From: Ostrea edulis
Taxonomy: Eukaryota
Length of the DNA: 64,000 nt
Assembly: GCF_947568905.1 (NCBI RefSeq)
Contig: NC_079164.1
Span: forward strand, 52,948,001-53,012,000
Direction: 5' to 3'
Part shown: piece after piece, positions 1-64,000 of the stretch
Numbering within the stretch: position 1 is the first letter of the stretch
How the letters are laid out: each line of letters starts with the position of its first letter
Translations under genes and position numbers: made by a program
Notes under the pieces: model-generated
What the model saw: the letters and a program-made list of their open reading frames with translations, nothing else
Database searches by the model: none
What the model was told of the DNA's origin: nothing

Positions 1-110
1 TCTTTCACCAAATCTCGGTGCAGTCCTTCATAATTCATGCATTCAGCTTCGTCTGGTTCTACCCATTAATGTGCATCTAGGTGACACTGTTGCTCGCTTC
101 AGATAAGTTC
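1..110. repeat. Dispersed repeat fragment, second copy at about 29778-29895
   Basis: cttcataattcatg...ttcagcttcg...gacactg...cgcttca(g/a)ataagt is shared with 29778-29895; family not identified. Confidence 0.55.
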
Positions 111-414
111 CTTGATTTTAAGCCAACGCTGTGTCAATATTTATGCTGCATTGCTTACCGTCTTGGTATGTAAATTCCATAATGACAACTATACTATTAA
201 ATTTTCCGTTCAAATGATGACTTCCATGGCACAATATTTTTTCTCCTTGAATTGAAGAGTTCCTATAGTCTGTTTTATTAAATTACTAATATATATTATA
301 TGTATTTCACTAATGATCCATGGATGACTTGACGGGTGGCATCTTCATGATAGTGACGAACCTACGTGGAAAGTCGTAGTAATACATTGATCAATCTCCC
401 GATGACATCTCTAT

Positions 415-830
415 CGACGCTGTCAAAGGCCTTTTAGGAGTGGACGAAGAAGGGGGTTTGCCACTCCAGGGACTGCTCGATTATGATCTGCATGCAGTGT
501 TGCAATGTGATTCGTGTATAATCGGTCTTCACGGAGGCCTGCTTTTTCATTGTGTTTGGTCGAGGGCGGTCTTCAGCCTCTTGAGGATGATCCTTGTCAA
601 AACTTTCCCTGGATGGTAGCATAATTCCCCTCCAGTTGTTGCAGGATGTCCGATGACATATCTCTTCACAAGGTGTCCTTTCTTCCAGTCTTCTGGTACT
701 ATCTCCTTGTGTAGGAGTGGGTGTAGCAAATTGGTTGAAGTTTGTCTTGAGTACTTATGGTGGTATTTCATCGGAACCTACTGCCTTATCCGACTTTAGT
801 GATTTGATAGCTTTAGTGATCTCTGCCTTG
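415..830 (-). mobile_element. RTE-clade LINE reverse transcriptase fragment (decayed)
   Basis: Minus-strand peptides VPEDWKKGHLVK, PGKVLTRIILKRLKTALD and IIIEQSLEWQTPFFV match RTE-type RT N-terminal motifs; frameshifted. Confidence 0.8.
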
Positions 831-868
831 GTTGGGGGGGGGGGGGGGGTGTTAGTGCTGATGTCAAG

Positions 869-1044
869 GATTGATTGATTGATGTTTTCCGCCACACTCA
901 ACAATTTGTCAGTTATTTGGTGGCGCCCAGATTTTACTGGTGGAAGAGAGAACCCATATACAATGTACCTGGGAAGAGACCACTGACCTTCCGAAAGTAA
1001 ACTGGGAAACTACTCACTTACCGATGCTCTAACCACTCGGCCAC
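869..1044 (-). mobile_element. tRNA-derived SINE, internally deleted copy of the 49095-49343 family
   Basis: Reverse complement aligns to 49095-49343 (gtggccgagtgg..agagcatcg head; aatcaatc tail); the B-box part is missing. Confidence 0.8.
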
Positions 1045-1129
1045 AGTACTTGGTAATCGTACTTATACTCTAACTGCCCAAAGATGAAATTCTTCAAAAC
1101 CATGCTTCAGTTTAGACATATTTAATATC

Positions 1130-1590
1130 CCAGTCAATGGGTCGGATGAACATGAGTTAGCATACCTATACTAGATTCGTATACTACATAGAAACCCTTA
1201 CATACATTGCTGGATCCAGTACGTGCTCTACCAAGACTCCACAGGGGTTTCAACAGTCTCGATTAAAGTAATCATTTCGCAAATTCTATGGTCGTTATAA
1301 CGATCTAGTTTGCCAATACAACCTATCATTGGGTCAAATGCTGTCTGACGTGCTACATACCGATTGTTAGACCGTTCTTGGTACACTAATTTTGACTACG
1401 GATAATTCCGTTTATCTGATCAAGATATAGGGCTCACGGAGGGTGTGACCGGTCAACAGGGGATGCTTACTCTTCCTAGGCACCTGGTCCCGCCTCTGGT
1501 GTGTCCAGGGATCCGTGTTTGCCCAACTATCTATTTTGTGTGAAGAGTTATGAGATTGATCACTGTTCGTTACCTAACCTTCATCTTTCA
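1130..1590 (+). mobile_element. Penelope-like (Naiad-type) retroelement 3' fragment with internal deletion
   Basis: 1130-1235 matches the reverse complement of 39290-39400 (LYWIPKLHK/YIAGSS region), then jumps to the RT C-terminus and 3' UTR shared with 38020-38350. Confidence 0.8.
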
Positions 1591-2896
1591 TGTTTCAAAA
1601 TATTGAATCCAAGGGCAATAACTCTGTTTTTATTAAATTATTCATCAAATCTATTATGCGATAGATTTCCCCTCTTTTTCACAAACATTTTGTATATTTT
1701 TTAAGGAAACAGTTTCATGAAACTGTTATGAATGTTATTATTCGTTATAACCAGATTTTCTGAAATTTTGATAATTTAATGCTGTTTAAGAAAAATTGCA
1801 ATTTTCTGACGTTAATAACAGGTATATGTGTGCTAATTGACAAAAATTCAATTTGTACCGCAACATACGTATTCTATCATTTTTATTAGTATTTATAGAT
1901 TACATGTAATTTTGGGTCATAATTTATTAACTACACCAATATGAAATATAAGTATTGACATAAAAGGGAAATGTGATTTTTCATTAGTCTGTCATAATCT
2001 GACTTTGATGTATATTCCCTACCCACATATATCAGAACCAAAGAAACTGCCCCCTGTCCCCTGTCCCCTGCCACCTCCATGTCTTCTATAATTAATTCTG
2101 GGTGTAGTAAGCAGTAAGCCACCTTAATCAAGCCCTGATTCTAATCATAATGCAAATGGAACACCTTTACATTACATTGTTAAAAAGAATGAGTAAATCT
2201 TCTTGTAGTTTTGCGTCACATGAATGCCATCAGATGTCTCTGATGCCATATGCTATTTTTCAAACGAGGCTGTCATTGTCGCGTGATAGGAATGCGGGTG
2301 GTTTCGTCCCGATTACATATTCGCACCGAGTGGTTTCGTCCCAATTCCAATGCAGATAACCTAAGGTAGAACATTGCCTTATAGTCGAGTGGTTTCGCCC
2401 CGATGTACTAATCGAGTGGTTTCGCCCCAATTTTGTAATGATATTTTATTTCTGTTTTTTACGGGTATTTCTTTAAAAAAAAAAACCCATTAATTTATAT
2501 CATTGGATTTTTAATCATATACTGTATTATTACATCCATAATAGAATAGATATACGTTTGGGATAGCATATATAGTAATCCAAGTTTTTGTATGACAATA
2601 TTGTTGAACGACCCTAGTAGATAATTTGCACTGCAGCTATCACTATCACTATTTTAAAAAATCACAAATCCTTCACTGATTTTGATATAAAGTTACCGGT
2701 ATTGCAATTCAATCGCAAACGTGTACTGTAGTGACCTTGTTTAGTGAAAAGAGAAGAATCAAATACAAGTTATCTTTTTATTGGTACACATGTTCTTTTA
2801 TCACATTTTCATACATATTTAACAATATAAATAATACACAACATATTTTAGTCAACATTCACTGTATCAGAGATCATATTGACATTTCACATCTCT

Positions 2897-3655
2897 TCAC
2901 ATCACATCTTTGGACACTGGGGCGTACACTGCTCCACATATGCGGAGAAAGTGTCCCGCGCTCACATCGCCAACATCGTATTTCTCCCATGCGGCATCTA
3001 GTTTCTTTTGCACAGTTGTCGTGCTCTTCCTCGCATTGCGACAGATGTTGTCGCTGTGGACTCTACTCTCCACCAGACGTGCGTCTTGCAGGAGGAGAGG
3101 GCAGAGGACGTAAAACCCGCATCCTCGGTGCCCCGCCTTTCCATTTATGCGATGATGCCAGCCTGAAATACAAATGATAAAAAAAATAAAATAAATAATA
3201 CAAAAAACAACCAAAAGGACAGTTGTGTATATTTAGCATCCTCTGGAAAAAAATGAAAGCAACAAAATAATAAACATTTTATTAGTACTTTCAACATCAT
3301 TGTTTGTCCTTACTGGCACACGATAGGCTGACCAAGCAGATGGTGGGAAGAGAGGATTCTTCATCCACTGTCTATCCATGTACCCAACCAATGATCGCAG
3401 TTCCTCAGTACTAGCCCGGCCAGTGAGGGTCTGGAACGCAGGTCCAATGTCTTGATGTGGTAAAAATGGAAGGGCCATTAGTTGTTTTAGGTACCGATGG
3501 GTTGCTTCTCTCCTCTTGTACGTCGGTGCAAGACCAAGGTCCTGAATCCGGTGCCAGAAGATTTGAAATGAAAGCGCTAAAGCTTTACTAAACGTCTTCG
3601 TGTTTAATTTTTAATTTTTACCTATACTTTTACTGATCATTGCGAAAAGTAACTA

Positions 3656-3739
<84 letters not shown>

Positions 3740-3997
3740 TACGTTATATTCTATACTATATGACATATATATTACATCAATTCTTGTAGATTCCAGAATA
3801 GGGAGAGCTATGGATTGTTCCATGGAACTCTCTTCAACTACGAAGGTTGGCTGGGTGCAGTCCCTACAATACCATTGCACGATCCCCTCTCCTCGCATAG
3901 TGGCCATGTACAATGACCGTGAGATGCTGGTCTCACACAGTCGATGCTGCCAGTGGTTGCATGTATCGCAGCAAAGGGCATGCTGTTTGGGTCGCAC
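2897..3997 (-). pseudogene. PHD finger plus MULE transposase C-terminal remnant, with intron 3163-3288
   Basis: CDTCNHWQHRLC...WYCRDC (PHD finger); IQDLGLAPTY...LMALPFLP; WSAYRVPVRTNNDVE; splicing a GT..AG intron at 3288-3163 joins to (S)WHHRINGK. Confidence 0.75.
3660..3739. repeat. Compound (TC)n(TA)n(TG)n microsatellite
   Basis: Seen directly. Confidence 0.95.
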
Positions 3998-4249
3998 CTA
4001 AATGAAATTGCATATAATTACAACTAGGGGTAAGTACTACCAGCTGTGTAGGAAATGGTTAAAAATTTTTGTACTTCTTATTGTGAAAAATATCTCGTTC
4101 GCACGACTTATTTTCTAAGGAAATTATGTCGTTCGCACTAGATATTAAGTACTGAAGTCAACTTCTGAATATCATAGACTTTGGTCAGTCAAGTATATAG
4201 AAGGTGCAAAGGGGAAAAAAAAAGAAAATAAATAAATAACTACATGGGA

Positions 4250-4346
4250 CAGGGTGCGTCCAGAGGTCCGTGTTTGCTCAACTATCTATTTTGTATTGCT
4301 TGTAGGAGTTATGAGATTGATCACTTTCCGTTATCTTCGCCTTTCA
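4250..4346 (+). mobile_element. Penelope-like (Naiad-type) 3' end fragment
   Basis: ggtccgtgtttgctcaactatctattttgtattg...gagattgatcact matches the 3' terminus of the other copies. Confidence 0.75.
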
Positions 4347-4868
4347 TGTACACATTTCAATACCTATCAAAATACGTTCCTTGATTTCTTTACAGTAATA
4401 GACTGATTGGTATTTAAAACTTACTGGGTTGTTTTTTTTTTAAATACGGAAATTATGTCGTTCGCACGACTTATTATCTCGTGCGAACGACATAATTTCC
4501 TTACAAAATAATAAGAAGTAAAAAAAATATATGCATGTCCTAAATATACCACCGTATAAATATACCATCATAGATAAACAAAAGTTTGGGGGGAAATAAA
4601 ACGCCTTAGTTAAAAAGACGGACGACGACGGACGCAGATCAATTGCAATATAGGTCATAATGAAGTTTGATAGCATGAATGAGACAAAAAATAATAGGTT
4701 TTATTGTGTATTTTTCAAGTTTGGTAAAGAAATGCATGATCTTCTAAAGTAGTGTCGCCAATCTATAGGATTCAACATCTAAGATAATATAACCTTTAAC
4801 TTTGTGCCTGAATATTAGAATGGTATCTTTACAACTTTAAAATGTAATCAAGATAGTGTCTTTGTATA

Positions 4869-4913
<45 letters not shown>

Positions 4914-5974
4914 TTTTTTGTTGACATTAACATTCATTTCATTTTGCCCCGTGTGATGTTTATGAAAGTATGGTAAATGACTGTGTGAACTTCTAAATCC
5001 TGATTAAGCTGGTTATTGTAGACGTCTTTGTGATTTCTTACATGAAATTTTAATGTTACAATATGAAGTGGTGAAAAAGCAATGAAATATTTAATTATTT
5101 CATTTCTGCTATCGCTTCTAACATTATCTTTAAAGAATCCCTTTTTAGAGAGCTTACATTCATAAAATAATATAACAATTTAACATATCTTAAAATTATA
5201 ACAATTTAACATATCTCAAAATTCACTTTCTTAAAATGATCAACTACTTTTACTACATTGCTGCTTTACGTTTATGCTATTAAATTGAATTCTTCAATTT
5301 GAGATTTATATAAATATACCTAAGATTAATAAAATCACATAATAGACACACTAATTTTATCTACATAATGCTAATTCTGTTTTATATGATAATTTTTACT
5401 TACTGATTTTCCACAATGAATATGCAACTTGCCATGGCAAAAATTCTTGGTATAATGATAGAAATGGACATAGTTTGGACGTCGGTAAATTAATATACTG
5501 TATACTCGTATTCATTAATTTCAATTCAATTGCTCATCATTTAAAGAGAGTATGCTCTGATCAATCGTCCCTACCACTGTTGCCGTATATAAACATCCAA
5601 AAATTGTTGGTATAATGATCAAAATGAACATACCTTGGGCGTCGGTAAATTAATAAATAGCATTCATCCCCTAATTTCAATTCAATTCAATTGCTCATCG
5701 TTAAAGGAGAGTATGCACTGATCAATCGTTCCGACCACAGTTGCTACCTACTTAATGGGGGCGAAACCACTCGGGACGAATCCACTTGGGTACAGGTAAA
5801 GGTACGAATCCACTCGGTGCGAATATGTAATCGGGACGAAACCACCCGACACCCGTGATAGTGTGGTGAGTTTTACAGGCCTGTGGCATGCGTTTAAAAA
5901 GCTTACATATTCTATATGAATTTGCCTCAGCGTCAAACGTTTTGCTGACTTCTTGCTCAGGAACCCGGATAATA

Positions 5975-5982
5975 TGACGTCA
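5975..5982. promoter_or_regulatory. Perfect CRE (TGACGTCA) about 100 bp upstream of the synaptobrevin start codon
   Basis: ATGACGTCAT 10-bp palindrome at 5974-5983; position suits a proximal promoter; function inferred. Confidence 0.45.
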
Positions 5983-6080
5983 TTGCCATTCAATCGCCAT
6001 TATCCATTATAATTTTTCATCGACTGGAGAATATCGGACTTAAAGAGATCCTTAATCTCTGCACTTATTCTTGAGATAAA

Positions 6081-6082
6081 AT
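6081..6082 (+). CDS. Syb: Synaptobrevin exon 1 coding part (AT of a split start codon)
   Basis: gataaaAT|gtaagt: consensus donor; exons 2 and 3 both begin with G, completing ATG. It is the best candidate I found upstream of exon 2. Confidence 0.65.
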
Positions 6083-6844
6083 GTAAGTCTTAGATGTTTG
6101 CCATTTTGTCTGATTCTGTCTTTGATATAGACATATGATACTAAATCACAGCGAAAGTACCGGATAAAGCACCTCTTTATCAACAGTGATCAATGCTACA
6201 GAGGCAAACTGTCCACTTCGCGTTGTGTCTTGCAGAATTCTCCATTTATAGTCCAAATGGATGCAGACTTCCAACCAGTGTAGACCTGGTCATTATTAGA
6301 ACTATCTACTTCGTCTTCCTAATTATCTAAATATCTTTTTAAAGGCCATAAGCGCTGTTTCCGGATTCTCATCATAACCCATGTACATATTGATTCCAGT
6401 GACTACCGCCTACCTGTCAGTGTCTGTGCAAATTTTGTGAAAAATAATTCAAAAGACAGTAGTAGTTTGAAAACACATTTGGACATATATAAGTCATCAA
6501 CATTGATTGCCTCAATATATTCATATTTTCAAGCTTACTGAGATTTCACTCATAACTCCTAATTCTTTCATGAGCTACCATTGCCTTAGATGTAGATAAG
6601 TAAAACTTTGTGATTTACAGTTCGCCAGCAAATAACAAATCTATTCCATCACAATTATCATTCCAATGATAATGAAACTACATTAATTTGTGTCATATTG
6701 AGGACAGGTTGTTGTGATAACCCAAGAGTGTATTGCTGATTGGTTGGACAATTATTAAAAATTGTTGTTAATCCGAGGCCAAATAGTAGTGCTGGGTATT
6801 GCGACTCGAAAATCGTATTGCTCTATATTGCAATATTGAATTTT

Positions 6845-6952
6845 GTACTTTTGAACAGTAAGTGCTTGAGCTTTGATATTTCACTTGAGTATTCCTTGTG
6901 ACAAGACCTTTCCATGGGTACCAACATGTTTGACACTGTGACCTTGACCTAC

Positions 6953-6992
<40 letters not shown>

Positions 6993-7265
6993 AAGTGCCA
7001 GAGCTTTGATATTTCACTATTTTTACATGTGACAAGACCTTTCTGTGGGTACTAAACCTTTTGACCTTGACATTTGACATACTTTTAAATAATTTGACAT
7101 TGGTCATAACTTCTAAGTGGTAAATATTAGAGCTTTCATACTGCACATGAGCATTTCTTATGACAAGATCTTTCTACTGGTACCAAGATATTGTCCTTGT
7201 GACCTTGGCCATCTTTGGAATTGACCATTATCGGGGACATTTGTGTTTCACAAACACATCTTGTT
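6845..7265 (+). mobile_element. Helentron-type non-autonomous element with a satellite-like core (resembles the oyster ~166-bp family)
   Basis: About two tandem units (cttttgaacagtaagtgc..gagctttgatatttcac..gacaagacctt..tgaccttgac); 3' hairpin tgtgtttcacaaacaca followed by tcttgtt. Confidence 0.7.
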
Positions 7266-7639
7266 AAACATTAAATCAGGGGCAGGTAACTTATGCAAGG
7301 AATTGAATATTGAACCTGAACTGGTATTTACAAAAAAATACCATGATATGTATTGCTAACAACATGAAGCGGATTCACCGGTAATATCACACAGCACTAC
7401 CAAATAGCTTATTATATTTAATTTTATCATAATTATGCATTGAGTAGGTAATTAGAGTTATTAGCATGTACGACTTGCGTCAATGTTTGCAACTGAATTG
7501 TTTGAGAATAAAGTAAACAGAGGAAAGTATCAGCTTGTGTTCAATCTGAATAGGTTGGAGAAAAATTAATCTTCATTTTACTTTTCACAAAGATCTGATA
7601 CAAAGGACTCATGAAATATTCATGAGACTTGCCAAATTT

Positions 7640-8030
7640 TTGTGGGACTCAAGCTGTTCATATACCACGAGTCTGGGACTTGCCTTGAAAAATCCCTTGT
7701 GACAACCCTGAGTTTGATAATTGGTGACTTGACCAAGGGTAGAAATTACTTTTTCTACCACAGGGTAATTTTAGCCTGTAGGTATAAAATCCACAGGCTA
7801 AAATGAAAACCTACAGGCTGAAATAAAAATAATGAAGCAGTGCTCTTTTTTATAGGTTTTTAAAATCGATGATTTTCCCCATGATTACTGAGCCTAATGG
7901 GTCTACAGGCATTGTTTGGATAAGTCTAGATCCAAAGTTATCCAATTTCATGCCACATCAGGGTTGTCACTATGGATTTTTCAAAGTGAATCCCGGACTT
8001 GTGGTTTAGAAGCAGCATGAGTCCCATGAA
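7640..8030. mobile_element. Degenerate foldback/MITE with ~75-bp inverted ends
   Basis: gggactcaagctg...aaaaatcccttgtgacaaccctga at 7644-7711 is inverted at about 7958-8030. Confidence 0.45.
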
Positions 8031-8689
8031 ATTTTTTAATTATCGTCTACATGGTCAGCACTGCACTCTTGTGTCATAACTACAACCCGACCTCAGTATG
8101 ACAACAAATTAACATAGATAGGATGTGTTGGAATGATTAATAATTGTTGTGAAGGAATATAGTTGTTGTTTGCCGATGATCTGTAAATAATAACAAACGA
8201 CGCTGCTTTCCATTTTGATAAAAATGGCTACCAGAATACTTGGTAAACATAGACTCCAATTGTTTTTTAGATTAATAAATAACAAAAATTGTCATACTTG
8301 GAATTCAATTTAATCATCCCTACAAGTGAACAGGACTCATGGCACATGTCTATATTTTTCACCATAATGTCATGTCGGACCTTTGAAGCATTTATTTGAC
8401 TCTTGAGTTTCTTAAAAACTTGTGAAAGAAAAATACGGATAGAAACAGTTGTTGAAATCGGTTGTTCATGTAAGCGTTCGTATGATTCTGAGTGCAAATT
8501 TAACAAAAGCGAATTGCGCATCACTGTTTAAAACGGATACGATCATGGTTTGTAAATCACCATTCGTTAAGATTTTCGAGTGTCCACTATTTTTACTCAC
8601 AATTTTTCAAATGCACTTGCATTTTGCGACTATTTCTAGCTAATTTCGAGCTCTTCAGGCTATCAAATGAAGCAACAAGGAAAGTACAA

Positions 8690-9319
8690 AGTTACATGAA
8701 AGCTTCCCGACATACTGCAGATTTAAGTTTGTTAAAATCATGGCCCTCGGGGGTAGGATGGGGCCACAATAGGAAATCAAAGTTTTACATACATATATAG
8801 AGGGAAAATCTTCTGAAGAATCACTGGGCCAGAAAAGTTTACATAATTTACAGATTCAAGTTTGTTAAAACCATGGTCCCCGAGGGTAGGGTGGGGCCAC
8901 TATAAGGAATAAAAGTTTTACATACAAATATATACAGAAAATCTTCTCAACAAGAACCACTGGGCCAGAAAAGTTTATATTTACGTGAAAGCTTCCTGAT
9001 TTAGCGCAGATTCAAATTTTTAAAAATCATGGCCCCCGGGAGTAGGAAGGGGCCACAATAGGGATGAAAAGTTTACATACAAATGTATAGGAAATTTTTT
9101 TTAAAATCTTCTTCTCAAGAACCAATGGAATAGAGAAGTTTACATTTACTTAAAAGCTTCCTGACATAGTGCAGATTCAAATTTGTAAAAATCAAGGCCC
9201 CTGGGGTTAGGTTGGGGCTACAATAAGGATCAGAATTTTACATGCGAATATGTAGGGAAAATCTTTAAATATGGGCCAAGGTGACTCAGGTTAGCGAAGT
9301 TGCCCATGGGCCTCTTGTT
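8690..9319 (+). mobile_element. HINE/pearl-like element, 5'-truncated
   Basis: Core units (aaagcttcctgacatagtgcagattcaa..atggccccc..gggccacaata) and 3' end ggtgactcagg..gcccatgggcctcttgtt match 28611-29411. Confidence 0.8.
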
Positions 9320-9572
9320 TGATTAGACCCCTCTAAAAAATGGGGATGTGTGAGTTGGATTCTGGATTCATGCATATACATGTAGTTGCACTCACTCTAA
9401 CAGTAGCACTGTCGATATATTAACTTCATACTATAACATGATATATCAAGATCTGAAATGATTGTTAGTCACAATTTAAAGCAGATCAGATGCATCAGTA
9501 GTATTGAAGTCAGTTTATAATTTTTTTTTAAAGTTAATGAAGTGTACAATTAAGTGATTGACTTCCATTAAG

Positions 9573-9620
9573 GTCTGCCCCTCCACAGAACCCCGTGGCC
9601 GGTCCAGGAGGGCCACCCAT
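9573..9620 (+). CDS. Syb: Synaptobrevin exon 2 (48 nt, phase 2-2): (M)SAPPQNPVAGPGGPP(M)
   Basis: ag|GTCTGCC...CCCAT|gtaagt; Pro/Gly-rich VAMP-type N-terminus; in frame with exon 3. Confidence 0.8.
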
Positions 9621-10795
9621 GTAAGTATGGCTTGGATACTCATGTGGTTCACCAAGGCACAATCATCAATTTGAATCTCATTACCACTTTACAGTGGTAT
9701 TCAGAAATGATAGACAATTTTTTATCAAAGAGAAATGACATCATTTACTCGCTAATTTCAAGGTTATGGGTACCAAGGTAGGCTACATGTATTTAGATAG
9801 CTGAATTGATTGAAAAGTTTCAAAGACATTTACGATATAGAAACAATGTGTTGTATTTCTAATTGTTCAATGGAGATAAGTAGAATGGTGGAACCACATG
9901 AGAATTTCTGTGGATATGTATGGAGACCTCTCTGGTTTACTTTAAACACTGCTTTCAGTTGATTTATGTGTACATGTACATTTGTATTTCTATTGTGGTC
10001 AATAAGTGTAGTGCATGTTTGTGATATGTTTTATTTGCTTTAGTTATAGTTCTAGGCATAGGCAGAAAAAAAATATGTAAATGAAATTCAATACATGTAG
10101 TAAAATTTTAAAAGATATTTTTTAAAATGATAATAAGAGTAAGTACTATATATTTCCTGAGGATATTGTGTTTTCATTACACAATTTGATTTGATTTCAT
10201 TCCTTTATCAGGTTTGTTGCACAGTACAAGGAATATGGGACTAGTCTTAGTGGTTATCTGTTATAGTGGATGACTTAACTACATATAATAGCTATATAGC
10301 TACTGTTGTTGAATGATGTATAATTTTTGTTTACATTGTTTTGATATTTTATGTTCTTTTGTTTTTTGGTGTATCTGGTAATGATATTTCTATATACTCG
10401 AATTGTTAACTTATATAATTTTAGGACTGTGTATGAATTAGGAAATTTTTGCCTCAATTTAATTTCATCCACATTTAAACATAAATTCCTCTTGTTTTGA
10501 TTTTGTCCAAAACCATTTGCTACATTAGAGTACTGGTTATGAGTACTTAGATTTGCCCATTTTAGGCTTGCCTTTTAATGATAAAGGTGATATGGTCAAA
10601 AAGAAAAGGGGGATACTTCTCTATATGCAGTATGTTTTATAATTTTCATAGTTGATTGTTATCTGTGTTACAAAGATTAAGTCATTATGGTTTACTAGAG
10701 GGGAAGAGTCTGTGTTACAGAGATATATCGTTCACTTAGAAGGGGAAAAGGTTTAGCATGTTTAGAGATATTGAGAATGTTTCTGTACATTGTAG

Positions 10796-10877
10796 GTCGA
10801 CAGCCGGAGGCCCAGGGGGGCCACAACCAGCCCAGCCTAGTAAGCGCTTACAGCAAACTCAGGCCCAGGTCGACGAG
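10796..10877 (+). CDS. Syb: Synaptobrevin exon 3: STAGGPGGPQPAQPSKRLQQTQAQVDE
   Basis: tgtag|G...GAG|gtttgt; KRLQQTQAQVDE is the synaptobrevin signature. Confidence 0.97.
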
Positions 10878-12289
10878 GTTTGTGAAATCAAAAATATATG
10901 GACTACATTGTATGTATAGTGCTATAGTCTTTCCAAATTTAGTCCTAAACAATGCTTTTATGATGCATTTATATCCTGCAAAGTTGAGCAGAAACTTTCA
11001 TACAAAGTAGGGAATAAAAATTGTTTGGAATTATTATTAGTTCACTTGAGTTTTTCAACTTACAGTTCTGTCTAAGTCAAACTGACATGGTTCTTTTATA
11101 CCAATTTTAACCTCTAAATGTATAGTCCGTATGGTGTGTGTTTGTCTTTGTAGAATGCAAATACTGTACACCAACCAAATGGCTGAACTCTGATGTTGCA
11201 TTAAATGAATAAGTTCCAAAAGAAATAGAAATTATTTAACAGTTTTTGTAAATGCTTCAATGGAGAAATAATGGTTGTAAACCAATGGGGAAATAATGGT
11301 TGTAAACTTTTTATTAAGCATCAATAGAGGGTTTGCCAAATCTAAAGATTACTTGTGACCTTAAAGCAAAGAAAAAGGAGTGTTCTATTTCTTTAAAATT
11401 TAGCAGTGTTTTGACATTTTCATTAATTAGATGATAAAGCATTAGTGTTGAGCTGATTAACAAATGTTTTTCTGATCATGAACTGTGATAAGGCAGCATT
11501 TTCCCCCTTTTATAACTGTTATTGATAAATGGAACCATTCCCAATGCCAAATGCTATTGACAAACTGCTACGTCTTCATTTTTTGAGGCTCGTAATTCGC
11601 TCTGTATGAACCATACGAGTTAACTAATTTAAAAGTAGAAAATAGTGGTCAATTTTGTAAAACTGTAAACAATGAATACTTATTTATTCCTTAAAATATA
11701 GTGTATTCAGTGCAGATGCCATTTGTTGACATGAACATTTCCAATTCATTCAGTTTTGATGCTATTTTTCCCAATGGAATGGGTATGGTACCATTTCCAT
11801 ATGGTAGGAGGAAAAAAAACTGTAAGGACAAACATTTTTCTAACATAACTTATGATGATGACATATTGCAGAGTGTTGGAAACTGGGCTAAATGCATGTA
11901 AAAGAAATTAAGCCAGTCTAACTTTGGCAGAACCTTAAAATGTAGCTTTAGTGAGCAGTTGTATATAAAGTTTGTCAGTCATCTGTTAACTTTCCCCCTT
12001 TTTAACTTTCCCTCTAGAACCAAGCTGCCAAAAAAGAATTGGGGGGGGGGGGGGGGGTATGGATTTACTGTAAACCAACTTTTATATGCATGTGATAATA
12101 TTCATGAGATCCATGTGCAACTTTGAGTTGCAAATATTTATTACTGCTGACCCATTGTTCAGAGTAGTATAAATTTAACAAGATGTATTACTCAAATTGA
12201 CTGTTTGGAATGTAGATATGCTTAAGTAAAAATAAATGCAAGTTTCAAGATAAATAGGGCCTAGTTTGAAATTATATTTTCAATTCTTT

Positions 12290-12490
12290 TTAGTCCCCTA
12301 CTGACGAAATCGAAGGATTTTACATTTGCACTCCATCTCTGTCCATCCATCAGTCCAGCAAATCAGTTTTCCGCACTTTTTTCTCTCTGTTTAACAAGTT
12401 ACAGATCAAGTTCGAATTTTGTCATGGTTCATTGATTTTTCATCAAGTTATGGCCCTTTGACTTAGAAAAAAAGTATGAATTATCAGTTT
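12290..12490 (+). mobile_element. HINE-like fragment
   Basis: ttttagtcccct start, gtccatccatc microsatellite-like tract, and a core with caagttcgaattttgtcatgg. Confidence 0.5.
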
Positions 12491-12789
12491 GTAACTCAAC
12501 AAATGACATTCAAATTTTTGCTGACCATTAGAAGTACCACTCCCTCCCCCACCACCACCACCACCATTTGCTGCTTTTCGACATTAAATGATAGAATAGA
12601 TGGCATAGGGATGGTTACCAAACAGAACCCCAGATTTAAATGATTGATTGATTGGATTGAGTTTTACTTCCCATCTTTGAGTATCTTTTACTCATGAATA
12701 AAGAGATGTCACCATCTTTAGGCGAAGTACTAGAAATTGAAGCTAGGCACTCTTAGAAAAGTTGTTATTTTAAATATATATTTGAATAG

Positions 12790-12868
12790 GTTGTGGATAT
12801 AATGAGAGTCAACGTTGATAAAGTGCTAGAGAGGGACCAGAAAATTTCAGAACTAGATGACAGAGCAG
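12790..12868 (+). CDS. Syb: Synaptobrevin exon 4: [26 protein letters not shown]
   Basis: atag|GTT...GCAG|gtaag; R-SNARE motif including the zero-layer Arg (VLERDQ). Confidence 0.98.
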
Positions 12869-12889
12869 GTAAGATAAAAAGAGATCTAT

Positions 12890-14330
12890 TTATTACCCCC
12901 TTCCTTGCAAAGTTTGGGGGCATGTAATTGTATATATAGGAGATTTTCTTAGCAGTAGATGCTCATACTTGACACACAAAGATTGCTTATGAGGTGAGAG
13001 TGTCTTGACCCATCAACATGATAAAGAAACTCTAGTTGTAAGTCCCCTACCAGTGAAGCTGAATAGAATTATTGGTTTCCCCTCTGTCTATCACAACTTA
13101 GTTTTCTGGACTTTTTATTACCATGCTGTGATTGGAGTTGCTGAAGTTTACAGATCAAGTTTAGTTTCATCATGTTTGTTGACCAAGTGTTGTTCACTGA
13201 ATACTTGTCAGACATCAAACTTTTTATACAGGGTTCTCCTAAGTAGTAGATGACCCCTATTCATTTTGAGGTCACAAGGTGCAATGGTCAAACTGTACAT
13301 GTAAGATATTGTGTACTCAATATCTTGAGAACGATTTGCTTGGCAAATATCAAACTTAGTACACTGGTTTTACCAAAGGAGAAAGTAACCCCTGTTGATT
13401 TTGAGGTCACGAGGTCAAGGGTCACACTGGACATAGATATTGTCTGCTCAATATCATGAAAACCCTTTGCTTGATGTCATAAAGTCAATAGTCAAACGAC
13501 TCTTGATGTAGGAAGTTATTGTGTACCCATTATCTTGAGAAGCCTTTGCTTGACAGACTTAAAACTATGTACACTGGTTTTACCTAAGGAGTAGATTACC
13601 TCGTTACCAGATTTTGAGGTTCAAAGGTCAAGAGTCAAACTAATGTGGAGTAGGATGATTGTCTGCTTAGTATCTTCAAAAACCCTTTGTGAAACAGACA
13701 TCACACTTGGAACACTGGTACATCATATGGGGTTTTATTATCGATTTTGAGGTCAAAGGTCAAGAGTCAAACTACTCTACCCAAAAGAAAATATTTTCTG
13801 CTCAATATCTTGTGAACCCTTTTTATGACAGACAGACCTGATACACTGGCACTCCCTAAAGAGTAGATAACTTCCAATGGTTTTCAAGTTATAAGGTCAA
13901 ATGCTATAACTCAAATGACTGGTTTTTAGCTCACCTGAGCCAAAGTTAGTGCTTTCATATTATTTATATAGATCATTTCATTGGAAACTATGTTGTTTGA
14001 CCCTGACCTTTGAGATTGACCTTCTCTCAAGAAAACCTTACCTGTTAAGTATCTCCTGAACTACTAAGGGCAGAGCTTTCACATATTGTATATAGATTTC
14101 ATATGACAAGACTTTTCATTTCATAGCATGATCTATGACCTTGGCCTTCTCCAAAACAGCAAGGTCATGTTAGTCATATTGGTGTATGAATTTATGTTCA
14201 GTTATGTTGTGATTCTTTTGGAGTTGGTTTGGTCCACAATATTGGTCAATTTTTTTAATGGGAATTACAAATAGCTGAACAATAGCAGAGCCAAGGTGAC
14301 TCAAGTAGTCTGGCCTTGAGCCTCTTGTTA
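12890..14330 (+). mobile_element. Cluster of degenerate HINE-like elements with tandem core units
   Basis: Repeated gattttgaggtca..aaggtca..caatatcttga units; ttttagctcacctgagc start near 13925; 3' end ggtgactcaag..gcctcttgtt near 14330. Confidence 0.6.
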
Positions 14331-15332
14331 AATTTTGAAATGTCTCCTGAGTATCTTGAGAGATTAAACTTGGGACTATTTTTCACTATCATTACAAATA
14401 TTCTAAATTTAAAGTTGATCCTTTTAAATATTGCCTCAAGGGGGTGGGTGTGTATGTTTCTAAAAGATTTTTTGTTATGAGATTTTGTGCTGAATATAGT
14501 TTTCTTGATTTTTGTCCATTATGCTTTAACTGAGGAAACTCAGATTTGATATGTGGTAATCTAATACGCAACTTCTGAGATATCAGCTCTTCTCTGATGG
14601 AGGTACGTTTAGTGCTCTGTTGAACGCTTGGGTGGGTACAAGATCTATACATATATTATAGACTGGCTATGTAAATAAGGATACAAGTTATGAAAGCGTA
14701 AATTTTGTTTATACCAGCCGTTGGTATACATTAAAGTGACCATATCAAGAATAATATTTGTTTGAATTAGGCCATTAAATTAGATATGAAATCTATTTTT
14801 TATTTCCTCTTCTGCACGAGTGATACTTTAATCAAAGAAAGATGGTGATTATCAAATTTTGCTTGAGCTATTTCATTAATAAATACTCATAAACTTACTA
14901 AAGTTGTGTGTCCCAGCAGTTTGGGTGGTTGCATGATGTCTGGTAATCATCCTTTCAGCAATATATGAAGACTACGATAAACATTTGTACCCACCGCGTG
15001 TGTACGAAAATACATTTTGCGTCTCATTGTGCGCAAGAGTTCAACAATAGGAAAGAACTATTGGGTAACTCGGAAATTGCGTATTAGTAGATACAGATTA
15101 AGTTTCACTTTCATCAAAGTTGACTCATTCTAACAAAAATTGTAAGACTTTTTTGTTTCATGATTGACCAAACTTCTTGTTTTGTGGACTTTTTTTTTTA
15201 CCATGTTTTGATTTAGGAAGAGGAAATTGAAGTATTTGATTTGCTAATGTAAGTTTCATTGCAGTGGACTGATTTTTATAAGCTTTATGGGACTTAATGC
15301 TAAATGTAGTTTTCTGGACTTTTCTCCAATAA

Positions 15333-16471
15333 GGCCATGCCAATTTGTAATCTAGTTCGTCGGATTCGCCGCTTCTATTTGTAACAAATCCAAATTATAA
15401 TATTATCAAAAAATAATATCCGCCCGCGTGTTCAAAAATATCCATAAATATTTTTTTTTAGTTTTTACAACAAGCGCACAAATAACCTTGATGTATATGC
15501 TGACAAATGACAGAAGCGCGGGCTCTCGAGAAATTTCCTAACAGGGTTTACGGTTAAGTTATTCATGATGTCTATCTTAATATGTACGATACTTCATAAC
15601 ACTGGATTGAAAGTTGTTCCTTATGCTGGAATCGAACTGGAAGCTGATGAAACTTTTGAAGCACTATTCGATGCCACTATTTAGAGAACATTGATAGCGT
15701 ATGATTGATTGTTTGATTAGCCTATATATTGACTGAAGTCTCTCTTGAGAATATTTCACTCACATGAAGACGTTACTATTGCCGGTGAAGGGCTGCTAAA
15801 TTTAGGCCTATGCTCAGCGCTTATGGCACTGAGGGATCTTTATCGTGCTACACCTGCTGTGACAAGGATCTCAGTTTTTGCAGTCCTATCTGAAGGACCG
15901 CCCCATTTATTCGCCTCTTACAACAAGCAAGGGGTACTGATCGATGACTATTTTAAACTGTACCGACAGTTAACGACAAATTCACAAAATTCAAGAAAAT
16001 GCTCAAAGAGATGCAATGGATATTGCATTTGCAATGAATGTCAAAACTGGATGTGTCCCAAGCAATATGCATATCTCTGAATCGAAAGTTTGTAGAAATG
16101 AAATTTAAATAAAATTCTTCAAAAAGACCTTATCAGTTAATGTTGCAAAGTACATGTATTAAGTATGAAGAAAATAAGTCTTTGAAACTTGAAATACTTC
16201 TTATTTATTGTAAACTATATCAACAAAGTTGAAAAATATTAAGTTTATGTGGTAAACAAATGATATCTGATGATTTTAGATCTTTATTTTTAGGCGCTCG
16301 CTTTTTAAAATCACACTTAATTCAATTAAAAATATTTATATTTCTTGTATTCGCTCGCCTCATAATTTTTATCTCCTAAATTAAAAATAATATTTGTAAA
16401 ATAATTTCGCCCTCTCGCCTCACTTTTTTTGTTTGAAAATCCGAAGAACTATTTTACAAATTGGTGTGGCC
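15333..16471. mobile_element. PIF/Harbinger-like non-autonomous element with nested sequence
   Basis: Ends GGCCATGCCAATTTGTA / TACAAATTGGTGTGGCC flanked on both sides by TAA (15330-32, 16472-74). Confidence 0.55.
15702..15940 (-). mobile_element. SINE, 5'-truncated copy of the 46529-46860 family
   Basis: Reverse complement aligns to the body and (caat)n tail of 46529-46860. Confidence 0.75.
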
Positions 16472-16519
16472 TAAGCTTCAATTTAAAGAAACTGAAATGT
16501 GATATATGGTGCATAGATA

Positions 16520-17006
16520 CATCTTCACAAGTCAAGGGTTATTGATTTGTTACATCGCACTAACCCTTGACACCAGTCGCTATATAAAAGTTGGGCTCAT
16601 TAGACCATTACACAATCCACTATAAATAAAACATCCAATGAAATCACTGCATCTTGTTATGGTGTACATGGATACAAATGACGCGATCTCATACTACTCT
16701 TTTGATAAACGCTCGCAATTGTAATATTTACACCACTAATTACCTTTATTGATAGTAGATCAAGTTTGGAAACTTGTTTGCTTAAAGACAATATTGCTTA
16801 AATGATTGAAATAATCATAACTGTAGGTATCAATACACATGTTTTTATTTGAATCTTTCATTTCGCGCTGTTATAAATAGAACCGCATTCTCATTGGTTC
16901 CCACTCTTTTGTGGAAACAATCAGAAAGAGCCCAACTTTTTGATAGTCAGTGATGTCAAGGGTTAGTGTGAGGTGACGAATCAATAACCCTTGACTTGTG
17001 AAGATG
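16520..17006. mobile_element. MITE with ~65-bp TIRs and a 9-bp target duplication (Mutator-type)
   Basis: catcttcacaagtcaagggtt(t)attgatt... is inverted at both ends; flanks are GCATAGATA (16511-19) and GCATAAATA (17007-15). Confidence 0.8.
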
Positions 17007-17185
17007 GCATAAATACAAATTAAGGTAGATCTCTACTCCAAAATTTTATTACTAATGACTATTTAAAGATCTCATATGAAGTATGATTTCACCAAGGAAA
17101 GAATGATACATTCCTAACCGTAAAGCCCAATTCTTTCTGTCTGTTTTTAATAATTTTGATAATTACCTGTAATTTGTATGAACAG

Positions 17186-17265
17186 ATGCACTGCAAGCTG
17201 GGGCATCACAGTTTGAAGCAAGTGCTGGCAAACTGAAGAGAAAATATTGGTGGAAGAACTGCAAG
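17186..17265 (+). CDS. Syb: Synaptobrevin exon 5: (D)[26 protein letters not shown]
   Basis: acag|AT...AAG|gtaat; SNARE C-terminal half and juxtamembrane KRKYWWKN. Confidence 0.98.
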
Positions 17266-18092
17266 GTAATATGATAACATTGCTAAGGTTTTCATAGATA
17301 TTGCTAATGAAGTAATAAAGAATTACAGATTTTACATAGATTTTATGAGAACACAGACAGTAGTCTTCACGAAAACTCAATAGCCTGAGGCTAGTTAGAA
17401 TTTATCTGGGCTAGTGGAAATTGTCACAAAAGTAGCTCGATGAGCTAGCAAAAATATAAATAGTAAATTGATCTTATAGAAATTTTATCAAAATAAACTG
17501 TCTGAATTAGCTTTTCCTTTGTTTACCTTTTCATTATGATGCTTGTTACTTTGAGACTTGACATATATGTTTGAAATCATTTTAATGAATATGATGATAT
17601 CCTTGACCTTCAAAATCACACCAAAATGAAAAAAGAAAGAAATTACTGAAAAAGAAACTCAAAGTAACTGAGTAAGCACAAGAAATATGAGAAGAGTTTG
17701 AGACGCAGTGCCTAAAGAGGCAGTGTTTAGAAGATGAAATTGAAATGGAATAAAATGATGAACATTAATTTTGTCAAAGCCACTGTTACTGGCTAGTGGC
17801 TCAGAAAAGTTTTTGTGAAGACTGAGACAGGTTTAGTTTAGTTGTACAAAATTTATTTATAATGATCAACATTTTACAATAAACATTCATATGTGAAGTG
17901 CATTAGAAAATAAGCCAAAAGGCTTATATTAATGCTACTCTCCAAAGGCAGGTTTCCAAATACAATTTAAAATTTTGGGTCTGACCCAGCTGGAATCAAA
18001 CCTATGAACTACATTTGTACAACAAAGTGAATGATTATATTTACTTCCCATCAATAGAATGAATCTGAGGTATTGTGTAAAAAAAATTGCAG

Positions 18093-18144
18093 ATGATGAT
18101 AATATTGGGCGTGATAATTGCTGTCATAGTAATTATTATAATTG
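18093..18144 (+). CDS. Syb: Synaptobrevin TM exon 6a (52 nt): MMIILGVIIAVIVIIII
   Basis: gcag|ATGATG...ATTG|gtaagt; in frame after exon 5; classic VAMP transmembrane start MMIILG. Confidence 0.92.
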
Positions 18145-18681
18145 GTAAGTTCAAAAAGAGACTCTTTGTAAGTGTACTATATGTTGAATCACTTGTTTTG
18201 TTAGTTTATGTAGTGATTAGCAAAGTCTAGTATTATTTTGGTTATACGTGTACTATACAAAAACCTACAGCATGATATAGTTTTTGTCCTGTTCATCTGT
18301 CTGTCTTTGGAAAAAATTATAAATTTTAAGATATTAATGAGAGGACTTTTTATATTTTATGGTCAACTGACCTTGACATTGACCTTTGACTCACTTATTA
18401 AAATTTATAGCAATTCTTATAACTTTTAAACCAAGACATGTAGAGAGAGGGTGTTGCCATTTAGTGGGTATAATCCTTTTGATAAGGCTCTTCCAACCAT
18501 GCCGTTTTTGACTATGTTTTCTAAACACTAATTGTTGACGCACTTTAAAAAAAAAAAAAAAAAAATTGTCATATTGCTTGAAACTTTTGAATTATAAGAG
18601 AGAGGTCTTGATAGTCCTTGTGACAAGGTTTTTCCAGTGGTACCTAAGATCCTTATTTTAATAACTTTAACATAGCTTCTA

Positions 18682-18980
18682 AATTTCTCACTCATATTGA
18701 GACATCACCAGCTGTAGGTGAAGTACCACAATTTTATACCTATGCTTAGTGCTCAGGGCCATAGCAGTGAGGGTTCTTTATCGTGCCAATGCCTGCCATG
18801 ACACAGAATCTCAATTTTTAAGGTCGTCCAAAAGACCCATGATTTCCACTTCTAAATGCCTAACGTCTGGCCAAGGAGCTATCACTGCCTATGTTTTATG
18901 CTGTCATTGCACGAGTGGGGTTTGAACTGATGACCTCCCAATTACAAAGCGAACACTCTACCACTGAGCTACAGTGACTG
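18682..18980 (-). mobile_element. tRNA-derived SINE, near full length, diverged
   Basis: Minus strand reads gtagctcagtggtagagtgttcgc...gttcaaacccc (A and B boxes) followed by a body homologous to 46529-46860. Confidence 0.8.
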
Positions 18981-20548
18981 AAAAGCTTTGATATTTAGTG
19001 TAATCTTTGTGATAATTAGGGCTGACTTCATACACATTTGACTACTTTAATTAGCAACACCATGAAAATATGAATGGTAGGCTCGAAATTTACGTATTTT
19101 GGTTTCACACCATAATTGAATAGCAGAAAATAAAACATGAGAATAAAAATATTCAAGATTGGTTTTAACCATTGTGTTATAAGTATATATATAAAGAGGG
19201 GGGAAATCCTGTTCAGTGTTGACACTTACTACAAACTAGCCTATATCAAATGTGATGAAAATAAAAACTAAATTAATGTTTTTAAAAGAAAAATGAATAC
19301 AATTAAATCACATGGAGTGTAATTTATTCCCGTGATTTCTCAATTAAGTCCAAAAGAGTGAGAAAAATTTATATAGAGTTATATGAGGAGGGATAGTATA
19401 TTTTAACTTTTGACCACATAAAACTTTTATGTCCCTCATATTTTAGAATATTACTTTTTACAATCAAACTAAAACAAAAAAAAATTATAAACCCATGCAT
19501 CTATTTTTTTTTGTGTATCAAGTGTCCTTGAAATATTAAAAACTAGATTCTAATTATGAATAACATGCCATGTATTGCATCTTTGCATACACGTATAATT
19601 ATTTAGTCATAATATTTCCATTTTCCAATGTTTTGCAAGCAATAAACCAAACATCAACAAAATTCTCAATAAAAACATATGCAATGCTGACACAAGATAT
19701 ATAGTAGACAGATTTGACACACAGATGACATTTCAAACTGACATGAAATTCTTTATTTATAGATAGATATAAAGGAAGAAATGTCTGATTGTATCATGAA
19801 AGACGTTAAAACTGTCCATATGGAAATTTCCCTTTCTTTCATTGTTTCTATATCCCCCATATCATAAGGAAATGAGATATATATTATTCCTTAAGTGTAT
19901 TGGATAAAAATTAATGGCATCAATAAATTATATTATCAAGGGGAGGGGGGAGGGGTAATTTCACCTCTACTTTTGATAGAAATCTTTAATTACAATCATA
20001 GGTTGTTGTTTTTTCACAAAGGCATTCATGTTTTTCAAATACATCTTGTTTTGAATGAATAATTTTGGAAGTCTTTAAAAATTACATGTGACCAAAAATT
20101 AGATATGATTGTTGTTCATTTCATCAGTGTGTTTTTCCATTTGTATTATATAATTTTAATTTCTATATTCTTCTTTATTTTTAATGTGATTGAAGACCAG
20201 ATTGTGAAAAAGCCTAAAGTTAAGAACTGATTTATCGATCCTTTTAACTTTAAGATTTAGAGTTCAGTATGGAGTGAAGCTCAAGAAAATTCAGAATGCA
20301 TATTGAAATCTGTGGACCTTGTATTGGTACATGTATTTGTAACAGTGCAGTATGCCTTGATTCAGTGTTACCACACGCTGACTTCAGCACCATACAGTAT
20401 TCACAGTAGTGCAGTCTGCTATCAATTTGCTCTCCTCACACAACTCAAAAGGGTTAAATTTAATGTTTTTAAGATCATACTGGTTAACAAAAAGTATTGT
20501 TATTTGAATGTGTAGACCTTGAAATACATACTACTTTTGCTTTTGCAG

Positions 20549-20562
20549 TCTGGTCATTTTGA
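20549..20562 (+). CDS. Syb: Candidate terminal exon 7a: (V)WSF*
   Basis: Strong acceptor cttttgcttttgcag|TCTGGTCATTTTGA; phase 1 matches exon 6a; reachable only from 6a. Confidence 0.5.
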
Positions 20563-20635
20563 GTCCTGTGTCTTCATTTGATCTTATGTTTTTGTGCACC
20601 AGTGTATTTGTGAACACTTATTTGTTTATTTCCAG

Positions 20636-20687
20636 ATGTGGTTAATTCTTATTGCAATAATTGTTATTATAATCATAATAATAGTTG
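20636..20687 (+). CDS. Syb: Synaptobrevin alternative TM exon 6b (52 nt): MWLILIAIIVIIIIIIV
   Basis: tttatttccag|ATGTGG...GTTG|gtaagt; same length and phases as 6a; fully hydrophobic. Confidence 0.8.
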
Positions 20688-21380
20688 GTAAGTAAATTTT
20701 TTTGTTAATTGAACAGTTTTTAATAGCACTAACTGATAATCATGAGGATCCTTTTGTTTTTCATTTCAAAATGCATGTGATGTTCACAGAAATGAAAATA
20801 AGTTGTTGACTGATGCCAAACACATTAAAAATTTTATTCAAAGTTACATTAAAAATGGCATATGTCATGAGTAATACAATGTTTGAAAAAAATGAAAGGA
20901 TCCATCTACCCTCAACTTCATGCTGGCATGGGAGAAGGTAACAATAGTAGCACATTGTAACAATTTGTCATATCATTTTAACCAGGACACAATTACATGT
21001 ATATATCTTTTCAAAAAAAACTTATCATAATCAAGGCATCTTGAAATTCTTTGTAATAATTCTGGTGACTAGAGAAGACTGCATTTTGATCTCTTGGAGT
21101 TCTCAACCTCTCCAATTATTAAAGGACTGTTTTAATTGTTTCCCTTATTAAACAAAGCAAATTACTCTTTTGATATCTCAAACTACTAATCTCTCAAAAT
21201 CGTCCTTCCCTTTCAGTATTAACCATGTTCTGTTATGAATATTTTATTATTCATTCACAATTCACTCTTGATAACTTGAGGTACTGTTGTTATAAGAGAC
21301 ACTTCATTATATGCAATGCAAATCTATACTTGTGTATGGTAACCAATTATTGTTAAAATGATTATAATCTAATAAGGTTA

Positions 21381-21774
21381 GGCCAATTCAACTTAATTAA
21401 TAGATTATATAACAAAGATAAACGAGTCCCCCCCCCCCCCCCCCCCAACAGATGCGCATCATTTAATGCCAGATGGATATCAATCTATGCTATTTTCACA
21501 GATTAATTCCAGGTTAAGCTTTAATTTCAAACAGAAATATACCTAACTTCTTCAAGATTTACACCTGTAAGAATGCGAGAAATTAAGAAAACTATGATAT
21601 AGATCTATTTTCTTCACGTGGCTATACCGGAAATGTAAACAAGAAGTGTAAATACCGGGGTCGGACATGAAATATTCCGAAAATCGCAAGTTTCGCAAAA
21701 TAAAAAAAATCGGGGTGGGCCAATTTTTGAGGGGCGGGCGGGGATGATAATCTATCAATTAAGTTGAATTGGCC
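21381..21774. mobile_element. PIF/Harbinger-type MITE
   Basis: Perfect 18-bp TIR GGCCAATTCAACTTAATT; TTA on both flanks (21378-80, 21775-77). Confidence 0.85.
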
Positions 21775-22588
21775 TTATGTGATAATTTATAATGAGATGT
21801 CATTCATGGGAATTTCATCCAAGGGTACTACCCTTCTTTTGCCAATTAAGAAATAAATTTCATTATAATTATATTTACATTTTACTTTCATTTCTGTCTG
21901 AAATCCTAGTCATTAAATAGACGTTCTTATCGAGATTAATATGCTCATTGTTCACAAGCAGTGCATTCATGAAGAAATGTCTATCATTACAATCTGTAAA
22001 GATATCAAGGCGAAAACATTGGAAATATAAATATTTTAGTATGAAATTTCTGAAGTAATCAACAGTGAAGTCTGCAAAAGTGTCATTTTTATGAAGCTTA
22101 AAAGAACATGATACATACTCAGGTTTTAGGTCTACTCAGGGTCAGTCAAGTGACCTCCTTTTGTAATTGTTTTGTCCATCATGTGAACATATTCAACTTC
22201 TCAACAAATTTTTACAAGACTGTATTATGATATTTGGGATACTAAGGAACATAGCATTGTTAATTTTGTGGCCTCTATAGGGACAGACCTGTAACTTTCA
22301 CTTTTGATGCCAGGCACTAAGGGAAGGAACAGTCACTATCTATGTTAAACACGTTTAATTTGACAAATCGCTCGGATTGATCTTTTTTATCTATCAAACT
22401 TGGTGCATAGTAATAATGACAGAGGAGAAAATCTACTATTCATGTCTTGTAGGTTGGGAGTGTTGATTCTAGGGCAGGGTACTGTGATTCATCGAGTAAA
22501 TATAATTTCTTGTCCCTAAAGAGTCGAGATTTCCAACCATAGGATAGGGCTATATAGATCATTTAGTGAACAAAACATTGAGTTTCTT

Positions 22589-23862
22589 GTTCACATGAGC
22601 TGAAAGCTCAAGTGAGCTATTCTGAGCACCTTTTGTCTGTGTGTGCGTCCATAGATCTGTCTATCCGTCTGTAAACTTTTAAACATTTTTGAATTCTTCT
22701 CCAGAACCACTAGGCCAATTTTAATAAAACTTGGCACAAATCATCCTTGGGTAAAGAGGGCTCAAGTTTATTCAAAGGAAGGGTCATGCTCCCTACAAAA
22801 GGAGATAATCAAGAAAATGCAAAAATATGTTGGGGTCATTTAAAATTTTTCTCATGAACCATTAGGCCAGAAAAAATGAAGCTTGTGTGAAAGCTTCCTG
22901 ACATACTGTACAAACCATGGCCCATGGGGATAGGATGGGGCCACACTAGGGGCATCAAAGTTTTACTCAGAATATATATGAAAAAATCTTCTCAAGAACA
23001 GCAGGGTCATGATTGGTCATATTAATATGCAAGCACCTTCAGGCAGTGGAAATTTAAGTTTGTTCAATTCAGGATCCCCAGGTTAGGATGGGACCACATT
23101 AGGAGATCAAAGTTTTATATGGGAATATACAGGAAATTGATTAAACAAATTCTTTTAAAGTGTACTAGGGACACACTATTATATCAAAATGCAAACATTC
23201 CTAAGTTGTGTGGGTGCAAGATTTTATGCCCTTGATACTAGAGTACCTTGTGATTTTGACCTTGTAGTTTTAACTAACTTTTAAGAAAACCTAACATAGA
23301 CACTATCTCGTGAACTATTTAAGGTAGGGCTTTCATATTTTGTATATAGATTCCTTATTGCAAGACCTTACATTTCATACCATCATGATCTTTGACCTTG
23401 TGACCTTGCCCTTAGAGTTTGGCATATATTTCAAAACTTTGACAAAACTTAACCTTGCTCATAACTTTTGAATGGTGAGTGATATATCTTTCATGTTTTA
23501 TGTAAGAATTTCTTGTGACAAAATCTTTCTTTTGGTACCAAAGTTTGACCTTGTAAGTTTGATCTTGGATTTTGACCAACTTATAAGAAAAGTTAACCTA
23601 GGCAATATCTCATGAACTTTTAAAGGTAGCTAAGGCCATCATATTTTGTATATAGATTCCTTATGGCAAGACCTTACATTTCATACCATGATCATTGACC
23701 TTTTGACCTTGTATCACGGTTATGTGATCTGTAGGGCTAGGTTGGGCCACAATATGGGGTCAAAAATATTTCATGGGAATAAAGATTTTAAAAAATCTTT
23801 AAAATACAACAGCTGAACAACAGCTTACTCAAGTGAGCGATGTTGCCCACTGGCCTCTTGTT
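22589..23862 (+). mobile_element. Composite HINE/pearl-like element
   Basis: 5' hairpin (tgagctgaaagctcaagtgagc), tctgt tract, mixed core units, 3' gtgagcgatgttgccc..gcctcttgtt. Confidence 0.75.
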
Positions 23863-24593
23863 TAAAATTGTCTCCCTTTACTGAAGATGTAGCAAACAAA
23901 GTAAGAGGTACATACAAGATTTAGATGATGTGGAGGAATCACCATTCTGTTTACAAATCCATATGCAGACCTTCCCTTTCACTTTGCATGTAGGCAACAA
24001 ATTTGTAATAAAGAGACCTTAGAGTTTTGTCTTAACGTAAAGATGGCTTATCACAAAAAAATGAGGCCCATTCCTTTCTCACAGAGTTTGAAAGATTGCA
24101 CCATCAACATTTCCTATATACATAGTACAAGGTTTTTGTGAATGATGAGTATTCACAAACTCTGGTGACTGAAAACTAAATGCAAAGTCAAGTAGAGCAG
24201 GGAGGCCTTAACCAAAATTGTAAATTTCATGATCCCTGGGGTAGGGGTTCTGACTCCAGGATGGTGCCTATTGATTTGGGGGGGGGGGGGGGGGGGTGAA
24301 AATTCTCTCCTGTCCTTTTGCCCACTGTATTTTACAAAATGACTAATAAAATTAAATAAATGTCCACTTCTAGTGCTTCAAATGTAGTGTAAAAAAATTT
24401 CATATAGTGAAAGTGTCTCTTGAAATTTGTTGATTTTTGGACCCTTGCAAACTAGAATGATGCATCTTTTGAATTTTTTTCTGAAGTTCTTGAGATGTTG
24501 AATTTTTTAGAGTCACATGTAATGGCTTTATACTAATCTAATCATACTTTCTTTTGACAATGAAGTACAATTTTGTTTCATTGCAATCTCCAG

Positions 24594-24619
24594 CTTGGGT
24601 GGCCTCTACTTATGGTTAA
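24594..24619 (+). CDS. Syb: Candidate terminal exon 7b: (A)WVASTYG*
   Basis: ctccag|CTTGGGTGGCCTCTACTTATGGTTAA; phase 1; similar to 7c. Confidence 0.6.
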
Positions 24620-24901
24620 TCAACAGAAGTAAGCATCTTCGGTGCTCACTGTAGTAATGTTTATATGTAGTGTGTAGATGTAATGTTTACATGTAGTGTG
24701 TCTGGAACGTGTCAATTTCATGCTATCTTTATAAAGGCTGTTCATAACCCCATCCCCCAACCCCAAAACTGGGTTTTCATGAATAGATCATACCAGAATT
24801 ATTTTCACCTGATGTTGTAGCAAATACAGCTGTTATTATAGATGATGCTTTTACTATAAACTGTGTATGTTGTTAAAAATGCTATCCTCTAACTTTTACA
24901 G

Positions 24902-24930
24902 CTTGGGTGTATTCAAAATATGGTGGCTAA
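24902..24930 (+). CDS. Syb: Candidate terminal exon 7c: (A)WVYSKYGG*
   Basis: ctctaacttttacag|CTTGGGTGTATTCAAAATATGGTGGCTAA; branch-point-like CTAAC; phase 1; similar to 7b. Confidence 0.6.
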
Positions 24931-25202
24931 AGGTTGTTCTGTGTGTTGTGTACTCAATTTTTCATTCCTTTTAGATGGATTCTTTTATTTTGTCTGTTTT
25001 CATGTTATCATGTACAGATTGCTTGAATTTTCCTTGTTTTAGGTCTCTGCACCAGTTCATTTTCTTATTCTGGGGCACTCATTGTTTTAAGCATTTAAGG
25101 TGGACCAATACTTGATATTTTATATTTGCAGTCATGCTGAATTAGTTTTCTTACAGAGATACACATCCTTGTAAATGGATAAACCATTAAAGTTTATATT
25201 AA

Positions 25203-25718
25203 AAGGACTGATTCACGATTTTTCTCCAAATTTTGTTTTTCACTTTAAATGATCAAAATCTACAGTCTGATATGTTTAAAAGGTTTCACAAAAAAATTAA
25301 GGTTATTCATCATGACAGAAGCTCATTATACAGAGTTTATCATTTGTTTTGAAAACAAAGATTGAGGTGTGTTATTGTTTACAGGGTTTTCAAAATAAAT
25401 GGATATTGATCCAAGTTTACCATATATATCACATCTCAAGTATACTTTAGGTAAAATGTGTCACTTAAAAGTTAAAATTAGTGATTGTACAAAATGAAGA
25501 TGCTTTAAATTACAATATTAATGTTTCACTGGTTTGTTTGTTTACATAAAAAGAATCCAGTCTTTGTTTACATAACAAAGAATCAAAGCTAAAATATTGC
25601 TCTTATCCTTACATTCAGAAGGTCCAAATTTTGGTTGTCAACATTAAATGAGCAATATTTTTAATTTTTAACATCAATATTGAAAAACATTTCTTTCGAA
25701 AAAGGTGAACCAGTCCCT
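25203..25718. mobile_element. TTAA-flanked TIR element (Kolobok- or piggyBac-type, non-autonomous)
   Basis: aaggactgattcac / gtgaaccagtccct ends, each flanked by TTAA (25199-202, 25719-22). Confidence 0.7.
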
Positions 25719-25817
25719 TTAAGTCATACAATTTTTTTTTTTTACACTAGTCCATGATAACTTAAATATGTACACTCATGACTTCTGTTGAATTTCAAGA
25801 AATATTTATCTTGCATT

Positions 25818-38014: not shown

Positions 38015-39402
38015 TATGAATAAAAGGTGAAGAAAACGAACAGTGATCAATCTCTTAACTCCTATAAGCAATACAAAATAGATAGTTGGGCAAACACGGA
38101 CCCCTGGACACACTCAGAGGTGGAATCAGGTGGCTAGGAGGAGTAAGCATCCCCTGTCGACCGGTCACACCCGCCGTGAGCCCTATATCCTGATCAGGTA
38201 AACGGAGTTATCCGTAGTCAAAATCAGTGTGCCAAGAACGGTCTAACAATCGGTATGAAACACGTCAGACAGCATATGATCCAATGATAGGTTGTGTTGG
38301 CAAACTAGATCGTTATAACGACCATAGAATTTGCGAAATGCTGACTCTAATCGAGACTGTTGAAACCCCTGTACCATCAGCTTGTTTTTCGGTATCTTGC
38401 CTCGACTTAAAAACTGACCATACGCAGAACAAGTTCTTGCGTATCGAATCAGTTGAGAGATATAAACACCATATGCAGGTGATAATGGAATATTGCTACA
38501 TAAATATGGGAAGTTGACGATGGAGAAGCTGAAATCATCCCGTTTGTCATACAGTTGAGTTGTCAGTTTGCCATGAATGTCTACTTTCAATAAATTATTT
38601 AAGTATGAAGCAGAAGTGGACGACTCTGTGGTGTCTTTTATTTCGAGCTCACGGGGATATATCGAATTGACATATGAATGAAAGTTATTATTGTTAATAC
38701 ACAAAACGTCGTCGATACATCTAAATGTGGAATTGAATGCCATAGCAAGAGATTTTTTTCTTCTCACGTAGAAGTTTTTGAATAAATTCTGCTTCATATG
38801 AATATAAAAACAGGTCAGCTAACAAAGGAGCACAATTCGTGCCCTTGGGAATTTCATCAGACTGTTGGAAGACCTGATCACCAAAGACCACGAAGATATT
38901 GTCAATGAGGAACTCTAGCATATTTTTTATTTCAAATTCATAGTACCTGTGCGTGGAATCAGAGTGGTGATAAAAAAGGTAATTTTTGGATGACTGATCA
39001 CTAGATATGAATATTTCCGTTTTCCATTTTTGTTGAAGAAGCAACTGTCTATCACGTCAAAAAGTCTAGTCTTTATTCATCGTGAGGAATGGTCGTGTAA
39101 AGTGTTGAAAAGTCATAGATTTTGATGTTATTGATTTGGGAAAAGTTTTTCAATTTAAAGTTTACTAAAAGTTCTATAGAATGTTTTAGAATACATGTTT
39201 GATTAACACCACATATGTAGTCGCACAGTAAGTTTGAAGTTTCTCCTTCACAGCTGTTAATATTTTCTTGAGGAGCAAAGGTAAGGGCTTGGTACAGCAC
39301 TTACTGGATCCAGCAATGTATCTTTGTTTGTAAGGTTTTTATGTAGTTTAGGAATCCAGTATAGGTACGGTAACTCATATTCATTTGACCCATTGACTTT
39401 AC
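38015..39402 (-). mobile_element. Penelope-like retroelement, 5'-truncated, RT at C-terminus (Naiad-type)
   Basis: LYWIPKLHK, YDFSTLYTTIPH, IPKGTNCAPLLADLFLYSYE, FRCIDDVL, YDKRDDFSFSIVNFPYLCSNIP; ORF ends after the RT thumb with no C-terminal GIY-YIG. Confidence 0.85.
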
Positions 39403-41525
39403 GACGTAGTCGTTGCACCATTGTAGAGGACGCCTAACTCGGCCACGAGTGTTTCGTTATGAGACATTGTTGGGATGATCTGATTCATATTCCAACTCGT
39501 TTTCAAGTTTGCGAAGAATATCTTCATCACTGAATGATGAATCTTTAATTGAGACTTCTGCTTTTATCTCGTGTTTTCGTTTTGTAGCACTTGCTCTCTC
39601 TTTATTCTAATTCTGTCAACATGAATGATTTGAGATCGATCTCGAGGACCACAATCGACTTCATAGTTCACGTCTGTGAATTTTCTGAAGACTCTGAACG
39701 GCACTTTCCAATAACTTGTAAATTTTGGAGATTGTCTTGGTTTATGTCTTGGGAAGAACACTTATACTTCATCACCAGGTTTGAATTTTTGCCAGTTAAG
39801 ATGAGGTCAATTGGTGTTACCACTTCTCTTCCGAGTATTAAGTAGTCATGACTGCATCCTGTCGTTTCGTGTTCTACTGACCTATATGGCATCATGACAA
39901 ATGGAAGGTACTCATCCCAGTCTTTGTGGTGCTCATTTACATATGAGCTGAGCATGGTAGCAAGTGTTTTGTTGAACTCTACCATACCATCAGACTGAGG
40001 GTGGTAGGGGTTTGTATGTGTTTTCTTGATGTGCAAGAGTTTACACATCTCTGTGAAGAGCTTACTTTCAAACTGAGCTCCCTGGTCAGAATGAAGAGTA
40101 GTGGGTATTCCGAATCGTGTCACTACTTCTGTAACGAATATCTCTGCAACAGTTTTTGCCTCGATATTTGGCATTGCAATGGCTTCGGTCCATTTAGTAA
40201 AATAGTCTGATATCACTAAGATGTATCTATTACCCTTTTCTGTTGTAGGTACATGTAATTCACCAAGGATGTCCATTGCTACTCGTTCCATTGGTAAACC
40301 GGCTCCAACTATTTGTATTGGTGCTCGTTTAGTTTTTGTTGGACACTTGTGATTTGAGCAAACAACACAGCCAGCGAAGTATTGGCGTACATCTTTCTGA
40401 AGCTCGGGCCAGTAGTAAGACTGTCTGATTTTGCTCAGGGTTTTTCTGATGCCTAAATGTCCTGCGGTCTTCTAATCATGACTATACTGGAGGACATTTC
40501 TACGCTGACTCATCGGAATCACTCTGAAGAATGTCTTTATCTTTATTTTTCTCCTGAACAGCATATCATTCTGAATAACTAGCATATCTTTCTGTGCCCA
40601 AAGAGATTTGATCATGACTCCTCCTGAGTTGAGGCCTTTAGACTGAGGTTGTTCTGTGCTCTCCAGCCATCTGCGGATATTACTTATATCCTTGTCATTC
40701 TTCTGAAGTTCACATAATGAGCTGGTATCGTACCGTGAAACACTTTCTTCTACAGACCCTTGCTCAAGGCAGTTGGACTTTCTTCTACAGACCCTTGCTC
40801 AGGGCAGTTGGACTTCAATATCATGAGCTGATGTTTTTCCCACATTTTCAGCCTGGAAAATATGGTCTCAAGATTCTGCATCATTCCGTCGAATGATTTG
40901 GCAATAACAATTATATCATCTAGATATACCAAGCATATTTCCAATTGTAGTCCTTTTAGTATTGTATCAACAAGTCTCTCAAAAGTTGCTGGCGCGTTGC
41001 ATAATCCGAAGGGCATTACTCTGAACTGGAATAGTCCTCTCTTCCTAGCAAACGCTGTTTTGGTCTGTCTGCAACCTCTACCTGCTAATATCCGGAGAAC
41101 ATATCGAGAGTGGAGAATAACCGAGCTCCTGATAAGTGGTCGATAGATTCATCGATCCGGGGTAATGGATACGAATCTTTAATGTTAGCGACATCTAACT
41201 TCCTGTAATCTACACAAAATATTGTGCTTCCATCTTTCTTATTCACTAATACAATGCCAGCTGCCCATGGGCTCGTTGACGGCTCAATTACACCTTGTTC
41301 AAGCATCTCGTCTATGTGTGTCATATGTCATATGGACAGGTATCCTGCGAAGTGGCTCTTTGACTGGTGTAGACTTTCCAGTGTTTATCATATGTGTCGT
41401 GTTCGTCAAGCAGACGCCATAATAACCGGAACTCAAACTGCTTTATTCTACTTTTAGAACCAACAACATAAACAATATAAATCCGGATAACAGTCGACTG
41501 ACTGTCGAATACACAATACATGACA

Positions 41526-41536
41526 TCCTCTCTTTT
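41526..41536 (-). other. Polypurine tract AAAAGAGAGGA
   Basis: Abuts the 3' LTR. Confidence 0.85.
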
Positions 41537-41692
41537 CAAATTCAAAGAAATCAAGTAAACTCAATGCAAGTAATGAAAAAGTTCTGAATCAATAAGTCAC
41601 TTAACACATACAAGAAAGCTGCAAATGAACTACATGACATTTAAGAATGTCCATGACAATTATGCCCGTTTCACAAGAAATGATAATTCACA

Positions 41693-44600
41693 TTAAACTG
41701 TCTGCATAACATAGTCTGCGTATTTGCCAGGAGCTTTGATAGTACGTCCCGATCGCGTTTTGTTCAGTTCTTTCGGTGGAGTTGGAAACGATAGAGTTTG
41801 TTTTGGACGGGTACATCGAGCTTGTTCGGTTTCGCGGTCACAGTTCGGATGTTCACTAGCATTGTCGCTGTTCGGACGAGTAGTTCCTGGAATCTGTTGA
41901 GAAACACTGTCGGGAAGCTGAAAGTCAAATCCTTCGACTTCGGATGTTTCTTTAATCGATTTTGTTTGTTTCATACTGCTTCGGTTGCGACGGTATTGCT
42001 TTCCTTCACATGACACGATAAACGATTTCGGTTGGTGATGTTTTGACTCGATGTTGGCATGTTTCCACGAATTTTGTACTTTCAACATTACACGGTCTCC
42101 TGCTTGCAGATCTGGTAGGTTCTTGGTTGCATTCCTGTCGTGAAATCTTTTAAAGTTTAGCTGTCTAGATTTCAATTTCTCATGAGTGTCATTGTTCATG
42201 GAACGCAAAAGTTTTGCCGTTGTCGGTAATTTTGTTTTCAGACGACGTCCTAGAAACATCTGTGCTGGTGATTTTCCTAGTCCTTGAATTTCCGTGTTAC
42301 GGTAATCCATTAGTGCTATGTACGGATCTTTGTTTTTCTTGAGAATCCGTTTGACGGTTTGTACCATCCTCTCCGCTTGTCCATTTGATTTTGGATACAA
42401 CGGACTTGATGTGGTGTGGGTGAATCCATATTCCTTTGTGAAATCCTTGAACTCCTTGCTTGTATACTGCGGACCATTGTCGGATACTAGTTCATCCGGG
42501 ATTCCATATTTTGAATACATGCTTTTGAGCGAGTTCACAACTTGACATGATGACAAGTCCTTTAGAATCTTGATCTCCGGCCACTTAGAGTAGTAATCGA
42601 CCGCAATTATGTAATGATTTTGCTGGTATGCAAATATGTCGGACGCGATCTTGGACCATGGACGGTCCGGCAACTCTGTACATATCATTGGTTCCTTAGG
42701 ATTTGAATTCTGTACTTCTGCACAAATATGACACTTTGAAACTTTGTCCTCAATCTGTGCTGCCATACCTGGCCAGTACATACACTCTCGCGCTCGGCTC
42801 TTGCATTTCACTATTCCGAGATGTGATTCATGCACTAAGTCCAACATTTTCTGTTGCATCGACTTCGGAATCAAGAGTTTACTGCCTTTGAACAGTAGTC
42901 CATCCACATGTGATATCTCATCACGAAATGACCAATACGGAATAAGAGTCGATTGCAAGTTTTGCTTGGCTTCAGGCCAGCCTGACAATACTGTGTGTAG
43001 AAGCTGTTGCAAAGTAGAATCACGTAGTGTTTCTTGTTGAAATTCGGTATAGCGGTCTTTCGACATTGGTAGATGTTGGTTAAGCGTGATGCTATTGACA
43101 TCAACTTCGGGTACCAGTTCTTCTGTAGTTTCATCTAGGTAGTGGCGACTCAAAGCATCAGCGATAAACATGAGTTTCCCAGGTTTGTATTCTATCTTTA
43201 AGTCATATTTCTGGACTGCAAGAAGTAGTCTTTGTAAACGCATAGGAGCTGCTAAGAGCGGTTTACGAAATATTGACTCCAATGGTTTATGATCTGATTC
43301 CACAGTTATCTGTCTTCCATAGATGTAATGGTGAAACTTATGACATCCAAATACCACTGCTAAGGCTTCCTTTTCTATTTGTGCGTAGTTCCTTTGGGCC
43401 GCTGTGAGTGCTCTTGAGGCGTACGCGATGGGTCTACCCTGCTGTAAGATAGTAGCACCAAGTCCTTTAGAACTAGCGTCCACAGAGAGCGTCAATGGTT
43501 GTTTTGGGTCATAGTATGCCAAAACTGGAGCTTCTATAATCATTGCCTTAATGGTTTTGAAACTGACTTCCTGTTCCTTGTTCCAGTTCCATTCAGATCC
43601 TGCTGCTGTTTCAGTCAACTTCCGTAGTGGAGCACTGACATCTGATAGTCTCGGAAGAAATTTTCCAAGGTACTGAACAAGTCCTAAGAATGTTAATAGT
43701 TCCTGTCGATTTTCTGGTTTCTGCATCATGGAGATGGCACGGACTTTTTCTGGATCCGGTTTTACTCCTTTCTGGGTGAGTACTTGTCCTACATACTTCA
43801 CTTCAGTTTTTCGTACCTCACACTTTTGTTTGCTGAGTTTCAGGTTGTACTCTTTAGCGCGTTGCAACACTCTGCGTAAACGCTGATCGTGCTCTTCAAT
43901 CGAAGATCCCCATACTAAAATATCATCAATGATGACTTCCGCACCGGAAATATCTTCCAGCATTTGTGACATGATTTTCTGGAATACCTCGGACGCTGAC
44001 TTAATACCAAAGGGCATCCGCTTAAATCGGAAACGTCCAAATGGTGAGTTGAATGTACAAAGTCTGGAACTTTGCTCATCTAGTTGGATTTGCCAAAAAC
44101 CACTTACGGCATCCAGCTTTGTGAAGTACTTTGCTTGAGACATGTTCTCGATCACATCCTCAACGGTTTTCAACGGGAAGTGTTCACGCTGTATGGCATT
44201 GTTTAGATCTCGAGGGTCAATACAGATTCGAATTTTGGATCCTTTGTTCACAACTGTCATGCTGTTTACCCATGGTGTAGGTTCTGTTTGACGTTCGATA
44301 ACTCCCAGTTCTTCCATTCTCTGGAGTTCTTCGTACACTTTGTCCTTCAGCGAAATCGGTACCTTGCGAGGTGGGTGTATAGTAGGCGTAACCGATGGAT
44401 CTAACTTAATGGAATACTTCCCGGGTAGGCATCCCAATCCTTCAAATAGTTCTGCATATTGAGGTTCACTCAAAATGTCACTTCCTGTGGTCTGAAGGTT
44501 GTCCTTGACGATTTCAGTTTTCGACGAAATAGCGTTCATCGGTCTCACCAAGTCCAGTTTGTGACAAGCATCTGCTCCCAAGATGTTTGGCGCATTTCTG

Positions 44601-45766
44601 TCGACTATGTAGAATTTCATAGAATGAGTTTGACCATTGCATTTCAGTGGAATGGTGAGCATACCATCAGCTGTGATTTTGTGTCCTGAATATGATTTCA
44701 GTAACGCCTCCGCTTTCTCCAGTGCTGTTGTGATTTTAAGCCTTCGATAAGTGTCTCTGGTAATCACGTTACACTTTGCACCTGTGTCCATGAGAAACTG
44801 TACATCTGTGTCTCCTACTCTCAATGACGTAGTCCAATTTTCTATCGTGTTGATATCAGCATCAATCATTCCCATGAAAAAATAATTTCCATCATCTAAG
44901 TCATTGTCATCAGAATCAGTTTCTTGAATCATATTCACTGGACGATTCTTTTGTCTCCTTGATTGCTTTCCATAATATTTCCCACGCGAATTTCCTCTGA
45001 AAGCACCTGGTTCACTTCGCTTTGTTTTCACACTAGATTCACATACTCGCGCAAAATGGTTTCTCTTACCACAACTAGAACATGTTTTCCCAATTGCGAC
45101 ACACCTTTCTCCGGCTTCGTGTTTCCTATTTCCACACTGTCTGCATTTCGGAAAATCTGACTGCTTTCCTTTGTAGTTTGTTGTGATACGGTTCACTTCG
45201 TTTCCTACGAGGTCGCCTTTACTGTCCTCACTCATAGTTTTCAGTTGAGCTCTAGAGAGTTCATATAAATTCGCTATGTCTATTGCTTGATTTAATGACA
45301 AATCACTTCCGGTAGTAATCAGTTTTTCTCTAATTTTCGCTGAACGCACTCCGAACACTATCCTATCTCTCAGCATTTCTTCTGAATTAGCGTAACCACA
45401 GTCCTTAACTAGAACTTTCAATGCTGTTAAGAATTCCTCACATGTTTCATTTTCTTGCTGTGTCCTACAGTTGAATTTGTAGCGTGAGAATATTTTGTTA
45501 CTTTTCGGTTGAAAGTAGGCCTGGAATTTTGTGTAGTACGTTTCTAATTTCTTTCGTTCCTCATTAGTAATGTGCCAAGTGCTGTAGATATCCCTACCTT
45601 TTTCGCCAACCCAGATCATGAGGTAACTGCATTTTTCTTCCTCTGTTTTATCTTTCAGTGGTCCATTGAACATAAATTCCGTGTGTGCTTTGAATTTTTT
45701 CCATGTTCCCGGCAGGTCACCACTTTCCCAGTCCACCTTTGGCGTAGCACCAGTAAGAGACTCCAT
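41693..45766 (-). CDS. Gag-Pol polyprotein (Gag with two Cys/His knuckles, protease, RT, RNase H, integrase)
   Basis: CRQCGNRKH..C and CSSCGKRNHFARVC; FLMDTGA; RMPFGI..VIIDDIL; SVDASSKGLG/EKEALA/SDHKPL; HESH..C..C, SDIF..SDNGP..ERMV. Confidence 0.97.
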   Translation of the reverse strand: MESLTGATPKVDWESGDLPGTWKKFKAHTEFMFNGPLKDKTEEEKCSYLMIWVGEKGRDIYSTWHITNEERKKLETYYTKFQAYFQPKSNKIFSRYKFNCRTQQENETCEEFLTALKVLVKDCGYANSEEMLRDRIVFGVRSAKIREKLITTGSDLSLNQAIDIANLYELSRAQLKTMSEDSKGDLVGNEVNRITTNYKGKQSDFPKCRQCGNRKHEAGERCVAIGKTCSSCGKRNHFARVCESSVKTKRSEPGAFRGNSRGKYYGKQSRRQKNRPVNMIQETDSDDNDLDDGNYFFMGMIDADINTIENWTTSLRVGDTDVQFLMDTGAKCNVITRDTYRRLKITTALEKAEALLKSYSGHKITADGMLTIPLKCNGQTHSMKFYIVDRNAPNILGADACHKLDLVRPMNAISSKTEIVKDNLQTTGSDILSEPQYAELFEGLGCLPGKYSIKLDPSVTPTIHPPRKVPISLKDKVYEELQRMEELGVIERQTEPTPWVNSMTVVNKGSKIRICIDPRDLNNAIQREHFPLKTVEDVIENMSQAKYFTKLDAVSGFWQIQLDEQSSRLCTFNSPFGRFRFKRMPFGIKSASEVFQKIMSQMLEDISGAEVIIDDILVWGSSIEEHDQRLRRVLQRAKEYNLKLSKQKCEVRKTEVKYVGQVLTQKGVKPDPEKVRAISMMQKPENRQELLTFLGLVQYLGKFLPRLSDVSAPLRKLTETAAGSEWNWNKEQEVSFKTIKAMIIEAPVLAYYDPKQPLTLSVDASSKGLGATILQQGRPIAYASRALTAAQRNYAQIEKEALAVVFGCHKFHHYIYGRQITVESDHKPLESIFRKPLLAAPMRLQRLLLAVQKYDLKIEYKPGKLMFIADALSRHYLDETTEELVPEVDVNSITLNQHLPMSKDRYTEFQQETLRDSTLQQLLHTVLSGWPEAKQNLQSTLIPYWSFRDEISHVDGLLFKGSKLLIPKSMQQKMLDLVHESHLGIVKCKSRARECMYWPGMAAQIEDKVSKCHICAEVQNSNPKEPMICTELPDRPWSKIASDIFAYQQNHYIIAVDYYSKWPEIKILKDLSSCQVVNSLKSMYSKYGIPDELVSDNGPQYTSKEFKDFTKEYGFTHTTSSPLYPKSNGQAERMVQTVKRILKKNKDPYIALMDYRNTEIQGLGKSPAQMFLGRRLKTKLPTTAKLLRSMNNDTHEKLKSRQLNFKRFHDRNATKNLPDLQAGDRVMLKVQNSWKHANIESKHHQPKSFIVSCEGKQYRRNRSSMKQTKSIKETSEVEGFDFQLPDSVSQQIPGTTRPNSDNASEHPNCDRETEQARCTRPKQTLSFPTPPKELNKTRSGRTIKAPGKYADYVMQTV

Positions 45767-45848
45767 CTGTTTTCTTTGAGTGTTTATGTCAAAGAATATT
45801 CACGAAATAACTTTCGATGGCTTATCGTAGACGTGATTTTTTTTCACA

Positions 45849-45859
45849 TTCTGACACCA
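45849..45859 (-). other. Primer-binding site TGGTGTCAGAA (complementary to a tRNA-Leu 3' end)
   Basis: Directly adjacent to the 5' LTR; matches the ...TTCTGACA-CCA end of animal tRNA-Leu(CAA/CAG). Confidence 0.85.
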
Positions 45860-46528
45860 TGTCGTGTTCGTCAAGCAGACGCCATAATAACCGGAACTCA
45901 AACTGCTTTATTCTACTTTTAGAACCAACAACATAAACAATATAAATCCGGATAACAGTCGACTGACTGTCGAATACACAATACATGACATATGCTTGAT
46001 CATATATGTTTTGCCGGAGTCCTTTCTGTCAGTAGCAAAAAGAGTAGAATGTTTTAATAACATCTCTCTCAATTTACGTTTTTCCTCTGAGCTTAAATTA
46101 TTGCTTGATCTTTTAAACAAATCACCCAGAGCTTGAGTGAGCTTGCTGTTTGTAGGACTAATCATTTCTGTGTTTTCAATGATATCTCCAACTGGGGTCA
46201 AAGTTGCAATGGCTGTTCCTTTATGAAGAACTTTAGAATCTGATGAGAGGTTCATGATTCTAAATGGAGTTTATCATCTTTTCCAACAAGTCCAATTGTC
46301 GGTTTTAATAAAGGTCTCATCTGGTTCAATCAAATCCAAATCCTTTTGGTCCTATCTCATTTTCTTTCAGAAAAACTTCTCCAAATGTAATAATCTCACT
46401 TCTTGGTGGAACGCTCAATGTATTGGCTAGAGAAATCCTATAGCATCCAATTTTGCCTTCAGAGAGCAATGGAACTTCGTCTTCTCCGACCCAGATCTTC
46501 TTGCGGTAAATATCAATAGTGCATCTAT

Positions 46529-46800
46529 CGCCGCGGTGGCCGAGAGGTTAGAGCGTTCGCCCCGCATGCGGAAGGCCGGGGTTCGAATCCCGGCCGCGAC
46601 AGACCTAAGTCGTTAAAACAAGTAGTGACAGTTCCATCGCCAAACGCTCGGCATCAGGTGTGGATGTCACGGGTCCTCGGAGATGACCTTAAAAACGGAT
46701 GACCCGTGTTACAGTAGGTGTGGCACGCTAAAGAACCCTCACTACTCAACGGCCGTAAGCGCCGAGCATAAGCCTAAATTTGAAACCCTTCACCGGTCTC

Positions 46801-46834
<34 letters not shown>

Positions 46835-46860
46835 CGAGACGTTAAGCAAGATACAATCAA
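46529..46860 (+). mobile_element. Full-length tRNA-derived SINE inserted in the outer Gypsy pol region
   Basis: A box gtggccgagaggtt, B box ggttcgaatccc, caatcaa tail; TCTAT duplicated at 46524-28 and 46861-65; removal restores DFMINNRCTIDIY. Confidence 0.92.
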
Positions 46861-47593
46861 TCTATTGTTGATCATAAAGTCAAGTTCTAGCACACCATGT
46901 ACAGATAAATCTGCTAGTGCTGCGTATTTTCATATACTTGGCTATTTAGTTTAAACTTTAACTGTGTCTTGCCAAAAACTTTAATTGACTCACCATTAGC
47001 AGAAAGGATTTCTCTATTGAGATCTTGAAGCTCTTCTACATGACCCGAAATCCTTTCAAACACTTCTTTGGGAATCAAGGAAACTGTGGCACCAGTATCC
47101 ACAAACATTTTTTGCTAATGCACTATGTATTGAAGCTTTTACATAAAATCTTGGATCATTGTTTCTGCTTTCTATTCCCACTCGGGCAGCTCTCTTCTTC
47201 TTGTGATTCTTCGATATAAATTGTTTTGACGATTGTGGATGCTCCTCTGATTTTTTTCCAGATTCTTTAAAGTCTTTCATATCATTCATATCTCTTTTTG
47301 GGGTTCTGCAGTCTCTTTTTTCCCCACAGTTATGGCAAGTAGCTCGTTTCTTCCAGTCATCTAAATTTTCAGTTCAGTTTTTGGTTTATTGTCTCTCTGT
47401 AATCGAGACTGGTTTTATTTAACTGCTTTATTTCTTGTCTCATGTCCATCTTAAGAACTCCCATATTCTCGACAGGTTTTGTAAGCTCAGAAAGTTCGTT
47501 GGTCTTTTCGGTATTGCCAATTGGTCTGAAATAGCCTTTCTTTTCTGTGTCTTTCCTTTCTGCTTTTGCATATGCTTCAAGCTCTACAGCATG

Positions 47594-47823
47594 AAAGGCG
47601 AAGATAACGAACAGTGATCAATCTCATAACTCCCACAAACAACACAAATTAGATAGTTGGGCAAACACGGACCCCTGGACACACCAGAGGTGGGATCAGG
47701 TACCTAGGAGGAGTAAGCATCCCCTGTCGACCGGTCACACCCGCCGTGAGCCCTATATCCTGATCAGGTAAACAGAGTTATCCGTAGTCAAAATCAGTGC
47801 CAAGAACGGCCTAACAATCGACA
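47594..47823 (-). mobile_element. Penelope-like (Naiad-type) 3' fragment inserted in the outer gag
   Basis: Near-identical to 38020-38260; AGCATG duplicated at 47588-93 and 47824-29; removal restores TIRHAVELEAY. Confidence 0.9.
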
Positions 47824-48915
47824 AGCATGTCTTATCGTTTCGTTTTAGTTCCCCGGTCTTGCTTGTTTGATTCTGAGTCTCATATCTGAGTTACTAAGGG
47901 CATCTAAAAATTGCTCCTCAGCAAGAGTTTCTCTTACATCATATGGTGTTGTAGGGTATGCTAGATTTGTCAGTCTTCTGATGCTTTGTCCAAGTTCTGG
48001 CAGAGATTCAGTAGCTTTCTTTGTACGTTCACGAAGCTGTGCTCGATACAGTTCAGTTTGGTTTGGGGGAGCAAATCGTTCGTTGAGTGCTCTGACTAGC
48101 TCATCATAATTGTTCAATGCTTCTCCAGATAAATTACCAAGGACCCCTTGCGCCTGACCTCTAAGTGACATAGCGAGATATAATCCCTTTTCAAGTTTGC
48201 TCCGTTTCCCCAACATTGCACATGCATCAAAGTGTAATGCATAGTCTTGTCATAAGCTCGAGGCGTCGTAAGAGGCGGGTTTTATATTTGGTCTTCCGCC
48301 TCCAGATGCTGATCTTTGCTTGTAAAACTGAACTGCTCGTTCTGGATGATTTACGGGATATTCTTCAGTAGTCATCATCTGCTCACTTGGTGTCCTTTTG
48401 TCTCCAGTGTTCTGTTCTTTCGTTTGCCTCCGATATGTAATACCGGTCTTCTGCTTAGGTTCTTGTATGACATACGGGCTCAGATCGTACTGATCGGCAA
48501 TATCTTTATAGTCTTTTCCCGTCAGTTTTGTCTCCCCCCCCCCCAGAAAATGTACTCTCTTGACCTCCGTCAGTCGAGTAGGCTGGAAATTTAGTTTCAT
48601 CTGCTCTAGAATTTGATAGTCTCTTCGTCTAAAATCCAGAGTCAGTTGAAGTTCTTGAACCTCTTGCTTTTGGTGTAGGGTGTTCAAGACGCGCCTGCTT
48701 CAGAATTTCATTCTCGAGCTCAAAACGAGCTGAGTCTCCAGATCAGCAATAGTTTTCTCATATGCAGCCCATATCATCCATACTAAACTTTCTGCAGTCT
48801 CAAAATTTACAATAGGCTCAAAACACTCTTTTGTCTCAGATCGGTTCACTGTCTCAAAATCTCTGTGTTACTCAACAGGTCTCAATTTTGTTTTTATCTC
48901 AATATCCGATTATTT

Positions 48916-48933
48916 ATCCCACCGCTGCCACCA
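48916..48933 (-). other. Primer-binding site of the outer Gypsy (tRNA-Leu)
   Basis: Plus strand ATCCCACCGCTGCCACCA equals the 18-nt 3' end of animal tRNA-Leu(AAG); TGTGAC (LTR end) lies 5 nt away. Confidence 0.85.
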
Positions 48934-48938
48934 TTAAA

Positions 48939-49613
48939 TGTGACGTGTGACCGAGCGGATTTACCAAAATTATTTTTAAAAAAAATATATATACTAAAGT
49001 AAAACTATTTTCTACAATTTAAACTGAGCTAACTGCTCAAAAAAAATTATTTCTGATTCATGGGATAAGCCCAAATAACTTCTGAGAACCGTTAGGGGCC
49101 TCCGTGGCCGAGTGGATAGAGCATCGCGCTCAAAATCACACGGCATCTCACCTCTGCTCGGCGCGGGTTCGAATACCGCTCGCGCTGGTAAGTGAGAAAG
49201 TTTCTCAGTTTACTTTCGAAAGGTCGGTGGTCTCTTCCCAGGTACATTGTATCTGGGTTCTTTCTTCCACCAAGAAAAACTGGGCGCCGCTAGATAACTG
49301 AAAAATTGTTGAGTGTGGCGGAAAACAGCAACCAATCAATCAATCTGAGAATCGTTAAAGAAAAAACAAAATGATAAAACAATCAATTACAACTTTGAAA
49401 CGTAGCACTGATTCTTAGCTAATAAAAACTCTAAATGGGATGGAAAACTTAATTCAGAAGCTGGCTCACATAGCTAAGTATGTATCTTTTATTAAAAAGA
49501 TTGTCCTAATTAGTAGTGAGATAGAGAAGGAAAAGCTTGTTTAGCCACGTCTAATCCCTGTCTTACCTAAGATGTTTTCAGTTTGTCTTCTACCAGCAAA
49601 ATGAGTAACTACA
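48939..49613 (-). mobile_element. Probable 5' LTR of the outer Gypsy, interrupted by a SINE
   Basis: Starts TGTGAC next to the PBS; a possible distal end CTACA at 49613; no second LTR is available to confirm it. Confidence 0.4.
49095..49343 (+). mobile_element. Full-length tRNA-derived SINE (second family)
   Basis: A box gtggccgagtgg, B box ggttcgaatacc, aatcaatc tail; 14-bp target duplication TCTGAGAA(C/T)CGTTA at 49081-94 and 49344-57. Confidence 0.9.
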
Positions 49614-49619
49614 GTGACT

Positions 49620-50935
49620 GAGCTCTTTAGTCATTTCGTGTTAAGGTACCTGTCGGCTACCTTTTGGTGTTCCCCAGGGATCTGTTTTGGGACCCAAATT
49701 ATACTGTCTTCTCGCAAGACCCACAGGAACAATATGTCATCGCCCTGGTATGAAGAACCATTGCTATGCAGACGATACACAAGTCTACTTGGTAATCAGA
49801 CCAGTAGAAAACCGGGTAAACTACGTGTCTCGCATGGAATCCCGCATCGCAGACATAGGATCTTGGATGACATCGAATCAAGAGAAGACTGAACTACCGG
49901 TAATTCTATTTTCAAGGAAACAACACTTAGACTGAGCCCCTACGCTACATCTCAAGGAAACAACACTTAGACTGAGCCCCTACGCTACATCTCAAGGAAA
50001 CAACACTTAGACTGAGCCCCTACGCTACATCTCAAGGAAACAACACTTAGACTGAGCCCCTACGCTACATCTCAAGGAAACAACACTTAGACTGAGCCCC
50101 TACACTACATCTCAAGGAAACAACACTTAGACTGAGCCCCTACGCTACATCTCAAGGAAACAACACTTAGACTGAGCCCCTACACTACATCTCAAGGAAA
50201 CAACACTTAGACTGAGCCCCTACACTACATCTCAAGGAAACAACACTTAGACTGAGCCCCTACGCTACATCTCAAGGAAACAACACCTAGACTGAGCCCC
50301 TACGCTACATCTCAAGGTGGGGGACCATACCAATCAAGAGTACATGTGTGAAAAATTTAGGAGTATTTTTTATCAACATCTTACAATGGAAAAACAAGTG
50401 TCGTCAGTCGTCAAATCATGTCACCATCAGATTTTAAACATCGGGCGGATAAGACGCTCCTTAACAAATGAAGCTTGCAAAACCCTGGTAAACGCCTTTG
50501 TAACACCTAAACTTGATTATGGAAACTATCTATATTTTAGAGTTGAGGGGAAAAAAAACATTGGACAGGCTGCAAACGGGTGCAGAAGACGACTGCTCGT
50601 ATAGTTACGAGGTCGCCGAAACGGAAACACATATTTCCAATTCTGCCGGAACTCCATTGGCTTCCATCCATTACCGATCCCAATTCAATATTTTGATCTA
50701 TACATATTGATCTGAGCCGTCATACATCGCAAGTACCGTATTTTAAATGAATACAGGCCAAGTCGACCATTACGGTCAGAATCGAAGTCGCGGCTTGTAG
50801 TGCCAAATATCAGAACCAAAAAATACGGACAACGCCAACTCAGCTGGGTTGCAGCACATCTCTGGAATGACCTTCCAGATGACATCAAGAAGTCAACATC
50901 TCTTGATTTTTTTTTAATAAATAAGCTTTTTAGAT
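49620..50935 (+). mobile_element. L2/CR1-type LINE RT 3' part (decayed)
   Basis: GVPQGSVLGP, HCYADDTQVY, NQEKTE, LTMEKQVSSVVKSC..NIGRIRRSLT..KLDYGN. Confidence 0.85.
49911..50317 (+). repeat. Minisatellite: 10 copies of a 40-bp unit
   Basis: ctcaaggaaacaacacttagactgagcccctacgctacat x10, with only G/A (units 5, 7, 8) and T/C (unit 10) variants plus T at the first base of unit 1. Confidence 0.97.
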
Positions 50936-50971
50936 TCTAATATAACTGTGACTGTTTTAATTATCAAAAAC

Positions 50972-51004
<33 letters not shown>

Positions 51005-51117
51005 AAAAAACCAAAACAACTTCTAGCTATTGATATTAATTATAGTGTTTTATTTTGATAATTTTACATATATAAGATCTTGAGTCATGCTATCATTTAA
51101 TTTCATTTAATTGTTTG

Positions 51118-52072
51118 TTCACCTAAGCCGAAAGCTGAAAGCTCAAGTAAGCTCTTCTGATCGCCTGTTGCCTGTCCGTCTGTCTGTAAACTTTTTACAT
51201 TTTCGACTTCTTCTCCAGAACCACCGGGCCAATTATAACCAAACTTAGCCAAAAGCATCCTTGGGTAAAGGGATTTCACTAATGTTCAAATAAACGGTAC
51301 TGCCCCTTCAAAGGGGAGATAATCTCAAAAATGCCAAAATAGGGTGAGGCCATTTAAAAATCTTCTCAAAAAACCACTGAGCCAGAGGAGCTGAAATTTA
51401 CATGAAAGCTTCCTGACATAGTGCAGATTTAAATTTGTTAAAATCATGACTCCTGGACCACAATAGGGGATTAAAGTTTTGCTTACAAATATATAGGGAA
51501 AATCTTTAAAAAATCTTCTTCCCAAAAAACACTGGGCCAGAAAAGTTTACATTTTCATGAAAGCTTCCTGACATAGTGCAGATTCAAGTTTGATAAAATC
51601 ATGGTCCCCGGAGGTAGGGTGGGGCCACAATAGGGGATCAAAGTTTTTCATACTAATACATAGAGAAAATCTTTAAAAATCTTCATCACAAGAACCATTG
51701 GGCCAAAGAAGTTTCCATTTATATGAAAGTTTCCTGATGCATAGCTCTTATCCTTGGACGAATTTGACTCCACTTTTTGGCACTCTGTTTTCCCCTAAAA
51801 TAGCTCTTAAAGTTTATTGTTATTTCGGATTTTAAAAATTTCGATTAAGCATCACTGAGGAGAGATTGTTTGTCGAAATGTGCATCAGGTGTATCAAAAT
51901 TGGTACCGTTTAAGTTTTACATAGAACAGATTCAAGCTTGTAAAAATCATGCCCCCCGGGGATAGGTTCGGGCCACAATAGGGGCCAAAGTTTTACATGC
52001 GAATATATTTGGAAAATCTTTAGATACGGGCCAAGGGGACTCAGGTGAGCGATGTGGCCCATGGGCCTTTTG
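51118..52072 (+). mobile_element. HINE/pearl-like element interrupted by a retrozyme fragment
   Basis: Same 5' hairpin, core and 3' end (gtgagcgatgtggcccatgggcc) as 28611-29411. Confidence 0.85.
51739..51920 (+). mobile_element. 5'-truncated retrozyme-like copy with a decayed hammerhead
   Basis: Aligns to about 58713-58898; core gcatca-CTGAGGA-gagattgtttgtc-GAA-atgtgcat-C at 51849-51886. Confidence 0.8.
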
Positions 52073-52790
52073 TGTTTCATTGTTGCATTCCTCTTCTTAC
52101 TCTTGTAAAGCGCCATAGAGTAATTTGTTTTTATAAAAGGCACTATATGAATTTTATTATTATTATTATTAATGTCACATATATCATATTATGTATAGCC
52201 ATTTATTAGTATAGGCTCTTTTGAGGGAAATTTAAGTTTTTAAAAAACATCTTGTTTTATATGTGTACTTTTGCTGAATATTAGAATTTAGCTTAGATAA
52301 TCAGAACAGGAAATTTTTAGTGATACTTTTAACTAATACTCAGGTGACCGATAAGGCCTGTTGGCCTCTCGTTTTATTTGGAATTTTGAATTATAAAGCA
52401 CGCACTAATTGCTGACTGTATGCGCTCTATATATACATGTATTCATTAAGTATCGTGGCATAGCTAGGAAATTTGAATTAATTAATCATATTATATGAAA
52501 TAAATATACCTCTGATACAGTTTAGAGTAAAAATTTAATAGTTGCTGTCTTCAACTAAATTATGGACATAAGCGAGCATTGATTTATTTGATACCCATTG
52601 GGTCTATAGAGTGAAATATTAGTACACTGCGTAAAATAAGTGAATAATGACATCTTAAGTAATTATTACATCTCCAATGATATGAGTTAATGCACATTGA
52701 TATTAATTGATGCATACATTGTTTTGTTTTGTTTGAAAGATCGTATGTCTCAGAAAACGTTTTCTAAACAATCAAAAGCTAAAATTCAAA

Positions 52791-52799
52791 ACACACACA

Positions 52800-52879
<80 letters not shown>
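52791..52879. repeat. (AC)n(AG)n microsatellite
   Basis: Seen directly. Confidence 0.95.
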
Positions 52880-52881
<2 letters not shown>

Positions 52882-53875
52882 TTATTTCAAATTAAGTGCA
52901 TCAGATATGGGCAGATATGTTTGTTTAACAGATCTATATATTCACATGAGTTCTTCTATATTGTAAACGAGCATAGCACGATATGTGGACGAGTTCATTG
53001 CTGATTAGGGGGGGAGGGGGGGGGGCTACTTCGAGTCCTCTGCAAACAGTAAATAAATGGATTTAGTAATTCATTCAAGCAATGTTAATTGGTGGAGTTG
53101 GTGGGCCCAGATTAATTCTATACTGAGTGGGAGTGGGGGTTGGTGGGCCCAGATTAATTCTTTCTAAGGAAAATTCTATTTCTAGCCATCTATCGTTTCC
53201 GGTTCTGTTACTAAAATGCACAAAGTTCGTGAGTTCCATCGACAGGAACGATATTGATTGTCACGGGACAAGCACAGGGACTGTTAGATGTGATGCATAG
53301 TATTACATCGAGACCAGTTACAACTAACACTAAAACTAGGTAAAAATTGTATTGCTTACAACCTAATCAACTTTTTTTTATTAAGGTAAACGCAAAGGAA
53401 ACATTTTAAATTGTCCACTGAAAAACAATGCCAAGCAATCTAAATGCAGATATATAGAAGACCACTTCTTACGACATAATTCTATTTGTGATATGTGTGG
53501 TCACCATACTGAAAACTTTTCATATTTTCCCAATGCCCTGAGTTCGATGATCATAGATTTAATATAGTTTCATCTATCAATGAAATGCTGTTCCTGTATC
53601 ATTGGATTTACTTCTATATGGTGAAAAATGTCAAAGTTTTAAAGACAATAATTGTTTTTTGAAATTGTTCAAAAGTATATTCTAGATACTAAAAGGTTCC
53701 TATAAGTGTCTTATTATATATAGTTGTATCACTTGCCAATGATGCAAAACTTCTTACATACTGATTTAAATATAATGTACGTGTGAATTTCCATCCCATT
53801 ATACATGTACATGGTATATTCCTATTAATTTTTTTGCCGGTACTGCCCTTTTCTGTTCAACCTTGTATTTGTTTA

Positions 53876-53877
<2 letters not shown>

Positions 53878-53914
<37 letters not shown>
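53878..53914. repeat. (CT)n microsatellite
   Basis: Seen directly. Confidence 0.95.
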
Positions 53915-53916
<2 letters not shown>

Positions 53917-55849
53917 GCATGCAAATATATATGCATGCATGTGTAGGTATATTTATATATATACTTATTTTGTGTTTCTGTGCCTGCTGCCCAATCCCAT
54001 TCACTTTATTTAAATCGGAACTAGGTAGATGTAACTCTAGAGACCCAGAGAAGTGAAACAAACAGCTTATATAATACTTCACCGCCCGATATTGCAATTA
54101 AGTTCTGATAACCCAGCAGAATGATTTGTTTATTCGCTTGCCTCAGATGAAGTACAATAGGTAACGTTAGCCTCAAATCTGTTCCATTTTTTTTTTTTTT
54201 TTAACATGTATTTCAAAGCCACATGAGTCAAATATATTAAAGATAAGGTCAATGGACTGTAATTGCGTTCTCTTGAGTTCTCGTGGCCACTGGTTGCCTT
54301 ATTTATATCAGATCCCTGAAATTCTTGCCTAACTTGGGCTTAGTCGTGGACTTTGGAGTATGGAGAGTGTTGGATCCCTGTCACCCCCCCCCCCCCTAAC
54401 CCTGCCCCCCCCCCCTCCCACACACACACACACACTCTATGCGGAGGAAGTGATAATCCCAGTTGACTTGAATGTATTTTATTCAGCACAGCCACCTACT
54501 ACGTTCCGTGATCTGTCCTCTACCGTTTTATCTCCAATTGCTTTTACGAGTAAGAACATTTACACATCCTTTCATCTTGAGCATTAAGGCCAGAGTTGGA
54601 ATGCAGTGGTAAATATTTCTACAAACAAGTATCCATATCGAGCTACAGAACGATTTCGGAAGCCTATTTTATTCACAGTTCATATATTAGGAAATACATT
54701 CAGTAAACAAATTGGTTCAGTGACCACAGATTGCGTAAACAAATCTGGGGTTGTTTTTGTTTTAGTTTTTACTTTTAGGATGAGATTCTTCGGTCTTGGA
54801 TATACTTTTAGGCAACACAAAATGCACTGAAAAAAACCCCCAAAACATTAAGTCAAAACATGAATATGACATCTGCTTTATATCTAAATTATTCTCCCCA
54901 GTCAAGTCGACCTGCTCTTATTTCAAGACCTTTCTAAAGCAAAAATGAAAACGTTACTGATTCTAAATTCTATGCATTTCATAATCATAGATCCAATGTG
55001 ATTGGCGCAACAGTTGCTAAGAAGATCAATTCTGATTAGGCATCCTATTTAATGATTGCCGAGGATAAACATCAATCGTAATGATATGATGAACTTCCCA
55101 TACACACTTGTCAATCTCATTTCTGCGTTTCTTTTTCCAGCTGATAGACGGCTGTATTAATTGGGGGGGAAATGAAATTGGATATTTGATAAAAACAATA
55201 CCCAATTTGATGACAGGATGCGTTGTTTTACCATTTTTCGGGCCCTGTTCGTTCGAACTCTGTTCGGGGGGCACGGGCTGATCGCTATTTGGCGCCTGTA
55301 CATGGCGATAGGAGATATTTGGTGTTGGTATCTCACGGCCACACTTCTGGGTCTGCTTATAGAAACCATTGTCACCCTGGCCGTCAAACGAGGCAAGGAA
55401 TGGAAGTGGTGAGTAGTTTGAACTATAACAATTACTTTGAAATGGGTTTTCCCTCCTTTCATTATCGATACGTCGGAGACCTTGCAACTCTAATTGTATA
55501 TAGTATATGTTTCACACATTGTTGTAACGTCAGAATACACTGAAATAAAACACATATTGATAACGGTATCTTGTTAAATTATACTTGGAATTTTTACTGA
55601 AGTATAGAGACACCTATCATCTTAATGGTTCTATTACTTTATTCAAATTGATGTAGTGTTTTAGTCATTTAGGAGTTAATATTTTTTATAAAAGAAAATT
55701 TAGTAAAACTCGAAACATCTTAGCATCACAGGAAAACCATGTTCATATATAATAGTGAAAATATGTAATGAAAACACACGGAATATGGAAACTAAATTGC
55801 ATGTATTTCAAACATATGTAAGTAACGTTTTGAATTACTGCTGTGAAGT

Positions 55850-56480
55850 CTGGGGGTTTTGTATACTGCAAAAGATGTAGGAAAAGTGCAGTTAGAATTT
55901 TGTAAAAGAATTTTATTATATCATCAGATTCTATCGTATTATCAGAATTTTATTGTATTATCAGAATCGGGAAGATTACTAGTAAGAAAAGAAAGAATTT
56001 TGAAATATTGGGTTAAACTTTTAGATACAGATAATCAGTGTATAATCATATTATATATGTTAATAGATATTGTTTACATCACAATTGGTTAACTGCTGCC
56101 AGAAATTTGCTGCAAAATTTAAGACTTGGATATTTTGAACCTTTGGGATAACCAGTATGTTGAAATGAAATCATCATTTCTTTTTAGTTATCATCAACTG
56201 TTGAATGATTCAACTATACAAGAGATGCATTCATTTTTTGAAAGGTCCTATACAAGCACCCACCTGATAGTTTCTACAGAACTACTGAGTATTTAAAATT
56301 TTACTACGATTTTCAATAAATCTAAAACGTCTTCACATGAGCTGTTGATAGAAAAGGGCCGATACTCAAACATAAGAAGGTCTCCAAAGCAAAATGTCAA
56401 AAATGGGATTTAAACAAATTTGAAGACGAATACCATTTTGTTCTGTCATGTCCTTATTATTCTGATTTACGACAAATATA
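55850..56480 (+). mobile_element. CR1-like LINE C-terminal fragment (decayed)
   Basis: KVQLEFCKRIL, RKERILKYWVKLL, SSHELLIEKGRY, EDEYHFVLSCPYY. Confidence 0.7.
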
Positions 56481-57377
56481 TACTTTAAACGATATTATTT
56501 AATTTTACTGGACCATCCATGTTTAAACATGTGCAATTTTTTTCTATAAGAAACAGATAAACATGTAATTTAGTAAGGTTTTTGATAGAGGCACTGAGCC
56601 TAAGACACTTTATATGTTTATCCATCCTCCATATTTGGTCACATGGGTATTTGCATATGATTACATTCACTATAATGATTACATTCACTAATATGTTCTT
56701 ACTTAATTGTTATATATCTACACTACAACAATGCGATGTTTTCTAGGTTTCAATCAAGTAAACTGACCACCAACCGAGATACATTGGACATTGCAGACAT
56801 TTCATAATGTAAATTTTGAGTATCATTTTCTGAATCGATAAAAATGCTTTCTTGTTATCAATTAATCTTGATGAAATATGGTGTACTTTTGTCGGGTAAG
56901 CCTGAAGATTTGCTATTAATATTTTCTCTACTACTCAAGTAAATTCTTCATGTTAAAGAGTTGTGTATGAAACGAACACAGGTGTTCAAGAATGTTTGAA
57001 AAGTGCTTATGAAATTCTTAATAGGTTGATATAAAGCTGAGCTACAGATTCTTGTCAGAGTAAGCACCCGGAGTTATTCAGGTGATGATAGCATTAATTC
57101 TCTATGTTTCGCCACGAAGGTTATGCATACTTCTGATCACAAAGATCACCAGTCTACTACATGTATTGGGGTGATGTTCTGATCAGGCCAATAGCTCTTT
57201 CACTTCTTCATACGGTCGGTGAAGGAACGAAACTGTGAGGGCAAAGGAGCGAGAACTCGAGGGAGATACTAATATCGCTCTTTCGCCTTCGTCTTTCGTC
57301 CTCCCAACTTCACTCTTTCGCACTTTCACACTTTTGCTATACGCATGTCCAAGATCAACAGGTCGTGAATTTCTGTT

Positions 57378-57416
<39 letters not shown>

Positions 57417-58480
57417 TTGAGGAGAGCAGTTTAATTTATTTGATGCGCTTTCAGTAAGAAATTATGATTAAACAACCTTGGAGATCAGACGGGTAGAGCG
57501 CCTCAATGGAGATTCCAGTCTGGTCCGTTGCATTTTCCCCCTCACTGTTACAACCATTTCAATTTATTACACTGATGTTCTCGGGTTTTGTTTGAAAGTT
57601 TTCTTTACAGGCGATTGTAGCAGCATTTTCCGTATACACTAGTTTATTAGCTTTTAGCTGGTGTATGAAAAGGCCTTTGTGTTTTATTTTCAGTGTATGA
57701 CAGAGGAAAATCGGACCGAAATGCTAAACAAAATCTTTTTTTCCGTTGAACAAAATTGACAATGAATGAAATTAACATATCTTCATATCACCGAGAAATT
57801 CCCAGTGTTTCGTATATAATCTATGGCCGATATAGTACTTGGTGATATACTTATTTCAATTATGATGTCACATTGTTTCGCGGATTTTATTCCAGTAAAG
57901 ATTTTCACGACCTGCCTTAGCGGTCGGGTCCGCGTTATGACCCTATTACGTGTTCCTCCTTTTTTCTATGTATCATACAATTTCTCTGTACTCATTTTAA
58001 TTTTTTTTTTTTTTTTTTGCATCATAATTTAGACATACTGAGGAAAGTACATGCTATTTTTCGATTGTGACTGCAAAGAACTGTTCAAACTAGAGGAGGA
58101 AGGTGGTCTGTAGATGTGCGATAATCGTTAATGTAACTACAATCATCTGTATTTTATAACTTTTTTCAATTAATTTTGATTTCACCAACAAAAGCTAAGA
58201 AACTGACTCATGATTATCATCTGATTACTTTGATTACCGGGGATTCTGGATGCTTTAATAAACCTTTCTTTTTAGTATGATTTTCTCCCCAAAATTATAA
58301 AGGGATAGCAATGGACCTTTCAAAATGTTTAAAACGTTGAAATAGATATTACTATGTTATTAAGTTAATATCATTATCATATGCATATTTTTCTTCTAAA
58401 TATCTTTGAACTGTATAAGAAATTGTTTCCAGTTATCATCTTTAGGTTTTCTGTAAATAATGAAATTTTGATGATTTATT

Positions 58481-58899
58481 GAGACATTATTTGTCGAAAT
58501 GCGCATCTGGTGCATCAAAATTGGTACCGTATAAGTTTTACATTATGACCCCTGGGTCGAGGCCTCTGCTGGTGTACTGTTAGTTCCCGAGGGTCTCTAC
58601 AGCCCAGTAGCTAAGTACTTCGTTACTAGCTTGAAAATACGGTTGTATATATATTTAATTGCTGTTATAAAATTTAGAAATTCATTTCAAAATTAAGGAT
58701 TATCTCCCTCATGCATAGCTCTTATCCTTGGACGAATTTGGCTCCACTTTTTTGGCATGCTGGTTTTGGCTATATTTAGCTCTAAAACTTCATAGTTATT
58801 TCGGATTTCAAACATTTCGGTTGAGCATCACTGAAGAGACATTATTTGTCGAAATGCGCATCTGGTGCATCAAAATTGGTACCGTATAAGTTTTACATT
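58481..58899 (+). mobile_element. Non-LTR retrozyme-like element: 355-nt monomer plus 64-nt terminal redundancy
   Basis: 58481-58544 is repeated exactly at 58836-58899; both repeats contain hammerhead sequence. Confidence 0.85.
58825..58868 (+). ncRNA. Minimal type I hammerhead ribozyme
   Basis: Stem I GCAUCA/UGGUGC (6 bp, one G-U); core CUGAAGA (58831-37); stem II GACA/UGUC with UUAUU loop; GAA; palindromic stem III AUGCGCAU; cleavage triplet AUC (C at 58862). Confidence 0.88.
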
Positions 58900-58999
58900 G
58901 ATAATGATGCATATATCACAGATAAATTAGAACCAGTATATCCCCAGGGCTACCAAAGCACCCAATTCCTATCGGCAAACATTTTGATATACCAACTTC

Positions 59000-59770
59000 A
59001 GTTGAAGACCTGTAAAAGCTAAACGCAAATGTTGAAGTAATTGATTATCCGATTACAAGGGATAAAAGTGTCAAATCAATGAATAAGTTAAGAAATGACA
59101 AAGCTCCAGGTTGTGACAATATTTTGAATGAACACATTAAAGCTGCTATATATACTTTTCTACCATTATATGAAATATTGTTTAACATCATTTTTGATAC
59201 AGGTTTTGTTGCAGAAGAGTGCATGGTTGATTGACATTATTAAACCAATCTATAAAAACAAGGGTGATCCATCAAAGCCAGAAAATTATAGACCAGTCAC
59301 TTTATGAAGCCATCTAGGGAAAGTATTTACGTATGTTTTAAGTACTCGCTTGGAAAATTCTGCAGATGATTAATCACTTATCAAAGAGAGTCAGGTGGGA
59401 TCTAGGAAAGGTTTCTCCACTCTTTATAATATTATTGTACTTCAGTTTTTATCCAATGCTCTTACCAATAGCAAAAAGAAAATATTTTGTACATTTTTAG
59501 ATTTTAAAAAGGCTTTTAATACTATTTAGAGAGATGGACTCTGATACAAACTTTTGAAAAGTGGAATATATGGTAAATGCTTCGCGTATATACAAAATAT
59601 GTGCAAAAATATAAAATCAATGAAATATACAAAGATATAAAATCAAAGATACATGTATGTGCTAATGGTATATCATCGGAATATTTTAACTGCAGTGCTG
59701 GTGTTCGTCAAGGAGAACACGTATCTTCATTTTTGTTCTCATTATATATAAATGATGTAGAAGATTATTA
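59000..59770 (+). mobile_element. CR1-like LINE RT fragment (decayed)
   Basis: KLRNDKAPGCDNILNEHIK, KPIYKNKGDPSKPENYRP, FLDFKKAF, GVRQGEHVSSFLFSLYIND. Confidence 0.85.
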
Positions 59771-61436
59771 CAAAGACTGGTACTTCGGACAAGGTCTCTC
59801 CTCCATTGCCAATTGGTGGAGTGGGTATCAAGGCTGTAGTAACGTCCTGTGTAGCCCCAGTTAACTTTTATTTAGTTTTTGATTTGTACCACTACATGCA
59901 TGTATGACATTATGCCCTCCGTCTTTGTATGACAGATGGGGTTGGATCGAAAGCTGTGTGGTAATGATTCCACGTGTAAATGTTATCTCTACCCAGAGTT
60001 CCGTGCGCTACGAGCACTACACATCTGTCAACGGCTTTTTGCAGAAATCTTGTAAAAGTATCTAATATCCAACATTTATGCTTAGGACTAAATATTTAGT
60101 CATATTATGAAATGATTTTGGTGCAATTAAATTGATGCTTACTGTAAATTGTTTAAAAACGCTATTTTCTGATCCTGAATTTTGAACTACTTCTTAATAT
60201 GCGTATGGGTGTAGGACATTCACGTGGTGGATATTTAATGTAAATATGGGATCAAAAGTAAGAAGGGCTGTAAAAAATACAATAAAACTTGTAATATAAG
60301 AGACAAACAGATGAATGGTAAAAAGATGCTTAATAAAGTGCAAGTGGGCTATGAAAAGAGCCTGATGTAACACCTGTTGCCAAAACTTTTAAAGGGAAAG
60401 GAAACAAGAATGACTGTTTATATCATGTGAATATATTGTTACGCGATTTCATGCGTTGACAGAGGTGTAAGTTTTCGTAACGCGCCCTCTGGTGAGAGAA
60501 TGGTGTAGTTGTATACCAAGTGGAAGAGGAAGTTAGAGCTAAGGATTAAGTTGTACCCGAGATGACTCAATTTGGTGACGGGTTATACACAGATAATGAT
60601 ACATGTAGCTTGTTAGAGACACGGTGAATCCTCGGTGAATGAAATGGCATTATTTAAGATGGTAATCAAATAATCCCCATTATAATCTACGATTCAAAAC
60701 TTATGTTTTTGGAAACGTTTACTACAAGAAATCGGATTGATAAATCTGCATTTGTTCTAAAAATGTAGTTTAAAGATAAAAATAGGTTTAAAGAGCATCT
60801 ACATGTAAATTATATGGGAATTTTTTTTCTGTAGACCTTCTTATTACTGACTCTAAACTACATTTATGATTAAAATCTAGACCGATTGAACCCTACTTTC
60901 GGCTTGATTGTTTTGCCTGTTCAGTCAAGGGTTCAACCTGAAATCTAAAGAGGGTGCAAATTAAATTGAGTAGGCCTCCAATCAATGAACTCTTCAATCA
61001 GAGCGGAGATGGGGTGGGGGGTGGGGGGGGGGGGGGGGGTCGAGAGCCGGTAAAACTGTTTGCGACCGTAAAATCAGCATTAACAAATGAGGAGATGGTT
61101 ATTCCCTAAGTCACACATGTATATACACATGTATATATGTAGTTTAACTTCTAAAAGTGTATTTTACATTTGAAAAGTATAGTTTTCAATACAGAACCAT
61201 CATAATGATCGTGGAGACCGTGAACCCAGTAAGGATTCGATCTCAAAAGTGTACGTGACGTCAAGTTTCAAAGTTTTTTTTAAAAATCCCATCATTTATA
61301 CTTTTTAACAAGATTTAGAATCAACAACTATGTCTCATTTATCCAAATTGCAGTGTTGCTAAAATTATTTTTGTTACAGTAATTTAACATATACATGTGT
61401 ATAGACAGAGCAGTACAAAATAAATACAGTAGTTTA

Positions 61437-62722
61437 CGAGAGCGAGTCAATAAGTAACCAGCCTAACTTATTTTAAGAATTCAAGAAGTCACTGAAAACA
61501 CATTTTTTCCATCAAGTTTTCCAGGACTAGTTTCTATCATTTCAGTCATTCGTGTAGGTTAGATTCTGTGAAAAACTGTGAAAACTAAAGACTGTGTCTT
61601 AGCTTTCGAGTACCATTTTGTGATGTTTTATATAAAAAAAAAAATAATAAAAAAGTAAAAAAAAAAAAAGAAAAAGAAAAGGGAATTGTATGTTTTAATG
61701 TATTATACCTGAGACATTATATGGTGTGTGTGCGTGTGTGTATTTCATTATTATTTTAATACGCCCTGAAACTGATGTTTATTCTTATCTAGCATATTTA
61801 TGGTATCTTGTGTTTTCATGTTTTATATGTACAATGAGGATAGGTACGGCTTTTAATGTTTTATTTATTTTCTATGTATTATGTGTATAACATTCTCCTG
61901 TAAGGTATATATGCATTGTAAAACACCTTTGAGCGTACATAGTGTATGAAAAGGGTGCTATATAAATATGGTATTATTATTTATTATTATTTCCGGTTGA
62001 GATCCACGTCGTTTTTTTCGATGTAATTGTCCTCTAGTGTTTTTCACGGATGACGGTTCTCCGCTGGTCTAGCAAGTTTGCATAGTACACTCCAGTTATT
62101 GTACTTCTCTTGGGTAAAAAGTCCAACATAATAACGCCTTTTGCGTCCCAAAATACTGTGACCATCATCTTGCCAGCAGATGGTTGCATCTTGAACTTCT
62201 TTGGCCTCGGGGACCCAGGCCCTACACACTGACGACTCTGAGCTTTATTCTATGGCTCATAATAATGAACCTTAGTCTCATCTACAGTCACCAGACGCAA
62301 GAGAAAATCATCTTTTGACCTAAAACGCTTCAACAAGGCAATGCATACTGATGCTCTGATTGCCATTTGCTCATCGCTGATGGCATCCAGTGGGCGTCCA
62401 GGCCTTGCTTCATGTTTTAAAGACGTTCTACCGCGTTTGAATTCCCCTACCCAGAATTTAACAGAAAACCCATAAACATCGGCTAACTTGCCGTGTATTT
62501 CCTTGCCAGTTTTACCTTTTAAGTACAAGTACCGAATTATAGCACGGTACTAAACCATGCCTTTGCATCACTAGCCATGTTTCACATTCAATATCTTATT
62601 AAAGAATGACTCGATACGCGTACAATTTTGTACCCAGGTACACAACATATATTGAAACAAGGCATGAAAATCGTGACCGTCTTGGTCAATCGGAAATGGG
62701 ATAGGCTGGTTACTTATTGACT
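61437..62722 (-). mobile_element. Mariner transposon relic
   Basis: TA then TIR cgagagcgagtcaataagtaaccagccta at 61435-65; reverse complement at 62702-22 runs into the gap; peptides FKRGRTSL..RPGRP, VTVDET, AGKMMVTVFWD. Confidence 0.85.
61640..61992 (+). mobile_element. Probable LINE 3' tail inserted in the mariner relic
   Basis: Ends ctttgagc..gtgctatataaat..tattattatttattattat, resembling L2-type 3' ends. Confidence 0.45.
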
Positions 62723-62851
62723 NNNNNNNNNNNNNNNNNNNNNNNNNNNNNNNNNNNNNNNNNNNNNNNNNNNNNNNNNNNNNNNNNNNNNNNNNNNNNN
62801 NNNNNNNNNNNNNNNNNNNNNNNNNNNNNNNNNNNNNNNNNNNNNNNNNNN
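62723..62851. other. Assembly gap (N run)
   Basis: 129 N. Confidence 1.
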
Positions 62852-64000
62852 CTATAAAGCCATATTAGTTGTTCCATTTTGACACATCTATTGTACGGAA
62901 GAAAAACTTTTGCACTATTTACACTTTAGATTTTCATTATGCTTAACTCTCTAATGGACTATCACATAGCAACGACATCAATATAGACAAAGGTCAAATC
63001 TATACCCGTCTTCTAATAAACCTACACACATGATAATGGGGGGGAAGAAGGGTAACAGCAACAGGCCCCAGAATGTCACTGACAGCAGTCCACAATGACG
63101 CTATACAATTACTGGTGCAGATAATGGTTCCCAGTTTTAATCAGGATGTAATGAAATATATCCCTGCGGAATCGTATCAACAAATTACACATTTTTTCTT
63201 CAATGTTTGGATGGATTTCTAGTCAAAAGCGACCAGTGGATATTATTTTGTTTGCTTAGGACAATAAAAATAAAAACCTATTGTAGATTACACTTTATAT
63301 TGATCATGGCATGTATCATCAAAGTATAATACGACGGAGTCGATAAATAAGCCATAGCATCGCAATTGCAAAATTCAATTATTTCAAATCAGTCCGTCAT
63401 ATCACAAAAATAAAGTGGACATAAATTTAACTTCAAGAAAACAGAAGAAGAAAATAGTTGGCGTCAAATAGCATAAAAAAGGACCGGAACTTGTGATTTA
63501 TCATGCTACATAATGCTGGAGTTGTTAGATTCAAATATCAGATAAGAGCAGTCACTCTGATACCGACAGCAAATGATAGTCAAGCCCATGCTAGTATGCA
63601 TGTAAATGGCTGGAAAAGTGCAGGACTTTGTTTTTATCCCCGTGCACATTGCTGTGGAAGAAGATAGTTCTAGTTTGGTAAATATTTCATTCATTACAGA
63701 AAATGACAAACCTGTAAAAACGTCGCTATATAGATGCACAGCACTTACAAACTTATCACAGGTGATTAGAATAGCAAGATAGGTTAATCAAAACGTTTAC
63801 GTAGGAATATATGTACACTGTATAAACGTATGTAAAACATCTAAAAGTTTTTGGTTTTAGGGCAGGGTATAGTGGTGGCTATGAGGTCGGTAGTCGTAGG
63901 CTGTGCCGGAAAAACAATAACATTGTTAGTCAGCCGCTCAGTGTACAGCTGCCGAAAGAAGGTGCTAATTATTAGATGGAGTCTATTTTGTCTTTGCGAC

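What the first reader, a model, noticed from the sequence alone, without database searches (positions are those of the whole stretch)
18093..20687. Two equal-length, apparently mutually exclusive transmembrane exons in synaptobrevin
Seen: exon 6a (MMIILGVIIAVIVIIII) and 6b (MWLILIAIIVIIIIIIV) are both 52 nt, phase 0-1, with gtaagt donors; including both shifts the frame. Knowledge: v-SNARE TM composition (beta-branched residues, Gly) affects fusion-pore behaviour. Inference: splicing swaps the whole membrane anchor, removing the Gly and adding a Trp. I do not know whether this has been described in molluscs.
Basis: partly seen in the sequence, partly recalled or inferred. Interest (0 to 1): 0.7.

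Follow-up and report, generated by a model that had tools for sequence, protein, structure and literature searches.

The report
Alternative membrane-anchor exons in oyster synaptobrevin
An oyster vesicle-fusion gene (synaptobrevin/VAMP) has two interchangeable 52-base exons for its membrane anchor, one like vertebrate neuronal VAMP1/2 and one like ubiquitous VAMP3; annelids and amphioxus have the same pair, so vertebrates probably turned two old splice forms into separate genes.

Summary
Exon 6a (18093-18144) and exon 6b (20636-20687) are both 52 nt, run from phase 0 to phase 1, and have AG acceptors and GTAAGT donors. They follow exon 5 (17186-17265) of a synaptobrevin/VAMP gene whose spliced exons translate exactly to Ostrea edulis RefSeq isoforms.

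Exon 6b is used. An RNA contig joins 17265 to 20636 and skips 6a. Contigs from two runs continue from 20687 into the terminal exon at 31148.

Exon 6a had no RNA cover in the four runs laid. Its use in this species is inferred from its intact frame and splice sites, its 14-16/17 identity to a-type anchors in other phyla, and correctly spliced a-isoforms in other bivalves.

Including both exons, or neither, shifts the frame.

The pair is old. Tandem 52-nt a and b exons also occur in the annelid Owenia and in amphioxus, where the order is reversed. Chiton, gastropod and amphioxus isoforms differ only in this exon.

The a-type matches vertebrate VAMP1/2 anchors and the b-type matches VAMP3. All b-types form one clade (support 90/93).

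This is most likely an ancient mutually exclusive exon pair that vertebrate paralogues divided between them.

The isoforms are already in RefSeq, but ten literature searches found no description of the pair.

The parts
9573..9620 (+). Optional 48-nt N-terminal cassette exon (SAPPQNPVAGPGGPPM). It is symmetric (AT|G at both ends), so skipping it gives M-STAGG...
   Evidence: tblastn of O. edulis and Crassostrea isoforms; splice sites and exact translation.
10796..10877 (+). Coding exon: (M)STAGGPGGPQPAQPSKRLQQTQAQVDE.
12790..12868 (+). Coding exon with the first half of the R-SNARE motif: [26 protein letters not shown].
17186..17265 (+). Exon 5: [27 protein letters not shown]. It ends in phase 0 and is the common donor for 6a and 6b.
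   Evidence: RNA contigs cover it, and a loose end shows the exon 4-exon 5 junction.
18093..18144 (+). Exon 6a, the a-type (VAMP1/2-like) anchor MMIILGVIIAVIVIIII, 52 nt. Its polypyrimidine tract is weak (0.32).
   Evidence: It is 16/17 identical to the brittle-star anchor and 14/17 to chiton, gastropod and mayfly a-types. It is included in RefSeq O. edulis X1, P0125. No RNA contig covered it in the 4 runs.
20549..20562 (+). Candidate terminal coding segment VWSF*, 87 nt upstream of 6b. Only 6a could use it.
   Evidence: Sequence only. It has no RNA or annotation support.
20636..20687 (+). Exon 6b, the b-type (VAMP3-like) anchor MWLILIAIIVIIIIIIV, 52 nt. Its polypyrimidine tract is strong (0.68).
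   Evidence: RNA joint 17265>20636 and contig depths of 181 and 149. Present in RefSeq O. edulis X2, P0009.
24594..24620 (+). Alternative terminal exon, coding part (A)WVASTYG*.
   Evidence: The identical tail follows the b anchor in Crassostrea angulata and Magallana gigas isoforms P0001 and P0002.
24902..24931 (+). Alternative terminal exon, coding part (A)WVYSKYGG*. It is a tandem relative of the exon at 24594.
   Evidence: Tails in other bivalves are similar (P0003 AWVASKYS, P0103 VWLYNKFG). It was not seen in RNA here.
31148..31189 (+). Alternative terminal exon, coding part (V)WAVADQKNKSSG*.
   Evidence: In run X6, the letters that follow 20687 equal this exon. In run X7 they match it with a species difference. 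Exact match to P0009.

Best explanation
The window carries the single brevin-type R-SNARE gene (synaptobrevin/VAMP) of an oyster. Its exons translate exactly to Ostrea edulis RefSeq proteins. After exon 5 the pre-mRNA offers two tandem homologous 52-nt exons, each encoding the first 17 residues of the C-terminal membrane anchor. Exactly one is kept, because including both or neither breaks the frame of the terminal exon. Exon 6b (Trp at position 2, Ile at position 6, strong polypyrimidine tract) is the default form and the one seen in the RNA available. Exon 6a (Met-Met start, Gly at position 6, weak polypyrimidine tract) is a regulated form that is probably neuronal or secretory. Either anchor is then joined to one of several short terminal exons. 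The pair is inherited, not oyster-specific. The a-type is orthologous to the anchor of vertebrate VAMP1/2 and the b-type to that of VAMP3 (cellubrevin). The ancestor of protostomes and deuterostomes therefore most likely already made both forms from one gene, and after the vertebrate genome duplications each paralogue kept one exon (splice-isoform separation). Shown here: the exon anatomy, the exon 5>6b and 6b>31148 junctions, the tandem pairs in an annelid and in amphioxus, and the a|b grouping across phyla. Inferred: use of 6a in this oyster, its tissue specificity, the ancestral state, and any difference in sorting or fusion kinetics.
For: Run X7 has the joint 17263>20634 (GT..AG, cut +2, which equals 17265>20636) at depth 450. 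The letters after 20687 in X6 equal window 31148 onward, and those in X7 match it with a species difference.

Annotation: O. edulis X2 (P0009) is exon 5-6b-31148 and X1 (P0125) contains 6a. The spliced window exons translate exactly to P0009. Pfam PF00957 scores 118 bits.

Same-gene isoform pairs that differ only in this exon are seen in three groups. In the chiton they are P0095 and P0020. In Biomphalaria they are P0124 and P0226. In amphioxus they are P0273 and P0268, which have consecutive RefSeq accessions.

DNA-level tandem 52-nt pairs: Owenia L002 has a at 28462 and b at 28936. Branchiostoma L004 has b at 23421 and a at 23563.

The a-form query pulled vertebrate VAMP1/2 and the b-form query pulled VAMP3.

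Identities out of 17 average 14.2 for b-b pairs, 11.1 for a-a pairs and 7.7 for a-b pairs. Oyster b matches skate VAMP3 at 14/17. In an ML tree of 33 anchors all b-types form one clade with SH-aLRT 90 and UFBoot 93.

The amphioxus a-form also takes a VAMP1/2-like LYFYK tail (P0269).

The a exons have weak polypyrimidine tracts in both oyster and Owenia.
Against: No contig in the four runs laid covers 6a. All four runs were contigs, which cannot show absence, and two of them are only guessed to be RNA.

The RefSeq a-model in O. edulis reads through the 6a donor, so no 6a>tail junction is documented for this species.

The exon order is a-b in oyster and annelid but b-a in amphioxus.

Both ambulacrarian loci examined carry one type only, fused to exon 5. 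The mayfly locus has a separate a-type exon and no b.

The anchors are 17 low-complexity residues, so both the tree and the identities have limited power. Amphioxus a groups next to the b clade, probably because its 3' half was converted to match its neighbour.

Tissue specificity was not tested at all.
Confidence: 0.8

Rival explanations
1. In oysters 6b is in effect the constitutive anchor exon, and 6a is a relic or a very rarely used exon. On this reading the gene is not truly alternatively spliced at this point in this species.
For: All four runs have zero depth over 18038-18171 while 6b has depths of 149-181. The only O. edulis model containing 6a runs through its donor into the intron (P0125). 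No oyster a-form with a proper tail appeared among the listed hits of the a-form search, which shows only the best 120 proteins and only those of 46-145 aa. The 6a acceptor has a poor polypyrimidine tract (0.32).
Against: 6a has an intact frame, an AG acceptor and a consensus GTAAGT donor. It is 16/17 identical to an echinoderm anchor and 14/17 to chiton, gastropod and insect a-types. An unused exon would not stay that way over hundreds of millions of years. Properly spliced a-forms exist in other bivalves (Mytilus P0103, Potamilus P0026). Logan contigs drop rare variants, and the tissues sampled are unknown.
Confidence: 0.1
2. The exon pair is real and mutually exclusive in spiralians, but its likeness to VAMP1/2 and VAMP3 is convergent. 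On this reading amphioxus and spiralians duplicated the exon independently, and vertebrate paralogues diverged after gene duplication.
For: The order of the two exons is reversed in amphioxus. Amphioxus a and b share 12/17 residues, more than any other same-gene pair. The anchors consist almost entirely of I/V/L/A, so similar sequences can recur. The ambulacrarian and mayfly loci examined have one type only.
Against: The first ten residues separate the types cleanly: b-b pairs average 8.3/10, a-a pairs 7.1/10 and a-b pairs 3.8/10. All b-types from molluscs, annelids, a nemertean, ticks, a spider, an acorn worm, amphioxus, lamprey and VAMP3 form one clade at 90/93. Exon length (52 nt), phases and position are identical in three phyla. 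The amphioxus a-form also pairs with a YF-type tail, as VAMP1/2 does.
Confidence: 0.1

Closest known systems
C. elegans unc-64/syntaxin exons 8a/8b (PMC4946901)
   Same: A SNARE whose C-terminal transmembrane anchor is exchanged by alternative splicing. The neuronal form (UNC-64A) is promoted by a neuronal splicing factor (UNC-75/CELF), and only that form rescues neuronal function.
   Different: It is a Q-SNARE and the alternatives are 3'-terminal exons. Here an internal pair of equal-length homologous exons in an R-SNARE is exchanged and then joined to separate terminal exons. No regulator is known here.
SNAP-25 exons 5a/5b
   Same: Tandem duplicated, equal-length, mutually exclusive exons in a core exocytic SNARE, with developmental and neuronal regulation.
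   Different: SNAP-25 has no transmembrane anchor, and its exon 5 encodes part of a SNARE helix and the palmitoylated linker. The pair is retained as splicing in vertebrates rather than split between paralogues.
Splice-isoform separation of mutually exclusive homologous exons after gene duplication (Abascal et al. 2015, PMC4494069)
   Same: An ancestral pair of mutually exclusive homologous exons, with each duplicate gene keeping one of them. That paper lists 11 such cases, including CALU in teleosts.
   Different: VAMP is not mentioned in that paper. Its screen started from exon pairs still spliced in human, so a pair that vertebrates resolved completely would be missed. Here the spliced state survives only in invertebrates.
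Vertebrate VAMP1/2 (synaptobrevin) versus VAMP3 (cellubrevin)
   Same: The a exon carries the MMIILG... anchor with the Gly that corresponds to VAMP2 G100. The b exon carries the MWAILIAVI...-type anchor of VAMP3. Oyster b matches skate VAMP3 at 14/17, and annelid b matches it at 16/17.
   Different: In vertebrates these are separate genes that also differ in N-terminus, tail and promoter. In the oyster everything except 17 residues is shared.
VAMP1A/VAMP1B C-terminal splice forms (my own knowledge; tails such as SKYR appear)
   Same: Alternative exons used after the same 17-residue anchor exon. They correspond to the oyster's alternative terminal exons at 24594, 24902 and 31148.
   Different: They change only the last few residues, not the body of the anchor.

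Membership tests
Synaptobrevin/VAMP brevin-type R-SNARE (Pfam PF00957) | Match to the Synaptobrevin profile above the curated cut-off | tested here: met
   P0009 and P0125 score 118 and 115 bits against a cut-off of 26.4. The window exons translate exactly to P0009 from residue 2 on. P0125 shares the same upstream exons, and its 6a segment plus read-through matches the window at 18081-18227.
Synaptobrevin/VAMP brevin-type R-SNARE (Pfam PF00957) | R-SNARE heptad core with the central Arg (ELDDRADALQ), a KRKYWWKN juxtamembrane stretch and a single C-terminal anchor | tested here: met
   Read directly from exons 12790-12868, 17186-17265 and 6a/6b.
Mutually exclusive tandem homologous exons | Two adjacent exons of the same length and phase with recognisable sequence homology | tested here: met
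   Both are 52 nt and run from phase 0 to phase 1. They share 33/52 nt and 9/17 aa and have the same M-start and donor.
Mutually exclusive tandem homologous exons | Mature transcripts carry exactly one of the two | tested here: inconclusive
   The exon 5>6b junction that skips 6a was seen. No annotated isoform in any species has both. Double inclusion or double skipping shifts the frame. However, 6a-containing RNA was not observed here, and contigs cannot exclude rare double inclusion.
Mutually exclusive tandem homologous exons | Both copies conserved in other species | tested here: met
   Tandem pairs are present in Owenia L002 and Branchiostoma L004. Same-gene a and b isoforms occur in chiton, Biomphalaria and amphioxus.
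VAMP3/cellubrevin-type anchor (exon 6b) | MW-[A/L]-I-L-I-A-V-I start, with Trp at position 2 and no Gly at position 6 | tested here: met
   6b reads MWLILIAIIV... It matches skate VAMP3 at 14/17 and lies inside the b clade at 90/93. The b-form query retrieved VAMP3 among vertebrates.
VAMP1/2-type anchor (exon 6a) | MMI-[I/M]-L-G start, with the Gly equivalent to VAMP2 G100 | tested here: met
   6a reads MMIILGVIIA... It matches shark VAMP2 at 12/17. The a-form query retrieved VAMP1/2 among vertebrates. The second small residue sits at position 10 (Ala), not position 9 (Cys103).
Splice-isoform separation after whole-genome duplication | The single pre-duplication gene splices both forms, and each ohnologue retains one | tested here: inconclusive
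   One amphioxus gene makes both forms, and the vertebrate proteins retrieved carry one type each. That VAMP1, VAMP2 and VAMP3 are 2R ohnologues rests on my own knowledge of their positions (12p13, 17p13, 1p36). No vertebrate locus could be examined, because the lamprey look-up failed.

The most novel reading that the evidence does not exclude
The last common ancestor of protostomes and deuterostomes had one brevin gene that made a 'synaptobrevin' anchor and a 'cellubrevin' anchor by mutually exclusive splicing of two 52-nt exons, combined with alternative VW- or YF-type tail exons. Molluscs, annelids and amphioxus still do this. Vertebrates fixed the two splice forms as VAMP1/2 and VAMP3 after genome duplication. 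The identity of the anchor itself, and not only where the gene is expressed, would then have been under selection for more than 500 million years.
Probability: 0.6. Interest if true: 0.75.

Novelty: new member of a known kind. Interest (0 to 1): 0.66.

Why it matters
VAMP2 and VAMP3 are the textbook neuronal and ubiquitous v-SNAREs. How much their membrane anchors matter is still debated. Work on VAMP2 shows that the anchor's Gly100 and its beta-branched residues affect fusion-pore opening (PMC5460238, PMC4972536). Anchor-dependent partners also differ: synaptophysin binds synaptobrevin, and BAP31 binds cellubrevin (PMC2132629).

A natural system in which one gene changes only 17 anchor residues is a clean experiment provided by evolution. 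The choice has been kept in at least three phyla, which argues that anchor type has a function of its own. It also offers matched isoform pairs for tests of sorting and fusion kinetics.

It would add a clear case of splice forms turning into paralogues at the vertebrate genome duplications. Screens that start from human exon pairs cannot detect such a case.

On the practical side, it flags a mis-modelled RefSeq isoform (O. edulis X1). It also explains why isoforms of one invertebrate gene are named 'synaptobrevin-like' and 'VAMP3-like'.

Tried and rejected
1. RNA support for 6a. The two run searches gave only one run recorded as RNA, which is tiny, plus runs guessed to be RNA. All were Logan contigs. 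The single read-laying run gave 6b junctions but no cover of 6a. No junction counts or tissue comparison were possible.

2. Loci from other species. Seven of the twelve encoding-contig look-ups returned nothing, because only the longest product of each gene is indexed. The failures were Asterias, Anneissia, Lineus, Lingula, Gordionus, Lampetra and Larinioides. Nemertean, brachiopod, nematomorph, chelicerate and lamprey loci were therefore not examined.

3. Single-type loci. The acorn worm (b only) and brittle star (a only) have the anchor fused to exon 5. The mayfly has a separate a-type exon and no b. No second exon was found in any of them, even with a motif scan free of splice-site rules.

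5. Rbfox-type TGCATG motifs near the exons showed no consistent pattern across the three species, so no regulator is proposed.

6. Ten literature searches and five papers read found no description of this exon pair. The library lacks most subscription journals, so this is not proof of novelty.

8. An intron RNA-pairing (docking/selector) mechanism was considered but not tested.
Full report
**The observation**

The + strand of the window carries a synaptobrevin/VAMP gene. Its coding exons are:
- 9573-9620, an optional 48-nt cassette
- 10796-10877
- 12790-12868
- 17186-17265 (exon 5)

These are followed by the two exons in question.

Exon 6a (18093-18144) reads MMIILGVIIAVIVIIII plus one base. 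Exon 6b (20636-20687) reads MWLILIAIIVIIIIIIV plus one base. Each is 52 nt, preceded by AG and followed by GTAAGT. They share 33/52 bases and 9/17 residues.

A scan of the whole window for AG...GT/GC open frames of 49, 52 or 55 nt that are at least 85% hydrophobic returned only these two. A motif scan free of splice-site rules, run over the window and five foreign loci, returned only genuine brevin anchor exons.

**Reading frames**

Exon 5 ends in phase 0. The terminal exons expect phase 1:
- 20549 VWSF*
- 24594 AWVASTYG*
- 24902 AWVYSKYGG*
- 31148 VWAVADQKNKSSG*

With 6a alone or 6b alone every combination is in frame. With both, the anchor is followed by DVVNSYCNNC... With neither, the protein ends in a short frameshifted tail without an anchor. 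Only single inclusion yields a tail-anchored SNARE.

Each exon encodes the first 17 of about 22 anchor residues. The rest, (V/A)-W..., comes from the terminal exon.

**Which organism and what is annotated**

Joining the window exons 9573-9620, 10796-10877, 12790-12868, 17186-17265, 6b and 31148 onward gives the Ostrea edulis RefSeq protein 'VAMP3-like isoform X2' (P0009), matching it exactly from residue 2 on. 'Synaptobrevin-like isoform X1' (P0125), on the same chromosome-sized contig, contains 6a but then reads through its donor into the intron (GKFKKRLF...). The a-form is therefore mis-modelled there. Both proteins hit Pfam Synaptobrevin at 115-118 bits.

**RNA**

All four runs laid were available only as Logan contigs.
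- In run X7 (a related species, guessed to be RNA) one contig joins 17263>20634 with GT..AG ends and a 2-base ambiguity, which equals 17265>20636. That is exon 5 spliced to 6b with 6a skipped, at word depth 450.
- After 20687, X7 continues with letters that encode VWAVADQNSK.
- X6 (the window's species) continues with letters identical to window 31148 onward.
- X8 shows the exon 4-exon 5 junction.
- Depth over 6b is 149-181, against about 3 in the flanking intron.
- Over 6a, depth is zero in all four runs.

So 6b is certainly used. Use of 6a in this oyster remains inferred, because contigs drop minor variants and the tissues are unknown.

**Conservation**

A search with the b-form and one with the a-form returned many mollusc isoforms. 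Isoform pairs that share all the rest of the protein and differ only in this exon occur in three groups:
- the chiton Liolophura (P0095 a; P0020 and P0015 b)
- the snail Biomphalaria (P0124 a; P0226 b)
- amphioxus (P0273 a; P0268 b; consecutive RefSeq accessions in one cluster)

RefSeq names the a-forms 'synaptobrevin-like' or 'VAMP2-like' and the b-forms 'VAMP3-like'.

At the DNA level:
- The annelid Owenia has a 52-nt a exon at L002 28462 and a 52-nt b exon at 28936, both with GTAAGT donors.
- Branchiostoma floridae has a b exon at L004 23421 and an a exon at 23563, 90 nt apart. It also has three alternative tails: (L/V)YFYK*, WATQ* and WAVTSNQ*.
- The acorn worm Ptychodera (b only) and the brittle star Amphiura (a only) lack the intron before the anchor.
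- The mayfly locus has a separate a exon and no b.

**Relation to vertebrate paralogues**

Among vertebrates the b-form query retrieved VAMP3 and the a-form query retrieved VAMP1/2. Of 288 anchors extracted from the retrieved proteins, 181 are b-type (MW...), 92 are a-type (MM..LG), and the 15 left over include two artefacts of the extraction (P0132, P0290). Vertebrate b-types all belong to VAMP3 or to a lamprey protein. Vertebrate a-types all belong to VAMP1/2.

Identities out of 17 for 19 representative anchors:

| Comparison | Mean identity |
|---|---|
| b-b | 14.2 |
| a-a | 11.1 |
| a-b | 7.7 |

Within one gene, a and b share 7-12 of 17. Oyster b matches skate VAMP3 at 14/17, and the annelid and chiton b-type differs from skate VAMP3 at one position. 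Oyster a matches brittle-star a at 16/17 and shark VAMP2 at 12/17.

An ML tree of 33 anchors puts all b-types in one clade (SH-aLRT 90, UFBoot 93). Amphioxus a sits next to that clade, plausibly because its 3' half was converted to match its neighbour.

With only 17 low-complexity columns this is supportive, not decisive. The reversed exon order in amphioxus remains unexplained. An ancestral array of three copies with differential loss would account for it.

**Mechanism proposed**

The pair works as a frame-enforced, mutually exclusive choice between two homologous exons.

In oyster and Owenia the a exon has a pyrimidine-poor acceptor (0.32 and 0.45), whereas the b exon has a good one (0.68 and 0.64). 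This fits b as the default and a as an activator-dependent exon. By analogy with VAMP2 versus VAMP3, and with neuronal UNC-64A syntaxin in C. elegans (PMC4946901), the a-form is probably neuronal or secretory. That step is inference.

The a exon keeps the Gly that corresponds to VAMP2 G100. Replacing G100 and C103 with Val slows fusion-pore opening (PMC5460238). The b exon has Ile there and adds a Trp next to the WW motif. Because other work finds that beta-branched residues promote fusion (PMC4972536), I do not predict the direction of any kinetic effect. Anchor-dependent partner choice is an equally plausible function: synaptophysin for synaptobrevin and BAP31 for cellubrevin, both requiring the anchor (PMC2132629).

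**Novelty**

The isoforms exist as RefSeq models. Ten full-text searches, and reading of the two key papers on exon pairs and gene duplication (PMC4494069, PMC4417111; neither mentions VAMP), found no description of this pair or of its relation to VAMP1/2 and VAMP3. The library omits most subscription journals, so an earlier report cannot be excluded.

The kind is known: tandem mutually exclusive exons, anchor swapping in syntaxin, and splice-isoform separation. This appears to be a new and unusually old member.

**Limits**

- No junction counts or tissue data were available.
- 6a was not seen in RNA.
- Seven locus look-ups failed.
- No vertebrate, chelicerate or cnidarian locus was examined.
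- That VAMP1, VAMP2 and VAMP3 are 2R ohnologues rests on my own knowledge.

Noticed in passing
L005 (Ephemera danica) ~16411 and ~16620; proteins P0238/P0240 (ticks), P0213/P0214/P0216/P0229 (spiders): Arthropod brevin genes carry a tandem pair of the SNARE-motif exon (VVGIMRVNVEK... and VVDIM[K/R]TNV...). Tick isoforms use one or the other. The spider and mayfly gene models wrongly include both. This looks like a second, arthropod-specific mutually exclusive pair inside the SNARE helix.
   Followed up: partly
L003 (Amphiura filiformis) 28293-29083: About seven tandem, partly degenerate copies of the KRLQQTQAQVDEV exon lie in the brittle-star brevin gene.
   Followed up: no
L001 (Ptychodera) 22517-22595; L003 (Amphiura) 37626-37704: Both ambulacrarians lack the intron between exon 5 and the anchor exon, and each keeps one anchor type only (acorn worm b, brittle star a).
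   Followed up: partly
P0225 (Lampetra planeri 'VAMP1-like isoform X1'): This lamprey protein combines a b-type (VAMP3-like) anchor with a VAMP1/2-like IYFSI tail, a mix not seen in jawed vertebrates here. The locus could not be fetched.
   Followed up: no
window 9573-9620: A symmetric 48-nt cassette exon (AT|G at both ends) gives N-termini MSAPPQNPVAGPGGPPM-STAGG... or M-STAGG... Chiton isoforms show the same kind of alternative.
   Followed up: partly
window 24594-24620 and 24902-24931; 20549-20562; 31148-31189: There are several alternative terminal exons, all starting (V/A)-W. The exons at 24594 and 24902 are themselves a tandem pair. Only 31148 has RNA support here. The exon at 20549 (VWSF*) lies 87 nt upstream of 6b and has no support.
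   Followed up: partly
window ~18680-18950 (intron between 6a and 6b): A high-copy repeat: contig depth runs into the thousands in all of the larger runs, with many rearranged joints. It is presumably a transposable-element fragment.
   Followed up: no
P0125 (RefSeq O. edulis isoform X1) versus window 18145-18227: The RefSeq a-form model reads through the 6a donor into the intron (GKFKKRLFVSVLYVESLVLLVYVVISKV*). Similar read-through models exist for Lottia (P0126) and Elysia (P0260).
   Followed up: yes
L004 (Branchiostoma floridae) 23473-23562: Only 90 nt separate the amphioxus b and a exons. That is short enough that spacing between donor and branch point might by itself prevent joining them.
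   Followed up: no
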